Shown piece by piece: positions 1 to 49,335 of a stretch of 49,335 nucleotides of DNA; position 1 is the first letter of the stretch, and each line of letters begins with the position of its first letter. The notes beneath the pieces were generated by a model. It had not been told where the DNA came from. It ran no database searches and was given only the letters and a program-made list of their open reading frames with translations. Position numbers and translations under genes: made by a program. The stretch comes from Parasitella parasitica NRRL 2501 (taxonomy: Eukaryota > Fungi > Mucoromycota): NCBI GenBank assembly GCA_025201805.1, contig MU619327.1, positions 44,462 to 93,796 on the forward strand. The letters run 5' to 3'.

Positions 1-1371
1 GATTTTTAGTATTTTCCAAGTCTTTCTCGATGTTTCTTTTAGTAAAGCTCTTTTATAAACTGCTTAAAAGATATTAAAAATAACCTTAGACAATAAAAAA
101 TATTCAGTAGAAAATCTACTATAGTGAATATATACAAGAATAATCAATTAACAGTATAAAGACACCAGTATTCAATGCATTAGGTACACTTTCATGTCAA
201 ATAACATAAGAGTTTATCCAATGATATCACTTTATTTTGTCAAAATCTGAATTTCAATTATTTTAAATGGGAGACCTCCAAGCTGGTTTCCCAGGCGAGT
301 TTCCCAGCATACTTTTTTTAGATAACTCTTATTTATTTGTGATACCCATGTAAGCAATTAATCCCCACATGATCAAAAGATGCCAAATATTACTTGGGCA
401 AAGACATTTTTGTTCATAGCAAGATATATTATATTGTTATAATCAAAATGAAAGCTTCTGCCATCAGAACAGACAAAATTTATCAGCTGCACCGTATAAA
501 TGATGATTTATGTGTAGCAGGTACTCTATTCTAAATGCGATTAACAAAGAACATCAGCGATAAAAATAGTTATTGCTTAGCCCATGTCACAAGCAGAGGG
601 TATAAAATTATATGAGTGTTCCATTGAATAATGAATAAACTAGCACGTTTTGTATAAATTTCGAAGCATATGGCATGCCTTGACCTGATCTGGAAGTGTG
701 TTTGTATACAAAGATCTGTATAGCCTATCCGCATTTTAATTGTATCATCACTTGTAGTATATAGGGGCCTTAGATACACGTCTCCAGATAAAGTGGCGAC
801 GATGATCCCCTTAAAAGCCTGCTTTAATTAAAACAACACAGTGAAACTTTTCTCCCAACAAACCAATATTGATGATATAATTATTAGACTATGGAAGCGC
901 AAGAACGTAATTTGCCAAGAATAGATCTACGCTACTATTCCATCGCCTATTTAAGGTTAAAATGATCAAAAAATGACCTTTTTGCAGATTGCAACGATGT
1001 TTTTTAGTTTATTAGTTTCATTATATTACATGTCATAACAAATAAACTTTTCCCCTTGTGTCATTTTTATTATGTATATTATATCATTTATATTTTCTCC
1101 CTAAAAATAAACTGGACATTGATTATTTTTCGTTACACGTGCAATTAACAAAGAGGTTTGGATGGATTATGATTATGTTGTGTAATCTGCTCAGATGCAT
1201 CTCAAACAAAGAATCCTGGGTCCAAATTTTTTCTTCTATGATCATGATGATAAAAAATTTTCGATTTATTTACATTTATCCATGTAGAAATAAAAATGAA
1301 TGTGTATAATGTATGTAAGTTTTGTGTATAGAAAAGAGAGAGGGTATGAAGATAATATACAAAAGAGAAAT

Positions 1372-2310
1372 CTATACTCTTGCCATGGCAGCATATTCTA
1401 TAAAGAATGCAGTCGAATGGGATTCTTCAGCGCCATCGCTGATCAAAGGATGAACCGCCATTTCTAACAATCTTGATTTGAAGCTGTGGATGTCAGTGGG
1501 GTCACTGTTCCATGGCACAACTTGAAGCACAAATTTACGGTGTCCATCTTGAAGAAAGGCAGAATTGAAATAGTTGAGAATACCCTTCAAATCTTTGGCC
1601 GTATGCTGGAGTAGATCAGGAAGCGCTTCCTGGTCAAGTAATTGAAAGACATGAGCGAGTCTATCAGTAATGTGCTTGTCCAAGTTTGTTGCTAGTTCAA
1701 TGGCATGTTGCTCTAAACATAATGAAGAAATAGTATCTTGATCAGGCTGACCGCATGCTTGCAAAAGTGCCCTGCGAAGATATGACTCGATAGATTGACG
1801 GCTTAACCCTTCAGCTAATTTATCCCATGTAAGCGGTAGATTGCCTTCTGTATGGGCCTGGATGGCAGCAAATATCTGAGATTTAAGAATTTCCAAATCC
1901 ATCATATCTAATGTAGGTAACTGTTGGTGTATGGCATATTGTCGATTAGCATTGTGCGACACGAGTTCAGACTCATCAGTATTGGCATCGTCGTTATTGG
2001 GCTCGACGTTAATCTGGATATGGTGCTGGAATTCTGTAGCAATTTCCTTATCTGTGCTACTAATGACAGCATCCAAATGGTCAAACTGAAGATGAGTGGC
2101 AATAATCTGCGCTAGTCTATCTACTTGAACTGGAAATATCTCTTGTGTCGACATGTCATCTTCCTCCTCTTGGTCTTTTGATATCACATTGTCCTCATCT
2201 TGTTGTGTTTGTTCTTGTTGATTTGATAAAGATGATATGTTGCTGTCTGTGATTGGCATAGCGACAGTGTAGCAAACGCACACAGCTAATATTAACAAGA
2301 GATATTTCAT
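1372..2310 (-). CDS. Secreted hypothetical protein (312 aa, single exon)
   Basis: Uninterrupted ORF; N-terminus MKYLLLILAVCVCYTVA looks like a signal peptide, followed by an acidic Q/E/D linker and a probably helical domain. No family recognised. Confidence 0.8.
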   Translation of the reverse strand: MKYLLLILAVCVCYTVAMPITDSNISSLSNQQEQTQQDEDNVISKDQEEEDDMSTQEIFPVQVDRLAQIIATHLQFDHLDAVISSTDKEIATEFQHHIQINVEPNNDDANTDESELVSHNANRQYAIHQQLPTLDMMDLEILKSQIFAAIQAHTEGNLPLTWDKLAEGLSRQSIESYLRRALLQACGQPDQDTISSLCLEQHAIELATNLDKHITDRLAHVFQLLDQEALPDLLQHTAKDLKGILNYFNSAFLQDGHRKFVLQVVPWNSDPTDIHSFKSRLLEMAVHPLISDGAEESHSTAFFIEYAAMARV

Positions 2311-4323
2311 AATCTCTGAAGAGTGAATATATATTAGGCTAGAAAAAAAGTGGGATGAAAAGAGGGAAGAGGGGAATACAAGGCAAATTGATTTATATAT
2401 AGGAGATTCGGAGAGCTAAAACAAGATAATGAACATTTGAGTTTTTTTAACGAAGGTTAAAAGGGGATGCAGCAGCAGAGGGAAGGGGGGAGGGAAGGGG
2501 AAAAAGAGGAGAAGAGAATGGGGGGTGGGGACATGTGTATTCAATAGTGATAAGAGCATTTGCAATGGTGCCAATGCCTATGTTATGATGCACTAATTTC
2601 CACACTGGATTGTTTTTGTTTAATATATATGTTGATTCATTAAAGTACTTCCTTCTTTACACATTTGTTTTTATTTTATCTCTTTAGGATACAGCTACAC
2701 ATGAGGTGTTTCAGCAAAATAGCTTGTTATCATCAACCCGTTTATAGGCTACGTTACATCCATATCGTCACCAGCCGCAAATCTTTGTGTTGCGTGCCTT
2801 GGTATAAAAATATTTTAATCTGCCAAATCAAGCTTTACGGGTTACATATAAAGATTTTTGTCACTAAAAATGTTTGTGCACAGCGAGACCGGGCCTATTT
2901 TCATTATCTCAATATTAACAATAGTTAATTAGCTGAAAAATCATTGTTGTATTGTTATGAAGATATATTAGGGAGATGTTAATTTACAGATACTACTTAT
3001 GCAGTATATGGTAAAAAATACAAAGTTCCTCTTTTCGGCTTGCATTTCAAGGAGTGGAGTTATCATGTTCTTTTTTGTCTTGGATCGTTTCAAGTTACCA
3101 ACATCATTATGAGTTTAAAAACTATGGGTTGTTGCCATGGCAGTGGCAATGATAATTGGTCTATGGATCCGTTGCCAAGGATACACTGTCTAGTTTCCGA
3201 CGATCTTTTTTTTTGTTTTGTTTTTATTTGTATATTTATTTAAAAAAAAAAAAGTTATTTGTGAATATGACATTGGATGTTCGAGACAACCGCTTTATCT
3301 ATCGACCAAGCTGGTTATGTAAAGAGCCAGATCTGTTTACGGATTCATGTAGTATACAAATAAAATTTTGATGTATATAATCTCATGTCGGTAGTAGATG
3401 ATTTTCAACAAGCATGCATAACTAACGTAAACAAGGTTTTGCCCGACATGCAAGGGAGTTGTTGTATCCGTGAATGCTGTGGATTTGTACATGCATCCGT
3501 TACTACGGATGAAGATCACGTCAACTACTCACATGAACGAAAAAAAGAGGTTTTAAAGGACTTTACAGTGGCAGCAGCTCCTATGACACATCATTTAATG
3601 CCAACGAGTTACTAATCATTCTGCTTCCCAGACACCCAGCACTGTTTTCTGTGCTTGCTTACATTGGGTGTAACCAGAGATCTTGTTATGTTATGAATGA
3701 ATCCAATACCAAATCAGAGAGCCTGGTTGCTCGCAGAGTATTTGGTGTTACAAATAAGCGAACGCAATTTTCAGCACATATATTCACATTATCAGCACCC
3801 AAATGAGTAGGCAGTATTAGTGATACGATTTTATTTGTGTATTTGTTAATTTCAAACAACTTTCATCCTTGCTTGGTCAAGAAATTCACAAATAGTACTT
3901 AACATGATCGCACTTTCCACAAAAGATATTGTTTCATTAATTAATGGACATTTCTCACTCTGATACCTTGTCATTGCATGGTTAAAATTATTCTAACGTC
4001 TATGGGAAAATGAATCGAATTCCGTTATTTTATCAGAACCTGGCTCATTCCATGCCTCTCCTTGAAAAAGAAAGACTTGATCCAAGCTGATTTGCACTGT
4101 ACATACTACACGGGAATTGCCAGAAATGAAATATTCAGGGCATCATGTCTATGTATGCTTTTTGAATGGGCTCATGCAACTTCGGCCCGGATTCGAAAAT
4201 TTTTGATGATAATATTTTGAAAAAGCGAAGGAGATTTGTCCGGAACAATCCTTTTTGGCCTGTAAATGTGATGTTTAATTTGATTGATTCAACGTTCTTT
4301 CTCTGACTATATAATCCATAACA

Positions 4324-5076
4324 ATGGTTGTATGTATAACATCTATGTGAATTGGGAGTTTGAGGGATGGAAATAGTGATATTAGATGAATGATGCATAA
4401 ATCGATTCGCAGAAAAATGATGGATGGAATTTTTTTTTTGCATAATAGAATCAACATTGGGAAAGACTATGAAGAAAATTAGAGGGAAAAATAGATTTGA
4501 AGTTGACAGATGCTAATCTTTTATTAATAGCAAGGTACTTTCAAGCGTCAAGTTGAAGTTGGCCGTGTTGTCCTCATCAACCACGGTGCCGATGTTGGCA
4601 AGTTGGCCGTCATTGTCGATATTATTGACCATAACCGCGTAAGTTGATGATTTGAGTAGATAGCTGTGACAAATTGCTTACATGATATCATTTAAACCAG
4701 GCCCTCATCGATGGCCCTACTACCGGTGTCGTCCGTCAAGCTTTCCCTTTCCGTCGTTTAGTCTTGACTCCTCTCGTCCTCAAAAACCTTCCTCGTGCTA
4801 TTGGCAAAGCTGGCCTTAAGAAAGCTTTGGAGAAGGATGAGACAGTTGCCAAGTGGGCCAAGACTGTCTGGGCCAAGAAGCTTGAACAACGTAAGGTTCG
4901 TGCTAACTTGACCGATTTTGATCGTTTCAAGTTGAACAAGCTCAAGAACCAAGTGAGTAGACATATTTTATTGCAAGAGAGGGAGAGAATGATATGAGAT
5001 GACATGGATTGCTAACTTTCCCTTGTAGCGTCGTTTCGCTGTTGCTGCCGCTGTTAAGGCTGCCAAGAAGCAATAA
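4324..5076 (+). CDS. RPL14: 60S ribosomal protein eL14 (137 aa, 4 exons)
   Basis: Exons 4324-4329 (MV), 4531-4638, 4701-4952, 5029-5076, all GT-AG. Spliced protein [21 protein letters not shown]...[15 protein letters not shown]...[11 protein letters not shown] matches eL14 (KOW fold); strong codon bias. Confidence 0.97.
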
Positions 5077-5170
5077 ACGTATTGACTCCAACTTATCTTT
5101 CGGTTAATTAAAGCTAAATGGATATAATAAAAAAAATCAACCTTATAAATATTTATTGTTTTTATTATTA

Positions 5171-8100
5171 TTAACGGTTGTGGTGCCAAGAGCTTTCGTA
5201 AACCTTTTCAAAGTCTAATTTACTGACCATTTGATCCCATTCATTGACAGTTTTGATCATTAGCCTTTTGCGAGTTTTGGGGTCACCGAATAATTCAGCC
5301 CACCAAGCTAAATCCTCATCATTGGTAACTAATACAAGACGTTCAGGTTGATGGTCATCTCTTGATTGTTGTTTGCTGTGGTAATAGAGTAAACAGCCAA
5401 GAATGGCCCTGTATGATTTAGGGACATCTTCAAATGTGTATGGTATGTCCTCTTCATCCTCATAGGTATATTCTTCTACTTTTTGATTGCTACCATCCTC
5501 TGCTTCTGATTCTGTCTCTGTCTCTGAGTCTGACTCTGTTTCTGTGTCTAGCTCGAATTCTGAATCAGTGTCATCACCACCACCACCACCTCGTCTTCTT
5601 GCCTTGAAGAGACCTTCGTTAGAGCTGGTTGACTCGATATCCGATTCAATTTCAACGTCTGAATTAATCTCTTGGTCTTCTTCCTCTCCATCGGAAATAA
5701 GGTGATCAACCACGTTTGATCTGCTTTCTTCTCCAATCCAATAGGCCTTTGCTTCACCCCAATCACCTAGTTTTTCTGTAATTTTTTGAGTTCTGAGAAA
5801 CGATGTTGTAGGTGCTACAGCCTTGTTACTGCTCTCGAGTAATCTCTGATCTAAAAAGCGAATGGACTCGCGTGCTTGCATGTTTGTATGTGAAGTGCCC
5901 TTTTTGTGATCATCCAAAACGTCAATCACCTCCAAAGGCACGATTACCTCTAATATGCTGCCCTGCGTACGACGATCAACGTTCAAAGTCTGATTAGCCC
6001 ACTTCTTGACTTTGCTTAGACCGTCCAAAAAGGCAGTTATATCGATGACACAAGTATAGACATCTCGTTTGACAGGCGGGCCATTGTCGTCACTGCTGCC
6101 CTGGACGCGTTTGCCTAATGCCATTCGATTAACATTCTTTTCCAATGAAGACACTTGCTCCATAAGACGTTGTGTGGCCAATGCCTTCATAAATCGACTT
6201 TGCTGCTGGCGCTTGGCATTCTCATCAATCACACTGTATTTTTGCTCTGTTTGGTTGTATTGGATGAAATCAAACGAACTAGAATCGGCTGCTTTCTTGA
6301 TCATGTTACGAACACGGCCCCATCGCACTTGCTTGCGTGCTTCAGGATTCTTTCCGTCGTCCACTTGATACGCGCTCTCTTTGAAAAAGTCAACTTTGCC
6401 ATGAAAGTCAAAAAGCGGCACAATACCTAAAAGTACTAAATCCTCTGACATTGGGTACGTCGGTGGGAGCACATTCAATACTGGATCAGGAAAAGAAGGA
6501 TGGCTAATCAGCAGTGATAACAAGGACTGAATAGACTTCACCAGTGCCTTCTTCTCTGGTTCTCTGTTTCTGACATCATTAGCTGCGGTCATGCAGTATT
6601 GTGCAATCGATGTCATGTTGGTATAGAGGAAAGTTGCCCAAATGCTGAGTCCAGGAAGCAAAGCTTCATCGACCGTGGTTTCTAACTGAAAGAAAATTTC
6701 GGACGCAAGCGTTTTTTTGACCTGATCTAAGGCTTGACGTGATGATCGATACGCCTCTGTCAGCAGCTTGAAAGCAAAGGTATACATATGAATTTGAGAT
6801 GACAGGATAGCCGGACGCACATTAAAATTTGCCTTATCTCGAAGCTTTTCGCCTGCTATCCAAATAGAAATCATCAAGATTGTTATACTGCGCGTTAATG
6901 TGGTTCGCATAATGTGTAGCGTGGATACCAAGGATCTTGAGAACGCAGGTGCCTCATCCTGTTTCTCTTCTCCTGCAACCATATTGAGTATAAGGGCTTC
7001 TAGTGCTGCACCAAATTGAATAGCCACAGACAGGGTGGATGCAAATTCCTGGCTATCTTTCTGATTGAACATGACGATGTGGTGCATACACAAGAAAGAT
7101 TCCACAAAGTGCGATACCATGCTCGTCAAGCTATCATCCTTTGATTTTGAACCGAATCGAAGTTTTGAATAGAACGACTTCAAATTGTCCCTACCGACGC
7201 TCGAAGGATGCTGCACAGCCAAACTAGAGAGAAATTTGTCAAGTCTTCATCATACGTTTTTTCCTTGCCTTTTTTTACCTCATGCAATAATACCAAACCA
7301 CATCCATTGCATTTCCATTGGACATGGATACAAGAGCCAATTGAGAATACGGCTTGCCATTCTTTCTGTGTACATCAATGGCTTTAAGGTAGCACGTCTT
7401 GGCCAGTGCCCAATAGTCCATTGTCTTTTTAGTATTTTTGGATGCCATTGCCTGTTGAGCATGGTAACGAGCCAAATCACCCATACAGATGTAATTAGAC
7501 TGTAATAAAACCCCCATCTTTTCATCGTCACTTGCTGTCCTCTGATGGACTGAATCAATGCCTAATACCTTTGTGTCGATATGGTATGAGGCTTTTACTG
7601 TGTTATTGAGCTCGCGATAAAATTTGAAGGCGGCATCAATATGATGGAACAATGCTTTTTGGAGGGCAATATTCTTCTCCACGTCGTCTGGATTTATCCT
7701 GCGCAATTTGCTGCGAACGTCTTCGATACCAGCGTAAAAAATATACCTCCATAATTTGTCTTCAATATGATGTGTGGTGGCATAGAGAAGATCAGCCGAG
7801 AAGATCTGGCGGTATGTCTTTTTGAGGCTTTGTCGCACATACACTATCTCTTCCTCAGTAGTGGTGATTTGCTCTGCTGCAATGGCGCCGGCGATACGAC
7901 CTTGCTCTTTACTGGGCATGTTGGCATAATTAATTTTCAGTTGTGTCTGCAGTTCAGCAAGCTGTTTTTCTAAAGCATGAGCCTCACTGTTTACTTGTTA
8001 TATTAGTAATGAGGTAAACTGGATTCTTGAGCTTTGCTCACCTCAATAAATCAGTCAGATTAAGCGTCTTTTCTGGTACAGCCTCATCCAAATCCTTTAA

Positions 8101-8325
8101 CGGTTCTTGGTTGACTGAGAGTGTGTTTGTCAAAGCAGCCGGAGTAACAGTCTTTTGTTTTCTTCTGTTTCTGGGGCGTCTTCTTTTACGGCGGGGTGTT
8201 GCTGCTGCTGCTGTTGTTGTTGTGGTTGTGGTTGTTGTGGTTGTTGTGGTTGTTGCTGCTGTAGAAACAGGGTTTCTGCTATTGCTGTTGGGTTTATTTA
8301 ACTCTGAAGGTACACTTGTTTGCAT
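5171..8325 (-). CDS. Est1/SMG5/SMG6-like protein (Est1 TPR-like domain plus C-terminal PIN domain), NMD/telomere family
   Basis: Exons 8325-8042, 7986-7279, 7223-5171 join in frame. Est1-type motifs EDKLWRYIFY, YICMGDLARY, NGKPYSQLALVS, WYYCMSLAVQHP, PMSEDLVLLG; PIN motifs CVIDITAF, VIVPLEVIDVLD, ARESIRFL, LVLVTNDEDL. Confidence 0.88.
8200..8260. repeat. Trinucleotide microsatellite encoding poly-Thr/Ala in the Est1-like gene
   Basis: gttgttgtggtt/gctgct repeats translate on the minus strand to AA-T(n)-AAAA. Confidence 0.85.
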
Positions 8326-8760
8326 TTTGAATCAAGTAAAACTGAAAGCATAATTTTCTTCTTTTCTTTAGATGAATGAAAAACGGGTGTAATATATCTG
8401 TTATGGATGAAGAATTACGTGTGCATCAAAAAACAGAGCAACATGTAAAACCGAAAAAAGCTCTTTTTCAAATCATATGGGCACACACTCCGAAACAAAT
8501 CAACGAATGTACGACTATATTGTGTGCTATATCAATGGCTTCATAAACTATTTGGCGCTCAAGTGAGTCTGGCTGAGCGCCATACTTTTGGTCTTTATTA
8601 TTCAGGCATTAAATGCGTACCATGTTCTACTATTAGCTTGAATGCCATATCGATATGTTCCAACTCTTTTACTACTGTGTCATATAAGAATCATTATTAC
8701 TAAATAGCCAAATACAAAATACAAACACAAGCCATCAAGTCATTCTTTTATTCGCGTTTG

Positions 8761-12041
<3,281 letters not shown>

Positions 12042-12275
12042 GATGGTTGTAAGGAAAAGGAGGGAAGCTCGAATATTGCCTGCTGACGTATTTAAATGGT
12101 TTTACAAAGGCAGCGCAGCGCAGCTCTGCCCTCTAATCTGAGCCGTTCATAATGGCCAATGGAAAGTCGGATCTCAACATAAGCAAATACTGCAGAAGAA
12201 CAATAGGATATATTTTGTGTATGTACAAAGTCTAGTTATTATTAATGAAAGGCAAGCTACTATCAGAAAATAGAT

Positions 12276-15200
12276 TTAAGGCTTCCTTTGCTTGAATTTA
12301 GATACATAATCTGTGCCGTAAGCATCGATAAACTTTTCAATCTTTATGCGTAAGGCAGAGTCCATTGCTTTGATCCTTCGGCCAGATTGCATTTCTCTAT
12401 CCACAATATGATGGGTAACCTACAAGAGTATGAGCACACATTTTCTCTACAAGATACTTGTCAGATTGTACCTTGCGAGCGAGGTCTTTAAATAGATGCT
12501 TATCTCCTTTCCAAAGCGATTGCTGCTTGGAGGAGAGGTATTTTGTCACAACTTTTCCAACTTCTCTCTTCAAGTCGATATCATTCAGGAACGGGCCATC
12601 TTCGCTCAAGGCATCAACTGAACCGCTAGTAGGTGTCATCAAATGGCTTCCCTTGCTACTGGGGCTATCATCACCCAGGCTAAGCTGCCGAAGTCTCTTT
12701 TTCTCGTCAGATTCTAATATGGCTTGTTCAACAAGTCCTTCTAATTGTAATGGATCCGCAACACCCTCAATGGATAACCCTGCTTTTCTTACTGATGCGG
12801 ATGAAGCGGTTGGCTGTGGCAATATAGCGGGTGATGATGATCCAGGGGGTGCAGGTGCTGGCGCTGGTGCAGCGGCTGGCGGAGGTGAAGGTGGTGGAGG
12901 TGGAGGTGGAGGCGGAGGCGGAGGAACATGAGACTGTAATTGCTCCAATTCTTCAGGTAACTCCCATTGTGTCTGATGTGTAGCCATATTGTAGTAATAG
13001 GTAGATCCATCTTCAGTTACCGCCAGCTGCCAGTTGGTAACAGGCAAAAGTAGCTGTTGTTGTTGCTGTTGTTGTTGTTGAAAGGCATAGTAGTACTCTT
13101 CCACAGTCATCCCTTCGGCCGCTGCAGCCTGAGCATAATAGAACTGACTATAGTCATACATGGAGGTATCCTGATAATAATTAGTGTAGTTTTGCTGTTG
13201 CTGTTGAAGCAGGGTATCTTCTGTGTTTGTCATTGTTGAATTAGATGTATCAAATGTAGTATTTACAGTGATGGGCGTAGATGACGATATTTGATGATTT
13301 ATATTACTCGTCGCATAATATGAAAAGAAGCCTCCAGCTGGTTTTTTATGCTTTGTGCTGAAATGCTTTTGATGATTGCTGTGGTGATGTTGATATGCAG
13401 TGTTGGATTCAAGCATTGCTTTCGGCGCAGTTGGGATTGCGGATTGCGGTGGATACTGTATTTTGAAAGCAAGTTCCTCTGCAGATACGTCCATTGAAAA
13501 GTACTCGTAAAAATCATTGTCTGGATCAAAGATTTCTCTGGTCGATTCAAAGCGCTTTCTTTTGAACCGCTTTCGGTGGCCGTTTCTTTTCGATTTCTTG
13601 ATTGATACTGTGGAAATAACAGAGTACGTGTCTTCTTGCTCTTCAATATCTACGTGCTCATTCTCCTCATCAATAGTCGCAGCTGATATATCCATATGCG
13701 CTCTTTTCGGTATACGGTAAACGCACTTTAAATCACTCCATTTATCTAATAAATGCTGTGATAATCGGCACAGCTCCTCATTGTCATGGTCGACGAATTT
13801 CTGTACAATGTCAAACATTTTGCAGTCTTCCAGGCCATTCCTGTTAGCTAAGGGCAACCTTTCCAGCACCTGCAATACCTTGTAAACAGGTTAGCCACAC
13901 CAGCAACCTATCAACATACACGCGCACACTTACTCTTAAAACAATCATTTCATTGTTCTTCCATTCACCAAGCCAAAATTTCAACATTCTCAAGCCATGC
14001 AATCGCACGATCATCTTCATGATCTCTCTTCCATGCGAATTGTCGACATTGGTCATTTGTAGTCGCATCAGCAGTTTATTGACTAATCGAGGTTTGCCGA
14101 CGGAATTCAACATGCGTTTGACAAAGGATTGCACCTCGTGCGGATCTTGCAGCGGTTGGAAGTCTCGCTTCTTTTGTATCAATTCTTCATCTTCGTCTTT
14201 CTCTTGGTCGCTGAATTCGTCGTCGTCGTCCGAAGAAAAAATAGAGAAAGCCGAGCTTGCGTTGATAAATGTATCAGCCAATGCTTCTTCGTCCGCAGCA
14301 ACTTTTTCATCAGAAGCACCGATAAAGCCTTTGCAGTTGGGCTCGCCACAATAGCACGGCTGGGCAATGGCACCATAGCGTTCGAACTTGTAATCAAATG
14401 TCAACTCTTCACCTGCGATGATTTCTCGGGTAGTGAAAATGCCAATTCGCATCTTTTTCCCAATTACCCATTTTTGGGTGGCACAGTTGGGATTACAAGA
14501 ATGGTTCATGAATCGTGCTAAACAGCCTCGTTTTGTTGCGTCAATGATCTACCGTGTTTTTTTTTGGTTTTTTTTGGTTTTGTCAATGTACGCACAATCA
14601 AGTCCAAAACCAAACTTACCTCGTCATTTTTCAAAGTCATGAAATAGTAATGCTTAAAGCCCTCCGCATCATATTCTCTTGTGCGTCTGAGGAATTCAGT
14701 TTGTGGGATGACTTCGCCAATGTATTCCATGATAAAAGAGTTTCTGTGCGGTAAATCTGTTAAAAATGATTCCAACCCAACAAGAAAAAAGACACACTTA
14801 CTGAGGCAAGTTTGTCAGCGCACGCAAGCCAAACCCTTTTTTCTCGGTTTTTATAACATCAACAGGGGAATACTGACCTAATTGAAAACGGCGGTTTCTG
14901 CATAAGCGACCGCAAGGACAGTCTTGAACGATACATTCCATAAACATCATTCGGTTGATACAAATGTTGTCATCGCCACATGCTTCGTTTGGGTTCTCCA
15001 ATTCAGAGTCGTATTTGCACTCACAAGGCATACTCTCCTCTGCCATAGACCTCCCTGTAGCAGACCCAATGTAAATACTGGCCTGGATGTTTTCGAATGT
15101 TTGCAAAGCTTCATCAGTAGCAGATGGAAAGTATTTAGAATCTGCCATAACATCTTAAGAGAAAGAAAAAGAAGAGAAAAAGAAAAAAAAAGGGAAATTA

Positions 15201-16081
15201 TTAGTAAATTCAGTTTATGAGAATATAGGGAGAATACGGTCAGTAAGGCAAGGCAAGGTGAGGTAGGTTCATGTGTGTGTGAGTGCGTGTGTGTGTGCAT
15301 ATGAGAAATGGTTCTCGTGACTATAGGGTTTATGTATTTTATCTTACTTTTACTACTCCAACGATCTTCTTCTTCTTCCTCATCATCTGAGGGAGAATCA
15401 AACAAGCTTTTCTCTGAGTCGCTGTCTTGTTGCTCACTGGAAAGAAAAGAGTGCATCTCGTCGTCCAGATCCGATTCTTGCTCATCCGATTCGTCTTGCT
15501 GTATAGTTGATCTGGGCGGCCGTTTTGAGCCAAATTCGAAATGGAATTGGAACAAGCTCGAAGAGCCGCTCTTTACTGTCTGTGTTTTCTCTGTGGATGA
15601 AATAGAATCGTTGTCGAATCCTGTGATATCGAGATCGGAATCGTCTTGTTGCTCCTGCGGCTGCTCATCCTCCTCGTCTTCCTCATCCTCTTCTGACGTA
15701 TCTTGATGGTAAGGATGTTTGTTTGCGTCGGTATATGTTCGGTCGTACGTATCTATGGAACGTCTCTTGGAAACATTGTTCATTCTATCCCACATGTCTT
15801 GTGTAGTGGTAGTAGTGGCAGTAACCTTAGCGCAAACAACATTCACAGTCGAAGAGGATAGAGTGTGCGTTTTCTTGACAAACTGTTTCGTATCCAACAC
15901 TACTTTTGGGTTTGGATTCTGCGCTACTCCTGTAGAAAATGCCTTACCTGAATTAACGTGCTTAATTATGTAATCTTTATCTCTAATTTCCAAAGAAAGT
16001 GCTGATCTACTCGAAATTTTTCAGATGCAAACTTTTTTTTTTGTAATTTTGCAATTATTACCTGATATTGGCACTATGCAT
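12276..16081 (-). CDS. SET2: Histone H3K36 methyltransferase Set2 (AWS-SET-postSET, WW, SRI) with acidic N-terminal extension
   Basis: AWS/SET motifs CINRMMFMEC, KKGFGLRA, EYIGEVI, HYYFM, RFMNHSCNPNC, GEELTFDY, CYCGEPNCKG; WW NWQLAVTEDGSTYYYNMATHQTQWELP; SRI FKDLARKVTH. Upstream exons 16081-16062 and 16006-15348 splice in frame to the exon starting at 15153. The start is less certain than the core. Confidence 0.93.
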
Positions 16082-16805
16082 AAGCCAATATCCTTATTTT
16101 CTTCTTTCTTGAAATAAAAAAAAGAAGGGGTGATTTCTCTCTCTCTCTCTCTTTTTAATTTAGAATTTCTTCTTTTCTTTCTTAGCAGTAGTAATAAAAA
16201 AATTCTATAATAAAGAAAGAAAAAATGGCAGTGAAAAAATACAAACTATAATTTCTTGAAACTAACAAAAGAAAGAGAGAAGAATTTGTTTTATTTGCAC
16301 AATATTAACTAATCTATCGCTGGGGACCAAAGAAAACTGGCTTTCAAACCTCATTGCATTTGATGGTTGGTTTACATGTTAGAATGTGTGCGATAACAAA
16401 GCCTCTCAGCTTTTACACAGACAACTTCAAGCGTTTCGAGTGGAGAATAACCGAGGTATACACTTGGCATTCGCTTTTAAAGAAGAATCTAATAAAATTA
16501 GCAAAATAATGAATAGAGTCTGAGGTTACTCAAGTTTATAGGCTATTGCATGTCTCTTTTAATTTGGTGCTGAATATATTCTATTTTGCTACACAATCAA
16601 TCAAATCAAATCAAATCAACATACATTTATAGATATACAATTCCAGACTCTCGAATTTATTCGATACTTCTCGAGCAACATAATACATGATACCCATATC
16701 ATAGCCAGAGAAACATTCTTTAGATATAAAATCGTTCGCCATTCAAAAAGGCTCGCTTTTTTTTTTTTTAAAAAAATACACATCATTCGTTCAAAAATAA
16801 TATAG

Positions 16806-17341
16806 ATGCTTCCTACATTGGTGAAAAAGCAAGCAGCAAAGACCCTTATTGGCAGTGAACCTCGTATATTAAAGTTGAGAAAAGCGCCATTGACTCTGGT
16901 AATAATATCGTATATAATTAACAAAAATGGGCAACAAAGTTTATTAACCAAATCTGCAGACAACAGCTGCGGTATCCCGTTTAAAAGAGCTGTCAAGTGG
17001 AGATCACCCGCAGTTCCTCAGAGTAGGCGTAAAAAGCAAAGGATGTTCTGGTAACTCTTACATGATGGAATTCGCAGAAACCAAGGGTAAATTTGATGAA
17101 ATAGTCAACCAGGAAGGTAAAGTATATTACATACATTTCATCGAGTGCGAGCAAAAATTATTTATGCAGACATGTGATTACTGGATATTTAGGTGTAACA
17201 GTTTTGGTTGATTCAAAGGCGTTATTGACAGTATTGGGATCAGAAATGGATTACGTTGAAGGTAGTCTGTCTTCTCAGTTTGTATTTTATAACCCCAATG
17301 TCAAGGGTACGTGTGGTTGTGGTGAATCGTTTACAGTTTAA
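16806..17341 (+). CDS. ISA1: Mitochondrial iron-sulfur cluster assembly protein Isa1/IscA (3 exons)
   Basis: Spliced protein ...KAPLTLTTAAVSRLK...LRVGVKSKGCSGNSY...DEIVNQEGVTVLVDSKALLTVLGSEMDY...FYNPNVKGTCGCGESF with GCSG and CGCGESF signatures; basic presequence-like N-terminus. Confidence 0.95.
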
Positions 17342-18059
17342 AATCCCTTATTTCCATGTTAATCAACAATTATATACTCTCCTTTAATATAAAGAAATCT
17401 TTACTGGTAAAATGTTTATCTTAAAGGAAAATCATTGTTGTGTTAGATCTTGGAGATAAGTAAACTACTTTTAAACTTCATTGTTTCTTTTTTTTAGGAC
17501 TTTTACAAATTCATATTAAATAAATTGTTCTAGTGCTGGGCAATAGTGTTTTTTGGACAAAATAACATGAGTCCCTTAAAGACGGCATTTGATATTTTAT
17601 TCATGTTTCTCATCACATTGACACAAAACGCGCTTGCTGTAGCTCAGGGGTGCATTTATTAGGAATGGTTTTAATACAAACACATCAACAAACAGTGTGT
17701 TTGTAAACCCTGATCATAACATTAATGGAAGCATGAACTTCTACACATCTAATATCTTGCTGGTATCATTTGCGAACCACTTCTGTTTCTATTTTTCTAA
17801 TAAAAAGTAATGACCTTCTCATTGAAACGCGCATGAACCGTCTGATGCAAATAAATAAAATAGTGCCAAACTGTATGTGCTACTTGATAAATTGCTAGAG
17901 GGATTTGTTACAGCTTAGAAGATTGTTGCCTTTTTTAAACGTAAAGAAAAACAATAACAAATCTTTTCCACCATAAATATTCATGACTATATGTTAAGCA
18001 TCCTTTTCCTTTTTTTTTAGCTTAATAAAAACTATTTCTTGAAATAAAAAGAATAGATA

Positions 18060-19529
18060 ATGGCTTTCTACGGAAACTATAATGATCATTTTAGTGAATA
18101 TGACGATGAGTTAAGTATGGCTGACAGTCAAACTGATCTGTACAGTGGATACAACAACAGATTTCGCCCCCATTATCAAGATGGATCTAGTGTAATAGAT
18201 CGCCCGAGAAAAGCAAGAAAGAGCGGTAAAAGCAGAAGTTTGCTGGGCCGCAGAAGATCGTCTTTTGTCAACCAGGACTATGAGCGTGAGAATAGCAGCG
18301 ATATGGATTACATCTATCAACAGCCACATAATTCAAGATCACAACCATCGTTTACCGGTGGCGATTTAAGAGCATCACCTGATGAATACCAGCACTATTA
18401 CCACGATCAACAACAGCAACAAGCACGACGACGAGACTCTCATCAGTTGAATAATAAACAGGTTAGATGTGGTACAATGAATTGTAAACAAACTTACTAA
18501 AAGGGATACACGCAGCATTACGATTGTCCTATTACTCCAGAAGATGAAAGAGCCACCTATTTATACCGCGATCAGCCATTTGCACCTTCTCAAGAAGAAA
18601 TTGCAACAAGTGATGATTTTTACGTATTATCTGAATCGCAGAATTCAGAAGCCACTCTAGAAGACGACGATGACACGTCTTTCATAGAAGATACAACAAC
18701 CCAGCGAAACACACTGATCAATTCCGAATCCGTTCATACAACTGACAGTCTTTATCAAAAAGAAGCAATCATTCCTTCTGCTGGTAGTACTGGGTCGCCT
18801 CAACAGTCAGCATCTCCTTTTGCACCATATTCATTACAGCAGCGAGAGACAGGTGCTATTACGGATCAGCGTAACAACAACGCAGATGTTGCTAATCCAG
18901 TAGAAAAAAAAAAGTGGTTTAAAAGTATTATAAATACGGCTTTGATTATCAAGAAAAGAGCACAAAAGTTGAAACGAGAAGACCGGAATAATTTACAGCA
19001 GCAGCAGCAGCAGCACGCCATGTATGGAAATGTATCTTCGCCATCTATTCAGGTGATATCGGCTGGCAATAAGGATGTATTGGGCGATGTGTTGGACTCA
19101 AGACAGCAACAAGATCTCATCACACAATTATCCCAATCGTCGTCTCCTGTCTCGGGTTACAATGCAAATTTACTACCGGAAAAAACCAAGATAACAAGTT
19201 TGGATCGCATTTGGGTGTTCCGGCTTCAAGAAGAAACATACAGCGTAACTGACCATAGTAATAACAAAAACATTGCTTGGATTGGATTTGATTTCGAAAA
19301 TCAGCTCAAAATTGAACAGCACATCAAGGAACTCGAAACTAAGCCTGAAGATGGTCGTCTGGCGTTATATGATTCGCATATTCGTCATAAGACAATGCCC
19401 GTCATTGTAACTCCAAATGATTGCAAGGGTTATTATTTTGCAGACCTTCATCAAAATGAATTGGTTACATTGCAGATAACTTTCATCGAAAATGATCATC
19501 AAAAAGTAACCTTTGTGTATAGAATTTGA
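18060..19529 (+). CDS. Hypothetical protein (~470 aa) with low-complexity N-terminus and a C-terminal WWE-like domain
   Basis: Intron 18462-18515 (GT..AG, branch tactaa) joins ORF 18060 to a stop-free frame running through to 19529. C-terminal IWVFRL...AWIGFDFENQLKIE. Confidence 0.8.
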
Positions 19530-20107
19530 ATAAAATGACATATATATTATACCATCTAAATTTTCAAATAATTTTATATAACATAAGCACATTAATAAAA
19601 TATAAGCATAAAACTACTACTACCATCACTACTACTGTGTTTCTTATTGTCGTTGACTTGTAATGATAATGCGTCTGAAATATTGAACATTCACAATGTA
19701 TACTAGTGTATTATATATTATGTCATTTACTAGCTGTGTACATGATATGTGTATATTTCTCCTAATCCTATAACATTTACCTTAAGACTTGTATACATGA
19801 ATTCTCGTACATCAGCAAAAAGAAACATTGCATATACAATTACGGTGTACAAATAACTAATAGTTGGTAAAGAAGTACGTTTGATGATTTGAAAACAAAA
19901 GTGTATTGTTCTCTGTAACTGTAATATTATATAATAATAATAGAGGAGCAAACCATTTCAATTTTGACATTCAAGGCAATTCCCGCCGCTTGATCTATTC
20001 GATGTAAGGTCTGTTCAGAAACGGGTTCCTTTGGTTCCCAATCCATATTCAAAAGGATTTGACGAATCAAAGATAGCATGAGACGAGAAGACGAGAGTTC
20101 CCAGCAA

Positions 20108-20655
20108 AATCACTACAACATCGCAGCTTTTTGCATATTACTCTGGATAAAAACATTGCGCTTATACCAAACTGTACAGAGAAGTAGAGTTAACATAGAC
20201 GAGTACTGAATGGAAGGTTGGTAGTATATGGGCTTGATACACATAAGTTATGACAATTAACGTACATTGCCACACTCAAAAGCACTCAAAATCACTGCTC
20301 TTTGCTAATTACTCTTCACAGAGACATCATCTTTATACGAAAATGTACATAGGCATAGAGGTATTGTCGAAGAGCACGGCATATAAGTTTTGTGCGATAT
20401 GTGCCTGATCCAGGTAAGATATGGCAATCGACGCGCTTTATAACACTCAAATAATACGCTCAAAATTTATTTGCTGATTACTACTTTGGATATAAACATC
20501 ATCCTTGCACGAAACTGCACAGATAAATGGAGGAAATATAAGCAATTGCAGCATAGAAGTTTGGTGGTCCAAGTTAGAGAACATAGTGTTGACTTGTGGC
20601 GCCATCTGTCAAACATATTAGTATGAGGTTTTGAGATTCAAAAAGTTATCTGCTA
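20108..20655. repeat. Degenerate tandem repeat, ~171-172 bp period, 3 copies plus a partial fourth
   Basis: Homologous anchors ttataccaaactgtacaga (20162), ttatacgaaaatgtacata (20333), ttgcacgaaactgcacaga (20505), each preceded by a caaaa..tttgc..attact..acat motif. Confidence 0.65.
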
Positions 20656-20869
20656 CGATAAAGAGCAATATAAAGCCTATTTCATGCTACATGAAAAGAG
20701 CCATGATCATCTTTATCTGAGCATAACTTATTTTTCATTGTGCGATGTGCCTAGTTGGTTTGTAATTTAAACAAAAAAATCTTCTTCCTCACTATTTATC
20801 TCTCCTCATTGTCTCGTAATCCCTCTCTTCGATAACTTACATCTGGAAGAAATAACGTCGTATAGATAC

Positions 20870-21345
20870 ACCGACCATTGTCTCGTCTTGAAAAAATACG
20901 ACAAAATGTATCATGTCATACGAGCGATGGCACTCTCTCATATGCATGACTCCTCCATTCCTTTTTACCACATACAGCAACGTCAAACTTCAAATGTAGA
21001 ATAATGAAGTTGGGATCGTTGCTGGAAACAAGATCTAAGGCAGTAGTGGATTATTTATTTGCTGTTGGTTGCGAGTAGATTTTACTTGATATTGTTGTCT
21101 TGCAAAGTCAAATGTTACTGTAATTTAGTCCGGAGCTCCTGATAAACTCCCAGATGGACATTTTGCTGACAATCAAGATTCAAGTAAACTTGGGCATACT
21201 GTGGAAGTACCTCTTTTTCTGGAGCCATTGATGTCGTACGACGATGAATCGTCCCTTGACCTCAGAATGGATAGGTTACTTCTCTTTCCCTGCAACCCCA
21301 AGGATACAGATTCACATAATGGGGAGTAAATACAAAAGTGTTAGT
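20870..21345 (-). mobile_element. Helitron Rep/Hel N-terminal region remnant (pseudogenised)
   Basis: Minus-strand translation with stops and frameshifts gives TNTFVFTP-HYVNL...TYPF*GQGTIHRRTTSMAPEKEVLPQYAQVY...ELRTKLQ and NGGVMHMRECHRSYDMIHFVVFF. These are colinear with Helitron motifs YNSAFAFTS, FRxQGxIxHRIGSLLP, PxFAQLY and GGLxxISELHxSYDxLQYxLLF. Confidence 0.68.
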
Positions 21346-22932
21346 ATGAAGGCAGACACTTTCACTTGAACGCTACTTCGAAAGGGTTGGCTATCTCGAT
21401 TGAAACCTATTAATAAAAACGAAATGGCTTTGCACAGGTTCTAGACGATCTTTCATCTGTCTACAGCAAACGAAAATATTATTGTTTAAGAGTTTATTTA
21501 GGTATAGCAATGCACCAAGTCAGGGTATACATGATTCATAAGCATTCCTCTATTAGTTGACGACACTCAAACAAATGATCAGTTTCCTTACATTGGGCAT
21601 TGTCAGCAACGCTGTAGTAGAGCAAATTTTAACTGACACAATGCACTTATACAACGTGCCCTCTAATATATAAATTTTTGATTAAAAAGCTTCGTATGTA
21701 CTTGATAGATAATTTTTGCGTGGCCTTGCTAATGGCCTTGCTAATGGCCTTCTTACATTAGCTCTTCTGGATCGTCTTTTCTGTCCACATCGTTGAAGCT
21801 CAGGGGCTTGATATATTAATTGAAAATTCGAGAACATTAGAATATCATAACCTAAGAAATTGAATGATCAGCCGTTTACAAGTTAGAGTCTAGAGATCAA
21901 TTCTGTTTTTAATAATAACTGTACAGATTCGGATAGAATATTGTTATGCCCCTGTGCACTTTCTCTCTCAGTATTGCACATACAGGCCCTAATTCCAAAT
22001 TTGGGTTATAAAAGTATCTTAGGGCTATTGATCAACAAAGATCGATCAACAAAGATCAATTGTGAACAGCCCTTCGTCAGGAATGGTATTCAATACGTTC
22101 ATTATTTTTAGAGAAATTAGTAGCAAATATTGTCAAAATAATCAGAATTTCCACTGAGGTTCCAAAAACCTTTTCCTGACAAGTTCACACTATTGAAGAA
22201 ATACTTCGAAGGGCAATAAAACAAAAAAATAAAAAAGATCATGAAATTTTTAACGATGTCTCCTCAAACAACACACATATGGTAGTAAGCGGCTAAGTTG
22301 GCATGAAATTGTAACAGCTTACAGGTGAATGATAACAATGATGAATGTCATTGTTATAATTAGAGAATCAAATATAATCACAACACACTATCTGTGCAAT
22401 GCCGTCGATGTAAAAGCGGTAGTATTCAAGAGAGCCGTATCTACAGTAAAAGTTCTTTATTCGTTTGAGTTATTATTACGTGAATTCAGACTTGTTTTGC
22501 CGTAATGTAAACTGTGAGCTTATATCTATAGTAAGGTATTTACTCTCCTTAAAGTTTATATTTTACTATAAATGTAGCAGTAATCCATCAAACTACACGA
22601 TTCAATTAATGTAGTGTATAATTCATGGCTTAAAAAGCGTAGTTTTGGCTTGCTTCAAGTAGAAAAAATCTCGAATGAAGAATTATTTTCATCCAACTGA
22701 TGTGTCATCTAACACAAGGCAAAAGCTTTATATTGTTATCATGCAGACACAGCAATAGGTGCGGTACACTGTCCATGTTGAAACAAAGGGAAGCAAAGGA
22801 GAATGTAGTAAAGAAGAGCTACTTGCATGCCGTATTGTTATGATCTCCTTGCATAATAAACTTTGCTCACATTTATAAATAGGCAGCACACTTTTTTTTT
22901 TTTTTTTTTCCCAAATCTTCTTTACTCTCAAA

Positions 22933-23614
22933 ATGATCTTCAAATTACAATCTCTCGTTTGGATATCTATGGTTGCTCTTTTAGCAAGTAACGTACTTGC
23001 TGAAGAATCCAACATCAAAGTGTCTTACTGTGGTATATAGGATTGACAACGCAAACATGGCATGCACTAACTTATAATTGCCATAGGGTCAGATGATGAT
23101 ATTCTGAGCATTCAAGAATTAAGCTTTGAGCCTGAGTTTATTCAACCAGGAGACGACGTTATGATTTATGGTTCAGGATCACTATCAAAAGACATTAGTT
23201 TAGGAACCAAAGTTCAAGTCGTTTTGAAATATGGTGGGACTGACTATTACAGCACTACTATTGATTATTGCTCGTTCGTTCAAAAGAAGGAGATTGATGG
23301 AGATCTTCAATGTCCTGTCCATGAAGGAGATCTTGAGGTAAACATTCAATTCATCGCGCGAAAGAAATCTTGTATCTTTTTTTTCCCTTCATACTAAGGA
23401 TTGTAAATAGGTTGCTCAAAAAGTTACTATTCCTAAGAACATAGCCAAGGTAATCAAATCGAACGATTTATAAACTAATTAATGAAACGCTTTATTAATT
23501 CACCAATATAATACATCTACTTAAATACCGTAGGGAGTTTACACGTTACACCTTCAGGGAACAACAGACGACGGTGAACCCATTGGTTGTGCAGACTTGC
23601 AAGCTACATTTTAG
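22933..23614 (+). CDS. Secreted ML-domain (NPC2 / PG-PI transfer protein-like) lipid-binding protein, 4 exons
   Basis: Signal peptide MIFKLQSLVWISMVALLASNVLA; spliced YCGSDDDILSI...PG...GTKVQVVLKYG...IDYC...LQCPVHEG...VTIPKNIAKGVYTL...PIGC shows the ML-domain cysteine pattern; introns GT-AG. Confidence 0.88.
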
Positions 23615-26070
23615 GGAGATGAAGCCTCAAGTAATTTTTCGTTTTAATTTATAAAAAAAAATATTCCTTAAATCAATAAAGATTAAAGAAAAAGAGAGAA
23701 AGAGGCAGGAAACAGAGTAGTCTGAATTGAGTTACCAGATAACTGGTCTCATGTATTGCACTTCATAGCATTACCACCCACAGGCCATTACAGTAAACAC
23801 ACTCGAACCAACCCATCAGAAACTCTTAAGAGTCCTTCAACGGTACTTACGGTTCAAGGTGATATTCTTTCTGGTAGCACTGCCCCCATTTTCACAGGTT
23901 ATCCAGCAAAGACATTTAGCGGCTTTCCTCAGACCTTCCCACGGGTAGTATTAAAGAACAAAAGCGTCTTTTAGTATGTTTGCCCGTATACATAAGCTTG
24001 TCACCTTCCTCTTTCTGGAGGGAAAAAAAAGAAAAGAAAGGATTGAAGACACCTTTGGGTTATAAATGATGAGCAGAGGGAAAATTTTTTCATATTACTA
24101 TTTTCTAGGTCACATAAACTATGACTGTTGGGACCAAGCGTATAAATTGAAGGAAAAAGTTTGCAAACTCATGGATTGCTCTTTAATTCGATCTTAAATA
24201 ACAAATTCTTGAGAGACATTTGTATTTTTGAAATGACTTTGGTCATTGATTCAAAAGTATAGTCTTTTTGAGTAATAAGAACGAAAAAAAAAGACGGTCG
24301 TATCTATTCGGTGTGTAGCTTAATCTATCTACCATTGAGCTCGAAGGCTAGTCTACATTTAATCATGAATCTATAATTATGAATGAAAAATTTGAGGCTT
24401 GGTAGCCATGCTAGCCATTTGCTGCCCCTGGACGGTCATTTGACGGGGCTTCATTTGGATGATGGCTGACGATGGTCAAAGTGCTTCACATCCGTCATCA
24501 ATCAAAGCTCCTGTTGGTTAGGCGTCTTTTGTCAATGAATAACCGGATGACTAATTTTGCTTGGAGAGAGCCGGTTTCCATGATTTTGTAGCTCAAACAA
24601 CATGAAGCTTAATACTCATTAATTATCGTCAACGTTGCGAGAACATTGAAGACAAACTACCTTTGTCGGAATCAACTATGGGAGGCCTACCCCACGAGAA
24701 CTTATGTATCACTGAATCGCACACTAAATCAAAAGTGAGCTGATGTGTGTTGTATCGTCATCATGTGCTAATGTATACGGATTGTTCTCTCAGCTAATAA
24801 CACCTGTTGTCTAGACATACATATATATTATGTATACATGACATTCATTGGGTTCTTATAACAGCAACACAAAACACAAAACACAAAACAATGACTTATA
24901 CGTATGGCTATTCTATGCAAGTAGTTCACTTCCCCACATCCACTATTTACATCAGAGCGTGTAGAATGAGGCTCGACCACAAAAATAGCACTTTTCACTC
25001 TCACATGTGCCAACATGAGACATCCGCACAAGCATATTCTAAGCTCATTGTTCTTATGCTGTAAAGACCCGTTTATTTTCAAAAATATCAGTGACAATCA
25101 GTCGATATAAACAATGAGTTTCGCCGTTCATTTTAGCGTTAAGTGGTTTACAAAAACAAGCAAAAGATAGTTTTTTTTCGTTTTAAATTAGCGTTTTATT
25201 TGATTCAATTAGAGTAATTTGCTTGTGAGTATGATATTCTTTTAATAATAGGTTTTCTACGTATATCATTCGCAAAGTAATATGAATTAATCAAGCTACG
25301 GCATAATATGATTATACGATCAGGTCGTTAACGGAAAAGTAAAAATCATCAGAATCCCCACAAAACAGATAATGTGAGCCATCTCGATTATACATTGATT
25401 AAATTTTTGTCATATACAGCGAAAAAGCGTCATACAAATAGCACGGATCATCTATATCCATCTCCTTTTGATCACATTGGGTTTCTACGCTCCTCAAACA
25501 TGTTGTGCTTATGTGAAGGTGAGTCATTTCTTATATATAGACATACATTACAGCTTTGAAAACCAGCTCAATGAAAACCCCTTGATAAGATGCATCGTGC
25601 ATAAGATTGTACCAAGATGTTCCATTATTTACATTAAATAGGGTCAAATGTCACTGTTGCATCCGAGGGAGAAAAGGAGAGAAAAACACATGGCATATTT
25701 ATCTATACATAACGCCACAATAAAAGAAATTCCCACAAAATAAAACAAATAATGCAATGAAAGGACAAGGCTAGAGAACGGAGCGTTAGAGAGAATTATT
25801 TATTTAAGTGAGCATATAGAGAGTAGGATCATAAATTTGTGAAAAAAAAAAAAAGCATAATTGGCCAGTAAAGTTGAATAAGGATCATATAACAAGGAGT
25901 ATACTATAAAAATAATAATAATAAAAAAAACATAGGGTTTGGTATGAGTGTATAATGAATCAAAAAAGATGTATGAAAAAAGAGAAGCGTCTCCTCAAAA
26001 AAAAAAAAAGGTATTCTTATTCTAATTGAAGTGGTGAGGTGACAGGTGGATCAGACATGCCATTGCGAGA

Positions 26071-27043
<973 letters not shown>

Positions 27044-30000
27044 TTATATAGTTGGGCTTAACGTAATTGTATGATTCAATTACAAATTGTGCTTATAAAA
27101 TATAAAATATAAAATATAAAGATATTAAAATAGAAGAGAAGAAAGTGAAAAAAGGTAAAAAAGTAAGAGGAAAGAGTGGAGAGCCTTGAAAGTTTTACAT
27201 CATTTTTATATTCGTAATTTGATAAATATCAAGGAGACACCGATTGCTAAGTTGAGAAATTCGGTTTGTGCTACAACGGATGCATTCTTTCTAAATTATT
27301 TTCTTTATGTTCACATTGTCCCTCTTTTTTACTGTTTTTGTAAATCAATCCTTTATTTCGTCAAGTGGATACATGTGTTTTTAGCTTCATATGAATTCTT
27401 AAAGTCTGATAATATATTCTTTTCTAAATTCACTCCCAAGTAATTAAAACTTCCATAAATGTGCTTGAGCATCGTGAAATATCTATTTTGTTGTCAATTT
27501 AAATGTTGGTGTAATAATTGGCTTTGTACATGAAATGAAATCATTCAAGATGTTCAGCATAGGTCATCGCCACGTTTTTTTTATTGTAATACTTTTGTAT
27601 ACATTTACAAAAATTCTCGTTATCACAAATTTTGATTGTTTGTTTTTACGCGGAAATGCACGAGCCAGAAACAGCATACTATATCATCATAAGGAGAGAT
27701 AATCCATCCAGAACACTACGAGTTTATTCACATAAATTACCAACCTTATGGTCGGAGTGTGATACATATTTACCCCTGAACGAATCATGCTCTATACAGT
27801 AACACGATCACTCTTGTTTTCTTTGAGTATCATGTACATATTCTTATAGTTATGCATGAAATCTTGCTAAATGATGATCTATGTGTACTCTGTACGTACG
27901 CACGGTATTAGAAGGAAGCGAAAAAGAGCAATGTTTGACAAATATGATATACAAAAGAAAACAAGTAGCAATACGTTACACATGCCATATAAAGCGCTAT
28001 TTGCGTGTACCCAGCGTTGCTCTACTGATGAGATGGTCATCACATCAAAGAGATGTATACATTCATATAATTTAATTATAGACGCACGGTGATGAGGTTT
28101 CATTTTATCAAAAAAAAAACAACATTCATAAAAGGCAAGCTAAAAAGCGGGTAGTATAAAATGCTTTGGATATTCAGGTACACAACCTGTCAAGCGACGT
28201 ATCATCTTTTTGTCTTGCAATTGGGTGGAAGATCAAATTAGATGGACTTTTTGCTCACAAGCTCAATTCATCTCCCCGCCAAGACCTAAATAAAGATTAT
28301 TCCCGATCAATTATTTGTGTACGCTCTTGAACCCTTTTTTGATAAAAAGGGATCAATTTGTGAGGATGAAACTTTTTTTTTTTTTCCCCTTAAACATTTA
28401 TCCTAATATTCTTTGTTCATACACATAATAACTCATCAATAAGAAGTTAATAATTTTGACTAGTGCGTGGCCCTATTACTTTCATAGTTTTCCAAAATGT
28501 TCGTATGGAGTTACGGAGTCATATCAGATGAGAACCGGGTTGCGAACGAATGATTCTGAGCTTTAAACACACATGGCAACCACAAAAAGGCACCAGGGGA
28601 CCAATCAAATGGTGAATGCCGAGCCAAATTTGACCATTGAGGCAAGATCAAAGAGCACAAAGACGTAATTGAAGAGAAGGCATATGGATTTTCATATTAG
28701 ATTATCTATTATAGAATTCCCTTTTTCGCACATCGCCCTACCAATCATTTGTGGAGCATTTCGTTTAGAATGGACGAGAGATTAGTCGTCTCTGGTGCAT
28801 ATATCAAGCTATCCTCACTAGAATGATAAAAAAAAAAAAAGATGAGGAGGGAGAGAGAAACCTCTATAAATTTGATCAACTTGGCGCTTTTAGTAGCTAA
28901 AACGATGATGTAAAAATGCAAGTAAATTGTCTGCTTAAATGTTTGCTTTTTTTATGGCATTAAACATTGTTAAAATTAGATGCAAAACGTAATTTAATAA
29001 CACTACATAAACGTCATTCCAATCATCAAATTTGAAAACTATTCTAATCGAATATTGTGAAAGTATACATTTAGTCTCACATTGCTTTTAAATGCATAAG
29101 CTGAATTAAAGTTAAATATTAGCAAAGAAAATAAATCTGCCGCTTTGTATTATATATAAATTAAGAGAAACGACGCTATGACTCACAAACGAGCATATAA
29201 CCACACTAAAATAGTAGTTCAAGGATATTTACTTTTGTTACTCAAACGAGACATAATCTGAAAATAGCGCATGATTAGTTCCTCGTGCGTGGTCAACTAC
29301 ACATCGACGATACCAAGAGCATGCTGCTAAATGTTTTGCGTAATGACCTGATTTAAAAATGATAGGGAGCACGATCCTTTAAATTTGGTAGAGAAATGCA
29401 TACTTGTGCCATCTGCGTAACAAGAAATAGACGCTTTAGTCATAATTATCTTTGCTGGTTTTTACTCTCTGAGAGTAAAAGATGGCTGGGCAAATCTTGG
29501 AAAGATAGATTTTTCACCCGATAGGGTTCTCATGGAAGGGACGCCCGACTCCACCAATATTCATGATCATGATAATTTTAATGTAGAAGTTGGTTAGAAA
29601 CTACAATAATCCCCATGGGAGGATTCGTTCTGGGTATGTACGCACAGTATTTCAAATCTTTGAAATATGCCATCTAGCTCTGTGCATGATTACTTTTACG
29701 CTCTCGCAAGTTATCCTTGAATTTATTTGTTTATCTTTTAGCATGTTATCATAAATTCTTCTCAGCTGATTGATTCGAAGGTATCCAAAGAAACTCTGCT
29801 TATGTAGATGTATTCAAATGACTACAGTAATCTTGGTTGCTTTTCACATTGAACAAGAGAAAACGAAAAGGTAGTTTGGGCAAAGATGATATCCTTTTAG
29901 ACTGGTGTCTCACTCACGATTCAACAGAAACGACAAATAATGTAAATCAATGATTTCTGGTCTAACTAGTGATGAAGGCTGAGGATACCCGATCCTATCC

Positions 30001-31125
30001 ATTTCAAGCAACGTTAAGTAGCCTAAATAATAATACACAAGATCTTCGCCTTTATCTTTGAGACGCCTGAACTGTAAAGACATTTAAGACGGATTACTGC
30101 CTATACTTTTAAAATACCAGGCCGAATAGCAACATTGTATCTGACAACTAATTTCGAGATTTTATATATGATCATAGATTCTTTTCACAAGTCTAGTTGT
30201 TACATATGGCTGAAGGATCTATTTAATCGCAAAATGAAAAGTTAATGTCAAAATCGACTTGTTTTTGCGTTTTTCGGCCAAACCGAGCACTAACTATACC
30301 GCGCTCCCAGCGTATTTCCAGGCGGAACCGACGGTGCTATTAAAGTGACATATTTGCAGCAAAGACTATTACGAATCTTCCAATAATCTCTTGAATGGTT
30401 CTAGGGCAAAAATTCAACGTTTTGTATATGCAAAACTATAAGAGGTAATGCGGGACATTGGTTGGACCACTAGGGTCATTTTGAGATAATATGCACCATA
30501 AAAAGGCCACGTTTTTAGGGTGAAAAACGCGATTAATTGCTCTTTGGGCAATTCTGCCCTAAACTTCTCCTCATGGAAAACGGTTGATCATATCTATGGT
30601 CTCAAAAATTACAGAAAAACAAGCAGGCCATAGCTAAAAGTTGAAGACGATTGCTTGAGATCACTCCGCTCACCTGTAGTTGCCTGCAGCGCTCCAAGAT
30701 TGTCCAAATAGTCGAGTTTTTACAGTGATTCGGTATCATTTTTGAAAAGAAAGGGGGCAGTTGGACATGATGTATAAGAACATTCGATAGTTTGATTGTT
30801 AGTTCTAGTCAAGATTGAATCGAGTTTTCTCCCTCTCCTCCTTCCCTCATGGTTACATGACATATGCGTAGCACTAAAACAAGGCTCAAATCCCGAAGCC
30901 GAGGTATTTACAATCACGGCGTCGGTTCCAGACAAAGAAAATGCGCATTATCTTGGGTATCAAGATTTCCATCATGTAACACCCTGTATTTTTTCGCTGG
31001 GATTAGGAGAAGAAGATAATCAATGTATTAGAGAGACGATTTCTATTTCATACAAAGTCTTTAATGAACGAATACTACTTGATATCTAATGATATGTAAA
31101 CTTGGTTTACAGAACTTCCAACCAG

Positions 31126-31156
<31 letters not shown>

Positions 31157-31391
31157 GAGACAGTGTCAAGATAATGCTATAACTTAATTTGATGCAGATG
31201 ATTATAACAGGCGTATATAATATCATCGAATCACCAATGTAATAAATAGGGTTTATTAATAGATTTAAAGTTGTTTGTTTTGCATTTTTTTCCTACGGAT
31301 CTCGTTTGATGAACCATAAAACCATGTTCTAGTATGGAGTATATCTTTATGAATTAATGTACACATGGCAATTATGAGAAGCCCCATCATA

Positions 31392-32135
31392 TCAGGAGAA
31401 TGACAGTGCTCCGAGTGGAATATCGTCATCATCGTCGCCTGTATGTTGCTGCTGTAGATGTACGAATTTATTTGATGTTTGTTGTCGCACCTGAGAACCA
31501 GGCTGAATGCGACAGTTTACATAAGCCGGTAGAATCTGAATATGCCGTTTTGTAGTCAAGGTATATACATTGGTAGACGAGCTAAAGGATGGACGCGGTT
31601 GTCTCTGAAAATGGCAAGGTGGGGTGTTTCTTGATCGTTTTGGACCAAATAGTGAACCGGGTTTATCAAGATTAAGAGGCATGCGCTTTGAAGGGGCAAT
31701 GTATCGATGGCTAGAACCACACATCTCTTGATAGTATATGAGCTTCTCCAAGCTGTCCCAAAACCTTCTGATATGGATTACATCGCCAAGACGGATCAGA
31801 TTGGAACGATGGTTGTTGGACCGAAGCTTCTGACAGGTGGCTCTATACAACGATGCCCTCTGCGAGCTTGTCGGAATCAGATTTGATGAGGTCAAAGAGA
31901 GATCAGGGCGCAATGGGTCATAGTAATTGCTACGGGATCGGATGTCTGTATCGCGAATGATTTTCGTATCAATCTGAAATAGGGTTTCTTTCTCAGGGGT
32001 AAATGTTGGCGAACGTGGTGAAGATGATGAAACCCAGAACTTGGCCCAGTTTACAAACTGAAGCAAGGAATTGGATGCAGTAGGATGAGTCAAACAAGAT
32101 GAACTGTGATAACGATGATGCTGGCTAACTAACAT
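31392..32135 (-). CDS. Hypothetical low-complexity protein (~247 aa, single exon)
   Basis: Long stop-free ORF, first ATG at 32135; S/P/R-rich; ends with DDDDDIPLGAL, a short motif common in fungal proteins. Confidence 0.7.
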   Translation of the reverse strand: MLVSQHHRYHSSSCLTHPTASNSLLQFVNWAKFWVSSSSPRSPTFTPEKETLFQIDTKIIRDTDIRSRSNYYDPLRPDLSLTSSNLIPTSSQRASLYRATCQKLRSNNHRSNLIRLGDVIHIRRFWDSLEKLIYYQEMCGSSHRYIAPSKRMPLNLDKPGSLFGPKRSRNTPPCHFQRQPRPSFSSSTNVYTLTTKRHIQILPAYVNCRIQPGSQVRQQTSNKFVHLQQQHTGDDDDDIPLGALSFS

Positions 32136-32663
32136 TGTATTAAGGATTGTCAAAGAAGAGAGAGAGAGAAAAAAAAAAGGGTTATTTGGTTGATTTATAG
32201 GTTTTTTTCATCCTTTGTGTTGTGGTATCTGAAAACAAAAAAGTTATTTCTGTACTTGTTGCAACACAATAGAAAATATAAAATGTGTCTTGTCTACAGA
32301 GTAGTTGTATTTATAGATTTGCTTCCTTAATGGTATTATAGATGTTTACTTGATAGAGTAGCTCATTAATGGAAAACAAGTGAAGCCATTTTTTTTTAAA
32401 TTTATAATTTGCCATTGTAGACAATGCTTTGCATTAATATCAAATAAAAATAATATATTGGGCCATTATATGATACTGCATATAAACCGTTGTTGGCTGT
32501 TGTGCACTGATACGCTTAACGTTTCCTCGGAGACGCTGATCTACCAGCTACATGTCAATGTCCTCCTCCAGCCACTTGGCAACAAGATGAGTTTGGAATG
32601 CCATCTTTGTATTTGTTGCAGCAAGCAAGTTTCACCCCAGTCGCATTTTTATTTCACTGAACC

Positions 32664-32991
32664 ATGTCGAAAGCAGCAAAGGCCACCTTGACAGCATCCA
32701 TAGCATTTTGTTGTGCCTCAGTATTTGGGGTTCATTACTTTCAGAATGAAGAAAAAGAGGTGAATGTAGGCTCAATAAGTTGACAAAACGTATATTTAAA
32801 TTTCTTTGGCTGCAAATACACAGAATCTTAGAGCAGGTGTGCTGCGTGATGATGAACGACGAAAGAAAAAGCAGCAGCAATCGCTCAACATGAGAGAGTT
32901 GAAAGAACAACAGGAACTACACGAAGCACTGCTAAGGACACAAGAAGTGACGAATTTACCATCTAGCGAGTCTATATCGGATGAAGACTGA
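32664..32991 (+). CDS. PET117: Cytochrome c oxidase assembly factor Pet117 (2 exons)
   Basis: Exons 32664-32759 and 32824-32991 give MSKAAKATLTASIAFCCASVFGVHYFQNEEKENLRAGVLRDDERR...N..EL.EQ..L, the Pet117 pattern (VH..Q..E...L..GV.RD.ER). Confidence 0.92.
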
Positions 32992-33164
32992 CACGACTAC
33001 TTGTTGGACATTTAAGCTTTCGTATTGATAAATAATAATAAAAAAAAAAAATACTAGAATTGCTATTATTGTTATTCATGAGCTAACCCAAAGTCAAGTA
33101 ATTGCATTTGTAGAAAAAGTACTGTAGTCAGTTTTATTTCATACAAAAAAGGAAGGGGCCTGGT

Positions 33165-33632
33165 TTAAGCACTTTCATCCTTCTGGAAGACATAGGTCAA
33201 ATGGCATTTACCACAGTATTGACGATCCTTGTGCTTGGCCATAAAGACACCAGCACCACAAGTGGCATTGGGGCATTCACGACGGAGACGAGTAATCTTA
33301 CCGGATTCATCGACCTTGTACATCTTCAAGATAGCCAACTTGACCTTGGTACGCTTGTGCTTGATCTTTTTGGGAGTAGTGTAAGTCTTCTTCTTTCTCT
33401 TCTTACCACCACCCAAGAGCTCAGCATTCAAGTTCAAGGTGTTGTTGTTGCCAATACCATAGGCAGAAAGCTCGCCATCGACAAGGGGCTTACCAGCAAA
33501 GGACAAGAGCTGGGCGTCGACAGGGAGACCTTCACGCTCTTGGATGATGGACTTGACAACAGCAACAGAGGAGCAGGAAGAGACATTGAGGGCAAGAGTG
33601 TTACCCTGGAGAGACTTGACAAAGACTTGCAT
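33165..33632 (-). CDS. RPS31: Ubiquitin-like domain - 40S ribosomal protein eS31 (S27a) fusion with a strongly divergent Ubl moiety
   Basis: C-terminal [18 protein letters not shown]...[33 protein letters not shown] is canonical eS31; the N-terminal 75 aa are ubiquitin-fold-like and end in LLGG. A probable 5'UTR intron lies at ~33701-33770. Confidence 0.95.
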
Positions 33633-33983
33633 GTTCAAAATGGATTCAGATAACTCGATTATTTTTCAACAAATAACAATTGTAGTGCAGAAAAAGAATC
33701 TGTAACGGTTACAAACAGCATTGGATGAGATGTTGGCCCATAAAATTAGCAGCTGCGTCTAGTTACAAACCTTCCTCACTATCTGCGTATATGAAAACTG
33801 GGAAAGATCAAGAAGGATGCACCAGTTTTTGATGGATTATATCTCGCAAAAATTTTCACAGCATGTTTTAATTGGCCATTGCATGCGATGACATGGCTTA
33901 AACCCCATCACGTGTAGCGACAAACTCCTTTTAAAACAGTTGATAGTAGCAATAAACAGAAAGCGTTTGCCGTTTAGCAAAAG
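33633..33983. promoter_or_regulatory. Probable bidirectional promoter between RPS31 and the Rsc7-like gene
   Basis: Head-to-head start codons ~350 bp apart; contains CAAAAATTTTC (RRPE-like), ATTGG (CCAAT) and CACGTG. Confidence 0.5.
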
Positions 33984-35249
33984 ATGCCATCAGGTAAGCA
34001 GTAATTGGTACTAGCAAAGTCAAAAGAGCAGCAATGAACAGAATGCATGTGCCTATAGAATACGCGAGCAATGCACATCATAAAAGAGAGCAGACACCAA
34101 AAAGAAAGCGATCTAGAAGCAGAAGCGATGGCTTGGACGGCAAAGACGACCTTAATTATGTCGATGAGGATAGCGAGCTGTCTTCTGGCGATGACGCTTT
34201 GATTGCCAGTGATGTAGAAACTAATCACCACCACGAGTCATCAGGAGGGACGCAACATACTAGAAAGAGAGGCCGTCCAAAGACACACTCTACGAATGAG
34301 AGAGCAAGATCGCACGCAGCGACTCCTTCAGCAGCAGCATTAGCAGCAACATCCCAAAACTACATCCCACCTGCAAACCCCAGCGGCTACGTCAGTGATC
34401 ATGATGAATCTGGGGAAACAAAAGTGGACAAGTTTGGCAGACTGTTAGGAGGTATAGGCCTAGATCAGAGAATGGTTATTTATTGCTAAGACATTTCATC
34501 AAACAGGCCGTGAATACCGTGTTCCAACATTTACACTGCCAACAAGAGACAATACGCTATTCATGTTCTCAAAGGATCCTGCAGCTTTGCTAGGGTTCCG
34601 TGATAGCTTTGTGTTTCTCAAGAAAAACGTCAAGCTTATCAAAGTGCATATTGATAACGTCGAAAAAGGCTTTCTGGTTGATTCCAATATGCTGAGATCC
34701 ACCTTTCGTACTCGTGAAATTTCAGTCGTAACAGCCCGTTCCGTCTACAAACAATTTGGCCATCGCATTGTACGCAAAGGGCGTAAAGGCAGAGACGATT
34801 ACTACTACACGGAAGAAGTAGACGATGAAGAGGAATTGCAGTCTGAGGAAGAGCCCATCTCCAAGGAGTCGGCTGACAGACCTACACCATTACTGTCTTT
34901 GACTGAAATTGGAAGAAACAACCTAGCCCACAAACCAACAGCGCACGATGCAAACGTCACCCAGTTGAACTATCTACATAACGCTGCTGTTTCAGCAAGA
35001 CAGTTCAACACATCTTTATTTGCATATCGTCGTGCTAATCCGACCAACTACGACCTATTGACTAATGTCTATCAAATACCGGCAAATCGACAAACTCTTA
35101 GAGACACCGGTGTGATGATGCCAATAGAAAAGAAGGACGCAGCTACGACTGAAGAAAATACCCTCGAAAATGTTGGCAATAGTGGCTTGATGGATGTAGA
35201 CGCTATGTTTGGACAACATCATCAGTTGCTATCACAGCAACATGTATAG
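33984..35249 (+). CDS. Chromatin-remodelling complex subunit, Rsc7/Swp82 (Npl6)-like, with AT-hook
   Basis: Exon 1 MPS (33984-33993), intron to 34058, second intron about 34452-34506. D..GETKVDKFGRLLGGREYRVPTF...LFMFSKDPAALLGFRDS...VVTARSVYKQFGHRIVRKGR...DDYY matches the Rsc7/Swp82 domain; RKRGRPK AT-hook. Confidence 0.88.
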
Positions 35250-35306
35250 TTTTTTTTTTTTCTATTTTTATTAAAGCTTGGTGGTAATTCTAATGCATGC
35301 ATGTGT

Positions 35307-36131
35307 TTACAACCCTAATGTCTTTCTGGCATTTTCTTCCACGATTTGGTTGTAACGTTCGCGATCTGTTCTCCAAATTTTCTAAAGCACACTGTAAGAC
35401 TACATACTACAGATCAGATTATTCGAAATGAGCAACTTACGCAGGCATCGATATTTGCGCCGCTCTCGTCGTTTGGCTCTAAGTGTATGTATATACGCAA
35501 AATTTCACTCAATCAGTACTTGCGCTAGCACCCCATGCCGCTATCCCAATTTACCTGCCAACATGCTAACTACACTCAACAAGATCTTTTCAACGCTCTG
35601 AACAGGACTCCATCTTTCTGAACTACTTTCATACATATTGGGATCATCGCCAGGAGGATGCAAAATAGAGATACAGACAGTTCCATTCTGGTATACGTTG
35701 GGGTGAAAGAACTCGCAAGTGAATCGCATTGTAGGCGGGCTCAGTGGATAGTCTTTGGGAAAAGTAAGTGTGGCAGGGAACAGGCCTCCTTCGAAAGGGG
35801 TGCCTTCAGGTCCACTACCAAAGGGAAACCTTGATAAATATCAGCACAACAAAACTCGTTAGTGTCCCACTCACGCAATAAGGGCCTCCCATTCAAAGAA
35901 ATTGTTTTCGTCAACAGGACCTAAAGGAACATAAACTATTTTGGCCGATGGTTTGTCCAGAGCTAGCTACAAACCTGCAGTAATCCCCTCGGGTGCGTTC
36001 AACGTCAACTCTAAAATTTTCAAATGAATGCTTGGTTCTCACAAATATGATACTTTACTTGGATCAGTACCTCTATATTCCGTCATAAGGCGCTTCAAAG
36101 CCGTAGAGCCTGCATTTCTATTAGCATACAT
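35307..36131 (-). CDS. UBC7: Ubiquitin-conjugating enzyme E2 Ubc7/UBE2G2 (6 exons)
   Basis: Spliced [48 protein letters not shown]...[63 protein letters not shown]; the acidic loop insertion is typical of Ubc7. Confidence 0.96.
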
Positions 36132-37273
36132 TTTACTTTTGTACAGTGTGTCGCGTTGAAAAATAGAGAGATTAAAGAGGTGAAAAAGATGAAAAAGGCC
36201 ACAAGAATTTTCACCGGACTACGGCCAATATCGCAGTTCTCGGCTGATCTTGGTGGTATCCTATTAAACCCCATTTTTGCTCGTTATCGCGAATTGTGCG
36301 CCATAAATCAAATGACATGTCTGACATGCAAAAGATTAGTTTGCCAGCTCTCCTAGCCAAAGAAATCGGGAATTTGATGCATGATAGAGACGCAAGGGTA
36401 AATGCCCATTTAATACAGTTGGTAATCTATACTATGCATCTCAATACAAGGCTTCACTATGTATTTATACCGTCTTGCAAAACTTTGACATTATCGAGGA
36501 ATTAGCCCGCAATTTCGCTTGTAAAACAGGAGGGCAAGCAGGAACTTACTGCCGAGTGGTGCCATTACCTATCTATACACTCTATTCTTTTCTAGTAGGT
36601 AAATTACTAATTCAATTTATCAAATTTTAGGGGCACAATCTAGTCTCCACCGCTTTGCGAGGCTGTCTACAAGTTTAAACATTTCCCTTGTCCACTTAAT
36701 TATGTTAATAGAATCGTTGCCATTCTATGACCTAGCAACGCAACATTTCATCATTATTCAGTATAATAAAGAATTTCGATTGATCAAAAGAGCTTGTAGA
36801 TGACATCCAGATCACACTGTGCGGGACATTCTTCACCTTATTCTGAAACTTCAAGATTGCTATCAACTTAATACCAAGTGCGTTATACATATTTGTTGCG
36901 CTCTCTTTTTTTTTTTTTTTTTTTTCATATCTTGGCTGTGCCGTGCTTCGAGTTCACTATCTATATGAACTTCAATGGCAAAATTTTCTATGCAAGACTG
37001 ATGCTGTTGTTTGGGGTCAGCTTGAGCCTTATGTTTTCTTTTTTGCTCTAACATGGTGCATAAAGTCAACATCCACGGTTTCAAAACTGGGTTTTTTTTT
37101 CCCATTCTTTCCATGTAGGACAAGCCACTAGTATATGTTGCTCTTTTTGGAGTTAAAGAGGAGGGGAGGGTGGTTTAAAACTCTCATTATAGCTCCAAAA
37201 CTATTGACTTTTTTTTTTTTCGTTTTTTTCAAATTATTAACAAAAAAAAAAAATAAAGCAAAAACAAAAAGAA

Positions 37274-37930
37274 ATGGGAATCTTTGGTGGATCAAGCATT
37301 AATCAAGACACTGCAAGCACATTAGATGATGTTTATTCTCCATCTGCAAGCTTATCATCGGAAGAGAATTTTGGAGACAATAGCTATGAAAAAATCCCAG
37401 ATTTCATGGCAAGTGTCACTTATGATGCTAATCGACTCCAGCCTGCAGCATTGCAAGGCGGCCTCGATTTCTTACAAATTGAAGGAGAAGGAACAGGTAG
37501 CAGTATGGGCGGTGGGTCTCTTGCTCCCTCAAGAGGCTGGTCCGACGATTTATGTTATGGCACTGGCACAACCTATTTAGCTGGCCTGACACTGGGTGGC
37601 GCTTTTGGTATGGCAGAGGGATTGAAAAAGAGTGCTGGTGCTCCCAACATGAAGGTACGTCTCAACACAACGTTGAATTCTGTCACTCGTCGAGGCCCTG
37701 GTATTGGCAACTCTTTGGGTGTCATTGCAATGGTTTATAACGGTACAACCGCTTTGATCGATGCTCAACGTGGACAGCACGATGTCTTCAATAGTTTGGC
37801 TGGTGGTGCTATATCTGGAGCCATATTTAAATCAACTGCTGGCCCTCGCGCTGCCTTGGTTTCTGCTGGTGTCTGTGCCAGCGTCGCTGGTGCATGGTCT
37901 CTACTGGTATCCACTTTTAGCAGCAATTAA
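37274..37930 (+). CDS. TIM23: Mitochondrial inner-membrane translocase subunit Tim23
   Basis: PSRGWSDDLCYGTGTTYLAGL...LNSVTRRGPGIGNSLGV...RGQHDVFNSLAGGAISGAIFKST, Tim23 signatures; single exon. Confidence 0.96.
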   Translation: MGIFGGSSINQDTASTLDDVYSPSASLSSEENFGDNSYEKIPDFMASVTYDANRLQPAALQGGLDFLQIEGEGTGSSMGGGSLAPSRGWSDDLCYGTGTTYLAGLTLGGAFGMAEGLKKSAGAPNMKVRLNTTLNSVTRRGPGIGNSLGVIAMVYNGTTALIDAQRGQHDVFNSLAGGAISGAIFKSTAGPRAALVSAGVCASVAGAWSLLVSTFSSN

Positions 37931-38114
37931 CTCCAGCTATACACATACCTTTTCAATTAACACAACAACAAAAAACCACCCTTCTTCACTGTATGATATT
38001 CAATTTAACATATAGATTATTCAGTTATATTTTCTTTTTTTTTGTACAATACACATGGGTTCCTATTCACGAATAGAGGAAAAATCCAAAAAATTTGTTT
38101 TATTTTTAGAGTCG

Positions 38115-39333
38115 TTACTCTTCATCAGTAAATCCGTCAGAGACACTAGCAGAGTCGTAAAAGTAATCATTCGAGTCTACCTCTTGCTGCTGTTCCTGTA
38201 AGAGTTGTTCATGCACTTCTTGTTCCAAAGGAGGCGCTGCATTATCTTGTCCATTGAGCATACGCATTCGATCCTCCATTGTAATCTCTCTCACAAGATA
38301 TCCTTCTGAATCACGACGAACCAACTTTGGCCCCTCATTTGCCTGTTCTTGCTCGATTCGATCAATCAAAGATGGCCCTAGCTCCTTGGGATCTCGAGGT
38401 GGCCAGCTATAGGGTATCAGCGGATCTAAACTTTGGTAAACATCTGCATATATTCACTAAAACAACCATGTGTATGTATACCCGTGTTTGGTTTCACTGA
38501 ATACTTTAAGCCATCTCCTTTCGAAGGGGACGGCCATGCCCATAATAATGGGTTGTCGCCGAGCACCGCGCAAATGTTCTTATAGAATCCAACGTCAAAA
38601 GGGAAGCTAACCTATTTGCACGCGTGTTTACAGATAAAGACTTTGGCTTAATCCGGCTCGCCTCTCGCAGTATACTTACAGGTTCAATCTGTCTTCTATT
38701 AATCAACCGTTTTGTCTTGGTTCTCTCCCATCCCTCAATGGTCGTTTGGCCTTTGAAAAGGCAATATGTATGGTATACAGCTAAAACGCCAACAGCAAGG
38801 ACGACGACAACTATCAGCATGATATCAATCACAATCATCACTACTTCAGATATGCCTGGTTTTGCTTCGATCTAAACAATGCAGTAAATTAAATCTCTTG
38901 ACATACAACACACACATACACACACACACACACAAATATGTACCCATGGATTATTCCAAGCATCCAAAATTCTTTGCAATCTCCACAATAATAAATAACA
39001 GCCATACGAGCAGCAACCGATGACTGAATAGACAAAACGCACAAAGTGGCTATAATTCCCAAAGCCCACACAGTTGCCAATCCACGGGCAATGATGATCC
39101 ATTCGCAATACGCATTTTCCGCAATGCTTGCAATGATGCGCACGCGGCGGCTTATAAGTATCACATTTCTTGCAGAAACGCGGTCCAGTAATGCCTACTT
39201 TCAACACTGCGTCTTCATCTGGGTTGAGGATCGAATGTGGTGGTTCCTAACAGTTTCCACAAGTCTTTTTTGTTAGTCATATGGTATCCATTTCAGCGGT
39301 TTTATATATATGTATACATATATATTAGTTTTT

Positions 39334-39404
<71 letters not shown>

Positions 39405-39633
39405 ATCCCTCTGGAGTTGTCCCAGGATCTGTTGTGCATGCTAGATAATAGTTGACGTACAATGAAATAAGCAGTATGTTCATGGGAGAGAGGATTTTTT
39501 GAGCTCGGAAGCTTGTCCAGCCTCCCAGGGCAGGGCCCAGAATGTAGAAGTTTGTTGTTGCTTGCAGATAGGTGATGAAGATTGTGACGAATGCCACGAT
39601 CAGCTTCTCGGGAATGGCTTCTAAAATCGCCAT
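38115..39633 (-). CDS. PFA4: DHHC palmitoyltransferase Pfa4-like (5 exons)
   Basis: TDPG; [37 protein letters not shown]; TTIEGWE; FPFDVG; GDGL; WPPRDP; RRDSEGY. Introns GT-AG. Confidence 0.9.
39336..39400. repeat. 65-nt poly(T) (poly(A) on the sense strand) in PFA4 intron 1
   Basis: Direct count; starts immediately after the GT donor. Confidence 0.9.
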
Positions 39634-39886
39634 ATAGTGTATCTATTATATATTTACAAAAAGAAAGAGAGCTTTTGTGCAATAAATGCTCCCCAAAAAA
39701 AAAAATTTTTAGTGGCCGGTCCGTTGCGAGTGAGAATACTAACGCCCTCAAGTCGTTTTATTAAAGTAAGCACCAAAGAAGTAGAGGTTTCTGGCTGAAT
39801 CAAAAGTATATATTTTTCATTTATTTATTTATTTATACACCATGGGCAAGATAATTTCCTTAATTGTTCACAAAATGCCAGCCCAA

Positions 39887-42800
39887 TTACAGGGCTTGTT
39901 GCAGTTTATATAAAATACCTTGGCAGAGAGATGCAGAACACAAAAGGCCATGCTGGAAAGAAACAGCACTGGGCTCTGTCTTTTGATCCGACACACCCCA
40001 ACGATCAACGTGCCCTGCTTCGGATGAGAATATCCAAGTTTCCAGAGACTCTAATAAGTCAGCAAACTGCTCAAATGGAGTAAACTTGAATTGCTGTGCG
40101 ACCTTAATCGGCTTCATGTCCTCAGACGATGGCTCTACTGGCTGCTGTTGTGGTAGTTGGACTAGATAAGGTTGGGGGGTAATGAATGTATCAGCAGATG
40201 TGGCGCGAGAAGAGTAAAATAAATGATGGTATGCTGCATCGGATACACAAATGGTTGCTCTGTCTGTAAACCGAATATCAATTGCGTGCATGGAAGAGAA
40301 CATAACGCGCACTGAATCATACGCACGTGGTATAATCGATATTTTGCCAATCTCGCCCTTTTGAGCACATTCAACTTCCAAACGCTCAAGACAAGCCATT
40401 AGGGGCAAAGTCTGGAATAAAATCTGGGGGGGAGGGGGGGGGGAAAGAGAACCGCTAGTATCCATATTCACTAAAGCTTAGAAAGCTGTCCCTACTTACT
40501 TGCACAAAGTGTATCAGGTCTTTCTTTTCGTTCAAAACGTCTCTCAAAAAACTAGCGATTCGCCAATGCGGATTGCGTGAATTCAAAGTTGGAAGTGTTG
40601 TTGGTTTAGTCTTAGCCGTGTCGTCCGCTGTGTCAAGCTCGATATTATATTGTCGTGGATGTCCTACACCGGTAGAGGACCATTTGATTTTACATTTTAA
40701 GTCCTGCAAAAACGCATTAATTCTGATAGATCAGAGTAATGTCTTGATAAAAGGTGACCTACTTTGGCATAGGAAAAGGATAATTCCTGCAGATTGGTTG
40801 GGTTGAACGATAGCTCTTCTTTGTATTTCTTGAACCAGACAGATGCCACTAAATAAAGACGATGTCTGCTCAGTATACCAACCCAAACGTAACCTGCCAG
40901 TCTACTCACTTTGTCGGGTTAAGTTTGCCATCATAAAAAGCCTTTCCCAATCCATCAAAAACTTATCAATGCAAGTGTCAATGTTGGGATATGTGAAAGA
41001 GAGAACATTGGTTGCTTTGTCCAGAGAAATATGGTCGTCTAAACCACTTTCTTGAAGCTGCAAATGTTTCCAATCAAACTTGTCCTGCACAACTACATAG
41101 CAATCACCACGCCCACAATCCCACCAGCCAAAGGAACGGATCAGTACGTCATTTTTCATCGATGGTAAAAGCTTTTCAATCCAGGAAATAGTTTCTAATG
41201 GCTTCTCTAGTTTAGTGCCATCATCAGCAAAATAATATGCGCATGTTTTGAGGAGATCTCTTTGCGGTACACAAACAACTTCCATTTTGTCGGCAGCAGG
41301 GTGATTCATCACCTGGGTTTCCGTACTAGATAGTGATTGCAAAAGTGGTCGCATGTGGTATTTTAAAGAACCCTTGAACGCCTGCAGCTGTAATTCAATC
41401 ATTCGATTGGTAATATACGCTCTGCATAATGAGTCCAATTTTGCCAAAAATCGCAAATCAATGGAGAGGCTGAAGAGATGATTAATTGGGCAAACAAAAC
41501 TGCCTCACTTTTGATATCTTACTTGTCAACTTTGGCCAAGGAAATAGATTCGCCCTCCTCCTTGCGTACGGACATTCTTCTTCGCCTCTTTATATCTTCT
41601 TTTGTTGATGGATTGTCTTTTTCATCAGCGTCTATCTTTCTTTTATGTGTGTTTGCTGCTGAGGCGTCGTCTATATTTTTATTAGTTGATTTTTCGATAA
41701 ATTGATCCTTCCAAACTTGATTGCAATCGAAATGCGCCAAATCCACGATAGCTTGATAGAGACCATTTTGATCATAGGTTTTACTACAAGAGAAAAACAG
41801 TTAGTTTTCCAAAGCTCCCCCCCCCTCGTCCTCGACACGCAGCTTGCGAATCATACTTTATACAACAAAGCCATGCTTTGAACTTGTTTCTAACGGTTGC
41901 AATCACAAAATACCAATCTTCGAATTGTGAAAATTGAAGAAACATGCAATGCGATGGATATTTTGTGTTGTTTGCCGTTGTTATTGTTGCTGTTGCAGAG
42001 TCCATGAGGACATCGCCGAACAATTTTTGCAAATCCTCTGAGCGAAGATTCATTTGTGATGGGTGATATGGTTGCAAGTTGAGTTGCTTGGCAAGTGAAA
42101 TCACCTCTCGAACAACTACTTCCGATCGTAACCACAACAAGTGTCGAGCAATATCTTCTGGATCGTTGTTGAGCCTTTCCTCTAAACCTCTCAATTTGAC
42201 TACACAAATTTAGTTGGTAATCCACGAAATATTAAAATAAATAATACTTACAGTCGCCTTCACTGCAGCCATCACCTGCCTCAGATGCTTTCACTCTACC
42301 AGTACGGGCATCGCATTCAATGCTAATGTATCTTTGATGACGATAACGCACAACTAATGACGGCAGCTTGTTTTCTGTTGTTCCCAAAAAAAAAAAAATT
42401 TAGCTCTCTTGACAAAATGCAATTCAAGTATCATAAAAAAATACCATCTTCAACTGATGATGATTGCAAACTATCTAGTGTATCATCATCAGCTAGTTGC
42501 AGCCCATTTTCTTCCAGGAATTTCTTTTGCGAGGTCAATAACTCTCGGAACTTGTCAATAATACATTTGCCGTGGTAATTTGTTACGTGCAAAACTAACC
42601 GTTCAAGGTTTAAATTCGACGAATCAAGCAATTTCTTTTCGGTATGAAGGTTTGAGCTGTCGTCCCAGAGAACGCCCAGATAGTTTTTTGGGTATTTCAA
42701 AGACGATAACACTCTTGGCTGATCAGTTGCAGTTAGATCTGATAAAGAAATGGATGCACCAATGCCAGCTTTTTGAATCAATCCTTTTAATTCATCACGT

Positions 42801-43759
42801 ACTGCCGCCGCCACATTCTCGGGTTGTGGTTGCTGATCTGGATAGCCGACACATATTTCGACCACTGTACTTTTAATGGTCTTCGAATTAGCTTGTGGGC
42901 GAGCCCAATGAGCAGCAGGTGATCCACCTCGCCAGTAAACTACAGTGAGTTTTGTTCTTTCTTGGTTCATTTGCACTTTTAGCTGATTCATCCATCGTGT
43001 TTTTGCAAGCATGGCCGCTTGAATATATAGAATTTCAAGTTGCATATTGAGACAGCAAAGGTGAAGGTAATCGTACATGTTGACAAGAGGGAAGAAGAGT
43101 TTTGTAGGTTCGTCAGTATTAGGTGGCACAAGTTGCTTTTGCGCATTAACGCGAAGATGTTGTTTTTGATTGTCATTCAAGGTTATGTCGACATCCTCTG
43201 AGGCTCCACGAACTGAGGTTGCCTGAACAAACACATCCAGCGAAACAATCCACCATCTTCTGTCGTTACTGTGACCCATCAATGTCAATGCAACTTCGAA
43301 CTCGTTTTTTATCGAAAAGTAAATCCTGCCATTTTCTATCTCCCAATGTGAGTATACGAGCGTACTCCTTTTGTAAAAAGTGGGGGTTATAGTTACCAAT
43401 TCGATATTTTCGCATTGGAGACGGCAAAACCTCAGTAGTTATCATTCGCATCCTAATCACATCGTTCATATTATGGAATGTCTCTAGCACTTCTTCATCC
43501 GTTAGTGGCGTAGGTGTCAACATGTCCTAGAGAATTGCCAGAAAATACATCAGTCAGTCGCTCAATTTATCAGACAAACAATCCTTTACTTTGATTTTTG
43601 TGGGCATGCGCTGATAGGTCCCTGTTGTCAAAATATCAACAGCCGTTGGTATATCGAAATTTCGTAATCTAGCTGCTGGTAATTCAGTATAAATTTTGTG
43701 AAGAAAGTCGACAGTGGACGTAAATATTTGGTTTTGATTTGCTAAAAATGCCATGATAT

Positions 43760-43833
<74 letters not shown>

Positions 43834-44291
43834 TAAATTTCGTGTCGAGTTTGGTTTACGATGAATTACCTGGCACATCTGTATGTCATCTGCATTCTCG
43901 GCCCACTTGACTAGTACAAGCAACTTCAAGAACTGTTTCCTTACAAATGTTGTGTAGGTCAATATCTGTCGTTTTTTTTCCACATCGCCCATGGATGGTA
44001 GTCTGCGTAGATGCGTAAGAATAACAAAGAAAGCTACAAGGCTGCAGAAACTTACGTTTCACTCAATGTCACTAAATCAGCATGAGCCTTGTGGATCAAC
44101 TTTCCAATCAACGCCTTCAAAGGTACCATGCTAGCCATTTCTACAGGTAAAACCACTCTTTCATCATCTCCAGCGTCTTTGATGGTCTCCTGAACAGCGT
44201 TCAAGGGCTTTCCATTTATCTCTTCATGTTTAGTATATCCATTTGTCTTTGTTGATTCTGTATCTTCTGTGGGTGACAATGTTGGTTGCAT
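39887..44291 (-). CDS. MED14: Mediator subunit Med14 (Rgr1), multi-exon
   Basis: N-terminal Med14 motifs VPL..LI...AHADLVTLSETLP, KKRQIL....RKQFLKLLVLVKW, ARLRNFDIPTAVDILTTGTYQRMP, YRIENGRIYFSIKNEFEVALT. The upstream exons checked splice in frame; the C-terminal ORF ends at 39887. Confidence 0.92.
43762..43831. repeat. 70-nt poly(T) (poly(A) on the sense strand) in a MED14 intron
   Basis: Direct count; lies between the branch-like TACTAA and the AG acceptor. Confidence 0.9.
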
Positions 44292-44716
44292 ACTCTTATA
44301 AACACAAATAAATGGTTATTTCGCGAAAAAAAAAAAGCAAGTGAGCAACAAAATGTTGGTTGGTTTCTTTTTTATTTGCAAAAAAGAGCTTCACCCTACG
44401 TCACCCCAGCCTGTTCAGAAGCATTTTGGACATCAGAGAGCAGAAATCAGTACGAGAGACGATATGTCTCATGAACAGAAAGTATGCATGATTACAGAGA
44501 TTAATCGAACACACCTTTAGGTCCATCAACTTGTTGGGAAATTTCTAGGATGACCAAAATTCTAGTTTTGTTTCGATGAGTCCTCATTGGTTTGGTTTGG
44601 TTTGGTTGTTTTCTTGCGTTTTCTTGTGTTTTCTTCTGTGAAATTCTTTTTTTTTTAAAAGGCAAAAAAGCACACGTTTCTGCTTCTTTCAACTATACAA
44701 AAATCTCAATATTGAC

Positions 44717-45596
44717 ATGGTTTCTGCAAAGAAATTTGCCCATCTAACTGTTCTTCTATTAGCAAACACAATTACAGTTGCTTACATCTACAAGTACCAT
44801 AAAGACGATGTCCTGGAAGGTAACAAAAAAAAAAAAAAAAGGATGAAGCAATGCAAGAAATAAAATAATTCTAAACCTCGAGCATACACATTAAGCTATA
44901 CAAAATACAGCAGTTCGCCTGAGAGCTATGCCGTACAGCCCTTTAATAATGATACTTCTGACCTGTCTCTGTGCAAATCCTCCCATGCTGGGGCATGCCT
45001 TCTGTATTACTATGTGTGGATATATATTTGGTTTTCCTAAAGGATGTCTTCCTGCCGCTTGTGGCACCTTCTTGGGCGGCATTGTCACATTTACTGTAGT
45101 AAGGAAAATGAATCTTGGTCGCTTCATTAGAAAAATATCAATCAGAAAGCAAGAGACATTCAATGCCATGTCAATTGCCATTAGCCAAGGAGGCTTCAAG
45201 ATAGCTTTCTTGATCCGCATCTGTCCTCTTCCTTGGCAAGTGTCCAGCGCCATCTTGTCGCTTTGCGATGCTGTAAGCTTCAAAACTTATTGTTCAGCGG
45301 CTTTTCTGGTTTCTTTTAAAACAGGCATAGAAGTCTGGATTGGGTCGCAATTAGCAACGTTAACCGACGGCACCTTGCCGCCTGAAGCACATAAAGTTGC
45401 ATTAATAACAATGGGTGTTGGGATGACTGTTCTTGTTATTGTTGCGCTATGGCTGTATAGGTTGACAATGCGACAGGTGCAAGAAATGCAAGGAACCACT
45501 GGCACTGTCCATGACGAACAGATGGCCTTATTACACAATCACCTGGAGCAAGAGGCTGTATCAGACCTAAATGTAAAAATATCGACTATCGCTTAA
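44717..45596 (+). CDS. TVP38: TVP38/TMEM64 (VTT, SNARE-associated Golgi) family membrane protein, 2 exons
   Basis: Exon 44717-44819 splices to 44896 in frame; PPMLG, GYIFGF..G, GTFLG, GFKIAFLIRICPLPW motifs. Confidence 0.85.
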
Positions 45597-45689
45597 TCTT
45601 TTTTGCTATTTATTGTATATTCCCCATTGATTTGCCGATATTGTGTATAAAAGCTAAAGACTAATATTATGTCATTTTTCGAGATAATC

Positions 45690-46050
45690 ATCCTCGATTG
45701 ACTACATGGTAGAGCAATTCAAACTCTTTTGTCTTTTAATGAGTAAAAATATCATGCATTTTAGCTAGTCAGTCTGAAAGCTTGAATAGTCTTGAAACTG
45801 CTGCTTCTCCAACTTGAAAGCCTATTTTCCACAGACATAAATGCCCCTGTTAAGTTTCAACAGAGATATGACTGGGAAGTTAAACGGTTAAACTCTGATC
45901 TAGATTTCGAGACTAACTGCATCTTCATTGATAAAACAGCATTACACATCAATTTGAAAAGAGCAATGGAAAAGCGGAGAGGATTCATCATTGAGACACC
46001 TACAACAAAAAGCAAACAACGACGATCCTAGGCGCCTTATCATTCACTAT
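45690..46050 (+). mobile_element. IS630/Tc1-like DDE transposase remnant (pseudogene)
   Basis: NAPVKFQQRYDW...SDLDFETNCIFIDKTALHINLKRAM...TPTTKS, then frameshifted TTILGALS. This follows the Mucorales IS630/Tc1 pattern RxDW..DMDFxxNCVFxDESxFHINxKR...TTILGAI; DE has decayed to DK and the rest of the DDE domain is missing. Confidence 0.8.
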
Positions 46051-46900
46051 TTGGTCAAAAGTAAGAAGACCGTAACAGGCTTCTGGGGAGACAAAAAAAA
46101 GTTGTTGCGCACAACTAAAGCAATTCACCATATGGATACAGCGGAGGGGCCAGTCGGACGGGTTATTCTTTGTCTTTATTGATTTTATTGGGGTTATACA
46201 TGAGTCTTTCGACGTTCTTCATCTTTCTGATTTGGGGAGCAATCACTGTCTTGTACATTTTAATTAAAGCAAGCTCCTCGATGTTTCTGTCATGGCTCCT
46301 CAGGAGCCTCTCGATTAGCAGAAATTAGCTCATTGAGACTTTTCTTGTCTTTTTTGGGCGACTTCTTCTCTAAGGCGGCCCCTTTGCAATCAGTAATTTT
46401 GTCAACCAAAAATTTCTCATCATACAAATAGCCTTTTCCACACAGTCGTGACATTTGCATGAAGATTCTGCTTGCACCGTAATTAAATTTGATGTCCTTC
46501 AATCTTTGCAAAGCAAGATTTTTGTAATATTAAATACTGAGCAGCATTTGCTGCAGCGTTTTCTTTTCTGACCTTGTGTATTGACCATGTAATACCAGAT
46601 AGACAAACTTGAAGCAAATAATGGCATGCATTTTTCTTAATAAAACCAGATAAAAAACTGAAGACTTTTATTGGCATAAGATACGATCCTAATCAATGTT
46701 CACCAACATAACATCTGATGTTTGACAAGAAGTGACAAACGGTATTCAATCTCGACATTTCCAGGGCAGACCTATTCTTCTATTTTACATTGAAAAGAAG
46801 ATTGGGTAGGATGTCTCCCCAAAATTCTGCGACCTGATCTTATTGCAATTGTTGTGCCAGAAAGGCATGAGATTAAGCAATTATTAGATTGGTAATTCTT
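46050..46900 (-). pseudogene. Decayed coding sequence with multiple stops and frameshifts, probably transposon-borne
   Basis: Overlapping partial ORFs 46483-46677 and 46290-46511 and further reading-frame fragments, with no clear intron structure; abuts the IS630/Tc1 remnant. Confidence 0.45.
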
Positions 46901-47893
46901 TGTGTAAAATGACAAGGAACAAGCTATTAATGTACAATAGAACATGTAATAAACATGGTATTACATACCAAGTTCAATGTTTAACCATGATGACAAATAG
47001 TATTACAATAAATATAATCTAGTATAAAAAGATGGCATTTTCTTATCAATAAAGTCATTAGTTTTCGTGTCTGATTTTATTTTTATAAAGTTATACATTT
47101 TTTGAGCAGATCATATTTATATATCCTCTGCGCATAACAGTAATCTTTGAATATTTTAGAATTTTGCAAGAGGTTCAAGTAAACCTTGTAGCTTATTCCT
47201 TGTTTGCAAAAGAATTACCAATAATTAATATCATGATCCTTATATTATACCTAAGTTAGATATCCCATATACAGCTTTTCAATGGATACAAAATAGTAGT
47301 AAATAAGTTCTAAAGATCATATCGAGATACAAGGGTAAGTTTATAGCGTTACCTTTGCTAATAATGTCATCTCTAGCCTAAACCTTACACATATCGTATA
47401 GATCTATATTATAAATCTTATTCACTATGCACATATGTAGTTTACATCAATTTAAGGTTACTGGACTATTCTAGAAGTAAAATGTAAATCATTATGATAA
47501 ATCAATTTCTCATTTAGCATTGACTTGGCGCTATCTGGAAACAACAATTGCGTCCATGTTTTTATCGATATCTATAGAGTTATCAGATGACATCACAAAT
47601 TTTCATATCAGGAATTGCATATAATCGATGATAGGCTTCGATAAAGAACAAAATAAACACTGTGTTGTGCGCCACAAGAACAGGCATGATCATCGCTATA
47701 TGAGCATAACTTGCTTTCCACTGGGCCATGTCTCTATCAAAAGTTATCTGGATCAAACGTTTTCCGGATTTCTGTATCGGAGTTTGAAATTTAATCACGT
47801 GTTTTTTGATGATTTTGTGGACCGTATAACCATAGTTGGGCCATTCTTGAAAATAAGCATTTAATTGAGCAGGTTTGAGAATTTAATTCAGTG

Positions 47894-47919
47894 ATTTGGG
47901 TGCCCAAGGGCACCCAAAT
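47894..47919. repeat. Perfect 12-bp GC-rich inverted repeat (hairpin)
   Basis: ATTTGGGTGCCC-AA-GGGCACCCAAAT in very AT-rich surroundings. Confidence 0.9.
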
Positions 47920-48490
47920 TTTAAGGGGTATTTGACATTTTTGAAAAATTTATTTGGAATAATTATATAAATAAAGAATAGGAATAGAGGTAAAAGAAAT
48001 TAATTTGCTTATGAATTGTGGAAAATGTATTTAAAGATTTATGCAGGAATCTTCACCCCTCATTGTTAGTTAAAATTTAGCGTTTAAGCATGGTAATGGC
48101 TGATAAGAGCTTTGTCTATTTGTTTTGAGCTGCTTAACATGTCTTCCAGTGCAGCTTTCTTGTCTGCATTTTCCACATTTTGTCATGAACTGGCTGGGGG
48201 TAGAGGGCAAGGTAGTGCAGAGTGATATCAGGGAGATACTTTACGATTAATGTTTGCTTGATTGCTTGTATTTTGAATGTTTATTGATATAAATATAACA
48301 AGATAACTGATGAGGAGAGAATGAAAGATGTGTCCAAGTGGCAGGTATTTATAAGAAAGAAAAGTGCAAGACTATTAATACATGAAACGTATTAACATCT
48401 GATTTATCTGATAGAGTGCAGCTGATGTTGCTGATTATGCATGCAGGTGGGCGTGGGTACATGAATTGGCCTTTGTTATGCATGGTTGTA

Positions 48491-49335
48491 TCATGTGAGT
48501 GTTTCAGGCATTCGTTTGTATGTTTCAAGACTGTGCATGCATGATGTTGATTCAGATGATGTTTGTTTATATGTTTCAGAACTGCGCATGCATGATGTTT
48601 TTCCCATGGTTATTACTGACGTTAGTTGATTCATGACACATTTGTTGATACAAAAAAATCTTTTGGAGCTTCCTGGACATTCGTCGATCTTGCAAACCGT
48701 GCAGTGTCTTTTTCTTTTTTTACTTGCAAAATTAACAGACAAAGAAGAAGTGATGTTACGCGGCAAAGGTAAAGAAAGCGAGCTTGAGATCTGTCTGGAG
48801 TGATACAAAGGTAAAATTTTTGGTAATTTAGAGGTCAAAGGTGAGAGTATACCAGCAGGAAAGTGTTGTTGTTGTGGAGCAGTAGGTGCTGACAAAGTCG
48901 GAATCGAAGTGTCAAACCTTGATGCATCTTCGACAAGTGCACGGACAGATTGAGATATTGCAATATTTTTCAAGACAGTGTTCCCATATTTTTCACGATC
49001 TTCTACAATGTTGTAGTAGGCTCTTAGATGACCAGGAGTTTTGTAATAAATATTGCTGTTTGCAAGACAATACTTGGTGTTCCATATGAAGGCAAACAAA
49101 TGGAAGTCTGGTTTTTTCGCATTGAATGGTTGATATATCTGCGTATCTTCATGGTTTTGTGTTTTCAAAAGTGTTTCAAACAGAAAATTTTCTTCGTTTG
49201 TGTGCACTGCCGCAACTGCGTAAAGTGTACCTTGACAACTGGAAAGAAATTGATACATAAATTTGCTTTTAGAGTATCCGATCGGTGGCAGTCGAATGGT
49301 AGACAAGGATGCAAGTTCCATAATCCTTTTTTTGT
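48491..49335 (-). mobile_element. C-terminal part of a probable transposon-encoded protein (5' truncated by the window) with a terminal Cys cluster
   Basis: Frame stays open to the window edge. YQFL..CQGT.YAV..VHT.EE..LF, F..F...WN, IYYKTPGHL..YY and RHCTVCKIDECPG.....C resemble, from memory, C-termini of multicopy fungal DUF6729-type proteins. Intronless within the window. Confidence 0.5.

Follow-up and report, generated by a model that had tools for sequence, protein, structure and literature searches.

A gene for ribosomal protein eS31 (S27a), located in a 49,335-nucleotide stretch of contig MU619327.1 of Parasitella parasitica NRRL 2501 (hereafter, the window), raises a question about the leader that precedes the ribosomal protein. 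In yeast Ubi3 and human RPS27A this leader is ubiquitin; here it has to be asked whether the leader is ubiquitin at all, how it came to differ and what it might do. An earlier note, made from the sequence, had described a divergent ubiquitin-like domain (Ubl), sharing about 39 of 76 positions with yeast ubiquitin and fused to a canonical eS31 within an intact ORF of ribosomal-protein-like codon bias.

The leader and the related genes of the genome

The gene, referred to as type A in order to distinguish it from a paralog, occupies positions 33165..33632 on the minus strand, with the ATG at 33632 and the TAA at 33165-33167. According to the ORF listing and to Pfam it is complete and intronless, and its 155 codons, followed by TAA, encode a protein of 155 aa, within which Pfam recognised a ubiquitin domain (PF00240) at residues 3-71, with 48.7 bits against a cut-off of 25.4, and a Ribosomal_S27 domain (PF01599) at residues 101-146, with 90.9 bits against a cut-off of 22.3. 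The Ubl moiety, on which the ubiquitin comparison, the AlphaFold2 and Foldseek analyses and the dN/dS estimates reported below were performed, covers residues 1-75 (33408..33632, minus strand) and ends in ELLGG. The eS31 part, identified by PF01599, covers residues 76-155 (33168..33407, minus strand) and includes the CxxxxC...CxxC zinc ribbon, whose four cysteines are present here and invariant across the alignment. It starts directly after ELLGG with the usual basic N-terminus: the succession of LLGG and GKKRKKK is conserved in the homologues, and GG is followed by G/A-KK in all of the aligned Ubl- and Ub-eS31 proteins (47/47). The codons of G74-G75 and G76 at the junction lie at 33405..33413 (minus strand), with the putative cleavage point between 33408 and 33407.

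As reference for the leader, the three-unit polyubiquitin gene of the same genome, found on contig C71, was used. The type A Ubl is identical to this ubiquitin at 38 of 75 positions (51%), with a one-residue deletion in the 52-55 loop. The alignment contains the substitutions R42L, I44S, H68N, V70N, R72E and R74L; lysines K6, K27 and K48 are kept, as is the terminal GG, while K11, K29, K33 and K63 are gone. The L8-I44-V70 hydrophobic patch, the LRLRGG tail and the set of seven lysines of ubiquitin are accordingly not found in the type A Ubl. Codon bias is strong, with an ENC of 37.9 against a median of 55.1 for the 8 long ORFs of the window, and codons ending in A amount to 7%, compared to 29% in the same 8 ORFs; the bias is equally strong in the Ubl and in the eS31 halves of the gene. 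The degree of identity, the individual substitutions, the lysines lost and retained, the conserved GG, the intact frame and the canonical eS31 part, as given in the earlier note, were thus all borne out. These data confirmed that the window gene encodes a ribosomal eS31 with a diverged leader of the ubiquitin family, and not ubiquitin proper. Type A appears to be a working eS31 gene, as its codon bias and the selection acting on it point to expression.

The whole 32.8-Mb assembly, consisting of 450 contigs, was surveyed for eS31 and ubiquitin by a six-frame Pfam search (PF01599, PF00240). The search for other eS31 copies, suggested in the earlier note, revealed two loci in addition to the window gene; the three loci include two intact genes and one pseudogene, every one of them is of the Ubl type, and no canonical Ub-eS31 was found by this search anywhere in the assembly. 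The PF00240 scan also failed to detect any free-standing copy of the Ubl in the genome. The second intact gene, type B, lies on the plus strand of contig C139 of this genome (locus L001:999-1727) and is interrupted by two introns (exons 999-1101, 1301-1653 and 1713-1727). Its Ubl, which likewise ends in ELLGG, is identical to the type A Ubl at 47 of 75 positions and differs at the other 28, while the eS31 parts of the two types have identical amino acids over aligned residues 76-150, with different C-terminal tails (DESA vs DQEA). The synonymous distance (dS) between the two copies is about 0.9; the type B gene is very close to the type B gene of Mucor lusitanicus, with a dS of about 0.16. The third locus, on the minus strand of contig C8 (L018:~1290-1720), is a type B pseudogene with in-frame TAA and TAG stops and a frameshift in the eS31 part; the first intron is absent, which raises the possibility of a processed copy.

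Canonical ubiquitin is encoded in the genome by polyubiquitin genes on contigs C71 and C53 and by Ub-eL40 genes on contigs C20 and C4, so that only the S27a-fused unit is divergent. Three further PF00240 matches, on contigs C63, C7 and C89, contain in the ORF listing neither an eS31 part nor a Ubl-type sequence. At the DNA level, the type A Ubl is 54-56% identical to the polyubiquitin repeats, the longest identical run being 11 nt, while the repeats are 94-96% identical among themselves; the Ubl therefore stands outside the concerted evolution which homogenises the true ubiquitin genes. Recent gene conversion of the Ubl from canonical ubiquitin was ruled out, as no tract of DNA identity with polyubiquitin is present.

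Distribution and origin in fungi

The exact type A protein is present in the public collection, within a 90% cluster of Mucorales proteins which includes Mucor circinelloides, M. lusitanicus, M. fragilis, M. ambiguus, M. saturninus, Parasitella, Thamnidium, Cokeromyces, Benjaminiella and others. By homology search and examination of the fetched sequences, Ubl-eS31 was found in each Mucorales genus sampled, usually in the form of two paralog types, and also in Umbelopsis, Calcarisporiella, Mortierellomycotina and several metagenome sequences; no canonical ubiquitin fused to eS31 was found among the Mucorales proteins fetched from this search. The ubiquitin fused to eS31 is canonical in Rhizophagus, chytrids and Dimargaris, within a thin sampling outside Mucoromycota. 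The leader described in the earlier note is indeed a real, selected ubiquitin-like domain, but it is not peculiar to this gene or genome, given the presence of the same state throughout the Mucorales sampled and in the other three groups.

Six derived residues are common to the five Ubl lineages: T7S, I13L, K33R, I44S/T, V70N/S and R74L. At residue 72 the lineages carry E, D or A, and at residue 14 mostly A; the tail reads ALLGG in Calcarisporiella and DLLGG in Mortierellomycotina. The alteration of the I44 patch and the ELLGG tail, first noticed in the window gene, are thus real and deeply conserved in the alignment. The simplest reading of the six shared derived residues is a single ancient origin, preceding the split between Mucoromycotina and Mortierellomycotina, and this pattern suggests that Ubl-eS31 is the ancestral state of the two groups.

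Several sequences depart from the common pattern. In the Ub-eS31 of Paraglomus (P0093, P0095) ubiquitin has diverged mildly to moderately, carrying V44, A70 and the tail RLLGG, and a metagenome Ub-eS31 (P0083) is canonical save for R74L; judging from their sequences, these units seem to represent early stages of the same escape, reached independently. In the Ubls of Choanephora, Rhizopus stolonifer, Blakeslea and Backusella (P0008, P0009, P0012, P0018), the first half is of type B and the second half of type A, which suggests gene conversion between the paralogs in some Mucorales. In a further metagenome sequence (P0073) the first 14 residues look canonical, the remainder of the unit being of the Ubl type. 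Within the Mortierellomycotina lineage, Podila verticillata and a metagenome relative (P0109, P0119) carry K48 -> Q and A46 -> N in the Ubl. K48, although kept in nearly all lineages, is therefore weakened as a candidate invariant functional lysine, and no argument is built on it here. Finally, the public gene models P0016, P0047 (Gilbertella), P0068 (Mucor lusitanicus) and P0030 either lack a stretch of ten residues after GG, so that they read GGDLH.PKK, or have an internal deletion; they look like the result of wrongly called introns and not like real variants.

Gene order was evaluated around the locus. In the window, an exon of PET117 (32806..32988, plus strand; PF15786, 33.4 bits) lies on one side of Ubl-eS31 and serves as synteny anchor. 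On the other side two ORFs (34034..35249, plus strand), the first of which has no Pfam match, occupy the place held in relatives by CRC_subunit, a chromatin-remodelling subunit, and are related to it by position only. The order CRC_subunit, Ubl-eS31, PET117 is found in Benjaminiella, Mycotypha, Backusella, M. circinelloides, M. lusitanicus, Parasitella and one metagenome contig; at the R. delemar locus CRC_subunit is present and no PET117 has been called. The shared order supports the orthology of the window gene with the Ubl-eS31 genes of the relatives. In Benjaminiella and in a metagenome contig, the second gene upstream of Ubl-eS31 encodes a ubiquitin-conjugating enzyme (UQ_con; L025:268-1148, L026:672-896), and no UQ_con was found as a long ORF at positions 35300-37200 of the window; its vicinity to Ubl-eS31 is probably coincidental. 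A 218-aa ORF at 37274-37930 (plus strand) of the window is rich in glycine and alanine.

Selection, fold and conserved surface

dN/dS values were calculated by the Nei-Gojobori method, separately for the Ubl and the eS31 parts. Within a close set, formed by this genome, M. circinelloides, M. lusitanicus and Parasitella, dN/dS of the Ubl ranges between 0.09 and 0.17, while that of eS31 is 0, with no amino-acid change relative to M. circinelloides, M. lusitanicus or Parasitella. When the three comparisons involving the window gene are summed, 19 nonsynonymous and 44 synonymous changes are counted in the Ubl, against 0 and 40 in eS31; the synonymous distance of type A to M. circinelloides and M. 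lusitanicus is 0.2-0.4. Judged by this distance and by that of type B to M. lusitanicus, the genome would most likely fall near the circinelloides group of Mucor. For distant Mucorales pairs, where dS is near saturation, the values are 0.10-0.41 for the Ubl and 0.02-0.06 for eS31. The Ubl is clearly under purifying selection, several-fold weaker than that acting on eS31, and in this respect it is unlike true ubiquitin. A neutral or pseudogene reading of the type A gene was ruled out by the low dN/dS together with the strong codon bias.

These values bear on the possibility, raised in the earlier note, that the window gene is a silent or neutrally evolving copy next to a canonical paralog. Such a silent or decaying duplicate would leave the work to a canonical Ub-eS31 located elsewhere, which is scarcely conceivable: apart from the fragmentation of the assembly into 450 contigs nothing speaks for it, while none of the three eS31 loci found by the genome-wide six-frame search carries canonical ubiquitin, nor does any fetched Mucorales protein, and the gene itself combines an intact frame, strong codon bias, low dN/dS (0.09-0.41 over all comparisons of the Ubl) and conserved synteny.

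The structure of the protein was predicted by AlphaFold2 from the 47-sequence alignment. Residues 1-70 were modelled with pLDDT values of 88-92, as a succession of strand, strand, helix and three strands, corresponding to a beta-grasp fold; confidence was low in the eS31 part, which is usual when a ribosomal protein is modelled outside the ribosome. In a Foldseek search with the Ubl model the best matches were all ubiquitin, with a TM score of 0.92 and an rmsd of 1.3 A to 1ubq. By sequence, too, the nearest solved chains are ubiquitin, and the N-terminus (MQ-FVK) is ubiquitin-like. The model thus predicts that the ubiquitin fold is retained in spite of the divergence.

Conservation is unevenly distributed over this fold. 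Positions kept as in ubiquitin include V5, K27, I30, G35, Q41, L43, G47, L50, L56, L67 and L69, which, from the known ubiquitin structure, we take to belong to the core and the glycine turns, and, on the surface, Q2, F4, L8, G10, T12, E34, K48, T66, L73 and GG, with K6 present in about 90% of the sequences. No sequence of the sample departs from GG or from the L73-L74 tail, and positions 44 (S/T/N) and 70 (N/S) are held to specific polar residues. Seventeen of the 76 positions vary freely (3, 9, 16, 18-20, 24, 25, 28, 31, 37, 39, 40, 51, 57, 62 and 65), and we assume from the known ubiquitin structure, not from computed solvent accessibility, that most of them belong to the helix face and the loops. 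The conserved surface would thus consist of the beta-sheet face and the tail, with the helix face free to vary.

USPs grip ubiquitin via its F4, I36 and I44 patches and by acidic contacts to R72 and R74 (PMC10611586). The conserved face of the Ubl is the same face, with a polar centre and with R72 and R74 gone. A tag required for its fold only would let positions 44, 70 and 72 vary, yet they are fixed, from which we infer one conserved partner on the beta-sheet face; most simply, this partner would be the protease which processes the precursor.

The same pattern is relevant to the view that the leader is a relic, drifting since recombination with polyubiquitin stopped, left with no more sequence than folding and cutting require, cut by generic deubiquitinating enzymes (DUBs) only and useful in the way any soluble tag would be. 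S27a-fused ubiquitin has diverged many times in eukaryotes and its divergence has been explained in such terms, by a lack of recombination with polyubiquitin (Catic and Ploegh 2005, as cited in PMC10457151). Drift would also agree with the lack of a gene-conversion tract shared with polyubiquitin and with the differences between the type A and type B Ubls, at 28 of 75 positions, next to eS31 parts identical over residues 76-150. Against it, dN/dS is 0.09-0.17 even between close species, far under 1, the exposed positions 7, 44, 70, 72 and 74 are restricted to certain residues throughout five lineages, in contrast to 17 further positions, for the most part exposed, which vary freely, and codon bias in the Ubl half equals that of the eS31 half. 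A mere relic is consequently considered unlikely.

On the other hand, polar residues at 44 and 70 and the retention of K48 are needless for a pure solubility tag, which leaves room for a separate function of the Ubl after its release. It might be a lineage-specific modifier, activated at its GG end by E1 and E2 enzymes, attached to targets and produced solely from the eS31 fusion. In favour of this, the GG end never varies, most lineages keep K6, K27 and K48, and the remodelled surface (polar 44, N70, E/D72, L74) is conserved across a clade of fungi of phylum level; moreover FUBI, a comparable Ubl fused to a ribosomal protein, has a few reported conjugates (PMC10611586). The genome, however, contains a single Uba1-type E1 with a full SCCH domain, and no second one was found in a search directed at E1s of the Uba1/Uba6 type. 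Residue R72 of ubiquitin is a main determinant for Uba1, and residue 72 of the Ubl is E, D or A instead of R. The evolutionary rate of the Ubl is several times that of eS31, with 17 of 76 positions unconstrained over one whole face, a pattern unlike that of modifiers which have to deal with many partners; K48 is lost in Podila, and the genome contains no free-standing copy of the Ubl. A Ubl-only profile was also compared with 1.84 billion representative sequences: the best 150 matches were all multi-repeat proteins of 326-2495 aa, evidently of polyubiquitin type and raised by summed repeats, which makes this comparison uninformative as to copies of the Ubl that are free-standing or fused to other proteins. 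Fast and one-sided conservation seems to fit a single partner better than a many-partner modifier, and such a modifier is, on balance, even less likely than a relic.

Proposed role and significance

The reading favoured here, and held to be probable though with reserve, is that the Ubl acts on eS31 in cis as a chaperone, is cleaved off and remains insulated from the ubiquitin system, its conserved face being there for the processing protease. The chaperone role, the cleavage, the type of protease and the insulation from E1, all of which we infer, may be set out as follows. In the ancestor of Mucoromycotina and Mortierellomycotina, the S27a-fused ubiquitin would have escaped homogenisation with the other ubiquitin genes and evolved from then on as a Ubl leader. 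Fused in cis, and by analogy with the known systems, the Ubl would help the production and folding of the very basic eS31, and it would be cut off after GG, before or during the assembly of the 40S subunit. The cut would presumably be made by a USP- or UCH-type protease reading Q2, F4, K6, S7, L8, T12, polar 44, G47, N70 and the xLLGG tail. Once released, the Ubl is expected to be poorly accepted by Uba1 and by ordinary ubiquitin receptors, since it lacks the I44/V70 hydrophobic patch as well as R72 and R74, and would for this reason stay out of the ubiquitin pool; free ubiquitin would be supplied by Ub-eL40 and polyubiquitin. Since the I44 patch, R72 and R74 are what ordinary DUBs depend on, the same losses count against a simple assignment of the processing enzyme.

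The better-known fusions provide the basis for this scheme. Cleavage after GG is known for yeast and human Ub-eS31; in yeast Ubi3, ubiquitin raises the production of eS31 in cis, the precursors are cleaved too fast to be seen, and uncleaved Ubi3 assembles poorly and causes initiation defects when present in 40S subunits (PMC8122580). In the yeast eL40 fusion, SUMO partly substitutes for ubiquitin (PMC8122580). The type A protein shares with yeast Ubi3 and human RPS27A the architecture, the junction in which GG is followed by GKKRKKK and the eS31 zinc ribbon, and presumably also the cis-chaperone role and the need for cleavage. It differs in a Ubl which is 51% identical to ubiquitin and devoid of the I44/V70 patch, R42, R72, R74 and four of the seven lysines; unlike the leader of Ubi3 and RPS27A, this Ubl cannot serve as a source of ubiquitin. 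The features preserved are those required for a role in cis, i.e. fold, solubility and GG junction, and those proper to the ubiquitin system are lost.

Alternatively, the Ubl could stay attached to eS31 in the mature 40S subunit, as in Giardia, where the uncleaved form occurs naturally (PMC8122580); the tail without R72 and R74, residues which ordinary DUBs contact, would be in keeping with this. In Giardia, however, the GG junction is interrupted by an alanine, while in every sequence of the present alignment GG is followed by G/A-KK, and the initiation defects of yeast 40S subunits containing uncleaved Ubi3 (PMC8122580) also speak against retention, which is regarded as very improbable.

Comparison with FUBI-eS30 (FAU) of holozoans revealed both likeness and differences. 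In both cases a Ubl leader ending in LGG precedes a small-subunit protein near the decoding centre. The USPs that remove FUBI, USP36 and USP16, are cross-reactive, and FUBI has a faster evolution than ubiquitin. Fusion to eS30 is a defining feature of FUBI (FAU), while the partner here is eS31. FUBI is also more distant from ubiquitin, with 36% identity (PMC10611586) against the 51% of the type A Ubl. At the equivalent of I44 it carries a hydrophobic residue, Leu 42 (PMC10611586), where the Mucoromycota Ubl has a polar residue 44, and it is devoid of the typical chain-forming lysines (PMC8122580), while the type A Ubl keeps K6, K27 and K48.

NEDD8/Rub1 provides a second comparison. Residue 72 of NEDD8 is not an arginine, which keeps NEDD8 off the ubiquitin E1, and the Mucoromycota Ubl has no arginine at this position either. 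The distance from ubiquitin is also similar, human NEDD8 being about 58% identical (quoted in PMC10457151). NEDD8/Rub1 differs in being encoded by a free-standing gene, in having its own E1 and E2 and in keeping the I44 patch, while the Ubl occurs only as eS31 fusion and has lost the patch.

The closest parallel is the class of divergent S27a-fused ubiquitins. The ubl-1 gene of C. elegans was described by Jones and Candido 1993 (as cited in PMC10457151 and its supplement, and in PMC6332867), and divergent S27a-fused ubiquitin was listed in 13 species, including Cryptococcus neoformans, apicomplexans, Giardia and trypanosomatids, by Catic and Ploegh 2005 (in the account given by the supplement of PMC10457151). 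The Giardia protein keeps the ubiquitin fold (Catic et al. 2007, cited in PMC10457151), and the divergent Ub-S27a of Plasmodium was analysed in 2023 (PMC10457151). The earlier premise that replacement of ubiquitin by a Ubl is exceptional was thus too strong, as one of the 13 species so reported, C. neoformans, is itself a fungus (PMC10457151, citing the 2005 survey). The Mucoromycota case resembles this class in that only the S27a-fused unit diverged, polyubiquitin and Ub-L40 being canonical, in that fold and GG are kept and in the escape from concerted evolution; it differs in its separate origin, in its extension over at least two subphyla, in the six common derived residues and in the presence of two old paralogs in Mucorales. 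It may be described as a further instance of the recurrent divergence of S27a-fused ubiquitin, distinctive for its depth and uniformity across a large clade and for the conserved, remodelled face.

A published description of the Ubl as the standard state in Mucorales was named in the earlier note as what could remove the novelty. No such paper was found in the literature searched, neither for Mucorales nor for the Ubl-eS31 state of Mucoromycota as a whole. A Pfam survey dropped the domains less than 80% identical to yeast ubiquitin (PMC8122580), and would therefore have missed the Mucoromycota Ubl. In databases, many of the proteins are named 'Ubiquitin-like domain-containing protein' and others 'Ubiquitin-40S ribosomal protein S27a'; the latter annotation overstates these Mucoromycota genes as a source of ubiquitin.

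Beyond the favoured reading, it is possible, though rather doubtful, that the released Ubl acts as a modifier or signal specific to the clade, or that it meets a protease which co-evolved with the surface formed by polar 44, N70, E72 and L74. If this were true, these fungi, agents of mucormycosis included, would have a ribosome-coupled Ubl pathway absent from animals and other fungi. Conjugates of the Ubl would be invisible to standard di-glycine proteomics, because the change of R74 to L leaves a long trypsin remnant.

The six derived residues may also represent a rare-change character uniting Mucoromycotina and Mortierellomycotina, with Rhizophagus canonical, although a reversal by gene conversion is possible; their pattern bears on the debated branching order of Mucoromycota. 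That a whole, old clade makes eS31 with a leader lacking ubiquitin identity supports the notion that the job of the leader is done in cis, and is not the supply of ubiquitin. Mucor lusitanicus and Rhizopus microsporus are tractable systems in which to address what is required of the leader, which protease removes it and why the remodelled beta-sheet face is conserved.
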